From NCBI GenBank assembly GCA_963807605.1, contig CAWECG010000001.1, positions 96,001 to 160,000 of the forward strand: a stretch of 64,000 bases of DNA. Reading direction: 5' to 3'. The notes below the pieces were generated by a model that did not search any database, was not told where the DNA came from, and was given only the letters and a program-made list of their open reading frames with translations. Shown in pieces: positions 1 to 64,000 of the stretch. The stretch comes from Candidatus Bathyarchaeota archaeon. Lineage in GTDB: Archaea; Thermoproteota; Bathyarchaeia; 40CM-2-53-6; RBG-13-38-9. The translations under genes were made by a program, and so were the position numbers. Each line of letters starts with the position of its first letter. The first letter of the stretch is position 1.

Positions 1-289
1 CTTTGGCTCTTTCCTGAAGCCGCCAGATCGTCTTTTCGAGTTTGTCTCTTCCCTCTTCTAACTCTCTGTCGACAACCCGATAATCTCCTCCAACCTCTAC
101 GGTGATGACTGGGAAGTATCTGCTCAGGACTTGGCCGGTCCTCTCAAGCCTTCCGAGGACCAGTCTGACGCTTCTGGAAGTCCAGCCTAGACGCGTTGAA
201 ATCTCTTCTACGTCGAGTCCTGGGTTTCTCGAAATGAATTGTAGTAGCTCATTCGACTTTGTTTTTCTTGCGGGACCTCTTTTTACCAT
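1..289 (-). CDS. Putative winged-helix DNA-binding protein, 3'-truncated by window edge
   Basis: Manual translation MVKRGPARKTKSNELLQFISRNPGLDVEEISTRLGWTSRSVRLVLGRLERTG... has an HTH-like pattern; GGAGG upstream of ATG at 289. Confidence 0.55.
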   Translation of the reverse strand, partial: MVKRGPARKTKSNELLQFISRNPGLDVEEISTRLGWTSRSVRLVLGRLERTGQVLSRYFPVITVEVGGDYRVVDRELEEGRDKLEKTIWRLQERAK

Positions 290-337
290 TCTGAGTCTTC
301 CTCCAGAAGCCTTCACTTCAGTGGCTGAATCCAGCTT

Positions 338-1021
338 TTACTCCTTCCATCCTGCCTTGCCCCTCATAGGTACGAATGCGACTCCCCCCAACTCATCTCT
401 CGCAACGCTCCCATCAGAGTACTTTCTAATTCTAAGCAATGTCTGGTAATGATAGATTCCGCCAACGGGTATTAGAAGGCAGCCACCCAGATTTAGTTGG
501 CCTATCAGCCCCTGAGGAATGTCTGGAGCTGCACTTGTGACTATAATGGCGTCATAGGGAGCATACTCTTCCAAGCCCAAGGAGGCGTCCTTACATAACA
601 GGTCAACCCTATCCGCGTATCCGCATCTGTTAATGTTCTCTTTACCGAACTTTGCTAGACCCTCGATTATTTCAACTGACCAGACATGCCCCCACTTGTC
701 TCTTGGCTCGGCGCCCGAGGCTACAATCTCAGCATACACACAGCCCATGTAGCCGCATCCTCCTCCAATCTCGAGAACCTTCTCTCCAAGAGTCAGTTCG
801 GAATATTCGCAGAACATTGCAGTCATGTGAAGAGCACTTGTAGTCTGTCCATACCCTATGGGCAAAGGGGCATCAACATAAGCCTCTGATCTAACCTCCT
901 TGGGAAGGAATTCCTCCCTCGCAACCAGCGACATTGCTCTTACAACACTGACAGAACGCAGGATGCCCTCAGCAGCGAGTAGGTCGACAGCCCTCTTTCT
1001 AAGCTCAGAAAATCTCTCCAG
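338..1021 (-). CDS. pcm: Protein-L-isoaspartate O-methyltransferase
   Basis: DAPLPIGYGQTTSA, VLEIGGGCGY, APYDAIIVT and VAFVPMRG motifs; the frame extends 29 codons upstream of the ORF call (LERFSELRKRAVDLL...) to a CTG immediately after an in-frame TAG. Confidence 0.92.
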   Translation of the reverse strand: MERFSELRKRAVDLLAAEGILRSVSVVRAMSLVAREEFLPKEVRSEAYVDAPLPIGYGQTTSALHMTAMFCEYSELTLGEKVLEIGGGCGYMGCVYAEIVASGAEPRDKWGHVWSVEIIEGLAKFGKENINRCGYADRVDLLCKDASLGLEEYAPYDAIIVTSAAPDIPQGLIGQLNLGGCLLIPVGGIYHYQTLLRIRKYSDGSVARDELGGVAFVPMRGKAGWKE

Positions 1022-1119
1022 CTATCCCCACCATCCTCAGAAATAGTAATTGTTTTCAACAGGATAAAAGTCTGAGACTCCCGGTAAGCCTGCACAAGAA
1101 TTCCGTTGTTGAGAAGCGA

Positions 1120-1551
1120 ATGACACACGAAGTTGTCGAGAAGATTGAAGCTCACGGCCACAGTGCGGTAAGAGCTACGCATAAAACGACTTTCGAGTTC
1201 ACAAAAGAAGAACACCTGACGTCCAAGGGGGACTGCGTCCTTGCGGTAGGAGCGAGTAAGAGTGTTGCCGAACTTTCTGAAAAATTTAGGAAACTAGCTA
1301 CGAGTGACTTCGCCAAAATAGTTATGATGATTGAGGTTGATAAGATCAATGAAATCGCTGTTGGTAGAGGTAGTGCGTCGCTAACTCTTTCGCACGAAAC
1401 TGATATTGTGGCGCGGAAGAGCAGCTTCACCTGCGGTAGAACTGTGATGATTGGATCAAACAGGGCCGCTGCTGACTTCAGTCGGAAACTTGTTGGGAGA
1501 TTAAGAAATCCTGATGCACGGGTAAGTCTCACTTTGATTGTGCGGGCTTAA
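1120..1551 (+). CDS. DUF371 family protein
   Basis: GHSAVRATHKTTFEFTKEEHLTSKGDC and RKSSF motifs typical of archaeal DUF371. Confidence 0.85.
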   Translation: MTHEVVEKIEAHGHSAVRATHKTTFEFTKEEHLTSKGDCVLAVGASKSVAELSEKFRKLATSDFAKIVMMIEVDKINEIAVGRGSASLTLSHETDIVARKSSFTCGRTVMIGSNRAAADFSRKLVGRLRNPDARVSLTLIVRA

Positions 1552-2633
1552 GCGATCCTGACATCAATTGCAAGTTGCCATTCTCTCGGTGCGATACCCT
1601 TAACAGTCCTGATAGCATCTATCCCAACGATCTTTCTGCTTGCGCTCTCAATCTTCTCTTTCATGATCTCAAGAATGACCTCATGTGAGACTCCCTCTGA
1701 GACGAATGTATAGAAGTGAATAATTCCCCCTTCATGTTTAAGGAGGTTACATGCCTGGGGAATGAAGGCTATCGATTCAGTAGGCAGGTTCATTATTACT
1801 CGATCGGCAGAGTGCGAAAGCAAACGTACTGAGGTCTCTCGAACATCTGCTAGTACCACAGTGATTCTCCCTCGGAGGCGGTTGATTAAGACATTCTGTA
1901 GCATGAATGAGGCCGCCTCGGGATTGATGTCAACCCCGTAGACCTTCGTAGCATTTCCAAGTTTCGCCGTGATGATCGAGAACGGTCCTACACCTGCAAA
2001 CATGTCAACAACAAATTCTTTAGGCTTCATATTGGAGGCGACTCTTCGGCGCTCAAATGAGAGTCTGGGGCTGAAGTACACCTTGCGCGGGTCCAGTCGA
2101 AAAATACAGCCGGACTCTGAATGCTGCGTCAAGGTCGATCGCTCACCAGCCAGTAAATTGTAACTCCTTACGCGGTAAGTACTGGTCACGGGACCTGACT
2201 TAGCCATCACGGTCTTGACGCGAGGGCTCAACTGCATCAAAGCCTCACCAATGATGTGGCCGTAGGGAAGGAGGCCTTCTGGCATTTCCATGATCGCGAT
2301 ATCCCCCATGATATCATAGGAACGTGGAAGAGCTGCGAGCATATGGGGCGGAAGTTTATCATCGACCGCTTCTATGAGATTCGACGCTCGAAGCTTTCTA
2401 CATCTGAATGAATAATTGGAGATCTGAAGGCCTGCAAGTCTTAATTTGAGAGTCGCCAACTCCTTTTCTGATGGTTGCCTAGTCAATGGTATAATCACTT
2501 CGGTATCTGTTGATTCAATCCTAAACTTGCCATCCAGAATTCCAAGTTCCCGTGCTGCAGACAAGGCAACCTCACCGAGGCTCCTAACCACTTTGAGGGA
2601 AGGTCGCTGACTCAAAATAGGTCCAACCTGCAT
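1548..2633 (-). CDS. trm5: tRNA (guanine37-N1)-methyltransferase Trm5/Taw2 family
   Basis: SYDIMGDIAI, VYFSPRLSFERRR, VDMFAGVGPF and RVIMNLP motifs. Confidence 0.88.
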   Translation of the reverse strand: MQVGPILSQRPSLKVVRSLGEVALSAARELGILDGKFRIESTDTEVIIPLTRQPSEKELATLKLRLAGLQISNYSFRCRKLRASNLIEAVDDKLPPHMLAALPRSYDIMGDIAIMEMPEGLLPYGHIIGEALMQLSPRVKTVMAKSGPVTSTYRVRSYNLLAGERSTLTQHSESGCIFRLDPRKVYFSPRLSFERRRVASNMKPKEFVVDMFAGVGPFSIITAKLGNATKVYGVDINPEAASFMLQNVLINRLRGRITVVLADVRETSVRLLSHSADRVIMNLPTESIAFIPQACNLLKHEGGIIHFYTFVSEGVSHEVILEIMKEKIESASRKIVGIDAIRTVKGIAPREWQLAIDVRIA

Positions 2634-2691
2634 TCTCTGCCGCTACCAGTGACCGAACTTATACGGCTTTTCTAACATGTCCATTTAGAAA

Positions 2692-3345
2692 CTAGACTAA
2701 GAAAAATAGATAGAGCGCCAGACCTACCAATACAAGTCCGCTAGCTCGCTGGATTTTGGAAGTTGCACTGACTATTTTCTTGAGAAGCAAACCTCTGGCT
2801 TTAGCCACCAGGAGTGTTGTTAAGATCAAAGGAATAATCATTCCAAGAGCAAAAAAGAGGAAGGCAAGAATTCCATCTAGAATATCACCAAAGGTCGAGA
2901 CATAAAACATGATGGATATGAATACTGGAGCTGAGCAAGCTAACGACGCAAGGCCATACGTCAGACCGTAGATGAAAAGCCCATAAAAGCCTCCCCGACT
3001 AGTTGCATGGACCTTCAGGTAGAACCTTGGATAGCCAACTCCAAACAACATGCTGAGACCTAAGATGCCGATGATGACGGCGGCGAAATAATGTGCAAAC
3101 GGAAGAAACCTTAGTAATGAACTTCCAAGACTGTAAGTAATCAAGCCGATTACCGAAAAGATGACTACTAACCCAAGACCACAAGTTAACCCTCCCTGAA
3201 GTGCTCTCTGGCTACTCATCTTGGCGCCAAGATAATAGGCAACATAACCTGGAAGGAGTGGGTAACTGCAGGGAGATAAGAGAACGAAGAACCCGCTTAT
3301 CAGAGCCAAAGAATAATCGATTATATGCACTCTAGGGACCCGCAT
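2692..3345 (-). CDS. ccdA: Cytochrome c biogenesis CcdA / DsbD-type membrane protein
   Basis: LSPCSYPLLP and LACSAP cysteine motifs; about six hydrophobic helices. Confidence 0.85.
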   Translation of the reverse strand: MRVPRVHIIDYSLALISGFFVLLSPCSYPLLPGYVAYYLGAKMSSQRALQGGLTCGLGLVVIFSVIGLITYSLGSSLLRFLPFAHYFAAVIIGILGLSMLFGVGYPRFYLKVHATSRGGFYGLFIYGLTYGLASLACSAPVFISIMFYVSTFGDILDGILAFLFFALGMIIPLILTTLLVAKARGLLLKKIVSATSKIQRASGLVLVGLALYLFFLV

Positions 3346-3441
3346 CCAACACAGGTAGGCAAAGGTTAATGATTGTTAACCGAAAGCCAAGTCTTATTAC
3401 CTTTTCTCAGCCTTTCAAGGCGAGAAATGTCTCTAACACCG

Positions 3442-3640
3442 TGAAGACTATTTGCCTGAAATTGACACTCCCCTGCCTAAAGACAGGGGATTCTAGTTTC
3501 TATCATGTTCATCGGTTGATGGGTCATAGCGTTGTTGCGCTCCCACCTCATTCCATCCCACTTTAGAAGGTTAGGGCGTGTCATCGCCCTGTTAATGACT
3601 CCCGCAGGAAGCTTAACCCCCTGAGTGAGTCCTATATTTA
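3442..3640 (-). ncRNA. Predicted TnpB omegaRNA (right-end RNA) with flanking guide
   Basis: By analogy with characterised TnpB systems, the scaffold overlaps the tnpB 3' end and right-end hairpin, and the guide starts after TCAA (UUUCAGGCAAAUAGUC...); the 5' boundary is a guess. Confidence 0.55.
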
Positions 3641-4846
3641 CAACACCAATAGCATCCCTATGAGCCTCCAATCCACAGTTAAGGCATTTGAAGAGTCTGC
3701 CTTTCCTCTCAATGTTCTCTGAGCCGCATCTTACGCATTTGCTCGATGTTTTGTATTCGCTAACTTCTCTCACTCTTATGCCGTACTCTTGCGCTGTATA
3801 CTTCAGTCTTTGAATAATGTAGTTGAAGCTCCAGAAGTTGTGGATTATGGCGTTGCTCTTCTTTCCTTTATCGTTGCCGTCTCTGATGCCTGTTAGGTCT
3901 CCTATCACAATCTTTGAAACACCGAGATCGTACAGGTCTCTTACCATGACTCTTATCATGGTGTTGATTGCTTGCCTGAATCTCCGTTGCCTTATTCTAT
4001 ACAGTCTACTGAGGCGCTTCGAACTTTTCTTGCCATTAACTGCTTCAAGTCTCCTCTGACATTCCGCTATCCTATTGACCCAGTACCACCAATCAGAGAG
4101 TAGATTTCTCCCACTGTACGATATTGGTTGCCTCCATCCTTCAAGCCAGATGGTGAACAGGTTAATGATACCGATGTCGATGTAGCATGTCTTGGAGCCT
4201 CTCGGCTTGAATAATGGCCTAACCTTAACTGCCTGAAAGACACGCCACTTCCCATCAACCTCATCATAGATGACCTCGGCCTTTCCCTGCTTGCCACCCC
4301 ATCTGGGCTTGCCTCGGATGGGTATCTCCATCTTCTTGGGTAGTTTCATCACTTCATCCTTCAGGCTGTAGATGTCGTTTCTCAGAACCAACATCAGCCT
4401 GTATTTTCCATCTCGCTTCCAGTATCCAGGCATACACACCTTCTCAATGTTCGGCGGAAGTTTGCCTTCTCGCTCCATCTTCTTGAGGGCGAAGAAGCTC
4501 CTCCATGATTCGTTGCTCTTCCTGATGATTTGCTGTGCTGTCGCTGAATCAATCAACGATGAATATTTCTGGTAGAGGTCTTTGCATATCCAATCTATTG
4601 GTTGATAGTTCATGTATGCCTGTCTTTTGCGGTATGTCGCCTCATTCCAAAGTTTGGCACAGTTGGTAGCTTTATCCCTCAGTATCCTCTCTTGTTCCAC
4701 CGTTGGATCAAGGATGAAGGTGTTGGTTCTCCGCATGAAACTACCAGCACTATTATTGAAAAACCAGACATTTAAGCCCCAAACGTCTCACTCTGGAGCG
4801 CAATTCATCCCACCCCTGAAGGAGTGGACTTTCTTGCTAGTTCAAT
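3462..4846 (-). mobile_element. IS200/IS605-family (IS1341-like, tnpB-only) insertion sequence
   Basis: Minus strand: TTAC | left end with AAAG guide at the foot of hairpin CCACTCC-TTCA-GGGGTGG; right end GAAT + hairpin CCCCTGTC-TTTA-GGCAGGGG + AGTG-TCAA |; no tnpA. Confidence 0.85.
3477..4736 (-). CDS. tnpB: RNA-guided endonuclease TnpB
   Basis: N-terminal LWNEATY helix, RuvC-I IDIG, RuvC-II region VIGDL plus EYKTS, zinc finger CVRC...CLNC, RuvC-III HRDAIGVVNI. Confidence 0.95.
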   Translation of the reverse strand: MRRTNTFILDPTVEQERILRDKATNCAKLWNEATYRKRQAYMNYQPIDWICKDLYQKYSSLIDSATAQQIIRKSNESWRSFFALKKMEREGKLPPNIEKVCMPGYWKRDGKYRLMLVLRNDIYSLKDEVMKLPKKMEIPIRGKPRWGGKQGKAEVIYDEVDGKWRVFQAVKVRPLFKPRGSKTCYIDIGIINLFTIWLEGWRQPISYSGRNLLSDWWYWVNRIAECQRRLEAVNGKKSSKRLSRLYRIRQRRFRQAINTMIRVMVRDLYDLGVSKIVIGDLTGIRDGNDKGKKSNAIIHNFWSFNYIIQRLKYTAQEYGIRVREVSEYKTSSKCVRCGSENIERKGRLFKCLNCGLEAHRDAIGVVNIGLTQGVKLPAGVINRAMTRPNLLKWDGMRWERNNAMTHQPMNMIETRIPCL

Positions 4847-4963
4847 GTAAAATTTCACCTTAAGCTACGGATGACGCCACAATGCGTAATGTCCACCCAG
4901 ATTCCCGAAAGACAAATATGTCATCCAAGACTTCTTCAAGACTCCTATGCCTGACAGAGGGCA

Positions 4964-5590
4964 ATGATCTGCAAATGGGTGGATTGCGTGAAGCCAGCGA
5001 AGGAGTCGGCAAAAGATTCTGAGCCGCAGGCTGCTTCAAAGTCTTCGCATAAGGAAACTGACTTGGAGAAGCTCTCAAAGGAGATCGAGTCGCTGAAGGA
5101 AGCCTTGGCCGAAGAGAAAGGAAGATCAGCTGACTATCTGAATCGACTGAAATACCTTCAAGCAGACTTGGAAAATCTGCAGAAGAGAACAAAGAAAGAG
5201 ATTGAGGAGACTATTGCTAGGGCCAATGAACAATTGATCTCAAAGCTTCTAGTCATAATAGATGATATGGAGATAGCGATGAAGGTATCCTCTGAAATTG
5301 AGAACTCGCAAGCTGTAAGGTCAGGATTCGAGCTAATCTTAGGGAAACTCAGAGACCTCCTTGAGAATGAGGGTCTAGCTAGGATTGAAGCCAGAGGTAA
5401 GCCCTTTGACCATGCCATTCATGAAGCCGCCAACCAGACCTCAAGGGAAGATGCCGCGGACGGGACCATCATAGAGGAGCTAAGAGCCGGGTACACTCTA
5501 ACGGGAAAGCTTCTACGGCCGAGCATCGTGATCGTTGCAAAGAACCCTCAGAAGTCGTCCTCTGAAGACAGTGCCAAAAAAAGCGTCTGA
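4964..5590 (+). CDS. grpE: Nucleotide exchange factor GrpE
   Basis: LQADLENLQKR, FDHAIHEA and GYTLTGKLLRPSIVIV motifs; lies upstream of dnaK; true start may be GTG at 4988. Confidence 0.95.
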   Translation: MICKWVDCVKPAKESAKDSEPQAASKSSHKETDLEKLSKEIESLKEALAEEKGRSADYLNRLKYLQADLENLQKRTKKEIEETIARANEQLISKLLVIIDDMEIAMKVSSEIENSQAVRSGFELILGKLRDLLENEGLARIEARGKPFDHAIHEAANQTSREDAADGTIIEELRAGYTLTGKLLRPSIVIVAKNPQKSSSEDSAKKSV

Positions 5591-5716
5591 CTGCAATTAG
5601 CCTCTGCTTCGACCGAAACAGTTCATCGTATTCCAAAATATTTTTCTTCAACCAACCCTCTCCCTTATAAATCCGAGCCACTAAACTATCATGTCAACTA
5701 TTTACAGGTGATTAGG

Positions 5717-7621
5717 ATGGTTGATTCACAAGCATCGAAGATTATTGGAATAGACCTCGGAACTAGCAACTCGGCCGCGGCCGTCCTTCAGGCAGGCAGA
5801 CCAGTCATGATAGCGAGCGCCGAAGGGACCTCTATCGGAGGCAAGGCATTTCCCTCGTACGTCGCATTCACTCAAGACGGCCAGCTGCTTGTTGGTGAAC
5901 CTGCGAGGAGACAAGCTGTCACCAATCCTGAAGGAACGATAATGGCGATAAAGAGGAAGATGGGTACCGATTACAAGGTACGCATATACGGCAAAGAGTA
6001 TACCCCCCAGCAGATATCCGGATTTATTCTCCAGAAAATAAAGAGAGACTCAGAAGCATTTCTAGGAGCCAAAGTCGATAAGGCAGTGATTACTGTCCCC
6101 GCCTATTTCAACGATAACCAGAGGCAGGCTACAAAAGACGCCGGTTCGATTGCGGGTCTGGAGGTCGTCCGAATAATAAACGAACCAACCGCCGCAGCCT
6201 TGGCATACGGCCTTGACAAGGCTGAGAAGGAATTGAAGATCATGGTCTTTGACCTTGGAGGAGGAACGCTGGATGTTACATTGATGGAGATAGGGCGGCC
6301 TAGTCCGTCGGAACCTCCGGTCTTCGAGGTGAAAACGACTAGTGGAGATACGCAACTTGGCGGCACAGACATGGATAATACAATAGTAAGTTTCTTGACT
6401 CAAGAATTCAAGAAGAGCACTGGAATAGACATCAGTAATGACAAGGTCGCGGTTCAGAGGCTTAGAGAAGCAGGTGAAAGAGTCAAGATTGAACTTTCTA
6501 CAACCCTGACAAGTGAGATAAATCTTCCATTCTTGGCATCCGATTCATCAGGTCCTAAGCACTTTAAGATGAGCCTCACTAGAGCAAAGCTGGAGGAGCT
6601 GGTCAATCCAACCATTGAACGATGTAGAGCACCCATGAATAGGGCGCTATCTGACGCCAAGCTTTCTCCTATGGACGTAGACAAGATAATCATGGTTGGC
6701 GGTCCGACCAGAATGCCCATCGTTAGAAAATTTGTTGAAGATTACATGGGCAAAATTGCAGAGCGTGGTGTCGACCCGATGGAATGCGTCGCTATGGGTG
6801 CAGCCGTCCAAGCTGGCGTGATCGCCGGAGAAGTTAAGGAGTTACTTCTACTAGATGTGACCCCGCTTTCTCTGGGCGTTGAGACCCTTGGCAGCGTATT
6901 TACCAAGATAATTGAGAGAAATACGACCATCCCCACCAGGAAGAGTCAGATCTTTAGTACAGCAGCAGACTTTCAGACAAGTGTTACAGTGCATGTCCTT
7001 CAAGGGGAGAGAGCAATGGCTGCCGACAACGTCTCGCTCGGGCAGTTCAACCTAGTCGGAATACCGCCAGCACCGAGAGGAGTGCCCCAGATCGAGGTCA
7101 CTTTCGATATAGACGCAAATGGCATCATCAACGTTTCAGCAAAGGATACTGCTACTGGCAACCAACAGAAGATAACAATAACCGCCTCGACAAAACTCTC
7201 TCAGTCTGAGAGAGAACGAATGGTCAAAGAAGCTGAGAATTATGCTGAACAAGATCGTATCAAGAGAGAAGAGGTCGAGACTAGAAATCAGGCCGACTCC
7301 CTTCTATACACCGTTGAGAAGACCCTGAAAGATCTCGGAGAGAAAATCAGCACAGACCAGAAGGCGAAGTTAGACAAAGCATCTGCAGATTTGCGAGCTG
7401 CTCTAGGCGGCAAAGATGCAGCTGCGGTTAAATCGAGGATGGAAGACCTATCTAAGGTACTGCAAGAGGTCGGCACCGCCGTTTATCAGGAGGCCGCGCA
7501 GAAGACCGCCCAGGCACAATCTGCCACAGGATCCTCTGGTGAATCTAGTGAAACTGGTAGCGAAGATAAGAAGGTAGTGGATGCGGACTACAAGGTTGTA
7601 GAGGAAGAGAAGAAATCCTGA
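5717..7621 (+). CDS. dnaK: Chaperone DnaK (Hsp70)
   Basis: [28 protein letters not shown] and [12 protein letters not shown] motifs; RBS AGGTGA before ATG 5717. Confidence 0.98.
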
Positions 7622-7643
7622 CTATCATTGCCTCGTTTCACTA

Positions 7644-8738
7644 TTGGTGGCCTTGGTGAACCAAAAGGATTACTATGGGATACTTGGAGTCCAGAGAAAT
7701 GCCACCAAAGACGAGCTAAAGAGCGTCTATCGAAAGCTGGCCCTTCAATACCATCCTGACCGCAACAAGTCCCCTGACGCCGAGGAGAAATTCAAAGAGA
7801 TCTCCGAAGCCTACGCAGTCCTCTCTGACGAGGAGAAACGCAAGACCTTTGATCATTATGGTAGCGCAGGTATAGGTGACCGCTACACCCCTGAAGACAT
7901 ATTCAGAGGAGTTGATTTCGAAGACATCTTTAGAGACCTCGGCTTTGGTATTTTCGATCAATTCTTCGGCAGAAGGGGCGGGGGTTGGGCCGCTCCTCAA
8001 AGAGGTTACGACCTGCAATACGATTTAGAGATAGATCTCGAAGAAGCCGCTACAGGTCTAGAAACAGAGATACCTGTAACCCGAGTTGAGAGCTGTCAGG
8101 TGTGTGGAGGAAGTGGAGCCAAGCCGGGGACAGGCCTTAAGACCTGTCCGGCCTGCGAGGGAACAGGGCAGGTTAGGCGACAGTCAGCCCTCTCAGGTTT
8201 CTTTACAGTCACCCAGATAACCACATGCAGTAGATGTGGGGGAAAAGGTCGCATTACCGAAGTTCCGTGCACAGAGTGTAAAGGCGAAGGAAATGTTCGA
8301 CGCAACCGCAGGCTAAGCGTGAAGATCCCATCTGGCGTAGATGAGAATTCAACCCTGAGATTGAGAGGTGAAGGAGATACAGGGCCAGGAGAAGTTCCGC
8401 CTGGAGACCTTTACGTAACCGTTCACATCAGGCCTCACTCTGTTTTTGAGAGAAAGGGCCAGGATCTGCTTTGTGAGATTCCAATATCCTTCACGCAAGC
8501 GACACTAGGCGCGAGGATCCTTGCACCATCACTTGGAGGCCAGATTGAGATGAAAATTCCGCCGGGGACTCAACCTGGAACACTATTCAAGATGAGAGGG
8601 AAAGGGATGCCGAGAATGGATGGTCATGGTAAGGGGGACGAATACATCAAGGTAAGTGTCAAGGTACCAACACATCTGACTAAGAGGCACAAGGAATTGC
8701 TCCTTGAGTTAGAGAAGGAGGACCAGGATGCAGATTAA
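7644..8738 (+). CDS. dnaJ: Chaperone DnaJ
   Basis: J-domain with HPD and four CxxCxGxG zinc motifs. Confidence 0.98.
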
Positions 8739-8759
8739 CCGCACTTGTTCCGGTGGCTA

Positions 8760-9215
8760 TTGATCGGATCCCTTTACTTGGCTTAGTGTAGGTTTCTGGG
8801 GATGCTCTGCCTGTGGGGAATGTTGCAGGTGGTAGGATCCCACTAATACTGGACGAGCGCAACTCAATACTTGATGATTACGTGCAGTCATCTATCAATA
8901 CTGAAGAAGGCCAAGCTTATTTGACAAAAAGCCCGGAAGGACAATGTCCTTTCTAATTTCTCTGTTTGACCGATGGATCTGTGGGCTGCAGAGAAGTAAG
9001 CCGATGGCGTGTTATGGCTATTTCTCGTTATGGAACAACCCAAGTAACGGCATTATGTCTACGCTGACCTCAAGTGCAAAGGCGTAAGGGTATGCAAGGC
9101 CGCAAGAATAACTGCTGAAAAAGTCCTCCCAGAGCTGATTAGGCTAATTTTTGTAACGAGGAGAGCCCAGAGATTGTCTACCTCAATGCTTGGCCATTAT
9201 CCCATAGAAATTTAA
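8760..9215 (+). pseudogene. Degraded YkgJ/UPF0153 cysteine-cluster protein
   Basis: Fragments in shifting frames: WGCSACGECCRW*, ...LTKSPEGQCPF*, WICGLQRSKPMAC, YVYADLKCKGV...; several stops and frameshifts. Confidence 0.7.
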
Positions 9216-9280
9216 AGAATCGGTGTGAGAAAGCCGTCCCGCAAAGTTAGATTAGAATACGCTCCGTCGGTAAGAAGCTT

Positions 9281-10450
9281 TCAGGGTGAGGATGGAGCGG
9301 GCCTTGCTCCCAGCGCAACCTCAACTGTCAGCGCCTCGTTGTTCCTGATTATGTTTAGAACAACCTTATCCCCAGGATTCTTGAAATACTCAATATAGTA
9401 AAGTATATCCTCAAGTTTGTTCACGTTTCTGCCGTCAATGCCCGTTATCACGTCTCCGCCTATGGTTACATTATTTCCCTCAATGATTGTCATCGTATTT
9501 CCACCGCGTACTCCCGCCTTCTCCGCTGGACTACTGTTCATCACAGATGTGACTAGGAAGCCTCGTGTCTCTGGGAGGTTCAGCTTTTCGGCTATTGAGG
9601 AGGTTACGTCTGTGCCGGCAACTCCCAGCCAAGGATGATCATAATGCCCTGTTCGTATAAGTGATGGTGCGACTCTCTTAACCAAATTCGATGGGATTGC
9701 AAAGCCGACGCCTGAGAACTGCCCTGTCTGAGATTCGATGGCCTCGTTAACCCCAACGACCTCTCCGAGACTATTAAGTAGTGGGCCACCGCTGTTGCCC
9801 GGATTTATGGCAGCATCTACCTGAATTTCGCCAGGTATCACATACCCACCGGTAGTCGGGAGTGACCTCCCAATCTGACTTACAATCCCTTGTGTCAGCG
9901 ACCAACCAAGTCCAAAAGGAGCTCCGACCGCATATATCGCCTCCCCCACGAGCAGCTGCGATGAGTTGCCTAAGGTGACAGGTTTAAGCTCCCCCGGCGA
10001 TGTCTGTACCTTCAAGACTGCTAAATCGGAGTATACATCAGTGCCAACGACTACTGTTGTGATAGTGGTGCCGTCCAGAAAGCCTACCTCCACCGCGTCC
10101 GCTCCCGCTACTACATGGTTATTTGTTATGATGTGACCGTCTCCGTCATAGGTGAAGCCTGTGCCCCGTGCCGAGAGTGTAAGTCCATTAGTTCCCCTCT
10201 GCATATTCAATACTTGCACGACGGACTGTTCTACGCCAACGTAGACCCCATGGGCTCCAGCCCCTTCGCTTTGTGTCTGATTAAGCTTTTCCACAAGTGA
10301 CTGAAGATTATCAAACCTGCCTTGAAGGGTGCTTAGTTGAGATCGAGTCTGAACATAAAAGTATCCTACCATGCCTGCAATCACAAGCATAACTACCAGT
10401 GATATTGATGCAAGGTGAATACGCAATTTGCTAGGCTGAACTTCACTCAT
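9281..10450 (-). CDS. htrA: HtrA/DegP-like trypsin serine protease with PDZ domain and N-terminal membrane anchor
   Basis: ITNNHVV, DLAVL and DAAINPGNSGGPL triad motifs; C-terminal PDZ. Confidence 0.93.
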   Translation of the reverse strand: MSEVQPSKLRIHLASISLVVMLVIAGMVGYFYVQTRSQLSTLQGRFDNLQSLVEKLNQTQSEGAGAHGVYVGVEQSVVQVLNMQRGTNGLTLSARGTGFTYDGDGHIITNNHVVAGADAVEVGFLDGTTITTVVVGTDVYSDLAVLKVQTSPGELKPVTLGNSSQLLVGEAIYAVGAPFGLGWSLTQGIVSQIGRSLPTTGGYVIPGEIQVDAAINPGNSGGPLLNSLGEVVGVNEAIESQTGQFSGVGFAIPSNLVKRVAPSLIRTGHYDHPWLGVAGTDVTSSIAEKLNLPETRGFLVTSVMNSSPAEKAGVRGGNTMTIIEGNNVTIGGDVITGIDGRNVNKLEDILYYIEYFKNPGDKVVLNIIRNNEALTVEVALGARPAPSSP

Positions 10451-10770
10451 AAAAAACCACTCAAAAAATATTATTTGGTGCGTTCCTTAAAGGCTTTGCC
10501 AGAATGAAGCGACAAAAGTAGTAGTGAAATACAATAAGAATGGACACAAGATAATGTGCTGATTGGTGCAACAAAAACATAGGCAATCTTATTAAAGGGT
10601 CAAATGTGGGGTCAGAGATCCAATAATGTTCACTGAACTTTTTCTGCATCAACCCGAGACAATGTATATCTCCAAGGACTGGATCCGATTATTCAAAAAG
10701 TTGAATTTTCCATCAATGAGTATGATGTGAGTCGAATCAGCGACCTGCAAGACGGGATGAGATCTCTCTA

Positions 10771-11859
10771 TTGAGGACAGTAATTGTTGAATGCAAGCTG
10801 CCACAGAATGTTTCACGTGTGGACGAAGTCTCAACAATGGCCGAGAATATCGGTTACAATGTGATCAAGACCATGGTTCAAAATAGGAACAGTGTACACC
10901 ATGGCCACTGCATAGGCGTTGGCAAACTCGAGGAGCTAAAGAGGCTTGTTGAACAAGAACATATCAGCATTGTAATATTCACAAACACTCTCCCCAGCAG
11001 TCAAGTATTCAAGATACAAAGAAAGATAGGCGATGTAAAGGTCATAGACCGGAACCTGTTGATCTTGGAAGTATTTGACAAGAGAGCCATGACCAATGAA
11101 GCCAAACTCCAGATAGAATTGGCTAGACTCAGATACACGTTTTCATGGGGACGTGAATTCATAAAGCTGAAAGGCATACTGGGCGAACAGGTAGGATGGA
11201 GTGGGCCTGGAGACTATCCTTTCAATGAATACGAGAAGGCTGCAAGGAGAAGAATCAGCAGAGTGAAGATGAGTCTTCGTGATGTTCAAGCTAAGAAGAC
11301 CTTACTACGTGAGAGAAGACGACAACTTGGATTCACAACGGTCGCCTTGGCAGGTTACACACAAAGCGGGAAGACAACTTTTTTCAACAGGGTAGCGTCC
11401 GAGTCCAAGGGAACAGGCGAAGGACCATTTACAACGCTCTCCTCCTACTCAAGGCTAGTGAAATGGAAAGGTTCACAGTTCATGCTGGTCGACTCCATAG
11501 GGGTCATAGAGGATATGCATCCAATGATTGTAGATGCATTCTTTGTGACTCTTGATGAGATAACAAACGCTGACAGCGTTCTTCTTTTCGTCGACGTGAC
11601 CGAGCCAATAGCGACTTTGCGGAGGAAGGTTCAGTCAGTTGACAGTATTACTAGGAAGATTGCGATGCCCTCAAAGGCGTTAATCTGCACAAATAAGACC
11701 GATCTAGTGGACGATGAGACTGCGAGAAACGCTATCGAAGTTATTAGCCAATTGCTGCCTGGCCGAAAGATTTGTCCACTGAGTGCAAAAACCGGTACGG
11801 GTGTGGATTCGACCATCGATAGCGCTCTGGCTGAATTAGAGCTTTCTTGCGTTCAGTGA
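10771..11859 (+). CDS. hflX: GTPase HflX
   Basis: DRNLLILEVF, EAKLQIELARLRY, GYTQSGKTT, FTTL and NKTD motifs. Confidence 0.9.
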   Translation: MRTVIVECKLPQNVSRVDEVSTMAENIGYNVIKTMVQNRNSVHHGHCIGVGKLEELKRLVEQEHISIVIFTNTLPSSQVFKIQRKIGDVKVIDRNLLILEVFDKRAMTNEAKLQIELARLRYTFSWGREFIKLKGILGEQVGWSGPGDYPFNEYEKAARRRISRVKMSLRDVQAKKTLLRERRRQLGFTTVALAGYTQSGKTTFFNRVASESKGTGEGPFTTLSSYSRLVKWKGSQFMLVDSIGVIEDMHPMIVDAFFVTLDEITNADSVLLFVDVTEPIATLRRKVQSVDSITRKIAMPSKALICTNKTDLVDDETARNAIEVISQLLPGRKICPLSAKTGTGVDSTIDSALAELELSCVQ

Positions 11860-12016
11860 CCCTACAGAATTGGTAAGAGACAGTAATCAAGCGTTTTTAC
11901 TTGTCTCGTGATGACATTGGAACTTATCGTATCATTCTTGGTTCTGTTTCAGAGGATAATCGTCGGGTTAAGGCTTGGCAGATGTCGCGCGCGTCTGCCC
12001 GGACTGCAGTCACTCT

Positions 12017-12046
12017 GGCAAAAAAAGAGCAAAGAAAAAGGAAAGT
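12017..12046 (-). terminator. Oligo-U terminator downstream of ulaG
   Basis: T-rich tracts on the minus strand immediately after the stop codon. Confidence 0.4.
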
Positions 12047-12058
12047 AGAGCACAGGCT

Positions 12059-13153
12059 CTACAGATAGGCTGGAAACGGCAGGTCTACCAATTCAGGTCT
12101 GAAGTATTGGGGCGCTTCTACCTGGTGTGGGTAGTAGATACGTTTCTTGTCCTTGTCTTTTGGCCACACGTACCTTGTTCCAGGTCGCATTATGCATACA
12201 TTGAAAGGAGCAAATTTCTTGTTTGCTATCATCTCGACATCTGTAGGATCGCCTTCTACGATTCCCCAGTTTTCGTAATGCATCGGAATCATAACTTTCG
12301 CCTTCAGACATTTTGCTGCTCGGTAGGCGTCGTATGCATTCATCTTGTCGGTCATACCATCGGGATTGTCTCCAAAGGTTATCAATGCTACGTCTATGTC
12401 GTATTGTCTTCCGTGTTTGAAGAACATGTTTGAGTAGTGGGAATCTCCGGCGTCATACACGGTACCGTAAGGTGTCTTCAATACGAAGTTGCAGGCTTTT
12501 TCATCCATAAGTCTAGCAAATTCTTCCATTGACATCTTGTGAATGTCCCTCTGCTCTGTTATCAGAACTGTCCTGTCAAATGACTCCACGGCGCGCACCT
12601 CAACATCCTTTATCTTGACTACGTCACCAGGCTTCACTACGACAATCCTGTCCTTTGGGGTCTTCCATCTTTCGAATATTTCTTTCCCCCGCGGAGGTGT
12701 GACAAATTTGCAGTTTGTGTTTTCTATCAGAGGTTTGACTGTATAGAAATCCATGTGGTCGTTATGTATGTGGGTGGAGAGATATGCGTCGCACTCTTTG
12801 ATTGCCCATGGATCCAAGACATGGGGAACACATCTGACCCAGTACATCTTGTCTGCTCCTGTCATTCTCATCACGCCAGAGTACTTCGCGAAGTCGTTGC
12901 GTTCCGTAAGACCTCCAGAGGCACTGTACTGGTCTATGCAGATGCTTGCACCACCGGCGCTCTTCATCCACCATGACGCGCCACCGAGCCACCATAGCAC
13001 GAACGTATTCTTCTCAGGTTTGGTTTCCTGTATTTCCTTATTTAGTATCGTTCCCCATTCTGGGAACGCGTCTCTTAGCCATTGATCCCTTGTTAGCGGT
13101 TTATCGGGGAGAAGGTTGAGACCTCCGTCCGCCACCCCTTTGATTGCTGACAT
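12059..13153 (-). CDS. ulaG: L-ascorbate-6-phosphate lactonase UlaG-like metallo-beta-lactamase
   Basis: FPEWGTILNKEI, WWLG, HIHNDH, SFDRT, GDSHYSN, TDKM and PMH motifs collinear with bacterial UlaG. Confidence 0.85.
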   Translation of the reverse strand: MSAIKGVADGGLNLLPDKPLTRDQWLRDAFPEWGTILNKEIQETKPEKNTFVLWWLGGASWWMKSAGGASICIDQYSASGGLTERNDFAKYSGVMRMTGADKMYWVRCVPHVLDPWAIKECDAYLSTHIHNDHMDFYTVKPLIENTNCKFVTPPRGKEIFERWKTPKDRIVVVKPGDVVKIKDVEVRAVESFDRTVLITEQRDIHKMSMEEFARLMDEKACNFVLKTPYGTVYDAGDSHYSNMFFKHGRQYDIDVALITFGDNPDGMTDKMNAYDAYRAAKCLKAKVMIPMHYENWGIVEGDPTDVEMIANKKFAPFNVCIMRPGTRYVWPKDKDKKRIYYPHQVEAPQYFRPELVDLPFPAYL

Positions 13154-13442
13154 TTAACTTTCCCTCTTGCTAGGAGATAGCAAGACAGAGAATTTATATT
13201 GTTTTTGTCGAGCAGTTCAGAGAAGTAAAACCCCGCTCGTTTCGCTGGTAGTTACCTCGCCAACTTCTGTGATCGTTCTGAACTCAGGATACTTACGGAT
13301 TCTGAACGTTTTAAATGAAGTTGAAGTTCGCCTAGCTTAAGATCAAATCAAGACACGACTATCGACAAACTAGATAATTCTGGCAGGGGTAATATACTTA
13401 TATTTTCTTGATTTCCAGATTTACAACGGTGTCATTTTTTTC

Positions 13443-13739
13443 ATGTCGACAAAGGAAAAGACCGAGATTCTTCCTTCTGTCAGCGTAGATCATGATGGAG
13501 AAAAGTACCACATCGAGATAGAGTTGCCTGGAGTTGAGAAAGAAAGGATAGAGCTAGAGGTAGGTGAGCAATCCTTCTGCGTACGGGCACCAAGAGAAGA
13601 TGTTGTCTACAATGCCTGTTACACAATAGCACACCCCATAGATCCCGATAAGACGGAAGCCATCTTTGAAGAAGGCCTGCTGAAAGTCACCGCACCACTT
13701 AAGAGTCCTATCAGAGGCCGTCTTGTGATTATAGAATAA
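13443..13739 (+). CDS. Small heat-shock protein (Hsp20 family)
   Basis: IELPGVEKE and AIFEEGLLKVTAP alpha-crystallin motifs. Confidence 0.85.
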   Translation: MSTKEKTEILPSVSVDHDGEKYHIEIELPGVEKERIELEVGEQSFCVRAPREDVVYNACYTIAHPIDPDKTEAIFEEGLLKVTAPLKSPIRGRLVIIE

Positions 13740-13842
13740 TCGGGCGTTCAACATATCTTGAGTTGCATTTCCTAAATGAGTTAGGTCTCCTCTACACGGG
13801 AATCGATACTCATGCCTCTCAACATAGTCTTGTTTCGTGAAT

Positions 13843-14619
13843 TCACGGTTTTGAGATCGATTCATAAGTGCTCGGTTTTCTTTCCTTGAGCCTTGCATCT
13901 CGAAGCCTTCGGGCAGTCTGAATGTTCACCTCACCCATTATCGCCCCGGAGGATTCTCCTCCTATCGAGAGAACATTAGGGTAGACTACACCAGTCTTGG
14001 CATCCTCGCTTAGATCCAAGATGATGCTATGACCCAGGAATCGAGGTGGGTACGAGACATTTGCCGCAACAATTGGCAAGCGATTCTCGAGGCAACGTGT
14101 TGTGAGATACAGATGCCAGGGTTGGATTCCGGCCTTCATGATTCGTGATGGAGCGAACAGCATCTCAGCGCCTTCTAGAGCAAAAATCCGGGCAACCTCA
14201 GGGAAAACCGCATCGTAACACACGATAACACCGAATTTCACGTTTCCCGATTCGAATATTGGATACTCGGATCCGGGTTTTGCTATAGACTTCTCATGGC
14301 CAAAGAGATGCACCTTCCTTTGTCGGCCCATAAGTCTACCGTGGTGATCAACTATGGGCGCAGTCACGAAGATACCGTCTGTCAGCCGTTCGAAGAATCC
14401 TCCTGCAATTATAGTGGTGCTGAATTTACGGGCTACGTCTCTCATTAATTCTATCAAGTTGGAGACGCGATCTGGTGTTTCCTCCCCCAACCAATGCTCC
14501 GGAAAGCAGATTATCTCGGATCCTTCATCGGTTGCTTTCCTAACCAGCCTCTCAATATTGTCTTCTAAACTGTCATTAGTGGCCTTGTCTGGGCCGATCT
14601 GGATTGCCGCTACTTTCAG
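13843..14619 (-). CDS. Carbon-nitrogen hydrolase (nitrilase family)
   Basis: LKVAAIQI, CFPEHW, QRKVHLF and VCYDAVFPE (E-K-C triad); CTG start overlaps the coaBC stop (CTGA). Confidence 0.9.
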   Translation of the reverse strand: MKVAAIQIGPDKATNDSLEDNIERLVRKATDEGSEIICFPEHWLGEETPDRVSNLIELMRDVARKFSTTIIAGGFFERLTDGIFVTAPIVDHHGRLMGRQRKVHLFGHEKSIAKPGSEYPIFESGNVKFGVIVCYDAVFPEVARIFALEGAEMLFAPSRIMKAGIQPWHLYLTTRCLENRLPIVAANVSYPPRFLGHSIILDLSEDAKTGVVYPNVLSIGGESSGAIMGEVNIQTARRLRDARLKERKPSTYESISKP

Positions 14620-15905
14620 TGAATTCGCAGCCCCTTAATTCCCAGTTTATCGACTAGATAGTCAAGGAGTCGTCTCGCGATTTCTTCCTTACTAGTTCGA
14701 GCTATGTGAGTGGCATTTCCAGAACGATCGACTAGGAATACTTCGTTCTCTTCTGAGCCAAACCCAACGCCTTCAATACCTACGTGATTAGCAACTGCAA
14801 GGTCAGCTCCCGACGAGCTAAGAACCTCCCGTGCTTTTTCAATAAGTTCTGAATCCGATAGGCCATACTCAGCTTTGAAGGCGACTAAACAAGTCTTCGG
14901 GCTGGTCTTCTTCACTTGGTCTATTATCTTAGGTGTAGCTTGGAGTTCGACCGTAAAGCTTTGACTTTCTCTTGTACGAATCTTGGTCTTGTGGGAAATT
15001 GTAGGTTTGTAGTCGACTACGGCAGCACTTCCGATGAATACTTGATATTGTTTGCTTTCAAGCTCTTCTCTAACCGCCTGAAGCATCTCCTCTGTAGTCT
15101 CAACTTTTACTGCTCTCACATTCAGCGGCATCACTGTTTCAACTGGCCCTATTATCAGAGTCGCGGATGCTCCACGCCTTGCGGCTTCGTTAGCGATTGC
15201 GACCCCTGTCTTGCCGGAGCCTTTGTTTGTGATTATCCGAACTGGGTCTATGTATTCTAAAGTAGGCCCTGCAGAAATGAGAAAGTTAAGTCCCTTCAGG
15301 TCGTCATGGGATAGCCTTCTGATTACTGCCTCGACTATGGTTGAAGTCTTTGGAATCTTAGCTTTACTCTCTACGATATACGGATCAAGTACGTTAATGT
15401 CAAAGGTCTTTAGCTTCCCAATATTCTCAAGAACTATTGGATGCTTGTACATGGATTGGTGCATGGCTGGGGCTATGATGATCGGTACGCCAGATCCCAA
15501 TGCGGTAGTGGCTACCGTCGTCACGGTCGTGTCGTCGATTCCGCATGCTATCTTTCCAATCGTGTTGGCTGTCGCTGGAGCTATCAGCAATAGATCCGCC
15601 CTCCCGGCCCACTCGCCCGCCAGCTGAATATGCTCAGTGCTCCCGGTGAGCTCGGTCACAACAGGATTGCCCGTAGCCCATCCCATAAGTTTGGGATTTA
15701 TTAGCTCGCAGGCCGATCGAGAGAGCACCGGGTAGACTTCTGCGCCTCTCCGCATCAGCTCCCTACCAATTTCTGGTGCTTGTGCTGCAGCGACACTTCC
15801 GGTGATACAGAGGATTATCTTCTTGTTAAGAAGCTCTCTTCCTGAAGTGCCCGTTATATCCTTAAGCGGGTTCTGTGACAGATCCTGAATCCCCTTCATT
15901 ATCAA
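14616..15905 (-). CDS. coaBC: Bifunctional phosphopantothenoylcysteine decarboxylase/synthetase
   Basis: ITGSVAA, APATANTIGK, PAMH, GPTLEYIDPVRIITNKGSG and AAVVDY motifs. Confidence 0.95.
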   Translation of the reverse strand: MIMKGIQDLSQNPLKDITGTSGRELLNKKIILCITGSVAAAQAPEIGRELMRRGAEVYPVLSRSACELINPKLMGWATGNPVVTELTGSTEHIQLAGEWAGRADLLLIAPATANTIGKIACGIDDTTVTTVATTALGSGVPIIIAPAMHQSMYKHPIVLENIGKLKTFDINVLDPYIVESKAKIPKTSTIVEAVIRRLSHDDLKGLNFLISAGPTLEYIDPVRIITNKGSGKTGVAIANEAARRGASATLIIGPVETVMPLNVRAVKVETTEEMLQAVREELESKQYQVFIGSAAVVDYKPTISHKTKIRTRESQSFTVELQATPKIIDQVKKTSPKTCLVAFKAEYGLSDSELIEKAREVLSSSGADLAVANHVGIEGVGFGSEENEVFLVDRSGNATHIARTSKEEIARRLLDYLVDKLGIKGLRIH

Positions 15906-16084
15906 ATGGTGCTAGATCTTGATAACCGTGCTCCCGCCTCAACTATGGGCATATGAAGTTAAATATCGGGCATCGAGGGCCTCATGTTGTCATGACAGTC
16001 AGCTCTGACCAAATTATCGCAGGTAGAGCTAAGAACCACAAATGTAAGCATACTAGCAGCACATGATAAGTACGGGTTCTTGAT

Positions 16085-17068
16085 ATGCGTCTGCGGGCTT
16101 TTTTGGGAAAGTGGTCACAGTCTGCAGATGTATTTTTGGTTCCTTTTACCATCCCTATAGTCGCACTTTTTCTCATCGACTCAAATCAGTTCATACTCGG
16201 CTGGAATGAGGGAGCGGGCGGTGGCTTAGTTTTTGCCTTTGTCTTTTTGACAATGGAGTGGTACGACGCGAGGAGATTGCTTGATTTTAGATTGGATGCT
16301 AGGAGATTACTCGGCATAGCTGCTTCTGTATCCATACTCGTGGCATACTTCGTGGTAGTCTACGCCCTTGGCCAGACCAGCCTTGTCGCCAAATTCGGTG
16401 CCAAATTTGGTTATATCAGCACTCCCCAAATCCTGAGTTGGACTAGAATGTGGGATTACATTCTTTATGCTCTCTTTATTCTATCAATTGTCGCATTCTC
16501 CTTTGGTGTTTTCAAAATCAAGTATTTCCCCACTCCGTTAGTCTTCCTCTCAGGCATGGCTTTCATCCTCCTTTTAGATGCCACATTCCCCTATGGTTCT
16601 ATAGAATCGTTACAGGTCCTGATTCAACCTATTCTTGTCGCTACCGTATTTCTACTGAGGGCTGTTGGAGTCAGAGTAGAGCTGGTGGGTTTTGACAGCC
16701 TTGCTGTCTGGGGTCATAAAGGGTTCTTGATCATAGACATGTACTGGCAATGCGCTGGAATACTAAGCATGACCATTTACCTGTTGGTGATCATAATACT
16801 GATGGTCAAGCTGGATACCACCGTTACTAGAAAGTTAGTGTTCGCTACATTAGGAGCGATAGGGACTTTTCTCGTGAACATAATCAGAATATTTCTCATA
16901 ATCTATTATGGCGCATTCATAGACGTGAATCTGAGGATGTTCCACGAATCGATAGGTGAGGTTCTTTTTACCGTCTGGATCGTAATTTATCTGTTGACAA
17001 TAACTGCAATAGAGATTCGTTCAACAAGGAATGCACGACACTTGGATAATATTCCACCGTCTGCCTAA
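16085..17068 (+). CDS. Archaeosortase/exosortase (thaumarchaeosortase-like)
   Basis: Multi-pass membrane protein with GWNEG, WQCAG (Cys), VNIIRI (Arg) and MFHESIGE (His) motifs. Confidence 0.82.
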   Translation: MRLRAFLGKWSQSADVFLVPFTIPIVALFLIDSNQFILGWNEGAGGGLVFAFVFLTMEWYDARRLLDFRLDARRLLGIAASVSILVAYFVVVYALGQTSLVAKFGAKFGYISTPQILSWTRMWDYILYALFILSIVAFSFGVFKIKYFPTPLVFLSGMAFILLLDATFPYGSIESLQVLIQPILVATVFLLRAVGVRVELVGFDSLAVWGHKGFLIIDMYWQCAGILSMTIYLLVIIILMVKLDTTVTRKLVFATLGAIGTFLVNIIRIFLIIYYGAFIDVNLRMFHESIGEVLFTVWIVIYLLTITAIEIRSTRNARHLDNIPPSA

Positions 17069-17175
17069 ACGACGAATCATCATTTTGGGGGCTTCCTATT
17101 CGCCTTGAAGATGACCATTTTCGCGACTTTTGCGGCAGCAGACCACGAGCGCGTGTCTTGCTCTCTCGTGGCAAG

Positions 17176-17616
17176 TCATTCTGTGGCGATTGCATCTAGG
17201 CCTGCCTGAGAAACCGCTCTGTCTTGTTCAGCGGTGCCTGAGCTGCAACCTATCCCGCCAACGACTTGCCCGCTTATGACTATCGGCAGACCTCCTCCGA
17301 AGATCACGAACCTTCCCTGATTACTTACGTGAATACCGAATGCGGATTTGCCTGGTGACGCAACCTCAGCATACTCATGTGTTCCCCGCCTACTACAGGC
17401 GGATGTAAAGGCCTTGTTTATCGCAATATCGATACCGGTGATCTTCGCACCATCCATTCTCTCGAATGCTAGGAGGTTTCCACCTTCGTCTACTACTGCT
17501 ATATCCATCGGAACACCTATCTCCCTAGCCTTGCGCTCCGAAGCAGCCAAGATAAGTCTAGAGCCCTCTAGCGTCAACTTTATGGAGTTGCTATAGATCG
17601 GAGTCTTATTTGTCAA
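17176..17616 (-). CDS. GlcG/HbpS heme-binding protein (DUF336)
   Basis: IAVVDEGG, RMDGA, AINKAFTS, GGGLPI and GGIGCSSG motifs. Confidence 0.9.
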   Translation of the reverse strand: MTNKTPIYSNSIKLTLEGSRLILAASERKAREIGVPMDIAVVDEGGNLLAFERMDGAKITGIDIAINKAFTSACSRRGTHEYAEVASPGKSAFGIHVSNQGRFVIFGGGLPIVISGQVVGGIGCSSGTAEQDRAVSQAGLDAIATE

Positions 17617-18003
17617 CTTGCATCACTAAATGTTAGTCACTAAGAGGATAAATGGATATCGAAGGTTTTGAAGAGTAGTGATTCTAAGTCGTACATTCTC
17701 GTCACACCCGCTACTCCCAAGATGGCATAGTCAAGTCAGCCGTGATGAGACAAGCGTGTGTCGCGTGGACATAATTTGGTAGGGTACGGGAAGATTCCGA
17801 GCTTCCTTCGTCTGCGATTCTCTCGTTTCAGTTTAAGTGCAACCGAAATAAACATATAAAGAAGGCTTACGTCTATACGCTACTCCGAACCGACTGGTAT
17901 CTCAGTCTGACACGGATCGTCATGACTATCTAGGATCACAGGAGTCAATCAAAGAATGAATTCGCGCCAGACCTATTATGTAGCCAACTGAGGTAGGCAT
18001 GAT

Positions 18004-18816
18004 TTGGAGCTATCTGTAATCAAAAAGGACAAAGACGTATTGCGATTCATGGTTAGCGGAGTCACTTCGGCTTTTGCGAATGCATTGCGTAGGACTATGA
18101 TAGCTGAAGTTCCGACGATGGCGATTGACGATGTCATAGTAATAGAAAATACGTCGGTCCTATTTGATGAGTTTCTGGCGCACCGATTCGGGTTAATTCC
18201 TTTGACAACTGATCTCGATGCTTATACACTTCCCGAAAAATGTGATTGCAAGAGTGAGTTGGGCTGCAACAGGTGCAGGGCCTCATTCACAATGGAGGTT
18301 GAGGCAAAAGATAAAACCACAACTATCTATTCCGGAGACCTCGCGCCTGATAACCCCTCCATAAGACCAGTGAGCGAGAAGATACCCATTGTGAAGCTGG
18401 CGCCGGGACAGAGGCTGAAATTAGAAGCGTACGCAAAGCTTGGGCGAGGTCAAGAACACGCTAAGTGGCAACCCGTCTCCGCCTGCACCTACAAATACCT
18501 GCCGACAATCTCTATAGATACAAGCAAATGTGACGGTTGCGGTGACTGCATAAAATACTGCCCCAAATGCGTACTGGAAATGAAAGACAAAAAACTCGTC
18601 GTAAAAGATGTGGAGGAGTGCATTCTCTGCACTGAGTGCATAAAGCGATGTTCAAAGGAACCCTGCCCGATAAAAGTCGGCTGGAGTGAAACTGATTTCA
18701 TATTCCTAGTCGAATCCACAGGTTCGTTGCCTGCAACGAAGATAGTAGAACAAGCAGCTAAACAAATTGGAGAGAAAGCCTCAGAACTCTTGCAGATTAT
18801 CAAGCACGCAGCGTGA
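18004..18816 (+). CDS. rpoD: RNA polymerase subunit D (Rpo3) with ferredoxin-like domain
   Basis: ANALRRTMIAEVP, LAHRFGLIPL, EHAKWQP and two CxxCxxC clusters. Confidence 0.96.
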   Translation: MELSVIKKDKDVLRFMVSGVTSAFANALRRTMIAEVPTMAIDDVIVIENTSVLFDEFLAHRFGLIPLTTDLDAYTLPEKCDCKSELGCNRCRASFTMEVEAKDKTTTIYSGDLAPDNPSIRPVSEKIPIVKLAPGQRLKLEAYAKLGRGQEHAKWQPVSACTYKYLPTISIDTSKCDGCGDCIKYCPKCVLEMKDKKLVVKDVEECILCTECIKRCSKEPCPIKVGWSETDFIFLVESTGSLPATKIVEQAAKQIGEKASELLQIIKHAA

Positions 18817-18820
18817 AAAA

Positions 18821-19177
18821 ATGAAAAACAAGACTAACCTGCAACTTCTCACACTGGCGAGACTTCTGCGTAAAGCCTCCAAGGATAACGGAGCACCAAT
18901 CTGGGTTACAATATCTCGCGCAATTAGCAAGCCGAGAAAGAATATCGCACAGGTGAACATAAAGCGAATTTCGAGATTCACAAAGAATGGAGAGACAGTC
19001 GCCGTTCTGGGAAAGGTATTGGGTACAGGGGTAGTGGATCACAAAGTAACCGTTGCTGCCCTCGGCTTTTCAAATGCTGCAAGAGAGAAGATAAGAATCG
19101 CAGGCGGCAAATGTTTCACCTTCTTGGAACTTCTCGAAAGTAATCCAAAAGGTACTCACGTCAAGATTATGAGGTAA
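18821..19177 (+). CDS. rpl18e: 50S ribosomal protein L18e
   Basis: KTNLQL, APIW, VNIKRI and GKVLGTG motifs; operon position. Confidence 0.95.
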   Translation: MKNKTNLQLLTLARLLRKASKDNGAPIWVTISRAISKPRKNIAQVNIKRISRFTKNGETVAVLGKVLGTGVVDHKVTVAALGFSNAAREKIRIAGGKCFTFLELLESNPKGTHVKIMR

Positions 19178-19185
19178 CGACACAA

Positions 19186-19632
19186 ATGTCGAACAAGCCT
19201 ATAGTTATCGACGCGACAAACTTGATTCTGGGAAGAATGCTAAGCTACGCAGCAAAAAGGGCTATTGAGGGTCAGCAAGTAATTATACTAAACGTTTCAA
19301 AAGCCGTAATATCGGGTGGAAAGAGAAATATAGTCCAAAGAGCGAAGACCAAGCTAAGCACAAGAAGCCTATTGTCGCAAGATAAGGGGCCCATTCACCC
19401 GCGCAGACCTGATAATTATGCGCGACGTGCCCTCAGGGGGATGTTGCCCTTCAAGAAACCTTCTGGAAAGGAAGCTTACAAAAGAGTCAGCGTGTACTTC
19501 GATACACCGAGTCGTTATGCTCAGGAACCGCGACAGACTATTCCCGGCGCTCAAGCTTCGAAACTAAAGTGCCGTTTCATTCTTCTAGAGGAATACTCAA
19601 AAGAGATAGGAGGACGTATTTCAAGTGAGTGA
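19186..19632 (+). CDS. rpl13: 50S ribosomal protein L13
   Basis: IDATNLILGR, GPIHPRRP and RGMLP motifs. Confidence 0.96.
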   Translation: MSNKPIVIDATNLILGRMLSYAAKRAIEGQQVIILNVSKAVISGGKRNIVQRAKTKLSTRSLLSQDKGPIHPRRPDNYARRALRGMLPFKKPSGKEAYKRVSVYFDTPSRYAQEPRQTIPGAQASKLKCRFILLEEYSKEIGGRISSE

Positions 19633-20035
19633 GAAAAGAAAAGTTCTAACCGTCAGCGGAAAGAGAAAGACAGCAATTGCCAAAGCGGTCGTAAGAACTG
19701 GGAGAGGGCGTGTCACTTTCAACAACTACCCCTTGAACCTTGTGACACCAGAAACCGCACGGGCTAAGATTATGGAACCCCTGGCATTAGCTGGAGAAAG
19801 GGCGAAAGGTATGGACATCAGTGTTGAAGCACACGGAGGAGGGGTGATAGGCCAAGCTGAGGCTGCAAGGATGGCGATAACCCGAGCCCTTCTTCGGTGG
19901 ACGAAGAGCGCTCAACTCAGACGTGTCTTGAGAAACCAAGATAGAACTATGCTAGCCGGGGATCCCAGACGATCAGAATCGAAGAAGTTCGGTGGTCCAG
20001 GAGCCCGAAGAAGGAAACAGAAGTCGTATCGATAG
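19625..20035 (+). CDS. rps9: 30S ribosomal protein S9
   Basis: GKRKTAIA, GGGVIGQ and KKFGGPGARRRKQKSYR motifs. Confidence 0.97.
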   Translation: MSEKRKVLTVSGKRKTAIAKAVVRTGRGRVTFNNYPLNLVTPETARAKIMEPLALAGERAKGMDISVEAHGGGVIGQAEAARMAITRALLRWTKSAQLRRVLRNQDRTMLAGDPRRSESKKFGGPGARRRKQKSYR

Positions 20036-20083
20036 ACACGTTTGCATAGCGCAAAATTATGGTGACCATCTGGAGGACATGTT

Positions 20084-20305
20084 ATGATAATGCCTGTTCG
20101 CTGTTTCACCTGTGGTAAGCTGGTAGCCGACAAATGGGAGGAATTCTCGAGCAGGGTAAAGTCTGGAGAGGAACCTAAGAAAGTTCTTGATGAACTTGGC
20201 ATCACCAGATATTGTTGCAGAAGAATGTTCATCTCACACGTGGACGTTATCGATGATATTCTTGAGTATTCTGAAGCTACCGCCAAGAAGTCGCAAGCAA
20301 CTTGA
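20084..20305 (+). CDS. rpoN: RNA polymerase subunit N (Rpo10)
   Basis: PVRCFTCG and RYCCRRM motifs. Confidence 0.97.
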
Positions 20306-20314
20306 GGATCTAAA

Positions 20315-21568
20315 ATGGATGGCTCGGCGGTAATCGAGAACGTTAAGGCGAGAAGAATCTTCGATAGCAGAGGCAATGAAGCCATCGAAGTTGACGTCAT
20401 AACTAGGAAGAGCATAGGCAGATCATCCGCACCTTCCGGGGCCAGCAAAGGAAGATGGGAAGTCAAATCCTACCCAACTGGCGGTGTTATTCAAGCGATC
20501 AAGATGGTAGAAGACATTGCTGCTCCAAGGCTAACAGGCGTAGCGGTTGATAATCCCAAACAGGTAGACGCCAAGCTCCATCAGATAGATGAATCGCGAG
20601 ATTTCGCTAAGCTCGGAGGAAATACCGCCTACGCCATCTCTATCGCGTCGGCTATGGCGGGTGCAGCTTCAAAGGGAATTCACTTATTCAAACACTTGGC
20701 TGAAACATCAACTTTTGCCCTCCCTTATCCGCTTGGGAATGTAATCGGCGGAGGTCTCCATGCGAAAGGAGAAAGGACCGACATTCAGGAATTTCTAGTC
20801 CTGCCTGCAAGCTCAAGAAACTTTGCTGAGGCAGCTTCAGCCAACATAAGAGTACACAGAGAGGTTGCCGGCCTAATTGAAGATGAAGGGGTTAAGCTAG
20901 CGGGAAGAGGTGACGAGGGCGCTTGGGTAGTGCCCCTAAAGACCGAACAGGTGTTGGAGATACTGTCGAAGGCTTGCAGTCGTATCGCAGACGAGACCGG
21001 CGTAAAACTGGGAATTGGTCTCGACGTGGCATCCTCAACGATATGGAATGAAAAAGATGGGGTATACGCCTACCAGAGAGACAAGAGGCGATTGGACACC
21101 GGCGACCAGATCGACTTCATAGTTAATCTTGTCAGGGACTACAAGCTTGTTTATGTGGAGGATCCTCTCGATGAGGAATCGTTTCAATCATTTTCGGAAT
21201 TGACGGCCAAAGTTCGTGGCACCCTGATTTGCGGAGACGATCTGTTCACCACAAACATCGAACGTTTGAAAAGAGGCATAAAAGAAAAGGCTGGAAACGC
21301 TATTATAATAAAGCCAAATCAGGTAGGAACCATCACCGATGCTTTTGCTACTGCCAAACTGGCAAAGGAAGCAAATTACACCTGCGTAGTCTCTCATCGT
21401 TCAGGAGAGAGTTGCGGGCACGAGATTGCACATATTGCCCTCGCACTTAACGCTCCAGTCATCAAGGCTGGCGTGCTGGGCGGGGAACGAATTGCCAAGA
21501 TAAATGAGTTAATAAGGATAGAGGAAGTTCTTGGTGAACAGGCTAGGATGGCCGATACAAGAATATAG
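20315..21568 (+). CDS. eno: Enolase
   Basis: DSRGN, APSGAS, GDEG, VEDP, GDDLFTTN, IKPNQ and SHRSGE motifs. Confidence 0.96.
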   Translation: MDGSAVIENVKARRIFDSRGNEAIEVDVITRKSIGRSSAPSGASKGRWEVKSYPTGGVIQAIKMVEDIAAPRLTGVAVDNPKQVDAKLHQIDESRDFAKLGGNTAYAISIASAMAGAASKGIHLFKHLAETSTFALPYPLGNVIGGGLHAKGERTDIQEFLVLPASSRNFAEAASANIRVHREVAGLIEDEGVKLAGRGDEGAWVVPLKTEQVLEILSKACSRIADETGVKLGIGLDVASSTIWNEKDGVYAYQRDKRRLDTGDQIDFIVNLVRDYKLVYVEDPLDEESFQSFSELTAKVRGTLICGDDLFTTNIERLKRGIKEKAGNAIIIKPNQVGTITDAFATAKLAKEANYTCVVSHRSGESCGHEIAHIALALNAPVIKAGVLGGERIAKINELIRIEEVLGEQARMADTRI

Positions 21569-21576
21569 GTGTCAAG

Positions 21577-22239
21577 ATGAGCGCAATAGAAAAGGAAGAG
21601 ATACCGAAGGCTGATGACCTCCTTCAACCTTTGGAGGAGCTTCTCGCAGCAGGCCTCCACATAGGAACACGGGTAAAGACAGGTGATATGGAGAAGCACA
21701 TCTTCCGCGTCAGACCTGATGGGCTTTTCATACTGAATATAGGCAAGACTGATGAACGGATTAGATTAGCCTCTAAGTTCATAAGCAGATTCGACTCCTC
21801 ACGGGTGGTCGTTGTCTCGTCAAGACTCTACGGCAGGACGCCCGTGGAGAAATTCTGCGAGTTGACGAGATGTATGCCTATTGTTGGCAGGTTTATGCCT
21901 GGGTTGATCTCAAATCCTCTCCAACCCAAACACACCGAGCCTCAACTTGTAATTGTAACAGACCCAAGGGCTGACTTTCAAGCAATAAAGGAAGCCTCGG
22001 TAGCAGGAGTTCCAGTAATTGCTCTTTGCGACACGGACAATGCGTTGAGCGGCGTCGACCTAGCCATTCCAGTTAATAACAAGGGAAGAAAATCCTTAGC
22101 CATGGTATTTTGGCTACTCGCTAGGCAGGTTCTTCGCGACAGAGGGGAGATACCGGCTGACGGTGGAGTCACTCAGACGGTAGATGACTTCGAAACCAAG
22201 CTTACCGCGATAACGCCCAAGTACGGCGTTGAGGATTGA
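21577..22239 (+). CDS. rps2: 30S ribosomal protein S2
   Basis: AGLHIGT, GRFMPG, TDPRAD and IPVNNKG motifs. Confidence 0.97.
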   Translation: MSAIEKEEIPKADDLLQPLEELLAAGLHIGTRVKTGDMEKHIFRVRPDGLFILNIGKTDERIRLASKFISRFDSSRVVVVSSRLYGRTPVEKFCELTRCMPIVGRFMPGLISNPLQPKHTEPQLVIVTDPRADFQAIKEASVAGVPVIALCDTDNALSGVDLAIPVNNKGRKSLAMVFWLLARQVLRDRGEIPADGGVTQTVDDFETKLTAITPKYGVED

Positions 22240-23084
22240 ATATACGCAGGCCTGCGCAAGCAGGAGTATTCTACGCTGGCTCAGCCAGTTCTCTCAGAAA
22301 GGAGATCGAAGGCTGCTTTGAGCATAAATTTGGACCTGGGAGACTGCCCGAAAAACGACAGAATGATTTGACCCAGATAGTGGCGTTAGTCTGCCCACAC
22401 GCAGGCTACGAATACTCCGGCCCGGTCGCGGCTGCAGCGTACTCGGAGCTCGCGAAGCATGGCAAGCCGAAGAAGATAGTTATCATTGGTCCGAACCACA
22501 CAGGGATGGGAAGCGGCATCTCCCTGATGAATGAAGGCAGATGGGAAACACCCCTAGGTGAGGTCCAGATCGACTTGGAGCTAGCAGATGCGATCTTAGA
22601 AAACGCTCCAATAATCGATATGGATTATGAAGCCCATGCTCACGAGCACTCTGTTGAGGTTCAGCTACCGTTCCTTCAATACCTCTACGGGAACTCCTTC
22701 AAATTCGTACCCATCTGTATGATGATCCAAGACCTTCAAACCGGACGAGAAGTGGGTGAAGCAATAGCCAAAGTAGCCCACGAACCCGCAAGTCTTGTGG
22801 TCGCCTCATCTGACATGACACACTACGAGCCTCATGATGTCGCAAGTGAGAAGGACAGAAAAGCTATTCGGGCCATTGAAAAACTGGATGAAGTAGCATT
22901 GGAAGGAATTGTAGAGTCTGACTCGATCTCTATCTGTGGGATAGGCCCAATAATCGCTGCTATAGCATACTCTAAAAAGCGTGGAGCTACAGCAGGAAAA
23001 CTGCTCTCCTATAAGACAAGTGGAGATATTTCAGGAGACTATTCTTCTGTCGTAGGTTACGCGTCGATCTCCTTTTCAACGTAG
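22236..23084 (+). CDS. MEMO1 family protein (AmmeMemoRadiSam protein B)
   Basis: RRPAQAGVFY, PHAGYEYSG, GPNH, EHSVEVQLPFLQ and SSDMTHY motifs. Confidence 0.93.
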   Translation: MNIRRPAQAGVFYAGSASSLRKEIEGCFEHKFGPGRLPEKRQNDLTQIVALVCPHAGYEYSGPVAAAAYSELAKHGKPKKIVIIGPNHTGMGSGISLMNEGRWETPLGEVQIDLELADAILENAPIIDMDYEAHAHEHSVEVQLPFLQYLYGNSFKFVPICMMIQDLQTGREVGEAIAKVAHEPASLVVASSDMTHYEPHDVASEKDRKAIRAIEKLDEVALEGIVESDSISICGIGPIIAAIAYSKKRGATAGKLLSYKTSGDISGDYSSVVGYASISFST

Positions 23085-23109
23085 CCTCGACCAAGTGTGA
23101 CGCTTAGAA

Positions 23110-24090
23110 TTGGTAATCACCTACGCTCCCGCCAAGGTCATAATAACAGGAGAGCACTTTGTAGTCCATGGACAACCAGCTCTGTCTGCGGCAGTCAGCC
23201 TTTATTCAAGAGTGGCTGTTGATGCAGGTACGACAGGCACTATCAAGATATCATCTCCAAACCTCGGAGTCAGCGATATATTTTCAACGGCGCAGATTGG
23301 CGACAAAGACCTTTCGACTTCAGCAAGGTCAACCCTTGAGCCCTTAAGGCGTGTTGTAATGGCTGTGTTGGAAAGAGCTATGCGAACAGATCAGGGCTTA
23401 GTGGTTGAAGTCACCTCCCACATACCAGTGGGGGTCGGCCTAGGGTCGTCAGCATCCACGGCGGTTTCAACTGCCTTCGCCGTGGCTAGGTTTCTAGATC
23501 TCAGAATCGACAGGAGTGAGGTCTGTGAACTCGCTTCCGTTCAAGAGCAAATCATACACAAGAAGCCTTCAGGAATCGATTCTACTACAGCCGCCCGTGG
23601 AGGCGTCATTCTATTCAAGATCGGAGAGTCGCCAGCGAGTCTCCCACAGCGCGATCAGTTCAGAATAGTCGTAGGGAATACCGGAAAGGAAAGATCAACA
23701 GGAGACCTCGTGAGTGCAATAACTAGACGAGTAGAAGTAGGCGACAAGGATCTTGCCAGAATTAGTGAGGCAGCGGGAATGCTAACACATGAAGCAGTGC
23801 ACGCCTACGAGAAAGGAGATTTTCATAGGCTGGGTGAATTAATGGATGCCAATCATGAACTGCTAGTGAAAATAGGTGTCTCTACCCCTCAACTTGACAG
23901 ACTGGTAAAGGTCGCCAAAAGTGCCGGCGCACTAGGGGCAAAATTGACAGGAGCCGGTGGCGGAGGCTGCATGATAGCTCTCTCTCGACCTGAAGACTCC
24001 ACAAAGATTGCAGAGGCTATAGCTGATGCTGGAGCCAAGCCTTATCTAGTTGGTATAGACTGGTCGGGTGTTCGAGAACTATCCCAATGA
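23110..24090 (+). CDS. mvk: Mevalonate kinase
   Basis: PAKVIITGEHFVVHG, PVGVGLGSSA, PSGID and KLTGAGGGG motifs. Confidence 0.95.
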   Translation: MVITYAPAKVIITGEHFVVHGQPALSAAVSLYSRVAVDAGTTGTIKISSPNLGVSDIFSTAQIGDKDLSTSARSTLEPLRRVVMAVLERAMRTDQGLVVEVTSHIPVGVGLGSSASTAVSTAFAVARFLDLRIDRSEVCELASVQEQIIHKKPSGIDSTTAARGGVILFKIGESPASLPQRDQFRIVVGNTGKERSTGDLVSAITRRVEVGDKDLARISEAAGMLTHEAVHAYEKGDFHRLGELMDANHELLVKIGVSTPQLDRLVKVAKSAGALGAKLTGAGGGGCMIALSRPEDSTKIAEAIADAGAKPYLVGIDWSGVRELSQ

Positions 24091-24174
24091 ACAGAAAGAT
24101 AGGTGCCGATAAGACCCACCTCTCAACTTGGCGCTGACCTCCAAGCTACACCCGAATGTACGGTAAGAGCAGAA

Positions 24175-25272
24175 ATGTCGAAGAAGATCGAAAGCAGGAA
24201 GAAGGGTCACCTAGAGATATCCTTGAAAGAGAAGGTAGAGGCGTTTATCAGCGCCGGATTTGAAGACGTGATAATGATACATCGAGCCCTTCCAGAGATC
24301 GCCAGATCCGACATAGATACATCAGTGAAGCTCTTCGGTCACACTCTGGGTGCTCCACTCATACTGGAACCTATGACCGGCGGAGTAACCGAAGCGACCA
24401 AGATAAACAGACTCTTGGGGAAATGCGCCCAACGATACGGACTTGCAGTAGGCGTTGGAAGTCAACGAGCTGCGATAGAGAACCCTAAATTGACGAGGAC
24501 CTACAGCATAGTCAGAGAAAATGCGGCAAACGCATTTGTCTTCGCAAATCTCGGGTGTCCGCAGTTTGCAGCCGGCTACGGGGTCGAGGAAGCTGAGGCG
24601 GCTGTCGAGATGGTTAAAGCCGATGCAATCATGATTCATTCCAATCCGCTTCAGGAATCGATTCAGATAGAGGGAGAACCAGACTTCAGAAGAGTCCTGT
24701 CAAAGTTGGGAGAGCTAACTTCAGCGCTCAAGGTTCCCGTAGTAATCAAAGAGACTGGATCGGGAATCTCAGGTGAGGTTGCATCCCAAATTGAAAGAGC
24801 AGGCGCCAAAGGGATTGACGTTGCCGGCACAGGAGGAACTAGCTGGGCGGCAGTCGAATTCTTTAGAGCAATCAAGAGTGGAGACCAACTACAACAGGCA
24901 CTTGGACGAACTTTCCGAGACTGGGGGATACCTACGTGTGTGAGCATAGTAGAAGCCTCAAGATCGACCAATCTGACAGTAATTGCCTCAGGGGGTCTGA
25001 GAACCGGACTTGATATTGCAAAGTCAATAGCGCTGGGCGCCACCGCTGGAGGAGTAGCCCTCCCTATGCTCAAGGCAGCATCACGCGGCGACAGACACCT
25101 AAATGAGATGGCGGAGACGCTCATCGAAGAGTTGAGAACAGCGATGTTCCTAGTTGGAGCAAGAAATATCGGTGAACTAAGAAAGGTGCCACTTATCCTA
25201 AGCGGAAGGACAGCTCACTGGTTGAATGAACGGGGATACGAGACCAGCGATTATGCACGAAGAAGAACCTAG
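24175..25272 (+). CDS. fni: Type 2 isopentenyl-diphosphate isomerase
   Basis: RKKGH, MTGG, GSQR, NPLQE, KETG and GGTSWA motifs. Confidence 0.95.
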   Translation: MSKKIESRKKGHLEISLKEKVEAFISAGFEDVIMIHRALPEIARSDIDTSVKLFGHTLGAPLILEPMTGGVTEATKINRLLGKCAQRYGLAVGVGSQRAAIENPKLTRTYSIVRENAANAFVFANLGCPQFAAGYGVEEAEAAVEMVKADAIMIHSNPLQESIQIEGEPDFRRVLSKLGELTSALKVPVVIKETGSGISGEVASQIERAGAKGIDVAGTGGTSWAAVEFFRAIKSGDQLQQALGRTFRDWGIPTCVSIVEASRSTNLTVIASGGLRTGLDIAKSIALGATAGGVALPMLKAASRGDRHLNEMAETLIEELRTAMFLVGARNIGELRKVPLILSGRTAHWLNERGYETSDYARRRT

Positions 25273-25363
25273 CCAGTGAACTGAGATCCTTGCTTCTGTC
25301 AGCGTTTTCTATCTCATTTATTAATCGCCACCGATCCATAGGGAAATTGGCGGGAAGACGGTT

Positions 25364-26632
25364 ATGAGAACTTCACAGCTTGCAGGATTCTACAAGCTCT
25401 CTCCAGCTGAACGGTTGAAACTCCTTGAAGAATTTGCTGATCTGGCTGGAGATGAAGCACAAACCCTTCAATCCACAGGCTCACTCGACATTAATGTTGC
25501 AAACCGGATGATTGAAAATGTCGTCGGAGTCACTCCCGTGCCTCTAGGTATCGCCACAAATTTTCTCATAAATGGAAGGGATTACCTTATTCCGATGGCG
25601 ATCGAAGAACCTTCTGTTGTAGCTGCAGCGAGCAATGCCGCAAAGATTGCTAGGCCGAAAGGTGGATTCACCGCGAGCAGTGCTCAACCCGTGATGATCG
25701 GTCAAATACAGGTCCTCAACATTCCCGATCCCCACGGGGCAAGAATGGTCCTACTCTCTCGTAAGGAGGAGATCTTGACTAAAGCGAACGAACAAGACCC
25801 GATCTTGGTATCGAAGGGTGGCGGGGCAAAAGACCTTCGATGTAAGGTTCTCAACACGATTGTCGGACAAATGGTCGTTGTTGAGCTTCTAGTAGACTGC
25901 AAAGATGCAATGGGTGCCAATGCTGTCAACACCATGGCCGAAGCTGTAGCTCCAACGGTTGAAGAGCTGACTGAAGGAAAAGTAAACCTCAGGATCATCT
26001 CCAACTTGGCAACAGAGAGGCTTGCGCGTGCAAAAGCAACCTTCTCAAAGTCTGCACTTGGAGGTGAGCAGGTTGTAGATGGCGTAGTAAACGCCTACGC
26101 GTTCGCATTAGCAGATCCATATCGTTGCGCGACTCACAACAAGGGAATAATGAACGGAATTTCGGCAGTTGTATTGGCGACCGGAAACGATACTAGAGCT
26201 GTCGAGGCAGGTGCGCACAGCTACGCAGCGCTACACGGCGGCTATACCCCGCTTAGTACGTGGGAGAAGAACCATGAGGGAGACCTTGTCGGTACTATCG
26301 AGATGCCCATGGCGGTCGGACTTATTGGAGGCGCGACAGCCACAAACCCTGTAGCGAAGATCGCTGTCAAGATCCTAGGTGTAAGGACAGCGGCCGAACT
26401 TGCCCAAGTTGTTGTGTCCGTTGGTCTTGCACAGAACCTCGCCGCTCTGAGAGCGCTAGCGACTGAAGGAATACAGAGAGGCCATATGACTCTCCATGCA
26501 AGAAACATAGCTTCGATGGCGGGCGCTACCGGCGAGATGATAGACGCGGTCTCCGAGATCATGGTCAAGGAGAGACGGGTCAGAATGGACAGAGCCAAGG
26601 AAATCCTTGAAGAAATAACACGCAAGAAGTGA
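25364..26632 (+). CDS. hmgA: HMG-CoA reductase, class II
   Basis: ENVVG, EEPSVVAA, DAMGAN, THNKGIMNG, GNDTRAVEA and EGIQRGHM (class II signatures). Confidence 0.93.
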   Translation: MRTSQLAGFYKLSPAERLKLLEEFADLAGDEAQTLQSTGSLDINVANRMIENVVGVTPVPLGIATNFLINGRDYLIPMAIEEPSVVAAASNAAKIARPKGGFTASSAQPVMIGQIQVLNIPDPHGARMVLLSRKEEILTKANEQDPILVSKGGGAKDLRCKVLNTIVGQMVVVELLVDCKDAMGANAVNTMAEAVAPTVEELTEGKVNLRIISNLATERLARAKATFSKSALGGEQVVDGVVNAYAFALADPYRCATHNKGIMNGISAVVLATGNDTRAVEAGAHSYAALHGGYTPLSTWEKNHEGDLVGTIEMPMAVGLIGGATATNPVAKIAVKILGVRTAAELAQVVVSVGLAQNLAALRALATEGIQRGHMTLHARNIASMAGATGEMIDAVSEIMVKERRVRMDRAKEILEEITRKK

Positions 26633-26662
26633 CACTCATATTTGTTATGAAGCTAACCGGCT

Positions 26663-27508
26663 TCACATGTCTCCAACAATGCCCGCTACAAAAGCAAGCA
26701 GACCGAAGCACATCCAGATCAAGACCCTGTTCTTCGATAGTCTGGCGTTACGTTGGTCATATCTTCTAATCAATGAGAAGCTGGAAGTGACGAATCCTAT
26801 GTCAGAGACTGCGACCGGTGGGATGTATCCTATTTTGACCAGTCCCAGCGCTGGTGGTGCGAAACTCATGCTAACTGCGGCCAGGTAAAGCACTGCAGCT
26901 AGCCGAGAGGCGGTTTTGGGACCGTAGACAACAGCAATTGTATTGACCTTTCTTGAACGATCCCCTTCCACATCCACTATGCCCTTCGTCACCTCCCTGC
27001 CGAGATTGGCCGTGAAAGAGTTCAAGGCGAAGAGGATGAGAAGGGGAGCCATCTTTCCTACAACTGCTCCGCCAAATATGAAAGGAAGGCCGATGCATAC
27101 GCTTACAAGCACATTCCCGAAGAAGCCTGTCCTCTTCCCGCGGGTGTTGTAGTAGATCATTAGAGAAAGTGCGAAGGCAGCTATTATCCAGCTACTCACA
27201 TTAAGCCATGCCGCAGTCGCTAAGCCGACTGAACAGGCAATCAAACTTATGGCTAAAACCTCTCGCGAGGTGAGAGTTCCAGATGGCAGCGGCCTTCTTG
27301 GACTATTGATCCTATCTATTTCAAGATCGTAGTAATCATTCATCGCCATTGTTCCGGCCATCAAGAAAAAGCCGGTTAGGAAACCTAAAGCAGAGCTGCC
27401 CAACTGAGGGGCTTCCGCCAGCGCGATGACTTCTCCGATAATTACTGCAAGGCCCATCATGACGCAGTTGATTGGCCTGATTATTTTGAGAGCGGCGATT
27501 GACTTCAA
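26663..27508 (-). CDS. Digeranylgeranylglyceryl phosphate synthase (UbiA family)
   Basis: IRPINC, NDYYDLEIDRINSPRRPLPSG and REVTKGIVDVEGD motifs; probable TTG start at 27508. Confidence 0.9.
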   Translation of the reverse strand: MKSIAALKIIRPINCVMMGLAVIIGEVIALAEAPQLGSSALGFLTGFFLMAGTMAMNDYYDLEIDRINSPRRPLPSGTLTSREVLAISLIACSVGLATAAWLNVSSWIIAAFALSLMIYYNTRGKRTGFFGNVLVSVCIGLPFIFGGAVVGKMAPLLILFALNSFTANLGREVTKGIVDVEGDRSRKVNTIAVVYGPKTASRLAAVLYLAAVSMSFAPPALGLVKIGYIPPVAVSDIGFVTSSFSLIRRYDQRNARLSKNRVLIWMCFGLLAFVAGIVGDM

Positions 27509-27760
27509 GAACCATGTCCTATCAGAAATAGGAATAAGTGGTGGCTTGGCCAATGTTTGGATGCAACCTAGTGCTGGCTTGAATAAAGTATCAATGGCTC
27601 TATAAGACTGATCCATCAGGTATTCGACACAGTTGTTCCAAATGATGGCAATTCTGCCTGAATGGATCGGGAAACAGATAAATGGGTTGAGTCTATGTGA
27701 GCAGGTTCATATGATTATGGATGGTGATTCAACGGTTGAGTTTCTGGAATTCTAATAAGT

Positions 27761-28537
27761 GTGAAGACGTCAATAATTGGTGAATCATCAATGATAGGCA
27801 AGACTGAAAAGCGTCTCATGGATGCCGTTGCGACAAACGGTACTATTCATCTATCTTTGATAGATCCCCAAAACCTCACGTCGGAAGCGGCAGGGGAGCT
27901 CGCAATCAAACTCCATGATTTAGGATCCTCTGGGATTATAGTTGGGGGAAGCACTGTTGTCTCTCAACGCGAACTCGATCAAGTTGTGAAAGAGATTAAG
28001 AAAAAGACAAATCTTCCAACGATTCTTTTTCCGAATGGCATAACGGGGATTAGTGAGTATGCGGATGCTATATTCTTTTCAACATTGATGAACTCCTTCA
28101 ATCCCTACTATATAATGGGCGTCCAAGCGCTCGGTGCTCCCTTGGTAAAACGCTACCGCTTGGAGCCAATACCGATGGGATACATAATAGTGGGTTCGGA
28201 TTCAGGCGCAGCAGGATTTGTGGGCCAAGCTTTACCAATACCGCGAGACAAGCCTGAATTGGCATCGATGTATGCGATGGCGGCAGAGTTCCTTGGCATG
28301 CGTTTCGTATATCTTGAGGCTGGCTCAGGATCGGATAGGTCAGTGCCCACAGATATGATCAGACAGGTAAGGAAGTCTACAGGTGTCAAATTGATTGTGG
28401 GGGGAGGAATAAGAACTCCCGAACAAGTACAGGAGATTGCCGGAGCTGGCGCCGACCTTATTGTTACTGGAACAGTAATTGAGCAGTCTTCTATCGAGGA
28501 TACTGGAAAACTCATTGCAAGCCTTCGCAGACGCTAA
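27761..28537 (+). CDS. Geranylgeranylglyceryl phosphate synthase (group II)
   Basis: LIDP, VGGS, ILFP, YLEAGSGS, VGGGIR and IVTGT motifs. Confidence 0.93.
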   Translation: MKTSIIGESSMIGKTEKRLMDAVATNGTIHLSLIDPQNLTSEAAGELAIKLHDLGSSGIIVGGSTVVSQRELDQVVKEIKKKTNLPTILFPNGITGISEYADAIFFSTLMNSFNPYYIMGVQALGAPLVKRYRLEPIPMGYIIVGSDSGAAGFVGQALPIPRDKPELASMYAMAAEFLGMRFVYLEAGSGSDRSVPTDMIRQVRKSTGVKLIVGGGIRTPEQVQEIAGAGADLIVTGTVIEQSSIEDTGKLIASLRRR

Positions 28538-28592
28538 ACGGGCTCCGAGGCCATTCTTCTTGCATCATCGCAGCTTTTTGTTTACAAGCAAG

Positions 28593-30374
28593 ATGCTACC
28601 TTACTATAAGCTTGTTCGCTCTCTAACCTTTCCGTCGACATCAAAAATCCTCAGTCTTCTTTTTGGTGTCAGCCTAGTTGGGTCTGTGTTAGCATTTACT
28701 CTGGCGGGTAGGAGTTGGGAGGCCGCCGCCCAAGGTTTGGCCTTTGGTTTCATTGTGCTCTTTTTGCCCGCAATCATCACAGATGCGATTTCCTCAATAT
28801 TGTTACTTAGAGATGATCCGCTATTCTACCTCCGGAGATGTTTTGCTTTATCGCTATTCTCCTGCGCCTTATGGATACTAATAATGTGCCTCGGAGGAGT
28901 CGTAAGAAACATTTCCACGGGTTTAGATTTCCCACAACAACCTTTCTTCCTAGCATTGTTCACAGTAATGCCGCTTAGATCATTGGCAGTCACTTCGATG
29001 TCATCCAAGAGAATATCTAACAAAATTCTCTTCGCATTCTTTCAGCCTTTTGCATTCTCACTAGCGGCCATCCTCCTCCTAAATTTGGATGTATCCATCT
29101 TTGTGAAGAGCTTCTGTGCTGCTACGGTATTGTCGTTGGTACCCTTGCTTCTGCTCCTGCGATTCATTGAATCTAGAGGCCACAGGATGGTCGGAGCATC
29201 TCCGTTACGTGTCTTTAGAGCATTCTTAGTTGATTGGCTAAGCAGGAAAAATGAGCTGTTCGAGAGCTTCTTGGAGGAAATCGGATCTGAAGGTAAGGTC
29301 GAAATAACATTGATGAAGTTTCATAGAAAAAAGAGTGGCCAACCTAAAGCTTTGATTGCAGTATCTGATTTTCACCCAGGGCCATTTCTAAATGTCGGCA
29401 GCAGCGAACTCCCCTATCTGATCCAGAGAAATCTAGAGAACAAGAAGGGGCTAGTTGTAGCTGTACCTCACGGTATCTCTGGACATGAGCATAATCTAGT
29501 CTCCCAAGCTCAGAATTCTAAAGTCATTTCAGCAATAATCTCGCTTCTTGAAAATTCTGATTTGAGTAGTAATGCATCAGCTTTCAATGGATTTGAGGTC
29601 GGGTCGGCTAAGGTTGGCGCTCAAGTTTTTGGAGAATGCTTGCTGCTTACACTTACCCAATCGCCTAGAGATATGGAAGACATACCATTTCAATTAGGAA
29701 AGGATCTCGAACAACTTGCCAAAAAGAGATTCAAATATGTAGCGATAGTCGACTCGCACAACTCTATAGCTGAAGCCAGAATGTTTACTGAACAGGAAAT
29801 CGAGAATCTGAGATCAGCCGCATCTCAAGCCATCGAATCTCTTGCTGCGTCAAGAACTGACACGTTTGAAATGGGCGCTGCAAAGAGCATCCTTAGAGGA
29901 TTCGGCCCTGAGGATGGAATAGGCCCGGGGGGTATTATCGCATTTGTATTCAAGACCTCGGATCGACTCACCGCGTATGTGACTGTAGATGCAAACAATA
30001 TGGCTCCTGGCTTGAGGGAGAAGATCATTTCCTCTTTGAAAAGTATCGGCATCACAGGTGGCGAGATAATGACTACTGACACTCACGTCGTCAATGGTCT
30101 TGTGCCTGCAAGGCTTGGATATCATCCTCTGGGAGACGCTGTAAGCCAAGACATTGTCATCGAAACAATAAGAGAGACAGTCAAGAAGGCTAAGGAGGAT
30201 CTCGAAGAAGCGCGTGTTTCATCGTCCTCGATCATTACAGAGGTAAGAAGTCTAGGCTCGCAGTCTCTTGAAAATTTAATATCCTTCATGTATGGTGTCG
30301 CAAAGCTTGTAGCGACCTACATGGTAATCGTGTTTGCAGTCTCAAACCTTGTAGGCTTGGCACTCGTGCCATAG
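28593..30374 (+). CDS. DUF2070 family membrane protein
   Basis: N-terminal TM helices; HPGPF, HG..H..N, DSHN, DANN and TTDTH motifs; start uncertain. Confidence 0.85.
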   Translation: MLPYYKLVRSLTFPSTSKILSLLFGVSLVGSVLAFTLAGRSWEAAAQGLAFGFIVLFLPAIITDAISSILLLRDDPLFYLRRCFALSLFSCALWILIMCLGGVVRNISTGLDFPQQPFFLALFTVMPLRSLAVTSMSSKRISNKILFAFFQPFAFSLAAILLLNLDVSIFVKSFCAATVLSLVPLLLLLRFIESRGHRMVGASPLRVFRAFLVDWLSRKNELFESFLEEIGSEGKVEITLMKFHRKKSGQPKALIAVSDFHPGPFLNVGSSELPYLIQRNLENKKGLVVAVPHGISGHEHNLVSQAQNSKVISAIISLLENSDLSSNASAFNGFEVGSAKVGAQVFGECLLLTLTQSPRDMEDIPFQLGKDLEQLAKKRFKYVAIVDSHNSIAEARMFTEQEIENLRSAASQAIESLAASRTDTFEMGAAKSILRGFGPEDGIGPGGIIAFVFKTSDRLTAYVTVDANNMAPGLREKIISSLKSIGITGGEIMTTDTHVVNGLVPARLGYHPLGDAVSQDIVIETIRETVKKAKEDLEEARVSSSSIITEVRSLGSQSLENLISFMYGVAKLVATYMVIVFAVSNLVGLALVP

Positions 30375-30386
30375 GAGGTTAGTGTT

Positions 30387-31439
30387 TTGCCCCTTCATTA
30401 CATGCAACTCCCTCGTGAGGTGATCGTCGGGACCGACGTGATAGGATCTCTGGGCGAAGTATGCCAGAAACTTGGTTTCCAAGGAAGCGCTCTGATCATC
30501 ACGGGTCCAAGGATGATGGAATTAGCTCGCCGAGATGTTACGCGTTCACTCCAAGAAGCATCGCTCTCCACCGGATACTTGACGGTGGAAGATGCAACAA
30601 TAGAATACGTCAAGATGGCTGAGGAGGAGATCGACAAAGACCGCCCATCGGTTGTGATAGGGTTGGGCGGAGGGAAGGATATAGATATTGCAAAGTTATC
30701 ATCGGCCAGCAGGAAGATACCTTTCATCAGTGTTCCCACCACGGCCTCTCACGATGGAATAGCGAGTTCCCATGCCTCGATTAAAGGGCTCGATAAGCCA
30801 TACTCCCTCAGGGGTCAGGCGCCTCTTGCTATACTTGCTGATATCTCGGTCATTGCCAAATCACCGTACAGATTGATTGCGAGCGGTTGCGGAGACATCG
30901 TAGCGAAATATACGGCAGTAAGGGACTGGAGGCTAGCACGGAAGGTGAAAGGCGAGTATTACGGTGACTATGCCGCTGAACTGGCACTCATGAGCGCTAG
31001 GCTAGTGACGCGAAATGCCGGAACGTTAAGGAGTCTTGGCGAGGGAGCCGTCAGAACTGTCGTCGAGGCATTGATCAGCTGCGGGGTCGCAATAAGCATA
31101 GCTGGAAGCAGCAGGCCCTGTAGCGGGTCAGAGCATATGTTCAGCCATGCCTTAACTATGATAGCGCCAAAACCTGCACTTCATGGTGAGCAGTGTGGTG
31201 TTGGTGCAATAATGAGCGCCTATCTTCAGAAGGGCAATTGGAGGCTCATAAGAGAAGTATTGAGAAAGATCGGGGCTCCCACGAATTCTGACCAGTTGGA
31301 AATAGATGAAAGGTACATAGTAGAGGCCCTCACCATGATCCCTAAGGTTAGGCCTGAAAGATACACCATTTTCGGTGAGAAGGGCCTCACCATTCGTCAG
31401 GCTGAGAGGCTTGCAAAAAGATCGCGGGTCATATCTTAA
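30387..31439 (+). CDS. egsA: sn-glycerol-1-phosphate dehydrogenase
   Basis: GGGKDID, PTTASHDG, SRPCSGSEH and LHGEQCG motifs. Confidence 0.96.
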   Translation: MPLHYMQLPREVIVGTDVIGSLGEVCQKLGFQGSALIITGPRMMELARRDVTRSLQEASLSTGYLTVEDATIEYVKMAEEEIDKDRPSVVIGLGGGKDIDIAKLSSASRKIPFISVPTTASHDGIASSHASIKGLDKPYSLRGQAPLAILADISVIAKSPYRLIASGCGDIVAKYTAVRDWRLARKVKGEYYGDYAAELALMSARLVTRNAGTLRSLGEGAVRTVVEALISCGVAISIAGSSRPCSGSEHMFSHALTMIAPKPALHGEQCGVGAIMSAYLQKGNWRLIREVLRKIGAPTNSDQLEIDERYIVEALTMIPKVRPERYTIFGEKGLTIRQAERLAKRSRVIS

Positions 31440-31469
31440 TTGTGCCTTGAGATTGATGCACAGATCGAG

Positions 31470-31694
31470 TCAGGTACTTGCCAAAGTCTCTGTACTTCTT
31501 ACGCCTTTCATTCCGTTTATCTGAGCGGTGATGGTCTTAAGTTCCTTGTACTCGGTGACCTCCATCAGCGCTACTATATCCCATCGTCCGTAAACCATGT
31601 AGGTCTTCCTGACTTGCTTGAACTTCTTCACTTCTGAAATCGTGTCCTCAATCCTTGTAGGGATAGTCTTGATCAAGACACAGGCGTTCAACAT
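31470..31694 (-). CDS. Stand-alone Lrp/AsnC ligand-binding (RAM) domain protein
   Basis: VYGRWDIVA...GVRSTETL; no HTH. Confidence 0.85.
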   Translation of the reverse strand: MLNACVLIKTIPTRIEDTISEVKKFKQVRKTYMVYGRWDIVALMEVTEYKELKTITAQINGMKGVRSTETLAST

Positions 31695-31936
31695 TACTTT
31701 CCACCCGCTGTCTTCATCTCAGGTAACGTCTCAGTGAATACAACGCCGCCGATCTTTCCCATCTTCGTGACTGTGGTTCCCAAGGTATCGTAGTCTGGAA
31801 CTTCGATATCCACGACTACATCATATCTTCCAAGAACAGCCATCACATTCCTTGTTTCTTTGAATTGTTTCATCCTCTCCACGACTTCGTCGAATCTTCC
31901 CCGTTCGGTTCTTATTAATATGCATGCGGAGATCAT
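31694..31936 (-). CDS. Stand-alone Lrp/AsnC ligand-binding (RAM) domain protein
   Basis: VLGRYDVVV...GVVFTETL; tandem paralog, translationally coupled. Confidence 0.85.
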   Translation of the reverse strand: MISACILIRTERGRFDEVVERMKQFKETRNVMAVLGRYDVVVDIEVPDYDTLGTTVTKMGKIGGVVFTETLPEMKTAGGK

Positions 31937-32295
31937 GATTCCATCATCCGTATCGTGTGCTGAACGCGCTATAAAACCACTTTCCCCGGCAGCAATTTGC
32001 CACCTATGGCAAGCATTTTGCGTAGATTGAATAACGCAAGCCGAGTCGCCCATGCAACTTTCCGGATGTTCACCCTATCCTCAGTTCAGACAAGCCCAGA
32101 AACAAGGTTTGCTCAGTACAAATTCCTTCACACTGTGCGGCAATCCGATTTCTCAGGAATTGATTACCCGCACTTTCAATAAAGATTGAGCAGCGAGACC
32201 ATTAATTTCTGTGGTATCAAAGCCGGAAGAACTATAACGGTCTGGAAAAGCATATCGTCGTGTTTTGGAGGGAGATCTGACGGCGGCTGGAGACT

Positions 32296-32898
32296 ATGAC
32301 TGAAGATAAAGGCTCATGTGCGTACTTGACTTTCGTTACGAGTAATCCGAACAAGGTGACTGAAGTAAGGCAAATCTTAAGGGAATTCTCGATCGCTTTC
32401 GAGCATTTGAATCTAAAATATCCTGAGATTCAGTCAAGCTCTCTGAGGAAGATTGCTTCCGTCAGTGCCAGATATCTCCATAAGAGACTGAAACGTCCCC
32501 TGTTTATCGAAGACTCCGGCCTCTTCATAGATGCCTTGGGGGGGTTTCCAGGACCATACTCTTCATACGCTCAGAAGACTATCGGAAATCTTGGTATCTT
32601 AAAACTCATGTCGAATATTCGACAGAGAACTGCACGGTTTGAGTCTGTAATCGCATACATCGGGACCGGTTGTGATGTCCGTCTCTTCTCGGGAATCGCT
32701 GAAGGGAGCATATCTTCAGAGGCTAGGGGTGTTAGGTGGGGTTTTGATCCTATCTTCATTCCTCATGGTTCCCGCCAGACATTTAGCGAGATGGGTGCGG
32801 AAGGAAAACAGAAGGTTTCTCACAGGAGAATTGCGGTTGAGAAATTTGGAATATGGACTTGGGAACGAACAGACCGCGCCGTTAACTCCTTTCGCTGA
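32296..32898 (+). CDS. rdgB: Non-canonical purine NTP pyrophosphatase (RdgB/Ham1)
   Basis: TSNPNK, EIQ, EDSGL, GFPGPYS, GFDPIF and SHR motifs. Confidence 0.95.
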   Translation: MTEDKGSCAYLTFVTSNPNKVTEVRQILREFSIAFEHLNLKYPEIQSSSLRKIASVSARYLHKRLKRPLFIEDSGLFIDALGGFPGPYSSYAQKTIGNLGILKLMSNIRQRTARFESVIAYIGTGCDVRLFSGIAEGSISSEARGVRWGFDPIFIPHGSRQTFSEMGAEGKQKVSHRRIAVEKFGIWTWERTDRAVNSFR

Positions 32899-33520
32899 AG
32901 TATCTGCCTCGATACGCTATCTCTCTGACTTTATCTAACACTTTTGAGGTGGCCTCTGCTCCAACAGTCTTCCTGTAGCCTGTCAATATCAATCTCATGG
33001 ATTCATGTGCGTGTCTGTAATGTGTACTGTTGAGAGCCCTGCTCATCAAGTGAAGGTCGACCCCTTTATCCTCCTCGCTGATCGAGTGAAAACTCAGTCC
33101 GAAGTCTATTAGGAAGACTTTCTCCTCGTTTACATAAATCATGTTGGAGGTTGTAAGATCTCCGTGTATCAGAGAAGCCTTGTGAAGTTGCCCTATCTCA
33201 CTTCCGATCCTTTGACAAAGCTGATCTCAATCCTTGCTGTTCAATCCATCTAGGATTTCCTTGACTCTGGCTCCCTCTAGATACTCCATAACTAGACTCA
33301 CATTATCTATATCGACAAGATATATGATAGGAGTGGGAACGGATGCTCTTTTGGCCTCGTGGATGTTCTCAGCTTCGCGTACGGTTCTTGAGACTCTCAG
33401 TCTGTGATCGAGGCTTGGATGTCTGTAAGACTTCGGTAACCTTATCTTGATTATGACCTCTCTACCGTACCAGCTTTCACGGTAAAGGTCTGCCTCAGCG
33501 CCCTTCTTAAAGAGCTTCAT
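32882..33520 (-). CDS. bud32: KEOPS kinase Bud32, interrupted by one in-frame TGA at 33227-33229
   Basis: KGAEA...EYLEG...NSKD*DQLCQRIG...HGDLTTSN...IDFGL in one continuous 213-codon frame. Confidence 0.9.
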
Positions 33521-34519
33521 CTACTGCCCCCTCCAGGTGACTTTGACTTGATCTAACCTCCAGCGGGGTCTCACCATGCTATCCTCAACATTTACAGTGA
33601 CGCCACTGCGAAACGCTAGGATTCCATTCCAAGCAATCTGAGCGCCAGAGTCTCCACTGAATCTTCTTTCCACCGCGCAGAATTCTATGCCGTGCTCCTT
33701 AGCAATAGACTTTAACATGGATTGGAATCTTTCATTGGCTGCAACGCCCCCAGTGAGTAGAAGTTCTTTCTTTTCAGTGTGGGCTAGGGAACGTTCACTA
33801 GCCTCTGCCATCATTGCTAGTGCAACCTCCTGAAGAGAAAAACATAGATCGGGCAATGGCACGCCTTTCTTGGACAAGCGCAATGCCGCAGACAAAAGGC
33901 CAGAGTATGCGACATCATTCCCTTTTACAGTATACGGAAGATCTATCAGCTCCTTGCCTTCTCTAGCCACTCTCTCAACCTCCGGTCCCCCGGGGGTAGC
34001 AAGACCTGTGGCCCTCGCAAACATGTCAAAGAGATTCCCAATCGTAATATCTTCAGTCTCTCCATAGATGCGCCATCTCTCAGCGGCGTAGGCTGCTATG
34101 GCTGTATGCCCGCCGGAAACAAGGATAACCAGAGGATCCATCATATGCGTCGTCAGGCAGCCGATTTCTATGTGCGCCAGAGCGTGATTAACCGGCACAA
34201 GGGGCTTCTTGAAGTAGACCGAGAGAGCTCTGGCGGTAGTCGCGCCTACTCTTAGACATGGACCTAGCCCCGGCCCGCAAGAGAACGCTATGGCATCAAG
34301 TTGCTTCGCTCTTACCCGAGCTTTCCTCAATGCCTCCAGAATGACCTTATCTGCTTTGCTGTTGTGATGTTGTGCCGCTTCACTTGGATGTATGCCCTTT
34401 CCGACAGGAGGTACGTAGACTTCCCTGATGTCGGAGAGGATCATTCCATCGCTGGAAGCGATCGCCGCTCCGAACGTATGTGCTGTAGATTCGATTCCTA
34501 GACAGAGTAACTTCTTCAT
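33521..34519 (-). CDS. kae1: tRNA N6-adenosine threonylcarbamoyltransferase Kae1
   Basis: GIESTAHT, GPGLGPCL, VNHALAHIE, VSGGHT and GGVAAN motifs. Confidence 0.96.
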   Translation of the reverse strand: MKKLLCLGIESTAHTFGAAIASSDGMILSDIREVYVPPVGKGIHPSEAAQHHNSKADKVILEALRKARVRAKQLDAIAFSCGPGLGPCLRVGATTARALSVYFKKPLVPVNHALAHIEIGCLTTHMMDPLVILVSGGHTAIAAYAAERWRIYGETEDITIGNLFDMFARATGLATPGGPEVERVAREGKELIDLPYTVKGNDVAYSGLLSAALRLSKKGVPLPDLCFSLQEVALAMMAEASERSLAHTEKKELLLTGGVAANERFQSMLKSIAKEHGIEFCAVERRFSGDSGAQIAWNGILAFRSGVTVNVEDSMVRPRWRLDQVKVTWRGQ

Positions 34520-34638
34520 CTGGTATCTACCAGTCACTGTCCCTTGAGTTCAATAAATCAATTGCAACATCTGCTGGAAAGGTTAAAGTAAACGGTTTCT
34601 TCAATAAGGTAGGCACTTAGATTTTGGGATGAAAAACA

Positions 34639-35874
34639 TTGAGCTCTCCGCCGGTCCAGCCTGAAATCAACATTGGCACTCTAGGGCATGTTGATAATGG
34701 TAAGAGCACTCTGGTGCAGGCATTGACAGGAGTATGGACCGCGAGGCACTCGGAGGAGCTCAGAAGAGGCATTACGATCAGGATAGGTTATGCAGATGCC
34801 TATTTCTACAAGTGCTCTTCCCACAGGGGAGCAGCGGCGTTCAGCACCAAGAAGGCATGCCCCATCTGCGGGGCAGAGACGAAGTTTCTGAGAGGCGTGA
34901 GTTTCATAGATTGTCCCGGACATCACAGCCTAATGGTGACGATGCTTTCAGGCGCCGCCTTAATGGATGGTGCACTATTTGTTGTCGCAGCGGATGCGAA
35001 GTTTCCCCAAGCTCAGGATCGGGAGCACCTGTTGGCTGCCGAGATGGCCGGAATCAAGAAGTTGATAATTGTTCAGAATAAGATAGACGTGGTTAACCGA
35101 GAACGTGCAATTAAAAATATGCAAGAGATCCAAGAATTCGTCAAGGGTAGGCCTGCAGAGAAGGCTTCCGTAATTCCTGTGTCAGCCCAGCACGGAATTA
35201 ACATCGATTTACTGATAGAGGCAATTAACCACGAGATCCCAACGCCGAAGAGAAACCCCTCAGCCACACCTCAACTATACGTTCTGAGATCGTTCGATAT
35301 CAACAAGCCAGGCACAAGAGCAGAGCAACTACACGGTGGGGTAATAGGCGGATCGATCGTTCAAGGGATCTTTCACCGTGACGACCAAATTGAGATAAGA
35401 CCCGGCTTAAGAATGGAGAGCGGCGGCAAGACTTTCTACCAACCAATATTCACTCAGATAAGAAGTCTTCATGTCAGCCAAGGTGAAGTTGAACAGTCCA
35501 GTGCGGGCGGTTTAGTTGGAGTGGGCACATCCCTCTGTCCCTCCGTGACCAAGGCGGATAGTCTAGTGGGGAGTTTAGTCGGAAAAGAAGGCGGCCTTCC
35601 AGCCGCGCTCGACAAGGTGACACTCGATGTTGAGCTGTTTGAGAGGGCTGTTGGCACAGAGGAGCTTGTGACCGTTGAAAAAATCAGGACGAATGAGCCC
35701 CTTGTTCTCAACGTTGCGACTGCTGTGACGTCGGGGGTTGTTACCTCTGCACGGGAGGACGTGATTGACGTACAGTTAAAGCGTCCAATCTGTGCAGATT
35801 CCAGCTTCAAAGCCGCCCTTAGCAGAAGAATAGGTGATAGCTGGCGGCTGATCGGTTATGGAACTTTCAAGTGA
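34639..35874 (+). CDS. eif2g: Translation initiation factor 2 subunit gamma
   Basis: QPEINIG, GHVDNGKS, RGITIRIGY, DCPGH, QNKID and RSFDINKPG motifs. Confidence 0.97.
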   Translation: MSSPPVQPEINIGTLGHVDNGKSTLVQALTGVWTARHSEELRRGITIRIGYADAYFYKCSSHRGAAAFSTKKACPICGAETKFLRGVSFIDCPGHHSLMVTMLSGAALMDGALFVVAADAKFPQAQDREHLLAAEMAGIKKLIIVQNKIDVVNRERAIKNMQEIQEFVKGRPAEKASVIPVSAQHGINIDLLIEAINHEIPTPKRNPSATPQLYVLRSFDINKPGTRAEQLHGGVIGGSIVQGIFHRDDQIEIRPGLRMESGGKTFYQPIFTQIRSLHVSQGEVEQSSAGGLVGVGTSLCPSVTKADSLVGSLVGKEGGLPAALDKVTLDVELFERAVGTEELVTVEKIRTNEPLVLNVATAVTSGVVTSAREDVIDVQLKRPICADSSFKAALSRRIGDSWRLIGYGTFK

Positions 35875-36419
35875 TTAGCCGATACGCTTTTGTCATCTTT
35901 AATCTCATTGTCAATTTGATATGGTTAAGGATGACACGGTCATAAGAAGAAGTCGTTTCATTAGCCTTTTTCTTTTGTCAGTGTTAGAGTTCGGTGAGGA
36001 ACTTCAAAGATATTTTTGGCATTTATGGTCGATTCATCTACATGCAACTTTCGTTCGAGCATCGTGTCGTGCTAGGAGCATTGGAAAGATAACGGTATTT
36101 CGCTGAGTGTTTTCTTTCTTGTGTCATTTCTTCTTTTTCAGTTTTAGTATTCGCAATTGATCGTCGGTCAGTGGAGGCACTCTGAAAGCGGGTTTCCCAG
36201 TTTCTCCAAGTTGGGATAAAGGCAAATTGGCCTTTTTCTCGTACTCATTAGCGTATCCATATCCTTTGTTGCTCTATGGCACTTGCGTCAATTCCGTGAG
36301 ATGTTTTCTTTAGTCGAAGGAGACCTTCTCTCTTTAGTTCCTCGATTGCCTGAGAAACGTAAGATTTGTATTCCAATGGACAGCTTTTTCCCAGGTTTAG
36401 CGTGCGCTGTGAAGGTCAA

Positions 36420-37778
36420 TCAGCGGAAAGTTTCAGCTTGCGTCTGTCTCAGCTTCAATAGGAAGGATTCTTCGTTCAATTTGACATCGTCGTAGGTGAT
36501 TACCATGTCTCTAGAAATCGTTCTTTTTACTTGGATACCATCGGCGAAGCCAAGAGGCAGCAAATTCTCCTTTGTAGCAGTATCTGCTTCTTCTGCGAGC
36601 CCATAAATCGTATATCCTCCAGAGCCGTCCAGCACATCTCCCGGCTTCAGATTCCTCTTGGCTGCAGTTATAACCTCTGCGACGGGTCTAGTAGGTAGTG
36701 GTGCTCCAGTCGGTTGTTCAAATAATGCTGCTCGGATCAGCGAGATCGACGCTTCGAGACCTGCTAGATGGTGTGGTCTGAATATGAGAGCATTTTTTCC
36801 TCCCATAGAGCAACCGTAGCTCCCTAGGATTTTCATTACTTCTCTATCTTCGCTAGTAATCACAACGAAGACGCCCCACCGTAGATTATCCTCAATTCTT
36901 TGGCCGTCCTGGCTGTCCCATGGGATAACCTCGGTGACACCTTCGCTCTCAAGTATTCCCCCCTCTTTCTTTAAACTTAGTACTTTAGGAATCTCTTTTT
37001 TTGGTACTGAAGAAAAGTGCATTCCTCTAATATCCGGTTTCAAGCCTGTTGCGTTGCAGACCGCGGTCATTTCTACGGCACATTTTGTTGTGTCGATGAA
37101 GCTGTTATACATCTTCAGGTTTGGCCGCAGACGTTTAATTTCCTCCTGCGTCCAACCGAACCTTGGGAGTGCATCATCAGGCGTCAAATGTCTCCATTCC
37201 AATCTGGCGGCAGTCCCTTCACCTGCAGCTACAACTCTAAATCCTGAGGATACAGCCCAATCGTAGAGTTCAACTATTACAGCTGGCTGATCCCCGTAAG
37301 CCATACTGTAAACTACGCCTTCCTCCTTCGCCATCTTAGCTAAGAGCGGCCCAACTACAACTTCGGCTTCAACCGTAGCCATCACCACATGTTTCTTATT
37401 CTTTATAGCGTGGTAGGCGTGTCTAGCTCCTGCTTCCGCACTTCCCGTAGCTTCAAGGATAACATCGACATCGCTCTCCATCACCACTTGGCTATTGCCT
37501 GTGATTACGGGGACCCTCTTCTCGATAAAATGGTTCGCAGCATCGACGTCTTTAACTTCAGCTATCTCGTTAGGCTTATGACCAGCGGATACATACCCTT
37601 GAATCGCTCTCTCTTTCTCTATATCCGCTACCATAGAGATGTCTATACCTGGGATCTTCGCTACTTGTCTCATTACTGAAACGCCGAAAAAGCCCGCGCC
37701 AATAATCCCAGCCTTAATCGGCTTGTTGGTCTCCTCAAGTTTCCTAAGCTTGAGCCATGTAACAGTGCTCATCTTCAT
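36420..37778 (-). CDS. NAD(P)-dependent oxidoreductase with C-terminal SAF domain (homoserine dehydrogenase-like, COG4091)
   Basis: IGAGFFG, EATG, GDQP, EMTAVCNATGL, RPHHL and LDGSGGY motifs. Confidence 0.85.
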   Translation of the reverse strand: MKMSTVTWLKLRKLEETNKPIKAGIIGAGFFGVSVMRQVAKIPGIDISMVADIEKERAIQGYVSAGHKPNEIAEVKDVDAANHFIEKRVPVITGNSQVVMESDVDVILEATGSAEAGARHAYHAIKNKKHVVMATVEAEVVVGPLLAKMAKEEGVVYSMAYGDQPAVIVELYDWAVSSGFRVVAAGEGTAARLEWRHLTPDDALPRFGWTQEEIKRLRPNLKMYNSFIDTTKCAVEMTAVCNATGLKPDIRGMHFSSVPKKEIPKVLSLKKEGGILESEGVTEVIPWDSQDGQRIEDNLRWGVFVVITSEDREVMKILGSYGCSMGGKNALIFRPHHLAGLEASISLIRAALFEQPTGAPLPTRPVAEVITAAKRNLKPGDVLDGSGGYTIYGLAEEADTATKENLLPLGFADGIQVKRTISRDMVITYDDVKLNEESFLLKLRQTQAETFR

Positions 37779-38599
37779 ATCGCCATCAAATAATTAGAGT
37801 CCAAGTAATCAAAGGTAAAACAATCAATAGAAGAATAAAGCTTCTCCCAATTGGGTGGAGGGCTACTGAACGAAAATTTGTTAATTTGCTCTGTGAGAAG
37901 CTTCCAGAAAATGTGCGCATTATGACTGTAGCTAGGAATCAGGATGAGGCAGCAAAATCAAATCAAGAATTGCAGAAAGCATTCAACCATCCAAACTACG
38001 AGTCGACCCTCAGAAGTATATGGTAGAAATGAAGGGTCGATTCTGACCAATGAGTCTATTGCTTCTTGGGCTTTGTGAGGTGTACTTTGAGTTTGGAATC
38101 TCTAAAAGAGACATCGATGTGTGGGGAAAGCCCCCTGATGTTGACTATTACCAAAACATCGAAGTCAAGAACAGAAGAGATCCACTCAAAGAGGCTGAAC
38201 TAGAGAACCAACAACATCAATTTACTACTAACTCCAGATGAAGCATACAAGAAGTAGAGAATACTTGAGTAAGAAGAACAAAGGTAATGCTACAAGCCTG
38301 ATAATACTAGGCATAATGATATTTGGCATAGCTTTGATGGCTAATGCTGTGGGTAACATTGTTTTTCCAAGTACTGCTAGCATGGCTGAAGCCTATAGTG
38401 GATAGTATTGAAGCGTTGATGCTTGATCTTCTATACTATAATTCACCTTTAGCCTATGGTTAGAATAGCTAGAAGAACTTATCATCATATGATTAATCCT
38501 TCAATAATGCCTATGGATGATGATTAGCGTGTCTTCAGCATCTAGGATATAGTACTTCAGTATCTCAAAGTGCCTCTATGGTATATATTTAATGATACA

Positions 38600-38960
38600 T
38601 GCAAGCATACTGAAGCCTCAAAAGTGTAGCTGGCAAGCCTTAGCATTAAGCTTGCCAAAGCTTACCGAAGCCTTCTGAAGCTTACTAGGCTTATGTGGTG
38701 TATTAGTATCCAGTTCTGGTGAATGCTAGGGAAGCATACCGATAAGCTTCGACAAGCTTGATCAAGCCTAAGCCTTTCGAAGCATTGAAGCATCTAAGTG
38801 TATCAGAATGTGTTAAAGTGTCTTTAAAGTGCTACACAATGCTCTCATAGTGCTTCTAAAGTGCTCTTTGATCATGCGAGATCGTGGGATTCTACATCTT
38901 TCGAGGGTGGAGATGTGCTAGTACCATGTAATTTTACTAGTACCATGTAATTGCTCAGAA
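38600..38960. repeat. Helically phased short repeats and a 16-bp tandem direct repeat
   Basis: AAGCYT at 38648/38658/38668/38678; AAGC at 38744/38754/38764; TAAAGTG-like at ~11-bp period 38814-38857; CTAGTACCATGTAATT at 38918 and 38937. Confidence 0.7.
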
Positions 38961-39075
38961 CCATATACGGTCTAGACAGTACTCTATTGTACAAACTACT
39001 ATTATACTTGAGTAAGTATTGTACTCGGTACTTTAGTAAAGCAGTAGTCTTTAGGCAGCAAGACCCTTTTCAAAG

Positions 39076-39157
39076 GTGCTCACCTAGGGACACAAAATAG
39101 TCTGCTCTAACGGTTCAAATCCGAATGCTCTCACCAGCTATGGCACACACACACAAT
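39076..39157 (+). repeat. Island repeat copies 1-2 (GGTTCAAAT-N5-TGCTCTCACCAGCTATGGCACACAC family)
   Basis: GTGCTCACCTAGGGACAC at 39076; full copy at 39112-39157. Confidence 0.8.
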
Positions 39158-39186
39158 AATATCCGATAGCGCACGCTAAGGCTTGA

Positions 39187-39342
39187 CTATACTTTATGAT
39201 GAATCTTCTCAAGCTTCTCCATAATCTCGCCTAGCTCCTTGATGATCTTGACTAGATTCGTATTTAGCATCTCAATTTCCGAATGGATACTATCGAGACA
39301 CCTCATCAACTCATTTGAGTCCACAGATCCAAATTCCGGCAG
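39187..39342 (-). CDS. Small coiled-coil hypothetical protein (51 aa, CTG start)
   Basis: Strong RBS GGAGGTGAGG before CTG; LPEFGSVDSNELMRCLDSIHSEIEMLNTNLVKIIKELGEIMEKLEKIHHKV. Confidence 0.45.
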   Translation of the reverse strand: MPEFGSVDSNELMRCLDSIHSEIEMLNTNLVKIIKELGEIMEKLEKIHHKV

Positions 39343-39432
39343 GTCTCCTCACCTCCATATTCTTTATTCTGTATTAGCATGAGTTTGGCCCTATACTGCT
39401 CCTCAGCAGCCTTGATGATCTTCTCCCCGTTG

Positions 39433-39696
39433 CTACCAGTGAAAGAGATCTTTGAAGGCAACGATAATGTTCAGAGCGGTCAGTGCTATCAGAATGAGTG
39501 TGAGTCTGTTCAACCGGTCTGTCAGTTCATTCAGTCTCTCACTTGAATCATAGATCAGGTAGGTGGACAATAATAAGTAGGGGTCGTTACCTGCCAGTTC
39601 TTCGTATGCACTCAGGTTCTCTGCCAGCTTTCTAATACGTGGCCGAAGGACACTGGCAAGCTTCCTGGTGAGCTCTTCATGCTCTTTATACATCAC
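39433..39696 (-). CDS. Small hypothetical protein with C-terminal TM helix
   Basis: RBS AGGTG; SSERLNELTDRLNRLTLILIALTALNII coiled-coil plus TM pattern. Confidence 0.55.
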   Translation of the reverse strand: MMYKEHEELTRKLASVLRPRIRKLAENLSAYEELAGNDPYLLLSTYLIYDSSERLNELTDRLNRLTLILIALTALNIIVAFKDLFHW

Positions 39697-39820
39697 CTAG
39701 ACTCCTCTATCAGTGCGAGTCTGGCTCCCCAGTACTTCTCTGCAGCCTTGGCAAGTTTCTTCATGGCCGGTAGGTTCGTCAGCGCGAGCGCTTAAGGAAA
39801 TCCTCTAGCGAGTGTGGTGC

Positions 39821-40645
39821 TCATTTTGATTGGTTCCCGATGACTGTAAGTTTGCCACTTTTGCCAACACTCACCTGCAGTTCTCCTTTGAACGCTTTTA
39901 CTCTTCCGTTCTCAATGTGAACAGTATCACCGATCGAGACCAAACCTATTTGGGCGTTCCAAAATGGAAACTTGATGGACCCAGTGCCATCAGAGATTGT
40001 TGAGTTTGATACACCGAGAGGGTTACCCCCGTACCTCGAGAAGACCGTCCTCGCGATTGGTTTCTCAACGACCCGGGCTTTCAGATTGACCCATTTGACT
40101 CCCGAATTTACATCTTTGACTTTCATGTCTACAGGTATCGCCTTTTCAATTTTGTTGAGTGTCGTGTATTCGTTCCATGGAGGGCTTTCAAGGTCAATTT
40201 CCGGCAGATGCTTCAACGTTGCCCCGGTAAGGCGTAGTTGAGTGATTACCTTTTGATCTTGTGTTACGAGAAAGACACCGTCATCCTTTGTCTTTTCGCG
40301 GCATTGGATCGATATATCCTTGTACGACGATCTCTCATGCGTCCACGCATCGAAGAAGCATTCAAAAAATTTGTGCGGGTCAAGCCCGTATTTCTTCGAA
40401 ACATAGAACAAGTACAAGATGTGTGTCATATCAGGCTTAAATTGCCGTTGGCCACGGGGTCTACCCCGTCCATAGTGCAACATCTCTCTTCGTAGAACAT
40501 GTAAGCCTGTCAACAAGATCAGGTTATTGTGAGTTGCCTTGCTCTTTAACATTTGATCATCAGCTAGCGCGTGGTTACTGAGGAATCTGGATGCGACGGA
40601 TACTTTGCTAAGCCCTTCACTCTGAAGATCTTTGGTAGAGGTCAA
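39821..40645 (-). CDS. OB-fold single-stranded DNA-binding (SSB/RPA-like) protein with unknown N-terminal domain
   Basis: C-terminal MKVKDV..VNLKARVVE..ISDGTGSIKFPFWNAQ..GDTVHIENG..FKGELQVSVGK. Confidence 0.75.
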   Translation of the reverse strand: MTSTKDLQSEGLSKVSVASRFLSNHALADDQMLKSKATHNNLILLTGLHVLRREMLHYGRGRPRGQRQFKPDMTHILYLFYVSKKYGLDPHKFFECFFDAWTHERSSYKDISIQCREKTKDDGVFLVTQDQKVITQLRLTGATLKHLPEIDLESPPWNEYTTLNKIEKAIPVDMKVKDVNSGVKWVNLKARVVEKPIARTVFSRYGGNPLGVSNSTISDGTGSIKFPFWNAQIGLVSIGDTVHIENGRVKAFKGELQVSVGKSGKLTVIGNQSK

Positions 40646-40701
40646 GAGGTATCTTAAGAGATACTGAGCCTCTTCTCCGTCTCCTCAACGTTGTTAAGAA
40701 G

Positions 40702-41343
40702 GTGCTGTATATGGTGACTGACGAATTCTATCGATGGAGTTGTGAAATCTCGGCAAAGGAGAAGGCAGTCGTAACTATACAGAATGTTGTCGCCACGGCA
40801 AATCTAAAACAACGCTTAGACCTAGATATCATTGCGCGATTATTTCCTGGAACTGAGTATCGACCAGAACAATTTCCAGGGCTTGTTTTCAGATTGAAGA
40901 AACCGAAGACTGCGACACTCCTTTTCAGCTCTGGAAAGATGGTTTGCACTGGCTCTAAATCGGAACGACAAGCGAGGAAGGTAGTGTCAACTATTCTGAA
41001 TGAACTCAAAAGGAATAAAATTGTTATTGTTGGCAAACCTAGCATTCAGGTACAGAACATTGTATCTTCAGGCGGACTAGGCGGCTCAATAGATCTAGAG
41101 AAGACGACTTATTCACTGACGAAGACGATGTATGAACCTGAGCAATTTCCCGGCTTGATTTACCGGATGGATGAACCGAAAGTGGTTATGCTCCTCTTCG
41201 CAAGCGGTAACTTCGTCTGCACCGGGGCGAAGAAGGAAGAAGAAGTTCACCGCGCTGTAACCACACTTCAAGAGACGCTTGAGAAGAAGGAGCTCATTGA
41301 CTATAAGCAGACAGATAAAATAGTCTACTCAAATACCACATAA
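40702..41343 (+). CDS. tbp: TATA-box-binding protein
   Basis: Two repeats NVVA/NIVS...YxPEQFPGL...LLFxSGxxVCTG. Confidence 0.95.
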   Translation: MLYMVTDEFYRWSCEISAKEKAVVTIQNVVATANLKQRLDLDIIARLFPGTEYRPEQFPGLVFRLKKPKTATLLFSSGKMVCTGSKSERQARKVVSTILNELKRNKIVIVGKPSIQVQNIVSSGGLGGSIDLEKTTYSLTKTMYEPEQFPGLIYRMDEPKVVMLLFASGNFVCTGAKKEEEVHRAVTTLQETLEKKELIDYKQTDKIVYSNTT

Positions 41344-41360
41344 CTTCTCGAGCGTACCCG

Positions 41361-41645
41361 TCAAAGGGATTTTGAAAGAGTTATCTCGATGGTTGAGACC
41401 GACCTCGTGCCGCCTTCCTCCCTGGGCATCTCTTCTGTCCCAAGACTCACGCGTTCAACCTTGAGGTTTTTCATGAACCTACGTCTGGTTATTTCCGCGA
41501 CGTCAACTGCGGTTGATATGGCCTGACCTCTGGCTTTGAGGTTTACTTCTTTTGTCTCTCCTCTACCAATGATGGCCATCACGGACAACACATAGTCCAT
41601 GGGCGGGTTTCGTCCTATGAATACAGTGTTAGGTTCCTTAGACAA
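41361..41645 (-). CDS. albA: DNA/RNA-binding protein Alba
   Basis: VFIGRNPPMDYV, LKARGQAISTAVDVAE and VSTIEITL motifs. Confidence 0.92.
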   Translation of the reverse strand: MSKEPNTVFIGRNPPMDYVLSVMAIIGRGETKEVNLKARGQAISTAVDVAEITRRRFMKNLKVERVSLGTEEMPREEGGTRSVSTIEITLSKSL

Positions 41646-41844
41646 GATATCACCAAGCATTTCATGCGTGTTAACGTGCGAACACACATATAAGCACTTA
41701 ACCACTTTCAGACGGTCCCGTAATGTTCCTTAATTGTTAGCGCGCTTGTCTCAGATTTCATCCTAGAAATGTCCGCGTGGATGTCCACGCCGAAACCAGT
41801 ATCCACGTGACCGCACAAAACAGCCAGTTATCTATATCCCCCCT

Positions 41845-41975
41845 TAGCTGGTGAGCACACACACAATCAATGCCCAACGGTTCAATTTACGATGCTCTCA
41901 CCAAGGGACACACACACAAAACAAAGCCTAGCGGTTCAAATTAGGGTGCTCTCACCAGCTATGGCACACACAATT
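41845..41975. repeat. Island repeat copies 3-5
   Basis: Inverted copy 41845-41867; direct copies 41879-41921 and 41933-41975. Confidence 0.8.
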
Positions 41976-43041
41976 CATTCCCCTCATGTTGGGAGAAGAA
42001 TCTCGCAAACCCTCTCTTTATCTTACGGATGACTCGCTACGCTCGCCAAAATATGAGTTCTATGACGATACTATGCACCTATGGAGAAGGCCAATATTTC
42101 CAGTAGATTCTTGGAGTCTGCCTTAGAAGTGGATAAGAAAGCTCCAAGATTCAGTCAAAAAAAGGCAAGACTGTAGAAAGGCTTTTTAAAATATGCATTG
42201 CACACCACTTTCATTGGGTTCAATAGTATCAGTGACATCCCTTGTCCAAGAATATGACGATTCCTGATTGGGTAAGAGTTCTAAGAGTCATGGTGGGTTG
42301 GATCGCAATCGTGGCCTCAGTAGTCGTCCTCGCTTGGCCAGGCCTTGCAATCTTCACCCTTCTTTTCCTCCTTTCATTCGCCCTGCTCTTTTTGGGTGTC
42401 GCTAGAATTGCTCATAGTTTCGCAGCTAAACTGTGGTCGAAAGGGCACCGCGCACTTCACGCAGTTGCTGGTGTTCTGGCGCTCATCCTAGGAGTACTAG
42501 TCCTTGCATTTCCTGGGCTTGGCATTGCTACTCTAGTCTTCTTACTCGCTTTTGCGCTACTAGCTTATGGTATTGTAAGCTTGGTGATAGGTGGATCTGC
42601 CGTTGCAGGTCTCTTATCAAAATTCGTGAGGGCGCTTCTCATCATAGTTGGTTCGCTCAGCATCATTTTCTCGCTCTTAGTCATTGTGTTCCCGGCGGTC
42701 GGACTCGTATCACTAGTGATAATGCTTTCGGTTTCATTTCTCCTGAACGGTATTGAGAGCATAATTTCAGGAATTAAGTGAACGAGTCAGGAACCCGCAG
42801 AAACTGCGATTGAACAATGTGAAGTATCTTGCTTGGCAACAGAGTAGAAATCCCACCGATCTTGATTGTCGCCAAACACCTCTCATTTTTTTTGCGCGGG
42901 CTGTAGACCAGTCATCACGAAGAAACGGTTTCCAGTCTATCATGTTTAATCCTCCGAGCGTAACGAGCCATTCTTCAGAATAAAGAAGGGGTTTGGGGAA
43001 TTCTTCCCCAACATGAGGGGGAGGAATAATTGTGTGTGTGC
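41964..43041. mobile_element. Putative non-autonomous cassette with ~60-bp imperfect inverted ends, carrying the DUF308 gene
   Basis: 41964-42022 is the approximate reverse complement of 42978-43041; flanked on both sides by TCACC(A/C)GCTATG. Confidence 0.5.
42242..42781 (+). CDS. HdeD/DUF308 family membrane protein
   Basis: Repeated G-x-x-x-I..LxxPG TM hairpins. Confidence 0.8.
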   Translation: MSKNMTIPDWVRVLRVMVGWIAIVASVVVLAWPGLAIFTLLFLLSFALLFLGVARIAHSFAAKLWSKGHRALHAVAGVLALILGVLVLAFPGLGIATLVFLLAFALLAYGIVSLVIGGSAVAGLLSKFVRALLIIVGSLSIIFSLLVIVFPAVGLVSLVIMLSVSFLLNGIESIISGIK

Positions 43042-43065
43042 TCACCCGCTATGGCACACACAATT
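43028..43065 (+). repeat. Island repeat copy 6 (palindromic form)
   Basis: AATTGTGTGTGTGC-TCACCCGCTATG-GCACACACAATT. Confidence 0.8.
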
Positions 43066-43224
43066 CAACGCTGCTCGCTCCGCTCGCAGAATTCCTAGGA
43101 GGGGGATGTATTTTGACCATAGAATAAGGTTGAAGAGGCGCTCGAGAAGCAATCCTGATGGAAAATCACGTTCGTGAGATTGAATATGAAAAAAGGTGGT
43201 TCCTGCTCTATGAAGAGCGGGAGT

Positions 43225-43431
43225 TTACTCTTTCTTTCCGAACATGCTGCCGAGTTTGCTGGCAACTCCTCCGGTGGGGGTTCCGCCAGCTAGCACAGCG
43301 TCAATCTGACTCGCAACTGGAGCTGGAAGTTTACTCTTGAGCACGCCTGCGACGGCATCAATAGCACTCTTAGCTTGCGCCTCTGACAAACCGGTTTTCT
43401 GAGCGACGGCTGAAACAATAGCGCTTGACAT
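43225..43431 (-). CDS. Small hypothetical protein (DUF2267-like)
   Basis: VAQKTGLSEAQAKSAIDAV..LKSKLPAPVASQID pattern; RBS GGAGGTG. Confidence 0.65.
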   Translation of the reverse strand: MSSAIVSAVAQKTGLSEAQAKSAIDAVAGVLKSKLPAPVASQIDAVLAGGTPTGGVASKLGSMFGKKE

Positions 43432-43541
43432 ACATTCACCTCCAGTGTCTATGTTTGCATGAAGAAGAGAATCGCTATTTAAAGATGTGCGCACAACTCG
43501 CGCGCGTAAGTGTTAAAAACAGTGTGACCTATCTTTAAACT

Positions 43542-44123
43542 ATGTCATCTATTGTTGGAAATCTGATGCAACAAGTAGCGACAGGAGATAACCTGTCCGC
43601 CATTACCAAGTCGGTCGGTGGAGATAATCAGAAAGGGGTTCAATCTGCCCTGAGCATGGCTTTGCCCCTGCTCATGGGTTCCATGGCGAACAGCGCATCA
43701 ACGCCAGGCGGAGCTGGCATGCTCACAAATATGCTGGGACAAATGGGGGGCAGCAATCCCGCGGACAACCTCGGGAGTTATCTAAGCAACCCTCAAGCAG
43801 CGGGTGGGTCAGGTATGCTGAACACGCTGCTCGGGAGCAAGATGGGTACCATCCAGAACGCAATCTCGCAGAAGACCGGACTCCCCCCTGCAGTGGTCGG
43901 CAAGGTACTCGTCATAGCGATGCCAATGGTCATGGGCTACGTCGGCAAGATGTTCACAGGACAGAAGGTGGACCAGAATAGCCTCTCCAATCTTCTTGGG
44001 CAGCAGTCGAAGATGGCCATGCAGTCTTCACCCGAAGCCGCCAATATGGCAAAACAGCTCCTCGCCACGAAAGAGGAGAGCGGGGGCATCATGGGCATGC
44101 TGAAGAAGTTGCTCGGAAGTTAA
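43542..44123 (+). CDS. DUF937 family protein
   Basis: ALPLLMGSM, GSGMLNTLLG, ISQKTGL and LVIAMPMVMG motifs. Confidence 0.75.
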   Translation: MSSIVGNLMQQVATGDNLSAITKSVGGDNQKGVQSALSMALPLLMGSMANSASTPGGAGMLTNMLGQMGGSNPADNLGSYLSNPQAAGGSGMLNTLLGSKMGTIQNAISQKTGLPPAVVGKVLVIAMPMVMGYVGKMFTGQKVDQNSLSNLLGQQSKMAMQSSPEAANMAKQLLATKEESGGIMGMLKKLLGS

Positions 44124-44422
44124 CCCAGTTCAGGAAATACCCCCATCCTTTTTTCTTTGTTTCTTTCCGATTTCGCCGCTGTAGTGTGATGTTGCTCTCA
44201 TTGAATTCTTATTTTTTATAAGAATACGCCGTGACGTTTTCACATCACGAGTTCTCATAATATTACTCTTCGTATAATCGAAAAATCTCACGTTCCCCTG
44301 AAATCTAACTCCTCAACTCCCTCCTACACGCCGCTAACTTAATCAGGGCGGCGGGGGCGGCGCATCATTAGTACCACACAAAAAAACTTAAGTGAATTAT
44401 CAAGAGAATAACGAAAAGAGAG

Positions 44423-44674
44423 GTGATTGTGTTGGCTAAAGTGAAGAAGCGTTCGGAGGAGTTTGACAAGGCTAAGCTAAAAACTTCTTTGAAGAAGGCT
44501 GGAGCCAAAGAGGAACATGCAACAAAAGTTGCCGATAAGATTGCAGACAAAGTAAAAGATGGAACCACAACTGTAAAGATTTGGGAGTGGACTATAACAG
44601 AACTCAAACCATTAGATCCGAAGGCTGCAGAAGCATACCGAACTTACAAGAAACCGAAGCGGTCAACTAGCTAG
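44423..44674 (+). CDS. Stand-alone ATP-cone domain protein
   Basis: VKKRSEEFDKAKLKTSLKKAG...TTVKIWEW...AAEAY. Confidence 0.7.
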   Translation: MIVLAKVKKRSEEFDKAKLKTSLKKAGAKEEHATKVADKIADKVKDGTTTVKIWEWTITELKPLDPKAAEAYRTYKKPKRSTS

Positions 44675-44813
44675 ATACTGCCAAGGTGGATCAGCATAAG
44701 TAATTAAGTCTCCCGGTGGAGTGGGGCTATATGATTTTGCGCTGGCTCCGCTCCCTTCTCCCTAATGCGCTTAAGTACCTCTGTGCGCGTTGGTAGGGCA
44801 TCTTCCCCCTATT

Positions 44814-44906
44814 GGTTCAAAATGCGTTGCTCGCACCACTAGACCCACCACCACCAAAAATCACGGGTTCAAATTGCGATGCTCTCACCAGCTATAGCAC
44901 ACACAC
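44814..44906 (+). repeat. Island repeat copies 7-8
   Basis: GGTTCAAAATGCGTTGCTCGCACCA at 44814; GGTTCAAATTGCGATGCTCTCACCAGCTATAGCACACAC at 44866. Confidence 0.8.
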
Positions 44907-45066
44907 CGAGGCTCGCAGGGGATTTGATTGAACTCGCAGGACCACCGAACCAGCTTGTTCCAAAAGACCTCCAACGACAGACCCCACCCGAAAACCAACA
45001 ACAACCAACAAGAAGCTTTAATACGATTGTCCGAGCAACACCCTTAGTACCGGGTGCGTTTTTCTA

Positions 45067-45489
45067 TTGACCGTTCTGAAGGCTTCCGGTAAAAATTTGA
45101 GATTGTCAACTGTTTTCCTATTCCTCACCCTACTCACTTCACTGTTCTTTTTGGAGAGTGGGGTTGTGAATGTCGCTGCCTCCCCAACAGATTGGACCAT
45201 GTTCCATCAAAACCTCACTCATACTGGATTAACACCGGATGTTGTAACACCACCACTTAACGTGGCCTGGAACTACACAACAGGCTGGGTTGTCTCTTCT
45301 TCTCCTGCTGTTTCCGGGGGTTTCGTTTACGTAGGCTCAGGCTCAGGGGTTGATAAAGTGTATGGGTTTGCGAGCGCAACGCCGATTCCAGAGTATCCCA
45401 TATACATCTTTCCACTCGTGGCCTCGCTCACAGTCGCCATGCTTGCGCTAAGGCGTACTCGCTTCAAATCCCACGAACCGATGCAGTAA
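45067..45489 (+). CDS. Secreted PQQ-type beta-propeller fragment with PEF-CTERM-like sorting signal
   Basis: Signal peptide; DWTMFHQNLTHTG; a single SSPAV..VYVGS blade; IPEYP + TM helix + RRTRFK. Confidence 0.65.
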   Translation: MTVLKASGKNLRLSTVFLFLTLLTSLFFLESGVVNVAASPTDWTMFHQNLTHTGLTPDVVTPPLNVAWNYTTGWVVSSSPAVSGGFVYVGSGSGVDKVYGFASATPIPEYPIYIFPLVASLTVAMLALRRTRFKSHEPMQ

Positions 45490-45877
45490 AATCGCGAAAG
45501 GCAACGCCTCCTATCTGATGAAGAGAATAAACTTTTGACGTAAAGTCTTCCAGCGCTAGGACGCGCGCGCTTGCCCAGATAAGTAAGCAGGAAAGGCTCA
45601 TCGACTCCTTTCTCTTTGAGATGCTTGACCAAGCCGTATCCGTCACGGTTGAAGTTCACAAATCTCTCTTTATCCATCAAACCCATCCAAAGGACTTTTC
45701 TCAAAGAAGTATTACTGTCCTGAACATCAACCAAGAGACTAGTTTTGACGGATTAGAAGCTGTTCGGCTATTTGGATCGGCTGCGTCAGAACGCCCAGAT
45801 CTTAGATGAAGCCGTAGTGAATGCTCAGAAAATGGTGAGGCTTGAGGTTGGTCCATCTTTCTTGCTGTCTCGAACAG

Positions 45878-46840
45878 TCAATCTTCAAGCTGTGGCCGTA
45901 GCAGTGATCCGAGTTCGATAACCTCCGCATTTGGGTTTAGTGTTCGATCCAACACTACTATTCGGTTGTGGTTGTAGCGACCATTCGCGAGTCTCTGAAG
46001 AATAATTGACTCAGCCTTGCCACGACCGATGTAGGTGCCTGCAGAGTAATGCAGACTAAATCCGACAAGGACTATGAGAGCATAATGGTAAGAAATAGGT
46101 GCCTCTGCCCAGAGAACTTTGTAGAAGATTCCTAGCAGAGTGACCAGTATGTTGAGACCGATAATCGATCCGAATACAGCGGTTAGAAGAGTTGAGTGGA
46201 ATGGTCCTGAATTGATGCCGATGATCTTGAAGCGCCTGAAATATGGAAGGGCAATCGAAGGGACCAGGCCCGAGATCATGGTGACCACGATCAACCCCGG
46301 TGTCAGCGTGAGTGAAAATAGCACACCGGTCCCACGGTTAGGAATAGCAAAGAAGTTCAATGTATGCAGTAAAAACCGTAGCATACCAGGCTTTGTACTT
46401 AAGGTCCTTGCCAGGTCAACACTGTAGATGTCCCATCCTAGGGCAATCGACGTGAAGAACAATATTAATGGCAGGTAGACTATCTGAGATTTCTGGATGA
46501 GGGCCCTCATCTTTCCGGGTTGCAAGAGTTTTTCCTCCTTAGGTCTGATCACCTGCTTCGTCTTAGTGAGCCTCCCAAGCAATCCAACTATCCCTAACGA
46601 GCATTTGCCTCCGAGGAGTATGATTGACGCATAACCCAGCCCTATGACCAGAAGCCCTACTGTTGACGTAAAGAGTGCGACTGCAAATGGATCAAGACCA
46701 ACATGTGTGAGCTGGGGGATTGAGAACGTTGAAACCGCAGCGACAGAATACGCAACGAATCCTAGGATCAGTGGTGCAGCCGCATCGATGACCGATTCAC
46801 GTTCGGTAAATCTTCCCTTGTTCTCAGCTTGTTCAACCAT
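45878..46840 (-). CDS. Hypothetical multi-pass membrane protein
   Basis: 320-aa ORF with about six hydrophobic segments; no family recognised. Confidence 0.6.
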   Translation of the reverse strand: MVEQAENKGRFTERESVIDAAAPLILGFVAYSVAAVSTFSIPQLTHVGLDPFAVALFTSTVGLLVIGLGYASIILLGGKCSLGIVGLLGRLTKTKQVIRPKEEKLLQPGKMRALIQKSQIVYLPLILFFTSIALGWDIYSVDLARTLSTKPGMLRFLLHTLNFFAIPNRGTGVLFSLTLTPGLIVVTMISGLVPSIALPYFRRFKIIGINSGPFHSTLLTAVFGSIIGLNILVTLLGIFYKVLWAEAPISYHYALIVLVGFSLHYSAGTYIGRGKAESIILQRLANGRYNHNRIVVLDRTLNPNAEVIELGSLLRPQLED

Positions 46841-47335
46841 TCACGGAGTCATCTCTCTTAATCCATCTGGACGCCCAGTCGATAGCATTCTTCAGGACGC
46901 CTGGAATAGAATAATTGTATTCAGGTGTTGCGATTATTTATATATGCCAGTAAAATGACGCTATGAAAAACGCTTTCTGAACTTGGGTCAGAATAGATGT
47001 TTCTGCTGGCCAGACCCGTCCGCACCATGCTCCCTTGAGAGCGATCATTGACTGGGTTACTAGCACGCGCCTTTAACCGTGACCAAACTCTTCGAGGTAT
47101 TCTTAGGCATAATCTCAAGGAGATAATCATCGATCAAATTCCGAATCTCAATCGGCTTCATCTCACAAACGCGAGACCAAGCCAACTGCTTCTCTATGAG
47201 TCACCTCTCAAAAAGACCCCAGACACTTTTATATGATGGACTTCGACTGTAACGCCGCAACCAAACATCAGGCGAATCCGTACATAGAAATACAGTCTCC
47301 AAAGTATCTGAAAATGACAAATGTGTCAAGATTAA

Positions 47336-47755
47336 GTGGTTATGTTGCCCTACCGGGTGGTCCTAGACTCAAATTTCCTTATTCTACCTCTCACGCTCAG
47401 GCTGGACATCTTCTCAGAGATTGAGAGGCTTCTATCTGGACGAGTAGAGTTTCTCGTCGTCAGCTCTGTCAGAAAGGAACTTGAGAAACTCTCGTCAAAA
47501 AATAGTGAAATTGGCAGAAGGGCAGCATTCGCCTTAAAGCTTCTGGATAGGTGCATCTATGTCAACCTGGATCTGGAACAACGAACGACGGTTGATGAGA
47601 CACTCGTTGAATTTGCACGGCAGAATAAGGTTATAGTAGCAACTTCAGATATGCCCCTCAGAAAGAAACTAAGAGATATAAACGTGCCAGTAATCTATGT
47701 AAGAGACTATTCCCGGCTCGAACTTGAAGGATTTCCCATCAAGAATGGAGATTAG
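47336..47755 (+). CDS. PIN-domain protein (Fcf1/Utp24-like)
   Basis: VVLDSNFL, VRKELEKL, VDE and VATSD motifs; conserved position before rpoE1. Confidence 0.88.
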   Translation: MVMLPYRVVLDSNFLILPLTLRLDIFSEIERLLSGRVEFLVVSSVRKELEKLSSKNSEIGRRAAFALKLLDRCIYVNLDLEQRTTVDETLVEFARQNKVIVATSDMPLRKKLRDINVPVIYVRDYSRLELEGFPIKNGD

Positions 47756-47789
47756 CTAGACAAATCGACATAAAGGCTTGAGTTTCTTA

Positions 47790-48350
47790 ATGTTCAAACT
47801 ACTGATGATGGAGGACATTGTTAGAATTCCTCCAGAGAAATTCGGTGGCACGATACGAAAGGTTGCCAAAGAGCAGGTAAGGCTCAGATACGAGAACATG
47901 ATAGATGAGGAGTTAGGATACGTCGTTTACGTTGTCGATGTAGACGTAGAACCTGTGGGTAAAATACTTCCAGGTGACGGTTCGACTTATCACAAGGCCA
48001 AATTCCAAATTCTGACATATTACCCAGAGTTGCAGGAAATTGTTGAGGGCGAGGTTGTAGAGGTTACAGACTTCGGCGCCTTCGTCAGAATAGGTCCAGA
48101 GGATGCTTTAGTCCATGTCTCTCAGATAATTGACGACTTCATAACGTACGACGAGAAACACGGAGTCCTGTCAGGAAAAGAGACCCACCGCACACTTGGG
48201 AAAGGTGACCGGGTTAGGGCTAGGATAATAGCTGTGAGTTTCCCAAGAGGCGGCGTCAGCGGCAAGATAGGCCTGACTATGCGCCAACCTTTCCTAGGGA
48301 GGCTCGACTGGATCGAAGAGGAGATCAAGAAGGAAAAAGGAGTAGGTTAA
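47790..48350 (+). CDS. rpoE1: RNA polymerase subunit E' (Rpo7)
   Basis: VRIPP, GDGSTYH, FGAFVRIGP and IGLTMRQPFLG motifs. Confidence 0.96.
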   Translation: MFKLLMMEDIVRIPPEKFGGTIRKVAKEQVRLRYENMIDEELGYVVYVVDVDVEPVGKILPGDGSTYHKAKFQILTYYPELQEIVEGEVVEVTDFGAFVRIGPEDALVHVSQIIDDFITYDEKHGVLSGKETHRTLGKGDRVRARIIAVSFPRGGVSGKIGLTMRQPFLGRLDWIEEEIKKEKGVG

Positions 48351-48351
48351 A

Positions 48352-48540
48352 CTGGCGAAAGAGAAGGCATGCAAGAGTTGTCATTTCATAAGTATGGGTA
48401 ACATCTGCCCAAGCTGCAAATCTTCCAACCTTAGCGAAGACTGGTCAGGGCTGATTTTAGTCGTCGATTTAGAAAAGTCAGAGATTGGCAAGAAGATCGG
48501 CGCCAAGAGCCCCGGAAAATACGCGATCCGCGTGCGGTGA
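48352..48540 (+). CDS. spt4: Transcription elongation factor Spt4 (RpoE''), CTG start
   Basis: Manual translation (M)AKEKACKSCH...CPSC...LSEDWSG...PGKYAIRVR; absent from the ORF track. Confidence 0.93.
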   Translation: MAKEKACKSCHFISMGNICPSCKSSNLSEDWSGLILVVDLEKSEIGKKIGAKSPGKYAIRVR

Positions 48541-48587
48541 ATCTTAATTAGTTTTCCATTCTTATTTGTGCCAGAGATGGCATAAAC

Positions 48588-49118
48588 GTGGCTAAGCTTC
48601 TCTTAACACGTGAACTCAGAGCCTTACTCAAGATCCCTCTTGGCGAACTGTTAACCGGCACTGGAGATGAGAACATGAAAGCTCTGAAAAGAATTGTCGC
48701 TGAACAGAAAACTCCCAGAGTCATATGCGTCGGTGACAGTGTATGCAGAAACGCAATAAGCGCTGGCGAAACATCATGGATCAAGATCGTTGACGGCAAA
48801 GAGATGCGGAGAGAAACAGGCCTGCAGGATTTTCATGGGAGGAGGATCCTTCTTGTTGATAATCCGCCTGGAACGATAAGTCGGATGGCTTGGGAGGCTG
48901 TTACAGAGGCGATCAAGCATAAAGGCTCGTTACTGATCGTCAATGGTGAGGAAGATCTCCTTGCCTTACCGGCTATTCTCGAGGCCCCGAATAACTCGAT
49001 TGTGATCTACGGGCAGCCGCCTCAAGCCGGAATGACCGTGGTGAGAATCAACAGGGACAAGAAGAGTCTCGCAAAATCCGTGGTTGACGCAATGATTTGC
49101 GAGCCAGATCAAGGCTGA
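48588..49118 (+). CDS. GTP-dependent dephospho-CoA kinase (DUF359)
   Basis: LKIPLG, VGDSV, IVDGKEMR, NPPGTI, GEEDLLALP and YGQP motifs. Confidence 0.9.
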   Translation: MAKLLLTRELRALLKIPLGELLTGTGDENMKALKRIVAEQKTPRVICVGDSVCRNAISAGETSWIKIVDGKEMRRETGLQDFHGRRILLVDNPPGTISRMAWEAVTEAIKHKGSLLIVNGEEDLLALPAILEAPNNSIVIYGQPPQAGMTVVRINRDKKSLAKSVVDAMICEPDQG

Positions 49119-49315
49119 GCTTTTACATAGTCAGTGTAACTGCATGATCCGCATGTCCATCTTTGTTTCGGGTTGTTGTGGTGGGCCATGATATTGCCGC
49201 ACCTTGGGCACTTTCTGTTCTTCAGCTTGATGGTCTTTTTCTCATAGCTGTAATCGTATAAGGTACCGATGCTCGATCTCTTCTTCACAGGCTTCTTTTC
49301 TTTGCTCTCGCTCAT
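49109..49315 (-). CDS. rps27ae: 30S ribosomal protein S27ae
   Basis: CPRCG..MAHH..RWTCGSC. Confidence 0.95.
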   Translation of the reverse strand: MSESKEKKPVKKRSSIGTLYDYSYEKKTIKLKNRKCPRCGNIMAHHNNPKQRWTCGSCSYTDYVKAQP

Positions 49316-49324
49316 TCCAAGTCA

Positions 49325-49783
49325 CTACTTCTTGGGTTTCTCTGCCTCTGGGGCTTTGGCTTTTTCCGCCGGTTTTTCCTTCACAGTCTCTTTGGGTTTT
49401 GGCTCCGGTTTCTCCTTCTCAGCTTCTTTGGGTTTTGCTTCCGGCTTTTCCTTCACAGCCTCTTTTGGCTTCTCTGGCTTTTTCTTAGCAGCCTCACGTT
49501 TCTCCGGTGGCAGGTTCCTTGTCTGTATATATTTCGGCACGATCTTCTCAGCTAGCTCTTTTGATTCATATACCTCGACGTGGCAGAGCGATCTTTTCAA
49601 CCCCGTCTTTCCTTCGATCTTGACTACGTACACGTTTTCAGGCTTCTCATCGAGTTCTGAGGCCAGAAAGTCTCTTGTCGCTAGCCTCTCCGGTGTTCCC
49701 TTCTCATCATGTGTTAATTCAACGAGTATTTCTTTGCGTCTTAGAACAGGATTCCGGGTCTCTTCCATTACTTTGGCCTTCAT
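49325..49783 (-). CDS. rps24e: 30S ribosomal protein S24e with repetitive K/E/P tail
   Basis: NPVLRRKE, GTP, KTG and VYES motifs; 12-aa repeats at the C-terminus. Confidence 0.92.
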   Translation of the reverse strand: MKAKVMEETRNPVLRRKEILVELTHDEKGTPERLATRDFLASELDEKPENVYVVKIEGKTGLKRSLCHVEVYESKELAEKIVPKYIQTRNLPPEKREAAKKKPEKPKEAVKEKPEAKPKEAEKEKPEPKPKETVKEKPAEKAKAPEAEKPKK

Positions 49784-49790
49784 TCGTCTT

Positions 49791-50186
49791 TCACTCGTTC
49801 GATTTTGCTTTTGGGGGTTTTGTCACAGTCTTTGGTTCCGTGGGCGCTTCCACTACTGCGACGTTTATCTGGTATGTCTCCTCAGTTATCATGCGTCCTC
49901 TGACCATCTTTCGCTTTCTAATCCCATATTCGCCTCGGAATCCAACGCTCTTTGTGAGAACTAGGTGTTTCTTCCCTCCACCGAGGACGTCTGACCTTAG
50001 TGGTATACCATCCTTGTCGCTTCCACCTGTTATCTTGACTCTCTTTCCACTCAAGCCAATAAGGGATCCGTCTAGGATCTCGCCGAGCTCTTTGCCTACG
50101 AAGGGTTTGGCTTTGGCCCCTTCCAGTTCCATGTTTGAGGCTTTTCCAGTCGCGGGTTCAGATATCACAAGCTTGATCTTTGCCAA
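49791..50186 (-). CDS. rps6e: 30S ribosomal protein S6e
   Basis: ITGGSDKDGIP, RKRKMVRG and QIN motifs. Confidence 0.95.
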   Translation of the reverse strand: MAKIKLVISEPATGKASNMELEGAKAKPFVGKELGEILDGSLIGLSGKRVKITGGSDKDGIPLRSDVLGGGKKHLVLTKSVGFRGEYGIRKRKMVRGRMITEETYQINVAVVEAPTEPKTVTKPPKAKSNE

Positions 50187-50273
50187 TTTACATCGTCTCG
50201 TTGGGGAGGTATTCTACTACGCCTGGTGACAAACATATTAATCTGTCGAAGATTCCACGTTTGAGGATTAACT

Positions 50274-52089
50274 TCACATGCCCCAGAGCGGGTTCCCCTT
50301 TCTCATTATCTCTTTGAGTTCATCCAGAAGAGCCAGCTCTTCGGAGTTTAGGTAATCTCTAAGTCTTGTGGAGAGCTCCTTTGCTGATGGTTCGGGAACG
50401 ACCACATAGAGAACATCGCCTTCGAAGACATTTCTATTCATGACCGCTTTGTCTACTGAGACTGCAACTTGCATGCCTGCTTTTGCTTCGTCAACGTCTT
50501 TTCCTTTGTCTTGAAGTCTCAAGACTGTTCCAATCCTTTTGCCGTCCTTGTTTATCAGTGGGGCTTTCTGTCTGACCGTTCCTGCTAGGATCTCTACTCC
50601 GAATATTGCTGGTTTACTGTGTCTGAATACGTATCCTTGGAGAACGTGTATCTTCCCAGGCTTGATGTGGCGGGCTAGCTCCGCTTTCACATTTTCGGCT
50701 TTTTCAGCTTCCATCCACCTCGAGTAGCTGTCAAGCAAGTCATAGATCACGTCTGCCTGAATTACGGGGATGCCTCTTCTTCCTGCTTCTACCTCAGCAT
50801 CAGGGAGTAGTCTGACATTGAATCCCAAGACTACACCGAGCAGACGATCCTCCTCTCTCACTATGCCTGCCTCAACGACCTCTCGTTTGGAAATATCGCC
50901 TACATCGGCTAATCTTATCGGTGTGTTTGACTCTCTCAGTGACGCGATTATCGCCTCAAGAGCCCCCAGCGTGTCAGTCTTGAGGACGATTCCGTTTCGG
51001 TCGGTCTGGATCCTCAGACTCTCAAATTCTTCTTTAACCATCTTTGAGAAGGTTGCAGTAGATTCGCCTTCTGGACCAGCATATAGAGAGGAGCCTGCGA
51101 GGGCTTTCTCCAAGTTGGGGGCTACAATCTTGATGCCAGCAGCGGCCTTGACGCCGCGCACATTTGAGAACTTCTCTCGTGGATCTCTGATCTCATCGAG
51201 AGGTTTAGGAACAAGAATTGCCCGAACATTAGTAACTATGGGGCCTTCTTTGCCTCCCAGGACTATCTGGTCGCCGACATTCAATACACCATCATAGATG
51301 ATTGCGTTAACAGTTGTACCTAAGCCGGTTTCTTCTTTGACTTCTAGAACCGTTCCCTTAGCTGGTCCAGTAGTTGTCAATAGTTCTTCTTTCATGAATG
51401 ATTGGGTCAGTCCAACCAACATCGCAAGCAGTTCCCGGATTCCTTCCCCCGTCTTTGCGCTTGTCGGAATAATGGCGACCGTCTTGGTGAAGTCCTTGAT
51501 CCTATCGAATCTGTCCGCCTGTAAGCCAAATTTGGACAGTTCTCCCATGATGGTGTATACCCGGTTATCTATGTCTCTCTGGACTTCTGGAGGTTGTTGC
51601 GCGATCTCGGAACTGATCGATTTGGTATCGATTCTCCTCCATCCGGGTACCATGTCTATCTTATTTGCTGCGACCAAGAAGGGCGTTTTTCTAGTCTTCA
51701 GTATCTCTATGGATTCCTCTGTCTGAGGTTCAACGCCTTTCGTTATGTCGATAACGAGTATCGCGATGTCAGCAGCCGAACCTCCTCGACGTCGCAAGTT
51801 TGAGAAGCTCTCGTGGCCTGGGGTATCGATGAAGAGCAATCCCGGTATACCAATTTGGAATTTGAATTGTTCAAGGGTCTCCCCGTATACCTCCTTGATT
51901 GTTTCTGTCGGTAGGAGACTCGCGCCGATCCATTGTGTTATCAGTCCCGGCTCCCTCTTTGCGACAGAAGTGCCTCTGATCTGATCGAGAAGCGTTGTCT
52001 TGCCGTGATCTACATAGCCCGTCGCCGTGCGGTCAGTGAGTTTGCAACGTATGGCCTAGAACCACGACAATTGGCTGACGAATTGACAA
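50274..52089 (-). CDS. infB: Translation initiation factor aIF5B (IF-2); two exons 52089-52051 and 52013-50274, 592 aa if spliced
   Basis: Exon 1 MSIRQPIVVVLGH joins exon 2 VDHGKTTLLD...DTPGHE...NKID...; the ORF track captures only 50274-51839. Confidence 0.95.
52014..52050 (-). other. 37-nt bulge-helix-bulge (BHB) intron in infB pre-mRNA
   Basis: Exon stem GUCGUGGUUCUA/UAGAUCACGGC, 4-bp helix GGCC/GGCU, 3-nt bulges AUA and AUG, intron stem CGUUGC/GCGACG; cutting after bulge nt 2 restores GGC CAU GUA GAU CAC. Confidence 0.88.
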
Positions 52090-52187
52090 GGGTGCATTCC
52101 CTCTGGAGTCCAATGGGTGTCGAACTCCTTAAGTGTTACACTCTGATGGTCTTTCAGATTGTTCTTGCGAAGCATTTGCTAGAAGTC

Positions 52188-52656
52188 TTACTCTTTGGGT
52201 TTGAGGCCAAGGAGGAATGCCGTCTCGGTAGGCTTGCTATAAGTTACGATTTCATTTTGCTCAAAGAATATCTTGATCTCGCGAGTCGCGTTCTCCATGC
52301 TGTCGGCAGCATGCGCTATATTCTGAGTTGTGTTCAAGGCAAAGTCGGCTCTAATGCTTCCCACATCGGCCTCTTGAGGATTTGTCACTCCAACAATTCT
52401 TCTGATCGCAATGACAGCATTCGGTCCCTCAACTACCATCGCGATTATGGGGCCGGATGTAATATGGTCAAGAAGCCTGAGATAGAAGTCCTTTGTTCTA
52501 TGCATCGAATAGAGAGTCTCAGCCTGAATCCTTCGACATTCTCAGGAGCTTTATTGCAGTTACGTTCAGGCCCTTTCTCTCAATTCTTGAGATTACTTGC
52601 CCGATGAGTCCCCTCATCACGCCCTCGGGTTTGATGAGAACTAATGTTCTCTCCAT
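52188..52656 (-). CDS. ndk: Nucleoside diphosphate kinase with a +1 frameshift near 52527
   Basis: [12 protein letters not shown]...RMSKD[extra T]QAETLYSMH...GSIRADF...NIAHAADS. Confidence 0.88.
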
Positions 52657-52674
52657 GGGGGATTTTCACAGTTC

Positions 52675-52863
52675 TTATCTTTCCTTGTGCATGTAATGCT
52701 GGGTCCATTTGAATTTTCTTGAATCCCTGTGTAGCTCGAGTGAACTCTTTCTGCATTTTGTCGAGCAGAAGTATAGTATCACTCCATCATTCTTTATGTA
52801 GGCAAGTCCCGACGCTGGACCGTACTCGTTTCCGCAGAAGTGGCATTTGAATGTGCGGGGCAC
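52675..52863 (-). CDS. rpl24e: 50S ribosomal protein L24e
   Basis: CHFCG...FCSTKC...KFKWT. Confidence 0.95.
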   Translation of the reverse strand: MPRTFKCHFCGNEYGPASGLAYIKNDGVILYFCSTKCRKSSLELHRDSRKFKWTQHYMHKER

Positions 52864-52876
52864 TTAGTATGCCTCT

Positions 52877-53116
52877 CTAACGTATCTTCTTGGCTTCTCT
52901 CTCGGTCTCTCTCAACATCAATGTATCGCCAAGTCGTACCGGACCCTTGATGTTTCTAGTGATAATTCTGCCCTTGTCTCTCCCTTCAAGAATCCTAACT
53001 CTGACTTGTATGACTTCGCCTGTTACTCCTGTTCTGCCAACAATTTGTGTGATCTCAGACGGGATTAGGACCTCTTCGCCTGCCTCTCTTGCTGTTTTTT
53101 GTGAGGTGCTGCTCAA
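52877..53116 (-). CDS. rps28e: 30S ribosomal protein S28e
   Basis: GRTGVTGE and [19 protein letters not shown] motifs. Confidence 0.96.
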
Positions 53117-53502
53117 GTGCTTGTCCCACCGTCCTTTAGTAACTTCTCTGTAGCACTGACGATTTCCTTCAAAGACTCGGCTGCTTCGCCCGGCTCAACT
53201 ATTGAGATCGCTGCAGAACCCACTTCGATCCCTGCGGATCTCCCTAGCTCAAGCTTTGTGGGAACAAAGAGATAGGGTATCTTTCTTTCCTCACACAAGA
53301 TTGGGAGATGCGCTACCACTTGAGGTGGTTCAACGTCTTCGGCTATAAGTACGAGCTTGGCCACGCCTCTCTCGATTGCTTTGGTGGATTCATTAGTTCC
53401 CTTTCTGATCTTGCCCGAATCCTTGGCTACCTGTACCGCTTGAATCGCCTTCTCCGCAAGCTCCTTCGGTGTTTCAAACTTAACGTAGAATTGTTTTGGC
53501 AT
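53113..53502 (-). CDS. rpl7ae: 50S ribosomal protein L7Ae
   Basis: [23 protein letters not shown] and LPILCEE motifs. Confidence 0.97.
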
Positions 53503-53626
53503 CGTTCTTACCTCATCTGCCACTTTTAGCTAGTAGCCCACGTGCCTGTTTTATCAACCTTTCGTTAAAGAACCTAGTTGGATCTGGAAAGCATCCGAGT
53601 CAAACGTAAAGGGACGCTGTGGCTTG

Positions 53627-54826
53627 CTATGCAGCGCCTCGTTTCACCATGTTAGCTACCTTGGTCTGCAGGCCCCAGAGCTCAATAAATCCAGTAGCCA
53701 TCGTCTGATCAAATGTTGTGCCAACATTATATGTGGCCAACTTGAGGTTATAAAGAGAAGCTGGCGATGATCTGCCGACAACTTGGCAGCTCCCCTTGTA
53801 GAGCTTAATCTTGACTGTACCTTTGACTCTTCCCTGGGTCTCGTCAATAAAGGCGTTCAGATCTCCCATCAGCGGATCCATCCATAATCCTGAGTAAGCT
53901 GCTACTGTCCATTGAAAGTCCACAAACTGCTTGAAGGAAAGTTCGTGGCGGGTTAAGACACACTTCTCCAAGTCTCTGTGAGCCTCTATGAGCACCGTTG
54001 CTGACGGGCATTCATAGACCTCACGGGACTTTATTCCTATCAAGCGATCCTCGATATGGTCTATTCGTCCAACGCCGTTTCTTCCAGCCACGCTATTCAG
54101 TTTCTGCAATAATGTGACGGGATTCTCTTTAACGCCATTTAGCGATTCTGGTATTCCCCGTTCAAATTCAACTGTTACGTATTCAGGTCTATCTGGGCTC
54201 TTCTCCGGAGATGTAGTTAGCTTGTAGATCTCTTCTGGTGGTTCCGCTGAAGGATCCTCAAGAATCCCACATTCTATTGAGCGGCCATACAGATTCTGAT
54301 CGGTGCTGTAAGGGTTTTCTGGCTTGATTGAGATCGATATGTTGTGTTCCTTAGCATACTTGATTTCCTCCTCTCGCGAGAGCTTCCATTCTCTTATTGG
54401 GGCTATTATCTTCAGTTGTGGTGCGAGGGCGGCTATCGTTACATCGAATCTGACTTGGTCATTGCCTTTGCCCGTACATCCATGCGCGACTGCTGTAGCC
54501 CCTTCCTTTTCGGCGATCTCAACCAATTTGGATGCTATAAGAGGTCTCGATAGTGCTGTCGATATTGGGTACTTGCCCTCATAGAGGGCATTGGCTTTGA
54601 CTGCAGGGAATACGTAGTTCTTGACAAACTCCTCCCGGGCATCTATCGAATAATGTTTTACAGCTCCGGCATTCTGAGAATTCCTACGAACTAGGTCCAG
54701 ATCTTCGCCGTGACCGACGTCGACTGTAACAGTGACTACATCGCAGCGGTATTTCTCCATAATCCATCTGACAGCAACTGATGTATCGAGGCCTCCAGAG
54801 TAAGCGAGAATCACCTTGTCTCTCAT
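53627..54826 (-). CDS. argG: Argininosuccinate synthase
   Basis: LAYSGGLDTS, HGCTGKGNDQVRF and GIKSREVYE motifs. Confidence 0.97.
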   Translation of the reverse strand: MRDKVILAYSGGLDTSVAVRWIMEKYRCDVVTVTVDVGHGEDLDLVRRNSQNAGAVKHYSIDAREEFVKNYVFPAVKANALYEGKYPISTALSRPLIASKLVEIAEKEGATAVAHGCTGKGNDQVRFDVTIAALAPQLKIIAPIREWKLSREEEIKYAKEHNISISIKPENPYSTDQNLYGRSIECGILEDPSAEPPEEIYKLTTSPEKSPDRPEYVTVEFERGIPESLNGVKENPVTLLQKLNSVAGRNGVGRIDHIEDRLIGIKSREVYECPSATVLIEAHRDLEKCVLTRHELSFKQFVDFQWTVAAYSGLWMDPLMGDLNAFIDETQGRVKGTVKIKLYKGSCQVVGRSSPASLYNLKLATYNVGTTFDQTMATGFIELWGLQTKVANMVKRGAA

Positions 54827-54941
54827 GTTTGATCCTTCTCTAATGGGATGGAACGTCCACTATAGGTAAGTGGTCAAATGATAACTTTTCTTTTACCCAC
54901 ATTTATTGTGGGCTGCGAAGTCTGCTTTGACTGTTGGCTAG

Positions 54942-55802
54942 CTACTTCTTTGAAATGGTCACGAGGTATTCCATGATCTTCTTGGCGATATCGACGCCCG
55001 TGGCCGCCGCGGCTCCCCGGAACTCTATTGTGGAGTTGACCTCGTGTACAACATTTCCATCAGGGCTCTCCATGGAATCGACTGCCAGGACTCCTCCGCC
55101 AACAGCCTTGGCTGCCCGTAAAGCAATATCCTCAAGTTCATGGGTAATTGGGCAAAGAGTCGTTGTTGCACCAAGTGCGACATTTGTCCTCCAAGCACCC
55201 GCTGGAGAACTCCGATATACCGCTACAGTGACTTCATCGCCTACAACTATTGTTCTAATGTCTCTGGGTGGTCGATTGACCATTTCCTGTATGTAATGTA
55301 TTTGAAGTAATGAGCTGCCCATCTGTTCCCTATGCTCGAGGATGGCCTCGGCTGTAGCTCTATCTTTTATCGGCGAGACTAATCTGCCCCAGCTTCCGAT
55401 GATTGGTTTTATTACTGCCGGGTAACCGATTTTGTCAAGCGCATCCAAGGCGGCTTCTGATGTGAACGTTATGTAAGTCTTCGGCGTGGGAACTTTGGAC
55501 TTAGCAAGAGCCAAGGACGTCAGTAATTTGTTTCCACAGACGAGGGAGGTTTCGAATGAGTTCACGACAGGCAGGCCATTCTTTTCGAGAATTGCAGTTA
55601 TCTGTAGACCCCTGAAGTAGCTTACGCATCGCTCGAGAACGACGTCACCATATGATTCCTTTCCATATCTTTCGTGTATATCCAAACATAGGTTCTTGGC
55701 GTCGATAAGATTCGTTCGTATTCGTTTTCGTTTGGCGGCCTTAATCAGGGCTTTCTCTTCCCATCGCGTACGGTCAAAGATGATCGAGAATGTCTTTGCC
55801 AA
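54942..55802 (-). CDS. argX: LysW-glutamate ligase ArgX-like (RimK/ATP-grasp)
   Basis: RWEEK, RCVSYFR, KPIIGSWGRL, RDIR, WRTNVALG and EFRGA motifs; lies between lysW and argG; TTG start at 55802. Confidence 0.8.
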   Translation of the reverse strand: MAKTFSIIFDRTRWEEKALIKAAKRKRIRTNLIDAKNLCLDIHERYGKESYGDVVLERCVSYFRGLQITAILEKNGLPVVNSFETSLVCGNKLLTSLALAKSKVPTPKTYITFTSEAALDALDKIGYPAVIKPIIGSWGRLVSPIKDRATAEAILEHREQMGSSLLQIHYIQEMVNRPPRDIRTIVVGDEVTVAVYRSSPAGAWRTNVALGATTTLCPITHELEDIALRAAKAVGGGVLAVDSMESPDGNVVHEVNSTIEFRGAAAATGVDIAKKIMEYLVTISKK

Positions 55803-55812
55803 TGATGGGGTC

Positions 55813-55986
55813 TCACTCTCCCCAGTCTTCACCGACGACCTCGGCAACCTTGAGGTCGCATTTTCCATTTTCATCGATGGATAACTCAAATTCTAAGCCG
55901 CAGTCGGGACAGGTGACTATTTCACCGTTGACGACATCTGCGGGAATAGTGATCTCGCCATCACATTCGGGGCATTTGCATTTCAT
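55813..55986 (-). CDS. lysW: Amino-group carrier protein LysW/ArgW (copy 2)
   Basis: MKCKCPECDG...CPDCG...VGEDWGE; absent from the ORF track. Confidence 0.95.
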   Translation of the reverse strand: MKCKCPECDGEITIPADVVNGEIVTCPDCGLEFELSIDENGKCDLKVAEVVGEDWGE

Positions 55987-56072
55987 TCCGTTTCTTGCTC
56001 ACAATTTGTACGATTCTTCTTTAAATTCTGAATGCGTAGCTGAGGATAAGCTTAAAAGATTTTCTTTTGCGT

Positions 56073-57151
56073 TGCTGTGTTGCGCGACTAGGTTTCAGTG
56101 ATGTTTTTCGCTTTTGTTGGCTGTCTTCAGGTTTCGTCTAGCCGTGTGTTGCTGTGGTTGTTTCTATCAGCATGTTGTATAGTGAGGCTTTGATCATCAT
56201 CTCCTGTGCCATGTTTTGCATCGTTTTGGCTGAGACGTATTCTCCGAAGGTTCGCTTCAGCGATGAGAAGGCTGATTCAGCCATCCATCTATACCCGTAG
56301 CCATGATTGTGTTTCCAGGCTTCAGGGTCTTTGAGGTATTCTTGGGCTACGAGCTTTCTGGGCATGCATCCTCCGGCCCTGCTGGATGTGTTCTTGCGCA
56401 CCTTGATGGCTGGCTCAATCCCTTTTGCGTTGAGATAGCGGAAGTTGCTTTTCATATCGTATGCTCCGTCGCCAATTGCCTTGGCGACCTTACCTTTCTT
56501 GGAGGCTTCATCAACAAGCGGCTGGAGCATCCCTCCGTCACCTGTCTTCTCATCCGTCACCTTCAAGGCGAGTATCTTCTTCCGCTTTACATCAACGGCG
56601 ATATGGATCTTGAGGTATCCGCGTCTCACCTTCCATTTATGGCGTATCCATTCGCCGCGGTTAGCCACCTTGATGCCTGATGCGTCCACCGCCAGGACTA
56701 TGTCGTCGCCATAATCTTTCTCATCCAGCTTCACATCTAACCTGTTCACGCGTCTATCTATGGTTGAATAGTCAGGCACATGGATCCTTGAGTCGAATCT
56801 TCTCAGGGCTTTGAGGAATCCTTCTGTCTGCCTGTAGGGTAGGTGGAATAGCAGGTGCATGTAGCCTAGAAGCCTGATGAAGATCTCAGGGTAGACGTAT
56901 TGTCCACCTTCCTTCCCAGTATTCATCTTTTCAAGCTCAATGTTCCACCTGTCAAGGATGCGTGGGTCAAGCAGGATCTCCCCACGCTTCACGAGACCCT
57001 CATTGATGCGTCTCCAATCTCTAGCAGCCAATCACAATCGTGGAATAGTTCTCTCACAGGCAATATAGATCATCCAACCACTTCCACGTCAATAAACCGA
57101 AAACTCAAACCTACATCCATAAACAAAAATGTCTAGTCATGCAACACAGCA
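56073..57151 (-). mobile_element. IS5-family insertion sequence
   Basis: Terminal IRs TGCTGTGTTGC(GC/AT)GACTAG; 8-bp TSD TTTTGCGT at 56065-56072 and 57152-57159. Confidence 0.92.
56138..57031 (-). CDS. IS5-family DDE transposase
   Basis: LVKRGEI, LPYRQTEG, PDYSTI, AVDASG, KIHIAVD, GDGAYD and RWMAESAFS motifs. Confidence 0.93.
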   Translation of the reverse strand: MAARDWRRINEGLVKRGEILLDPRILDRWNIELEKMNTGKEGGQYVYPEIFIRLLGYMHLLFHLPYRQTEGFLKALRRFDSRIHVPDYSTIDRRVNRLDVKLDEKDYGDDIVLAVDASGIKVANRGEWIRHKWKVRRGYLKIHIAVDVKRKKILALKVTDEKTGDGGMLQPLVDEASKKGKVAKAIGDGAYDMKSNFRYLNAKGIEPAIKVRKNTSSRAGGCMPRKLVAQEYLKDPEAWKHNHGYGYRWMAESAFSSLKRTFGEYVSAKTMQNMAQEMMIKASLYNMLIETTTATHG

Positions 57152-57196
57152 TTTTGCGTGATTTTTTGTTGAGCGAATTGCGAGCTTTGAAATGGC

Positions 57197-57607
57197 TCAC
57201 CATTGTCTCAGTATGATCATAGTGTTTGTGTTTGAAACACCTTCCACACTTCGTACCTCTTCGATACAACGATTTACTTCTGTGATGCTTGCAGCCGAAA
57301 TCATGACTACTATGTCGTATTGTCCTGTAACTTCATGGACTGTCTCTACACTCGGAATCTTGACGAGCTCTTGTGAGATTTTTGATGTGGGATAAGCAGG
57401 GTTTATGGAAAGAAGCGTTATCGCCTCTGCTCCAGTCTTGAATCCTAGTTCAATAGTGAACTTCTTAACGTCGCCTGATTGTGTGAGCGCCATGATTCTC
57501 TTTCGAACAGCACCCTCAGACAATCCAGTCTTTTTTCCAATTTCGACATAGGGTGCCCTTCCATCCTCTTTTAGTATGTCTATTATCTTCTGGTCTATTT
57601 CATCCAA
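57197..57607 (-). CDS. lysM: Lrp/AsnC family regulator (LysM-like)
   Basis: MDEIDQKII..DGRAPY..GLSEGAVRKRI HTH and EVTGQYDI; lies between the two lysW operons. Confidence 0.8.
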   Translation of the reverse strand: MDEIDQKIIDILKEDGRAPYVEIGKKTGLSEGAVRKRIMALTQSGDVKKFTIELGFKTGAEAITLLSINPAYPTSKISQELVKIPSVETVHEVTGQYDIVVMISAASITEVNRCIEEVRSVEGVSNTNTMIILRQW

Positions 57608-57725
57608 ACCCTGTCGCCGATACCATGGATGATGATGCCGGTCAATTTAACAATTCTTAAAAATGCTCGAACGTCCGTCGTTGGATTTGGAGCTGAATTA
57701 TTCTGTGCGTTCACAGAAAATAATG

Positions 57726-57800
57726 AAATCGTACTTCTAAAGCAAGATTGGGGAATAATGCAGTGCCCAATCACCGAAATCTTTAATAATGGTACGATAT
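57726..57800 (+). promoter_or_regulatory. Putative LysM half-sites and TATA box of the lysW operon
   Basis: AAATCGTAC at 57726 and GTACGAT at 57792 flank TTTAATAA; the same AATCGTAC motif sits by the second lysW promoter (56008-56015). Confidence 0.4.
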
Positions 57801-57834
57801 CTCTGTTAGAGAAACTGAAAAAAGGGCAGCATCT

Positions 57835-58011
57835 ATGAGCAGTCAGAAGTGTCCGGATTGTTCTGCTGAAATTAGGATTCCAGATGATGCGATCGATGGT
57901 GAGATCGTCGCCTGTCCTGATTGTGGACTTGAATTACAGGTTAAGAAAGCTCAGGCGGGAACGGTCGAGCTTGTAGAGGTGACTAAGGAAAAGGAAGATT
58001 GGGGTGAATAG
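57835..58011 (+). CDS. lysW: Amino-group carrier protein LysW (copy 1)
   Basis: MSSQKCPDCSA...CPDCG...KEKEDWGE; absent from the ORF track. Confidence 0.95.
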   Translation: MSSQKCPDCSAEIRIPDDAIDGEIVACPDCGLELQVKKAQAGTVELVEVTKEKEDWGE

Positions 58012-58869
58012 TTGAGTAGCCCCATTGGAATGCTCTATGATCAGCTGAGGCCAGAGGAACGCCTACTCATTGATGCCGCTAGAAGAAAATCTGTACGACT
58101 TCAACTTCACGACTCTGAACAAACATATCTGGACTTACTTGAAACTGAGCGCAAAGAACCGTTCGAGGAAGTAGTCCTCCAACGATGTGTCAGCTACTTT
58201 CGCAGCGTACACCTCTCAGCAGCTCTCGAAGGTAGGAACATCGCTGTCATAAATTCTTCTAGAATCGCCTCAACCTGCGGCAATAAACTCTTGGCAACAA
58301 TTGAACTTGCAAAGGCAAAGATTCCCACTCCCCGAACAGCAATCGCATTTACTATCGAGTCTGCACTCAGGGCTCTTGATGAGATTGGATACCCGGCAGT
58401 CCTCAAACCGGTGGTCGGTAGTTGGGGCAGACTTGTAGCTCCGCTCAAAGATGTCGACTCGGCAAGAGCGATACTTGAGGATCGCGACAATATGTTTCCA
58501 CTCTATCAGGTCTACTATATCCAGGAAATGATCCAGCGACCACCGAGAGACATAAGATGTTTTGTGATAGGCGACTCTGTGGTAGCAGGAATATACAGAT
58601 ATGCGCCTGAAGGCGAATGGCGAACTAATACTGCACGGGGCGGACATGTTGAGTCATGCAAAGTCACTCCTGAGATGGAGGAGCTAGCGTTGAGGACGGC
58701 AAATGTTTTCGGGGATGGCATCTATGGTGTTGACATGATGGAAAGTAAAAACGGTTTGAAGATACATGAGGTGAACTATACGACTGAGTTTAGAAATAGC
58801 GTTCCAGCGACGGGCATCGACATCCCCGGCTTGATTCTTGATTTTGCTGCCGGAAAGAGGAGGAAGTAG
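58012..58869 (+). CDS. lysX: Alpha-aminoadipate-LysW ligase LysX
   Basis: ATP-grasp motifs with YYIQE, GIYR, WRTNTARG and EFRNS. Confidence 0.88.
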   Translation: MSSPIGMLYDQLRPEERLLIDAARRKSVRLQLHDSEQTYLDLLETERKEPFEEVVLQRCVSYFRSVHLSAALEGRNIAVINSSRIASTCGNKLLATIELAKAKIPTPRTAIAFTIESALRALDEIGYPAVLKPVVGSWGRLVAPLKDVDSARAILEDRDNMFPLYQVYYIQEMIQRPPRDIRCFVIGDSVVAGIYRYAPEGEWRTNTARGGHVESCKVTPEMEELALRTANVFGDGIYGVDMMESKNGLKIHEVNYTTEFRNSVPATGIDIPGLILDFAAGKRRK

Positions 58870-58871
58870 TT

Positions 58872-59924
58872 TCGAAGATTTCAATAGTGGGTGGTTCAGG
58901 ATACGCCGGAGGCGAACTCATACGCGAGTTGCTTTTCCATCCAAAAGTCGAGATATCGACGGTCGTCTCAAGGACTTTCGTCGACGAGTACGTATTTCGA
59001 GTTCATCCAAACCTTCGCGGGTATACAGAACTGAAATTCTCACCTTTGAACCTCTCGAACATAACCTCTAATTCGGACCTAGTCTTCACGGCAATTCCAC
59101 ACGGAACCTCAGCAGAACTGGTGCCGAAGTTACTCGAGGCCGGTGTGAAAGTAATCGATCTGGGCGCAGACTTCCGGCTGAAGGATCCTGCAGATTATCC
59201 GAAATGGTATGGGTGGTCACATCCACATCCAGAGCTTCTAAAAGAGGCTGTCTATGGTCTTCCTGAATTCCACAGGGAGGAAATCAGAAAGGCGAAACTT
59301 GTTGCCTGCGCAGGATGTATGTCGACAGCAACAATTCTTGCACTCGCACCACCGATCAAAGAACAGGTCATCGATCCTGAAAGAATAGTCGTAGATGCCA
59401 AGATTGGCTCCTCAGGGGCCGGCAACGCGCTTACGAAGGCATCTCACCATCCCGAACGCGCTAATAGCGTAAGACCCTACAAGGTAGTTGGCCACAGACA
59501 CATTCCAGAGATGGAGCAGGAACTTTCGCTACTAACTAATACAAAACCAAGAATATCCTTCTCCCCCCACGCAATCCCGATGATCCGGGGTATCCTGACA
59601 ACCATCCACACTTTCCCCACTAAGAACCTGACACTTCCGGATGTCTGGAAGATGTACCGATCGATGTATGGCCAAGAACCCTTCATACGACTTGTAAAGG
59701 ACAGAAAAGGCCTCCACCAGCTTCCTGACCCTAAAGTCACGACAGGCTCAAACTTCTGTGACATCGGATTCGAAATCGACACTCATCTGAATAGAATGAT
59801 CATTTTCAGCGCGATAGATAATCTGGTCAAAGGGGCTTCAGGCCAAGCCGTTCAGTGCTTGAATATAATGCTCGGAATCGATGAGAAGACTGGCATCCCA
59901 GGCCCGACCATTTACCCCGTGTGA
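58872..59924 (+). CDS. lysY: LysW-aminoadipyl/glutamyl-phosphate reductase (LysY/ArgC)
   Basis: KISIVGGSGYAGGEL, IDLGADFRL, AGC, GSSGAG and DNLVKGASGQA motifs; no canonical start codon upstream of the first beta-strand. Confidence 0.92.
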   Translation, partial: SKISIVGGSGYAGGELIRELLFHPKVEISTVVSRTFVDEYVFRVHPNLRGYTELKFSPLNLSNITSNSDLVFTAIPHGTSAELVPKLLEAGVKVIDLGADFRLKDPADYPKWYGWSHPHPELLKEAVYGLPEFHREEIRKAKLVACAGCMSTATILALAPPIKEQVIDPERIVVDAKIGSSGAGNALTKASHHPERANSVRPYKVVGHRHIPEMEQELSLLTNTKPRISFSPHAIPMIRGILTTIHTFPTKNLTLPDVWKMYRSMYGQEPFIRLVKDRKGLHQLPDPKVTTGSNFCDIGFEIDTHLNRMIIFSAIDNLVKGASGQAVQCLNIMLGIDEKTGIPGPTIYPV

Positions 59925-59930
59925 TGATGA

Positions 59931-60737
59931 ATGCTTCTAGTCGTCAAGCTCGGAGGAAGTACCCTTGAAGAGGGTGTCTCGGAAGAGTTTGTTCAAGATG
60001 TCAAGAAGGTAACTGGAAACCACAAGTTGGTAATCGTGCACGGTGGAGGCGCTAAGGTAACAGAGATAGCGACGAAACTGGGAAAAGAACAGAAATTCGT
60101 CGTCTCACCAGAAGGTTTCAGAAGCAGATACACGGACCGTGAGACTGTTGAAATCTACACGATGGTTATGGCTGGAAAGATAAACAAAGATATGGTCATA
60201 GCGCTCCAACGTCACAGCGTCAACGCCGTCGGCCTCTCAGGTTTGGATGGGTCTTTAGCAAAGGCTGAGCGTAAGAAACAACTCATAATTGTTGACGAGA
60301 GAGGTAGAAAGAGGATCATTGAAGGAGGCTACACAGGCAAGATAAGCAAGATCAATCCTGGTCTCATTAATCTTCTTGTTGAGAATGGCTACACACCTGT
60401 AATCGCTCCAGTTGCTATTGGATCAGAGGGCGAACCGCTAAATATCGACGGAGACCGCATGGCTGCAAACATCGCAGGCGCGCTCAAGGCTGACATGCTA
60501 ATCCTGCTAACCGATGTCAAAGGCGTCGAGTTGGATGGTAAGCTAGTGCCAAAGATGGACCTTCTAGAAGCCAAAGACGCACTTCCACGCATAGGGCACG
60601 GAATGATAACGAAGATCTACGCTGCCATAGAGGCCATTGAGAATGGCGTGAGAAAGGTCGCGATATCGCCAGGTCTTGAGCCATCCTCAATCTCGCTGTC
60701 TATTGAGAACAAATGTGGTACTGTGATAGAACGATGA
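59931..60737 (+). CDS. lysZ: LysW-aminoadipate/glutamate kinase (LysZ/ArgB)
   Basis: VKLGGS, VHGGG, SPEGFRSRYTD, NIDGDR and GMITK motifs. Confidence 0.93.
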   Translation: MLLVVKLGGSTLEEGVSEEFVQDVKKVTGNHKLVIVHGGGAKVTEIATKLGKEQKFVVSPEGFRSRYTDRETVEIYTMVMAGKINKDMVIALQRHSVNAVGLSGLDGSLAKAERKKQLIIVDERGRKRIIEGGYTGKISKINPGLINLLVENGYTPVIAPVAIGSEGEPLNIDGDRMAANIAGALKADMLILLTDVKGVELDGKLVPKMDLLEAKDALPRIGHGMITKIYAAIEAIENGVRKVAISPGLEPSSISLSIENKCGTVIER

Positions 60738-61933
60738 ATGAGCAGGAAATAATTGACGTCGAAAAGGTCCACATGGCAAATGTCTATGCCAAGAAGAACC
60801 TCGTAATAGTCAGGGGTCAAGGGGCCAAGCTATGGGACGTCAACAACAGAGAATACATAGACTGCATGGGCAGCTACGGCGTCTCAATCGTTGGCCATTG
60901 CCATCCCAAAGTAGTTGAAGCAGTAAAAAAGCAATCTGAGACACTCATTTCATGTCACAGCTCATTATACAACGATTCAAGATCACAATTCCTTGAAAGG
61001 CTAGTTCAGATCACCCCAAAAGGTCTCGACAAAGCATACCTCTCGAACAGCGGTGCCGAAGCTGTAGAATGTGCCATCAAGCTGGCAAGAAAGTATTCCG
61101 GGAAGAAAGAGGTGATAGCAATGATGGGCGCCTATCATGGAAAAACGATGGGAGCACTTTCAGCCACATGGGATAAGAAATACCGTGAGCCCTTTCTACC
61201 ATTAGTTCCCGGCTTCAAGCACGTACCCTACGGAAATTCAACAAAGCTCAAAGGAGCTCTTACCGAGGAGACTGCAGCTGTAATGGTTGAGCCGATACAG
61301 GGCGAAGGAGGAGTGCGAATCCCCCCTGATGGTTACCTAAAAGAGGTTAGAGAGATCTGCGACGAGAAAGGAATCCTTATGGTGGCAGATGAAGTTCAGA
61401 CTGGCTTCGGCCGGACTGGGAAGGTCTTTGCATGCGAACATTCGAAAATCACTCCAGACATAATGTGTCTTGCAAAAGCCGTCGCCGGAGGTCTCCCTCT
61501 TGGAATAACACTCGCAACACAGGAAATCATGTCGTCACTTAGGGTAGGCGAACACTCGACAACCTTTGGTGGCAACCCACTTGTTTGCGCTGCGGCGAGA
61601 GCAGCTATCGACGTACTCATCGATGAAAGGCTTCCTGAGAGAGCCGCTGAACTCGGAGCCTACTTCATTGAGAAGCTGAAGAAGCTGCAGGCCGAACATA
61701 ATACGTTACGCGAAGTCAGAGGACTGGGCCTGATGATAGGTATCGAATCCAGATTCGATGTCTTTAATCTATTGCAGAATTTAATGTCCAGAGGAGTGAT
61801 CGCCTTGGACGCTGGAAGAAACATAGTCCGTTTTCTTCCACCATTGGTGATTTTAAGAGAACAACTTGACAAGGTAGCCGAATCCATGGATGCAGCCTTA
61901 GTGGGGGAAGAGGAAAATAGAGCACGAGGTTGA
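60734..61933 (+). CDS. lysJ: LysW-semialdehyde aminotransferase (LysJ/ArgD)
   Basis: [30 protein letters not shown] and TTFGGNP motifs. Confidence 0.93.
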
Positions 61934-61934
61934 A

Positions 61935-63023
61935 GTGCTGGTCGAGATGCTCCGACGGTATAGTCCCAGCGGAGAAGAAAGAAATCTCGCAGAGTATCTC
62001 AGAAAGGAACTGGAAGGGAACAATTTCAACGTGCACCTAGATGATGCTGGAAATGTGATAGGCACACGAGGTAAGGGCCCTCCAACGCTGCTACTGTGTG
62101 GGCATATGGATACAGTTCCCGGAAAGCTGGAGGTTAGAGTCGAAGGAGACGTTATTTACGGGAGAGGCGCCGTCGACGCAAAAGCCCCGCTTGCGAGTAT
62201 GATCGTGGGTGCATCCAAGAGTGCTGAACAGATGGGCAAGATAATAGTGGCTTGTGCTGTGGACGAGGAAGGGCAAGGAAAGGGAATAAGGCAACTGATT
62301 AACGACGATGTTCAAGCAGACTATGCAATATTTGGAGAACCGAGCAGATCGTGGAATGTTACCATCGGCTACAAAGGAAGCCTACACCTATTGTTAGAAT
62401 GCACCGGTGAGACTGGCCATTCATCAGCACCTTGGCTCTTCGACAACGCGATCGAGAAGACCTACAAATTTTGGGAAGCGATGAAGGGGTATCGCTTCGA
62501 AGAGGAGAAGGCCGAAAGCCGCTTCTACTCAGTGACTTGGTGCTTGACCAGATTGAATGGGGGAGGCTCCTCGAGTGTGATTCCGTCACGATGCGAGGCA
62601 GAGATAGATATTCGCACTCCTCCACAAATCCCACCTGAGGTCGTATTAAGCAGGCTTGAGGGACTCCTCGAGGAATTCAGCAAGACCAACCCAAAGACGA
62701 AACTGAAGTTGAACTCTATGGGTACCGTTCAAGCATACGAGTCTGACTCCAGATCTCTACTCGTCAGGGCCCTAACCTACGCCATCAGAAAGATCTTTCA
62801 ACAATCACCAACACTTCTGAGGAAGACGGGCACGGGCGATATGAATGAACTGGGATCTACATTGAAGATACCGATGGTATCGTACGGACCCGGTGACTCA
62901 CATCTTGACCACACATCCGACGAGCATATCTCGATATCAGAGTACCTATCGAGCATCAAGGTCTACCAAGAAGCCATTTCCAGACTATTCGACCTACATA
63001 GATCCCGAGAACGAGGTGACTGA
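61935..63023 (+). CDS. lysK: LysW-lysine/ornithine hydrolase (LysK/ArgE)
   Basis: [32 protein letters not shown] and [10 protein letters not shown] motifs. Confidence 0.92.
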
Positions 63024-64000
63024 GCTGAGCAGCAGAAAGATCACTCACGATGTTCTACTTCTCGATACAACCTTGAGGGAAGGAGAACAGACTCCGGGAG
63101 TCACTTTCACAATAGAAGAGAAACTCGAAATAGCCAAGAAACTGGACGAAATAGGCATCGATATGATCGAGGCTGGAGACCCCAATGTCTCAAGCGATGT
63201 CAAGGAAGCCATCCGAAGGATTGCGAAGGAGGGGCTGAAAGCCGAGATACTTGCTCACTGCAGGGCCTTGATCCCCGACGTAGAGAACGCTGCCTCATGC
63301 GAGGTCGATAGAATCGCAATATTCCTAGGTACTTCAAAGTCTCACCTCCAATACAAGCTGAAGAAAGATGAAGACAAGGCGATCGAATTAGTCTCAAAGG
63401 CGATAGAACATGCCAAGGACCAAGGATTGAAGGTCAGGTTCACTGCTGAGGACGCATCGAGGACTGACCGCGGTTTTCTTTTGAGAATCTGCAGGGAAGC
63501 ACAGGATACTGGGGCAGATAGGATAAGCATCCCCGACACAGTTGGAATAATGATGCCAGATGCTGTCCGTGAACTATTTCAGGATCTCAGTCATGAACTC
63601 AAAGCCCAACTGGACACACATTGCCACAACGACCTCGGCCTTGCTACCGCCAATACCTTGGCAGGACTTGAGGGAGGGGCTACCGCAGCTCATGTCACTA
63701 TCAACGGCCTAGGGGAGAGGAGCGGAATAGCGCCACTTAGCGAAGTCGCGGTTGCCCTGAAAGTGCATTATGGAATCGAGACTGTTAAGCTCGAATCTCT
63801 ACCTGCATTATCGCTTTTGATTGAACGGTTTAGCGGTATTGTCCCCGCGCCAAACACGCCTATAATTGGAGAGAACGCCTTCACCCACAAGGCAGGCATT
63901 CATGTCGCAGGTGTCTTGGCTAATCCGTCAACTTACGAGGGTTTTCCGCCAGACTTGATCGGTAGACAAAGGGACATAATCATAGACAAGTATACGGGGA
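63016..64000 (+). CDS. Homocitrate synthase / isopropylmalate synthase family protein, 3'-truncated by window edge
   Basis: LDTTLREGEQTPG, EDASR, PDTVG, HCHNDLG, NGLGERSG and HKAGIH motifs; start is GTG 63016 or CTG 63025; lys operon context. Confidence 0.9.
   Translation, partial: MTELSSRKITHDVLLLDTTLREGEQTPGVTFTIEEKLEIAKKLDEIGIDMIEAGDPNVSSDVKEAIRRIAKEGLKAEILAHCRALIPDVENAASCEVDRIAIFLGTSKSHLQYKLKKDEDKAIELVSKAIEHAKDQGLKVRFTAEDASRTDRGFLLRICREAQDTGADRISIPDTVGIMMPDAVRELFQDLSHELKAQLDTHCHNDLGLATANTLAGLEGGATAAHVTINGLGERSGIAPLSEVAVALKVHYGIETVKLESLPALSLLIERFSGIVPAPNTPIIGENAFTHKAGIHVAGVLANPSTYEGFPPDLIGRQRDIIIDKYTG

Follow-up and report, generated by a model that had tools for sequence, protein, structure and literature searches.

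Repeats of an accessory island in a Candidatus Bathyarchaeota genome as probable junctions of casposase-type transposition

Results

The accessory island and its repeat sites

The window analysed here, a stretch of 64,000 nucleotides of contig CAWECG010000001.1 from a Candidatus Bathyarchaeota genome, contains an accessory island between the genes of aIF2-gamma and PIN_9 (Table 1). In all 25 relatives having both of these genes on one contig, the two are 450-630 bp apart (PIN gene alone), and the 11.5-kb island is missing from the locus in every one of them; its absence is confirmed at base level in four of the 25. No core, tip or casposon signature is present at the outer edges of the island (35876 and 47333).

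All eight repeat sites listed in the initial annotation of this DNA are found at their positions. The sites exist far beyond chance, but their description as half-sites around a crossover core has to be revised. Arm and core together (GGTTCAAWT-N4-6-TGCTCNCACCA) have 4 matches in the window against 0.00 expected from shuffles, and GCACACACA has 6 matches against 0.36 expected, the whole set lying within 39143-44905. The bare 11-mer core is weak alone, with 7 matches in the window against 2.1 expected when one mismatch is allowed, three of the seven being outside the repeat region. Five of the eight sites contain the strict core TCACCAGCTA(T/A)G, and the other three carry variants (CTCACCTAGGGA at 39079, CTCACCAAGGGA at 41897 and CGCACCACTAGAC at 44832). 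The first of these resembles CTCACCAAGGGA, a frequent variant in the genome. The core unit, earlier taken as 12 bp, is 14 bp long (CTCACCAGCTATGG), and one boundary element, a casposon-type terminal inverted repeat (TIR) on the minus strand at 41793-41841, had been overlooked. The arms form no cloverleaf, as already noted: ARAGORN predicts 0 tRNAs, Rfam gives nothing at the gathering score, and no tRNA match appears even at E<=10. The sites are intergenic and partly palindromic (TGTGTG-core-CACACA). The reported lack of a recombinase in the window is true for Cas1 and for tyrosine recombinases but not for an IS with a DDE transposase at 56072-57151. This IS is unrelated to the repeat system, and its ends differ from those of the repeat units.

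Table 1. Features of the accessory island (window coordinates).
Feature	Position	Strand	Description and basis
Whole accessory island	35876..47333	.	11.46 kb; between aIF2-gamma stop and PIN_9 start
Degenerate core copy CTCACCTAGGGA	39079..39090	+	Read directly; preceded by ..GGTG
Landing-pad unit U1	39091..39129	+	Short CA tip remnant, spacer ..AATAGTCTGCTCTAAC, pseudo-tRNA arm 39112-39129
14-bp target copy CTCACCAGCTATGG	39130..39143	+	Sequence reading
Segment A	39144..41841	.	(CA)6 tip left, casposon-type TIR right; Pfam cargo
Segment A cargo: Ssb-like OB protein	39821-40645	-	Pfam
Segment A cargo: TBP	40702-41343		Pfam
Segment A cargo: Alba	41361-41705	-	Pfam
Casposon-type terminal repeat (Y-end)	41793..41841	-	From 41841 the minus strand starts GGGGATATAGATAACTGGCTG..; abuts core directly
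Inverted 14-bp target copy	41842..41855	-	CTCACCAGCTAAGG on minus strand
Landing-pad unit U2	41856..41896	+	(CA)5 tip, spacer, arm 41879-41896
Core variant CTCACCAAGGGA	41897..41908	+	Sequence reading
Landing-pad unit U3	41909..41950	+	(CA)5 tip, spacer, arm 41933-41950
Left TSD of DUF308 unit, CTCACCAGCTATGG	41951..41964	+	Sequence reading
Complete Cas1-less DUF308 unit	41965..43040	+	1,076 bp; TIR alignment, inverted-repeat detection, Pfam
DUF308 unit, sole cargo gene DUF308	42242-42781		Pfam
Right TSD of DUF308 unit, CTCACCCGCTATGG (13/14)	43041..43054	+	Sequence reading
Segment D	43055..44813	+	Left end is CA tip and GCTCGCTCCGCTCGC box; Pfam cargo
Segment D cargo: DUF2267-like ORF	43225-43494	-	Pfam
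Segment D cargo: DUF937	43542-44123		Pfam
Segment D cargo: ATP-cone	44423-44674		Pfam
Arm variant and CGCA-type core CGCACCACTAGAC	44814..44844	+	Arm 44814-44831, core 44832-44844
Landing-pad unit U4	44845..44883	+	(CCA)4 tip, spacer, arm 44866-44883
14-bp target copy CTCACCAGCTATAG	44884..44897	+	Sequence reading
Segment E left end	44898..44985	+	CA tip and ..GAGGCTCGCAGG..

Anatomy of the sites and of the inserted units

What had been taken as the core is a target-site duplication of 14 bp (TSD; CTCACCAGCTATGG and variants), the left arm GGTTCAAAT-N5-TGCT is the target leader, which is a pseudo-tRNA 3' end, and the CACACA/TGTGTG arms belong to neighbouring inserted elements as their terminal tips. 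The proposed mix-and-match of half-sites around a constant crossover core is therefore abandoned. Across the border of leader and duplication, TGCT|CTCA is conserved, and the 5 nt between TCAAAT and TGCT are variable. Together the eight repeats comprise landing sites, duplicated targets of 14 bases and the end tips of stacked gene-carrying mobile units.

The cargo blocks had been regarded as cassettes, which is correct for the DUF308 unit but not for the remaining blocks, which are partial or rearranged. The DUF308 unit is complete: it has CA/TG tips and TIRs of ~95 bp, with an ungapped stretch of 41973-42045 aligned to 42955-43027, and the TIRs contain a small hairpin and the box GCTCGCTACGCTCG. 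The same TIR family is also present in four other genomes (G001, G008, G009 and G013). The duplication at 43041..43054 is common to this unit and the left end of the next element and marks a tandem junction. Segment A, which also carries small ORFs, is flanked by cores in inverted orientation and is thus not a simple single insertion; its gene module has 91-92% identical paralogues with different flanks at C1:422156-423925 and C2:45927-47272. No right tip was found for segment D. Segment E shares 92% identity at its left end with the end of another element (C1:400028-400117), and no right end was found for it before the island edge. Because of the inverted cores of segment A and the missing right ends of segments D and E, most cassettes of the window cannot be reconstructed as simple insertions. 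For no unit is there a full-length second copy in the genome, nor any direct sign of copy-number increase. Pairs of flanking cores agreeing at >=5/6 variable positions number 14, where 8.4 would be expected (P ~0.01), and the mean identity of flanking cores compared with random pairs gives P ~0.1; the excess is only modest because the target is itself sequence-specific. The tip-spacer-arm organization of U1 recurs across the genome and also in G002 and G090.

The Y-end is a canonical casposon TIR lying in the window. Its start (41841, minus strand) and the printed MetMaz-C1 TIR agree in 14 of 16 bases (PMC10359463), and Cas1 elements of Methanococcoides and of an Aenigmatarchaeote begin with GGGATATAG. 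Of its 14 genomic copies, ten lie directly against a recognisable core, in one orientation or the other, and the remaining four, two of them weak matches, do not.

Distribution in the genome and in relatives

The repeats were described as confined to the island, which holds within the window but not in the genome, where 116 junction cores are spread across 2.65 Mb. These cores are strongly clustered, filling 40 of 134 20-kb bins, whereas random placement fills 78 (minimum 66). The sites do occur genome-wide, the pattern expected of ordinary scattered repeats, but they are concentrated at element boundaries, outside ordinary intergenic DNA. Genome-wide totals are ~85 core copies, ~90 copies of GCACACACA and 22 arm copies with the looser pattern (21 exact). 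The conserved intergenic DNA of the window contains no site, and 97 of 105 genomes of the order have none.

Cas1 elements with the same sites

The same leader, 14-bp duplication and tips surround Cas1 genes in this and in other genomes. The only full-length Cas1 of the genome has the M. mazei casposase 6OPM as its best solved relative, with a full-length match at E 5.7e-72 compared with 4e-25 for the best CRISPR Cas1; Cas2 and effector genes were not found. The element carrying this gene (C3:796434-805413, 8,980 bp) ends in (CGA)n tips and is flanked by a perfect duplication (14/14; CTCACCAGCTAAAG), with the arm GGTTCAAATCTGGATGCT immediately upstream. It stands in tandem with a (CA)n-tipped 4-kb unit, the two having one duplication in common. 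In a strict automated test, the Cas1 loci of G096, G090, G070 and G077 show the leader, a perfect 14-bp duplication and microsatellite tips. A general test (14-bp direct repeat with inverted 8-nt termini) is positive at 10 of 29 further Cas1 loci, of which four are the strict-test elements again and two others lie at the 3' ends of real tRNAs. In total, nine other genomes have Cas1 elements that pass a test of this kind. G090 has only two exact copies of the arm, and they lie at 1.8 and 3.5 kb from the two casposase genes that most resemble those of the genome studied here (G000).

Among ORFs scanned from three Cas1 elements, there is no PolB by Pfam and no other transposase. Since PolB was not found, these elements fall outside the strict class of 'self-synthesizing' casposons. 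The genome's own Cas1 copies look defective: the full-length one has Pro (CCT) at the position of the catalytic His, which is kept in 9/9 aligned relatives, and the second lacks the N-terminal 183 residues. The array in the window, whose pile is partly decayed, is therefore probably a fossil and not an active platform.

Discussion

Proposed mechanism

The above features suggest that the repeats are very probably junctions produced by casposase-type (Cas1-family) transposition. The casposase would recognise the pseudo-tRNA 3' end GGTTCAAAT-N5-TGCT as a leader and make staggered joins across the adjoining 14 bp (C[T/G]CACC+8), using DNA that ends in (CA)n, (CCA)n or (CGA)n microsatellite tips or in the classical GGGATATAG.. 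casposon TIR. Repair would duplicate the 14 bp, so that a core brackets each inserted unit. Because the leader-proximal copy would stay a good target and many units would bring their own tip-spacer-leader-target pad, new units could land beside or inside older ones, and stacked insertions would leave a pile of cargo blocks with core copies between them. The tip-spacer-leader units U1-U4 (39-42 nt) would be end pieces of earlier elements, comparable to solo TIRs, split off by nested insertion or left after deletion. We infer that Cas1-less units are moved in trans by a casposase and that landing pads travel with the elements, and likewise the order of the insertion events. The enzyme assigned to the window sites would be linked to them by shared site anatomy and not by adjacency.

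Relation to casposons and to other systems

The Cas1 here is most similar to the casposase of M. mazei family-2 casposons (MetMaz-C1, tRNA-Leu; PMC4779613, PMC6977970, PMC10359463). The duplication here (14 bp, C[T/G]CA start, 3 nt ahead of the discriminator) is like that of M. mazei, also 14 bp with a C-N-C-A start three bases before the tRNA discriminator. In the latter the start is CGCA, which forms the final 4 bp of tRNA-Leu, and bp 12-17 upstream are required in the target (PMC6977970); core 44832-44844 begins with CGCA as well (PMC6977970). Shared with M. mazei are also the need for ~30 bp of upstream tRNA-like sequence and tandem insertion with a shared duplication and solo end remnants, tandem casposons with one common duplication and solo TIRs being documented there (PMC4779613). 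Artificial Cas1-less mini-casposons transpose in vivo and form a tandem by landing in the left duplication (PMC10359463), and such engineered elements moving in trans parallel the units proposed here. Unlike in M. mazei, PolB was not found in the Cas1 elements examined, and most ends are (CA)n, (CCA)n, (CGA)n or (CCG)n tips instead of a 31-nt TIR, the (CA)n tips ending in 3'-G as against 3'-C at the characterised M. mazei end. A pseudo-tRNA end on mobile DNA serves as target rather than a host tRNA gene or fixed intergenic site, and >100 junctions with many natural Cas1-less cargo units per genome contrast with one to three elements.

AciBoo-C1 of Aciduliprofundum boonei (tRNA-Pro target; PMC5137440, PMC6614799) likewise has as its target, at a tRNA 3' end, a leader plus a duplicated segment of 14-15 bp. 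Its casposase needs the T-loop motif TCAAATC at -15..-9 plus C+1 and C+2 (PMC6614799); TCAAAT is at -15..-10 here, and the conserved TGCT|CTCA corresponds to the essential bases at the leader/duplication border. This likeness is of geometry only, the Bathyarchaeia enzyme being known from sequence and the target here not being a functional tRNA. The conserved leader positions match experimentally mapped determinants of both casposases.

Integron arrays are similar in having unrelated promoter-less or single-gene cassettes, a recurring short site and a preferred entry point, but they differ in their IntI-type tyrosine recombinase and attI or attC hairpin sites, none of which is seen here, and the units here have inverted ends and target duplications, as in Cas1-type transposition. 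Tn7-like accumulation also builds islands by repeated use of one attachment site, and MITEs or cargo-carrying miniature elements (e.g. TIMEs) are also non-autonomous, with shared ends, variable cargo and an enzyme in trans. Both are unlike the present system in using DDE/TnsABC rather than Cas1; the 14-bp duplication and the attachment site carried by the elements are further differences.

Alternative explanations

A MITE-like family moved by a non-Cas1 transposase, with Cas1 genes merely as further cargo, would account for the many units lacking Cas1, the simple-repeat tips unlike the characterised casposon end and the inactive appearance of the Cas1 in G000, and active DDE IS elements do occur in the genome. 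We regard it as unlikely, since a duplication of 14 bp would be unusually long for a DDE enzyme and has the length of the casposase offset, the target is conserved at the positions mapped as determinants of two casposases, and the same 14 bp are also the target of a canonical casposon TIR; the ORFs scanned from three Cas1 elements include no other transposase, and the IS of the window has unrelated ends. The exact tRNA 3'-end spacing of the arm recalls att sites of tRNA-targeting tyrosine integrases, with integrase-less islands accreting in tandem at a tRNA-like attB (CIME-type) and the arm as duplicated tRNA 3' end. Five Phage_integrase matches are present in the genome, two of them (C2:56541 and C1:288226) with a core within ~500 bp. 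However, tyrosine-integrase sites are marked by direct repeats of greater length and lack TIRs, while the complete unit has ~95-bp inverted ends and a duplicated segment of fixed 14 bp bounded by tips. The window has no integrase, no real tRNA gene anchors the array, and the same sites bracket Cas1, not integrases, in the resolved Cas1 elements of ten genomes, making this origin decidedly unlikely.

Spread of host sequences by selection (REP-like, promoter/terminator modules, small RNA genes or transcription-factor sites) would fit intergenic, genome-wide, partly palindromic sites and a spacer and arm conserved across genera. It is nevertheless very improbable in view of the strong clustering in accessory DNA, the bracketing of TIR-bearing units, the absence from most genomes of the order and from conserved intergenic DNA in the window, and the lack of an Rfam match. 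The core-U-core-U-core runs, with a period of ~55 bp and an adjoining leader-like sequence, could also be seen as a CRISPR-like memory array of 14-bp repeats with acquired spacers, as Cas1-type chemistry makes such runs. This is extremely improbable, because the U units that would be the 'spacers' share homology among themselves (tip-spacer-arm) and are not unique captured DNA, Cas2 or effector genes were not found, and the repeats, at 14 bp, are shorter than the 24-50 bp of CRISPR arrays.

Casposase-type transposition agrees with the central proposal of the initial annotation, that repeated site-specific integration built a cassette pile, and among its three analogies the casposon-like one was correct. 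The integron- and dif-module-like readings fail on the TIRs of the complete unit, the fixed 14-bp duplication and the lack of an associated tyrosine recombinase. The outcome is an integron-like cassette pile formed via casposon chemistry rather than a new recombination system. Relative to the casposon papers cited here, the new features are Cas1 elements in which PolB was not found, ends made of microsatellite tips, tRNA-mimicking landing pads that are portable, and numerous cargo units without Cas1.

Anatomy and distribution of the repeat sites

Direct reading of the window sequence confirmed the presence of all eight recombination-site-like repeats that the initial annotation had proposed to split the island into gene cassettes. 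Sites are built as modules: an 18-nt arm (GGTTCAAAT-N5-TGCT) comes first, followed by a 14-nt core (CTCACCAGCTATGG, with the variants CTCACCAAGGGA.. and CGCACCACTAGAC) and then by a microsatellite tip, which in the window is (CA)n and, once, (CCA)n. What had been read as a 'AATTGTGTGTGTGC' arm is in reality the tip of the neighbouring block in mirror image. The composite GGTTCAAWT-N4-6-TGCTCNCACCA is present four times in the window against 0.00 expected, and GCACACACA six times against 0.36 expected, all six at 39143-44905.

The initial annotation had also confined the repeats to the island. Pattern counts over the 2.65-Mb assembly (five contigs) do not agree with this, as copies are found genome-wide. 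Arm-plus-core combinations number 22 by a looser pattern and 21 by the exact one; there are about 85 cores, about 90 copies of GCACACACA, 73 core-plus-tip junctions under a strict definition and 116 distinct junction cores with the right-hand junctions included. These junction cores are clustered, occupying 40 of the 134 20-kb bins versus 78 (minimum 66) for random placement. The left neighbour of a core is mostly of three kinds, namely an arm, the TG-type tip of another block or a conserved end reading ..CAGCCAGTTATCTATATCCCC; some junctions have none of these. A permutation test of flanking-core identity gave modest support (P about 0.01 and 0.1). On the minus strand at C4:85300-85340, an arm is followed by two cores 7 nt apart (CCACACA) and then by a canonical end of a terminal inverted repeat (TIR), which looks like the footprint of an insertion that has since been nearly all deleted.

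The arms, which resemble a tRNA 3' end, show no T-stem pairing, and ARAGORN and Rfam revealed no tRNA and no other Rfam family in the window, even at E<=10. A real tRNA gene of this genome was dropped as source of the arm, because neither the 22 Rfam tRNA matches (0/22) nor the 31 ARAGORN -i predictions (0/31) end in ..TGCTCTCACCA as the arm does. ARAGORN predicts 9 tRNAs without intron search and 31 with introns allowed; introns seem to be present in the majority of this archaeon's tRNA genes. Its real tRNAs have an encoded CCA and GC-rich acceptor stems, in which the arm differs from them.

The same sites around Cas1 genes

The genome carries one full-length Cas1 gene (C3:803495-804703, 402 aa). 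The closest relative with a solved structure is casposase 6OPM of Methanosarcina mazei (E 5.7e-72, full length), compared with 4e-25 for the best CRISPR Cas1. No Cas2 was found in the genome, and Cas1 is absent from the window (C1:96001-160000). The Cas1 element on contig C3 has a perfect 14-bp direct repeat, CTCACCAGCTAAAG, at its two flanks. The arm GGTTCAAATCTGGATGCT is directly outside one copy, while on the other side a 4-kb (CA)n-tipped unit stands in tandem and has the 14-bp repeat in common. From this arrangement of repeat, arm and tips around Cas1 it follows that the core is a duplication of the target site, that the arm is a leader lying beyond the element, and that the element terminates in the CA/TG runs.

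A strict automated search, for a CNCA-starting 14-mer followed by a microsatellite and repeated past Cas1 behind the mirror microsatellite, recovered complete elements in this genome (G000) and in four others (G096, G090, G070 and G077); in each, the duplication matches at 14/14 and an arm lies upstream. A general test, accepting any 14-bp direct repeat with at most one mismatch around Cas1 together with inverted 8-nt termini, was positive at 10 of 29 further Cas1 loci in public genomes, four of the ten being the G096, G090, G070 and G077 elements already recovered by the strict search. Cas1-bearing elements with the same site anatomy are known from nine genomes besides G000. Two Bathyarchaeia elements from the general test are located at real tRNA 3' ends with the register unchanged; the Cas1 elements of a Methanococcoides strain and an Aenigmatarchaeote start GGGATATAG..., and that of a Methanomassiliicoccaceae MAG starts GGGGTAGTAG. 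The exact arm is present in 8 of 105 genomes of the order and in none when the pattern is read backwards as a control. In G090 the exact arm is present just twice, at distances of 1.8 and 3.5 kb from the pair of casposase genes that most resemble G000's.

A conserved end at 41841/41842, abutting an inverted core, reads GGGGATATAGATAACTGG... on the minus strand and is identical at 14 of 16 positions to the start of the 31-nt TIR of MetMaz-C1, GGGATATAGGTAACTC (PMC10359463). Fourteen such ends are present in the genome; ten adjoin a recognisable core, in either orientation, and those away from one comprise two good and two weak matches. Both orientations are expected, because an insertion may carry this terminus on its left or on its right. 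In G096, an end of exactly this type follows the right duplication of the Cas1 element.

The Cas1 of the C3 element has proline (codon CCT; L009:12201-12203, the locus of this element) in place of the catalytic histidine, which is retained in all nine aligned relatives and in the M. mazei enzyme, whose active site is given in the M. mazei paper as E162, H232 and E247. Both acidic active-site residues are retained. The CCT codon is one base from CAT, and the proline could be a real inactivation or an assembly/consensus error. A second Cas1 copy retains the histidine and lacks the first ~183 residues, and a third is a fragment of 113 aa. No unit has a second full-length copy in the genome, only shared ends or halves. 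Given this and the state of the Cas1 copies, the window array is best seen as a record of past insertions.

Pfam detected no family B DNA polymerase (PolB/DNA_pol_B), the enzyme of 'self-synthesizing' casposons, among the scanned ORFs of three Cas1 elements (G000, G096 and G090), and the two PolB genes of G000 are located outside its Cas1 element. The cargo of these elements (loci L009, L015 and L017, in G000, G090 and G096), comprising SIR2_2 (SIR2-like) with ATPase_2 and DUF5677, a TIR-domain protein and DUF4365, looks defence-related. The ORFs flanking Cas1 show no similarity between G000 and G096, so the accessory genes of the Cas1 elements are not conserved.

Target geometry

We compared the geometry and conservation of the sites with experiments on CHARACTERISED casposases. 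The M. mazei duplication measures 14 bp and opens with CGCA, the final four bases of tRNA-Leu; some 30 bp of tRNA sequence upstream of it are required, and mutation of upstream bases 12-17 abolishes integration (PMC6977970). The Aciduliprofundum boonei casposase requires TCAAATC 9-15 bp upstream, together with the two leading bases of the segment that becomes duplicated (PMC6614799). In the sites studied, the arm has the exact spacing of a tRNA 3' end (T-loop, 5 nt, 7 nt, discriminator A, CCA), TCAAAT is at -15..-10, and the duplication opens with C(T/G)CA at a point three bases ahead of the discriminator; there is free variation in the five bases that separate T-loop and TGCT. The position profile covers 41 sites. 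Because the search pattern itself fixes part of the conservation, it is the unforced positions and the register that carry the argument. In geometry and conservation, the sites combine the parts of a casposon-type target, namely a tRNA 3'-end leader, the T-loop motif about 9-15 bp upstream and conserved first bases of the duplication.

Organisation of the island

In 25 of 25 relatives with both genes on one contig, aIF2-gamma and RpoE' are 450-630 bp apart with a PIN-domain gene alone between them (in five further relatives the two genes are on different contigs or one match is missing), versus 11.9 kb in G000. The resulting island and its blocks are listed in the table. No core and no tip is present at the island edges; the casposon-type pile therefore lies within an island whose arrival, or whose boundaries, came about in some other way. 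An imperfect 9-bp direct repeat brackets the island, at 35868-35880 and 47325-47340 (AAGTGATTA / AAGTGGTTA). It is derived from the overlap of the aIF2-gamma stop and the PIN start that is present in relatives, and it is possible that it was duplicated by a different insertion mechanism.

Features of the island, its surroundings and the Cas1 element (window positions unless a contig is given)
Feature	Position	Length	Organisation
Island	35876-47333	11.46 kb	Insertion, mapped by alignment with four relatives
Segment A	39144-41841		Ssb-like OB, TBP, Alba; one end a CA tip, the opposite end the canonical TIR
Ssb-like OB + TBP module (three copies)	39777-41547; C1:422156-423925; C2:45927-47272		Alba in two copies
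DUF308 unit	41965-43040		Sole clean block; CA/TG tips, TIRs of ~95 bp, single DUF308 gene
Tandem joint	43031-43062		Right tip, shared duplication, left tip of segment D
U1-U4		39-42 nt each	Between cores; tip, spacer, arm
IS	56072-57151	1.08 kb	DDE_Tnp_1 transposase (56138-57031, minus strand), ~18-bp inverted ends
Cas1 element	C3:796434-805413	8,980 bp	(CGA)n/(TCG)n tips

The ~95-bp TIRs of the DUF308 unit align ungapped over 73 nt at 71% identity, and the duplication around the unit (41951-64 vs 43041-54) matches at 13/14. TIRs of this family, which enclose a small hairpin and a GCTCGCTACGCTCG box, are present in four other genomes too (G001, G008, G009 and G013). The hairpin, TTGGGAGA-AGAA-TCTCCCAA, and a GGCTCGCTACGCTCGC box (41983-42048 and 42955-43027; loci L020, L022 and L025) are kept in at least four genera and may be candidate protein-binding sites within the ends. 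The DUF308 product was not on record with either start codon in an exact-protein look-up in public assemblies.

Segment A is not one simple insertion, because its flanking cores are in inverted orientation. Its gene module has paralogues at two other loci that are 91-92% identical and differ in their flanks; these OB/TBP/Alba modules are extra basal transcription and chromatin genes on mobile DNA. Segments D and E, two further blocks of the island, have left ends only. No partner was found for the left ends of A, D and E, and the DUF308 TIR pair is the only pair in the island. Units of the U1-U4 type are conserved across genera, before or after Cas1 elements, and are comparable to the solo TIRs of M. 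mazei (PMC4779613). They may be end pieces of earlier elements with an internal landing pad, which would have been split by nested insertion or left by deletion between internal and flanking 14-mers. A unique insertion history of the window by nested and tandem rules proved impossible to reconstruct, given the inverted cores of segment A and the missing right ends. The IS outside the island is probably active, as its eight genome copies are 99.6-100% identical; its ends are unrelated to the casposon-type sites.

Discussion

Terminal inverted repeats, as in casposons, are present in the form of the DUF308 TIRs, the CA/TG tips elsewhere and the 41841 end. So is a fixed target-site duplication of 14-15 bp: exactly 14 bp separate leader or tip from tip, with 14/14 identity at five Cas1 elements and at least 13/14 at the ten loci of the general test. 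In casposons, however, the casposase, a Cas1 homologue with a C-terminal HTH and no Cas2 or CRISPR, lies inside the element, whereas the window units have no Cas1. Since Cas1 is present in like elements elsewhere, the window units are at best non-autonomous members.

Integrase-type systems were weighed against this. That the sites are att sites of a tyrosine integrase would accord with two integrase genes of G000 within 500 bp of a core. This reading is disfavoured, since TIRs are present, the duplication is fixed at 14 bp, there is no real tRNA, and the sites are associated with Cas1 and not with integrases. Islands anchored by an integrase in a tRNA have a real tRNA gene at one end and direct repeats of its 3' part at the joints, and were rejected because ARAGORN and Rfam found no tRNA in the window and the arms are unpaired in the T-stem. 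Integrons consist of an IntI tyrosine recombinase with attI next to it, and of attC sites whose folded form is an imperfect hairpin. In contrast, the window has no match to Phage_integrase, a site here is made up of a leader, a direct 14-bp duplication and tips, and TIRs bound the complete unit. Modules of the dif/Xer (pdif) type are bounded by 28-bp XerC/XerD sites with two 11-bp arms and a 6-8-bp spacer in alternating orientation. This, too, was rejected, because the apparent palindrome at the tandem joint is a tip, a duplication and a tip, and its arm length follows the length of the microsatellite.

A CRISPR-like array, with repeats of 24-50 bp, unique spacers and cas genes, is excluded, as the repeats here are 14 bp long, the intervening units are homologous to one another and no Cas2 was found. 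The clustering of the sites and their absence from most relatives are at odds with regulatory sequences of the host or REP-like ones, and a dispersed repeat of the REP/MITE kind was dropped on account of the perfect 14-bp duplications and leaders around Cas1 genes. It is formally possible that a non-Cas1 transposase moves the elements, but it would have to mimic the target geometry of a casposase and use the very target to which a canonical casposon TIR is joined.

Tandem casposons with a shared duplication, solo TIRs and engineered mini-casposons mobilised in trans have already been published for Methanosarcina (PMC4779613, PMC10359463). Casposons in the literature consulted are rare, carry PolB, occur in one to few copies and are of interest chiefly as the presumed ancestor of the CRISPR adaptation machinery. 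Within the literature searched, nothing relevant turned up on casposons in Bathyarchaeota or on natural non-autonomous casposons. PolB-less Cas1 elements, microsatellite termini, a tRNA-mimic landing pad on mobile DNA and dozens of natural Cas1-less cargo units forming cassette piles are not described in the literature that we found. A considerable share of the accessory genome of this archaeon, with its 116 junctions, seems to have been shaped by casposase-type integration, and the cargo takes in the chromatin and transcription genes TBP, Alba and an SSB-like protein. The self-carried, leader-like pad and the ends shrunk to microsatellites bear on how a transposon target could become a leader-repeat array. 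Annotators of archaeal MAGs should be aware that repeat-gene-repeat arrays of 'integron-like' appearance may stem from a casposase, and the sites and enzymes of the system are directly testable in vitro.

A broader reading, which we regard as tentative and somewhat unlikely, is that a PolB-less casposase system in Bathyarchaeia serves as a gene-capture platform, in which a portable tRNA-mimic pad (leader and 14-bp target) is duplicated with each insertion, any DNA with trivial microsatellite tips can be stacked as a cassette and the short units pile up as a head-to-tail record of earlier insertions. If true, such a platform would occupy a natural intermediate position between the transposition of casposons and the leader-proximal growth of CRISPR arrays, and would be a Cas1-based analogue of the integron.

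What the first reader, a model, noticed from the sequence alone, without database searches (positions are those of the whole stretch)
52000..52075. Canonical bulge-helix-bulge intron in the P-loop of the aIF5B (infB) mRNA
Seen: the infB frame reads MSIRQPIVVVLGH, is broken by 37 nt (52050-52014; in-frame UGA plus a frameshift), and resumes VDHGKTTLLD. The pre-mRNA GUCGUGGUUCUA-GGCC-AU^A-CGUUGC-(18 nt)-GCGACG-GGCU-AU^G-UAGAUCACGGC forms an exon-exon stem, a 4-bp central helix, two 3-nt bulges on opposite strands and a 6-bp intron stem. Established: the archaeal tRNA splicing endonuclease EndA cuts BHB motifs after the second nt of each bulge. Applying that rule gives exactly GGC CAU|GUA GAU CAC GGC AAG (GHVDHGK) and a full-length 592-aa aIF5B. 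To my knowledge the well-documented archaeal mRNA introns are those in crenarchaeal cbf5. Inference: this lineage splices a core translation-factor mRNA with EndA/RtcB, which could couple initiation-factor supply to tRNA-splicing capacity. Such introns may be missed widely because pipelines annotate them as truncated or frameshifted genes. An assembly error is very unlikely to produce a perfect BHB with frame-restoring cut sites.
Basis: partly seen in the sequence, partly recalled or inferred. Interest (0 to 1): 0.95.

Follow-up and report, generated by a model that had tools for sequence, protein, structure and literature searches.

The report
tRNA-type intron splitting the aIF5B gene
The only gene for the essential translation-start factor aIF5B in this uncultured Bathyarchaeia archaeon is broken, inside the codons of its GTP-binding loop, by a 37-base insert shaped like a tRNA intron and conserved with compensating mutations in many relatives, so the mRNA very probably has to be cut and rejoined by the tRNA-splicing enzymes.

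Summary
infB/aIF5B lies on the minus strand: exon 1 is 52089-52051 (13 codons), the insert is 52050-52014 (37 nt), and exon 2 is 52013-50274. The insert forms a strict helix-bulge-helix-bulge-helix motif. Cutting after the second base of each 3-nt bulge joins GH to VDHGK in frame and gives a 592-aa protein.

This is the only infB in the 2.65-Mb genome. An insert of 17-45 nt sits at the same codon boundary in all 16 genomes of the family, in a sister family, and in at least eight further families of the phylum. Its loop sequence varies, its stems covary, and exon 1 changes only at synonymous sites. In genes with the intron, codon choice keeps the exon-exon helix paired.

The genome encodes a crenarchaeal-type alpha/beta splicing endonuclease and RtcB. 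Its EF-2 and argF genes carry similar introns. Other lineages carry a second infB intron site, at switch I.

The searchable papers describe such coding-sequence introns only for cbf5. Earlier notes of this scan report infB introns in other genomes (Bathyarchaeia, DPANN, Asgard, a methanogen class). Verdict: a genuine new member of a known, very rare kind.

The parts
52051..52089 (-). infB/aIF5B exon 1: TTG start plus 12 codons (MSIRQPIVVVLGH). It encodes the beta-1 strand and the first two residues (GH) of the P-loop.
   Evidence: The amino acids are conserved in all intron-bearing relatives and the nucleotide changes are only synonymous.
52014..52050 (-). 37-nt BHB intron
   Evidence: An insert of 17-45 nt sits at the same site in relatives. 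Covariation is shown.
50274..52013 (-). infB/aIF5B exon 2: 579 codons starting VDHGKTT, plus the stop codon
   Evidence: NCBIfam NF003078 scores 789 bits over profile positions 20-598.
52057..52070 (-). 5' strand of the exon-exon (outer) helix. U52060 is bulged.
   Evidence: In f1/f3 genes 12-13 of 13 positions pair, against a mean of 9.25 in intronless genes.
52000..52012 (-). 3' strand of the exon-exon (outer) helix, in exon 2
52053..52056 (-). Central 4-bp helix, 5' strand (GGCC, from the Gly-His codons)
   Evidence: 97% of cells paired; 98%, including a C-G to U-A double change.
52016..52019 (-). Central 4-bp helix, 3' strand (GGCU, inside the intron)
52050..52052 (-). 5' bulge AUA. The predicted cut lies between 52051 and 52050.
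   Evidence: The cut position is inferred from the canonical BHB rule and is the one that restores the frame.
52013..52015 (-). 3' bulge AUG. The predicted cut lies between 52014 and 52013.
   Evidence: the cut position is inferred as for the 5' bulge.
52044..52049 (-). Intron (inner) helix, 5' strand
   Evidence: Four of 6 pairs and 6 of 6 pairs show changes on both sides that keep the pair.
52020..52025 (-). Intron (inner) helix, 3' strand. The 18-nt loop between the strands is 52026-52043.
   Evidence: The loop sequence is not conserved.

Best explanation
The 37 nt are a bulge-helix-bulge (tRNA-type) intron in the infB pre-mRNA. In the transcript, the last 20 nt of exon 1 pair with the first 13 nt of exon 2 and with the 3' end of the intron. 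This presents two 3-nt bulges separated by a 4-bp helix. The organism's heteromeric (alpha-beta) splicing endonuclease cuts after the second base of each bulge. An RNA ligase, most likely RtcB, joins the exons and probably circularises the intron. Only the spliced mRNA encodes the beta-1 strand and an intact P-loop, giving a 592-aa aIF5B. Shown here: the motif, the frame restoration, the single gene copy, conservation with covariation, selection on both exons, and presence of the enzymes. Inferred: the cleavage and ligation themselves, the identity of the ligase, and the fate of the intron. The 5' strand of the motif begins 20 nt after the first base of the start codon. Ribosome loading and motif formation should therefore compete, which implies splicing must be fast or precede translation (inference).
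For: The sequence and fold show a strict hBHBh' motif, and its canonical cuts give GH|VDHGK in frame. There is only one infB in the genome. An insert sits at the same codon boundary in 16 of 16 genomes of family f1 and 2 of 2 of f3, while 8 other families of the order read LGHVDHGK without interruption. It is also present in f24, f29, f36 and f37 of the class, and in f49, f56, f60 and f63 outside the class. Covariation on 18 sequences: 94.9% of cells paired against 29-51% when partners are slid, 4 of 6 inner-helix pairs with double compensatory changes, and 0 of 500 shuffles reaching the score. RNAalifold finds the central and inner helices on its own. On 29 sequences from seven families (f1, f3, f29, f49, f56, f60, plus L162, whose family I could not place), 6 of 6 inner pairs and one central pair have double changes. 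Insert lengths of 35, 36, 37, 38, 40 and 45 nt occur, and every multiple-of-3 insert carries in-frame stops. Exon 1 keeps PIVVVLGH while varying at synonymous sites. The exon-exon helix is 12-13 of 13 paired in f1/f3 genes, against at most 11 in 36 intronless genes that encode the same or nearly the same residues at these positions. The EndA alpha subunit has the Tyr/His/Lys triad and is closest to crenarchaeal alpha subunits; a beta-like subunit and RtcB are also encoded. The EF-2 and argF genes of the same genome carry 31-nt BHB-type inserts that restore IRNIGIIAHVDHGK and STRTR.
Against: No spliced-form protein near-identical to an intron-bearing genome was found in the protein collection. 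The fold energy is not significant against shuffles. The related genomes are not independent samples, and alignment A2 was fitted to the model's structure. The cut position rests on the canonical rule, which I did not find stated explicitly in the papers I read.
Confidence: 0.9

Rival explanations
1. The gene is a pseudogene, or the insert is an assembly or sequencing artefact.
For: The neighbouring ndk gene of this assembly has a 1-nt frameshift that relatives lack. Errors or recent mutations therefore do occur in this genome.
Against: The insert occurs at the same site in dozens of independently assembled genomes. The gene is single-copy and essential. Exon 2 is open for 579 codons and scores 789 bits against the aIF5B model. 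Exon 1 is conserved at the protein level with synonymous variation.
Confidence: 0.01
2. Translational bypass (ribosome hopping, as in phage T4 gene 60): the ribosome takes off at the His codon and lands 37 nt downstream.
For: The gap is short, it holds a hairpin, and the frame is restored across it.
Against: The take-off codon CAU is not matched by the codon before the landing site. That codon is UAU here and UAG, UAA, CAA, AAA, CAC or CAU in relatives. No stop codon follows the take-off codon. Bypass does not explain the conserved feature, which is a 4-bp helix flanked by two 3-nt bulges, or the pairing of exon 1 with exon 2.
Confidence: 0.02
3. Translation starts inside or after the insert, giving an aIF5B without exon 1. 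Some gene callers predict MTGH|VDHGK starts.
For: In some relatives the 3' end of the intron reads GTG-ACG-GGC-CAC in frame, which mimics GH of the P-loop.
Against: In this genome no ATG, GTG or TTG lies in the exon-2 frame between the upstream stop and VDHGK; the first lies 58 codons downstream. In G002, G006 and G007 a stop codon lies directly before VDHGK. The G-like codon is a by-product of the near-palindromic central helix. This reading does not explain the conservation of exon 1 or its pairing to exon 2.
Confidence: 0.03
4. The insert is a self-splicing (group I or II) intron or another mobile element.
For: None beyond its being an insertion.
Against: It is only 37 nt long. There is no Rfam match anywhere in the window. 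No ORF or repeats flank it.
Confidence: 0.005

Closest known systems
cbf5 pre-mRNA intron of Desulfurococcales and Sulfolobales (Watanabe 2002; Yokobori 2009, PMC2738675)
   Same: It is a BHB intron inside a protein-coding sequence and is removed by the tRNA-splicing endonuclease. Its phylogenetic distribution is patchy, implying gain and loss. It occurs in Thermoproteota with heteromeric EndA.
   Different: The host gene differs: a translation GTPase here, a pseudouridine synthase there. Here the intron lies 39 nt into the ORF and splits the P-loop. infB has two separate intron sites (P-loop and switch I), which co-occur in some lineages. Splicing of cbf5 was shown experimentally; here it is inferred. 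In 2020 cbf5 was still described as the only such case besides HVO_1309 (PMC7714728).
BHB intron in the 5' UTR of HVO_1309 mRNA, Haloferax volcanii (Schwarz 2020, PMC7714728)
   Same: It is an mRNA substrate of the archaeal splicing endonuclease.
   Different: It lies in the untranslated leader, so it does not interrupt the reading frame. It is a euryarchaeal case with a homodimeric enzyme.
[quoted passage not shown]
   Same: The motif is identical (3-nt bulge, 4-bp helix, 3-nt bulge, flanking helices) and the presumed enzymes are the same. Earlier scan notes describe this genome as rich in multi-intron tRNA genes.
   Different: The substrate is an mRNA. The outer helix is built from two coding segments, so synonymous codon choice is constrained.
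IRE1/RtcB splicing of XBP1/HAC1 mRNA in eukaryotes (own knowledge; RtcB role mentioned in PMC8718801)
   Same: It is non-spliceosomal, protein-catalysed removal of a short, frame-changing intron from an mRNA, with RtcB-type ligation in animals.
   Different: The endonuclease (IRE1) and the recognition motif (twin stem-loops) differ. That system is regulated by ER stress. No regulatory switch is shown here.
Translational bypass in phage T4 gene 60
   Same: A short non-coding gap with a hairpin lies inside an ORF.
   Different: The defining features, matched take-off and landing codons and an adjacent stop, are absent here.

Membership tests
Archaeal BHB (EndA-dependent) intron | Two 3-nt bulges on opposite strands separated by a 4-bp helix | tested here: met
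   The MFE fold shows it, as do the folds of 18 homologues. The central helix is 97-98% paired across sequences, and RNAalifold recovers it.
Archaeal BHB (EndA-dependent) intron | Flanking helices (h and h') on both sides of the bulges: the strict hBHBh' form | tested here: met
   The inner stem is 6 bp and all 6 pairs covary. The outer exon-exon helix is 13 bp.
Archaeal BHB (EndA-dependent) intron | Cuts at the symmetric bulge positions give a functional joined product | tested here: met
   Joining 52051 to 52013 gives ...VVVLGH|VDHGKTT... and a 592-aa ORF. The missing N-terminal profile positions are supplied by exon 1.
Archaeal BHB (EndA-dependent) intron | The host encodes the splicing endonuclease and an RNA ligase | tested here: met
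   EndA alpha (catalytic Y/H/K, best PDB matches 2CV8 and 3P1Z_B), a beta-like subunit, and RtcB at 575 bits.
Archaeal BHB (EndA-dependent) intron | The structure is conserved while the sequence varies (covariation) at an orthologous site | tested here: met
Archaeal BHB (EndA-dependent) intron | Spliced RNA, a circular intron, or in vitro cleavage is observed | not testable with these tools
No spliced-form protein was found in the protein collection.
Programmed translational bypass (T4 gene 60 type) | Matching take-off and landing codons, with a stop codon right after take-off | tested here: not met
   CAU against UAU here, and variable in relatives. The next codon is ACG.
Group I / group II self-splicing introns | A catalytic RNA core of hundreds of nucleotides | tested here: not met
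   The insert is 37 nt, and there is no Rfam match in the window.

The most novel reading that the evidence does not exclude
The infB P-loop and switch-I introns could be ancient, recurrent features of archaeal translational GTPase genes rather than a local curiosity. I saw them in at least 12 families across several classes of Thermoproteota, and unverified notes of this scan place them in DPANN, Asgard and a methanogen class. On this reading they are retained because they make synthesis of aIF5B (and EF-2) depend on EndA/RtcB activity, a checkpoint that ties translation-factor supply to tRNA maturation. Alternatively, these GTPase codons form a preferred 'proto-splice' landing site for mobile BHB introns.
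Probability: 0.2. Interest if true: 0.9.

Novelty: new member of a known kind. Interest (0 to 1): 0.78.

Why it matters
Enzyme-spliced introns inside archaeal protein-coding sequences have been treated as a single-gene oddity (cbf5). Here an essential, universal translation factor cannot be made without mRNA splicing. The feature is conserved across many lineages, a second site exists in the same gene, and sister cases exist in EF-2 and argF. This has three consequences. First, archaeal mRNA splicing is a broader phenomenon than thought. Second, synonymous codons in the exons are under RNA-structure selection. Third, standard gene callers systematically mis-annotate these genes as truncated or wrongly started proteins, which distorts marker-gene sets and completeness estimates. 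It also offers a tractable system for asking how splicing is coordinated with coupled transcription-translation.

Tried and rejected

2. I looked for spliced transcripts indirectly, as database proteins near-identical to an intron-bearing genome but with an intact N-terminus. For the f1 lineage the closest hits (76-84% identity) are gene calls that start inside the intron. For the f49 lineage the closest hits (90-100%) are N-truncated calls. No spliced form was found in either.

It was swamped by bacterial GTPase genes, because VDHGKT codons are universal. It was useful only for organism titles.

4. My strict genome-wide BHB scan recovered infB but was noisy, and it missed EF-2 and argF, whose motifs are relaxed. 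It is not a census. One multi-copy 'hit' (window 56278-56327, plus strand) is a false positive on the antisense strand of an IS transposase.

5. aIF2-gamma and EF-1-alpha of this genome were checked and are uninterrupted.

6. The fold-energy z-score is uninformative.

7. Literature searches for aIF5B plus intron, and for Bathyarchaeia, Nitrososphaeria or Thaumarchaeota plus BHB, found no report.

Full report
**Observation**

On the minus strand the window reads a TTG start at 52089 followed by 12 codons (MSIRQPIVVVLGH) ending at 52051. Next come 37 nt (52050-52014), which in that frame reach TGA after five codons and also shift the frame. VDHGKTT... then stays open for 579 codons to the stop at 50276-50274.

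The exon 2 product matches the archaeal IF-2/aIF5B equivalog models at 790 and 745 bits. The match begins only at profile positions 20 of 598 and 13 of 591, so exon 2 lacks just what exon 1 encodes.

- an exon-exon helix of 10 + 3 bp with one bulged U;
- a 4-bp helix, GGCC/GGCU;
- two 3-nt bulges, AUA and AUG, on opposite strands;
- a 6-bp intron stem and an 18-nt loop.

Cutting after the second base of each bulge joins 52051 to 52013 and gives GH|VDHGK, a 592-aa protein.

The folding energy is not remarkable by itself (z = -1.45). The geometry is. My strict BHB scan of the whole genome found 3,932 hits among about 5.8e8 position-length combinations, and the single frame-restoring combination in infB is one of them.

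**Is it real, and is it needed?**

The genome (2.65 Mb, 5 contigs, 94% complete) has one infB only. The next-best match is EF-2.

In the 105 genomes held for the same order, all 16 genomes of family f1 (own genome included) and both of f3 have an insert at the same codon boundary. The other eight families with a match (f2, f5-f10) read LGHVDHGK without interruption.

The inserts are 35, 36, 37, 38, 40 and 45 nt long and differ in loop sequence. Those whose length is a multiple of three carry in-frame stops.

Exon 1 keeps its amino acids in every case, while the third codon positions of Pro, Ile, Val, Gly and His and the first position of Leu vary. That is the signature of a translated segment. 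Independent assemblies, purifying selection and single copy exclude an artefact or a pseudogene.

**Structure conservation**

- On a MAFFT alignment of 18 sequences, the BHB structure is 94.9% paired, against 29-51% when the 3' partners are slid by 1-3 columns.
- Four of the six inner-helix pairs show changes on both sides that keep the pair. No shuffle of 500 reaches the observed covariation score.
- RNAalifold, given no structure, returns the same central and inner helices and the 5' bulge.
- With 29 sequences from seven families (f1, f3, f29, f49, f56, f60, plus L162, whose family I could not place), aligned by a covariance model, all six inner pairs and one central pair (C-G to U-A) show double changes. 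That alignment leans towards the model's structure.
- The exon-exon helix has 12-13 of 13 pairs in f1/f3 genes. In 36 intronless genes that encode the same or nearly the same residues at these positions, the mean is 9.25 and the maximum 11.
- Intron-bearing genes therefore use a restricted set of synonymous codons, for example Leu always YUA. This fits selection for the splice motif. These genomes are related, so the counts are not independent.

**Distribution beyond the family**

The same site (within 1 nt) is occupied:
- in f24, f36 and f37 (31 nt, with a different central helix, GGCA/UGCC) and in f29, all within the class;
- in f49 (5 of 5), f56 (2 of 3), f60 (2 of 2) and f63 outside the class, in a 151-genome sample of the phylum.

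Record titles call members of the own family Candidatus Bathyarchaeota or Bathyarchaeia. The outside lineages are variously titled Thaumarchaeota, Nitrososphaera sp., Nitrososphaeria or Brockarchaeota.

A single-gene tree places the intron-bearing groups of the class in at least four separate clades. The history therefore involves either an old intron with many losses or repeated gains. I cannot tell which.

**A second site in infB**

A second intron site lies between codons 25 and 26 of exon 2 (GGI|TQHIGA, switch I):
- f9 has it alone (19 nt) and so does f11 (21 nt);
- f29 has both sites;
- most of the f49, f56 and f60 genomes examined also have it.

In all 16 sequences examined, the frame-restoring cut pair coincides with a BHB arrangement. 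Its 4-bp helix covaries: GGGA/UCCY, GAAA/UUUC, GAGA/UCUC. This genome has only the P-loop site.

**Machinery and sister cases**

The genome encodes a 188-aa EndA subunit with the Tyr/His/Lys triad. It aligns end to end with the catalytic subunits of Sulfolobus tokodaii, Aeropyrum pernix and Pyrobaculum aerophilum (E 1e-38 to 1e-34).

It also encodes a 175-aa paralogue that lacks the His and matches the structural repeat and beta-subunit models, and one RtcB.

This points to the heterotetrameric, broad-specificity enzyme type that accompanies non-canonical introns (review PMC6379350). The specificity loop itself was not tested.

Two further genes of the genome are interrupted in the same way:
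- EF-2 at C1:210688-210718: 31 nt, central helix UCCG/CGGA, restoring DQIRNIGIIAHVDHGK.
- argF at C1:88030-88060: 31 nt, central helix CCGA/UCGG, restoring KPSTRTR.

aIF2-gamma and EF-1-alpha are intact.

**Rivals**

- Ribosomal bypass needs matched take-off and landing codons. Here they are CAU and UAU, and relatives have stops or other codons at the landing side.
- Internal initiation is excluded in this genome because no start codon lies in the exon-2 frame before VDHGK. In three relatives a stop directly precedes VDHGK.
- The in-frame Gly codon at the intron's 3' end is a by-product of the near-palindromic central helix. It is why some gene callers produce MTGH|VDHGK proteins.
- A self-splicing intron is excluded by size, and Rfam finds nothing in the window.

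**What is not shown**

No RNA was examined.

The cut positions follow the canonical rule and the frame, not an experiment. RtcB as the ligase and circularisation of the intron are inferences.

What the sequence does show is that the 5' strand of the motif begins 20 nt after the first base of the start codon, so an initiating ribosome and the motif should compete. The introns of infB (both sites) and EF-2 all lie within the first 120 nt of their ORFs. Whether that is meaningful is open.

**Comparison with what is known**

The searchable literature describes BHB introns inside a coding sequence only for crenarchaeal cbf5 (Yokobori 2009, PMC2738675). One further mRNA case is the 5' UTR of Haloferax HVO_1309, and Schwarz 2020 (PMC7714728) states that cbf5 was the only earlier example.

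I found nothing on aIF5B, Bathyarchaeia or Nitrososphaeria.

Earlier notes of this scan report infB introns in other genomes: another Bathyarchaeia genome, DPANN, Asgard and a methanogen class. They also report the EF-2 and argF introns of this genome. I re-derived EF-2 and argF myself; the cases in other phyla I did not test.

**Verdict**

This is a genuine, conserved BHB intron in an essential translation-factor gene. It works like the cbf5 intron and meets every sequence-testable criterion of an EndA substrate. It is a new member of a known but very rare kind, and experimental proof of splicing is outstanding.

Noticed in passing
window 52188-52656 (minus strand), break at about 52523-52524: The ndk gene directly upstream of infB is split by a 1-nt frameshift. 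There is an extra G in ...GAT TCA G|GCT GAG..., and the upstream frame then ends at TGA 52521-52519. In 7 of the 10 family-f1 relatives searched (G001, G002, G003, G005, G006, G008, G009) the gene is read in one open frame without a stop (154-199 aa). G004 and G010 show stop codons inside the match, which I did not examine. The own-genome break is a 1-nt frameshift, so it is a recent mutation or an assembly error, not an intron.
   Followed up: partly
L036-L041, L045, L048, L049, L082-L084, L086, L088-L090 (infB of other families): A second BHB intron site in infB lies exactly between the Ile/Met and Thr codons of switch I (GGI|TQHIGA). It is 18-32 nt long and its 4-bp central helix covaries. 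Some lineages carry both sites. This genome lacks it.
   Followed up: partly
G000 C1:210688-210718 (L002; outside the window): The EF-2 gene has a 31-nt relaxed BHB intron 21 codons in. Removing it restores DQIRNIGIIAHVDHGK.
   Followed up: yes
G000 C1:88030-88060, minus strand (outside the window): The argF gene has a 31-nt BHB-like insert (central and inner helices, no contiguous outer helix) inside the STRTR motif. Removing it restores KPSTRTR.SFEVA.
   Followed up: partly
window 56138-57031 (minus strand): A 297-aa DDE-type IS transposase ORF. My BHB scan returned the same 50-nt antisense hit with an identical junction peptide at eight places in the genome, so the element appears to be present in about eight copies. 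That hit is a false positive.
   Followed up: partly
protein collection: P0002-P0010, P0037, P0122-P0124: Public gene calls for intron-bearing infB genes either start inside the intron (MTGH/VTGH/MAGQ + VDHGK) or are N-terminally truncated by 25-45 residues and lack the P-loop. They are nonetheless named translation initiation factor 5B or IF-2.
   Followed up: yes
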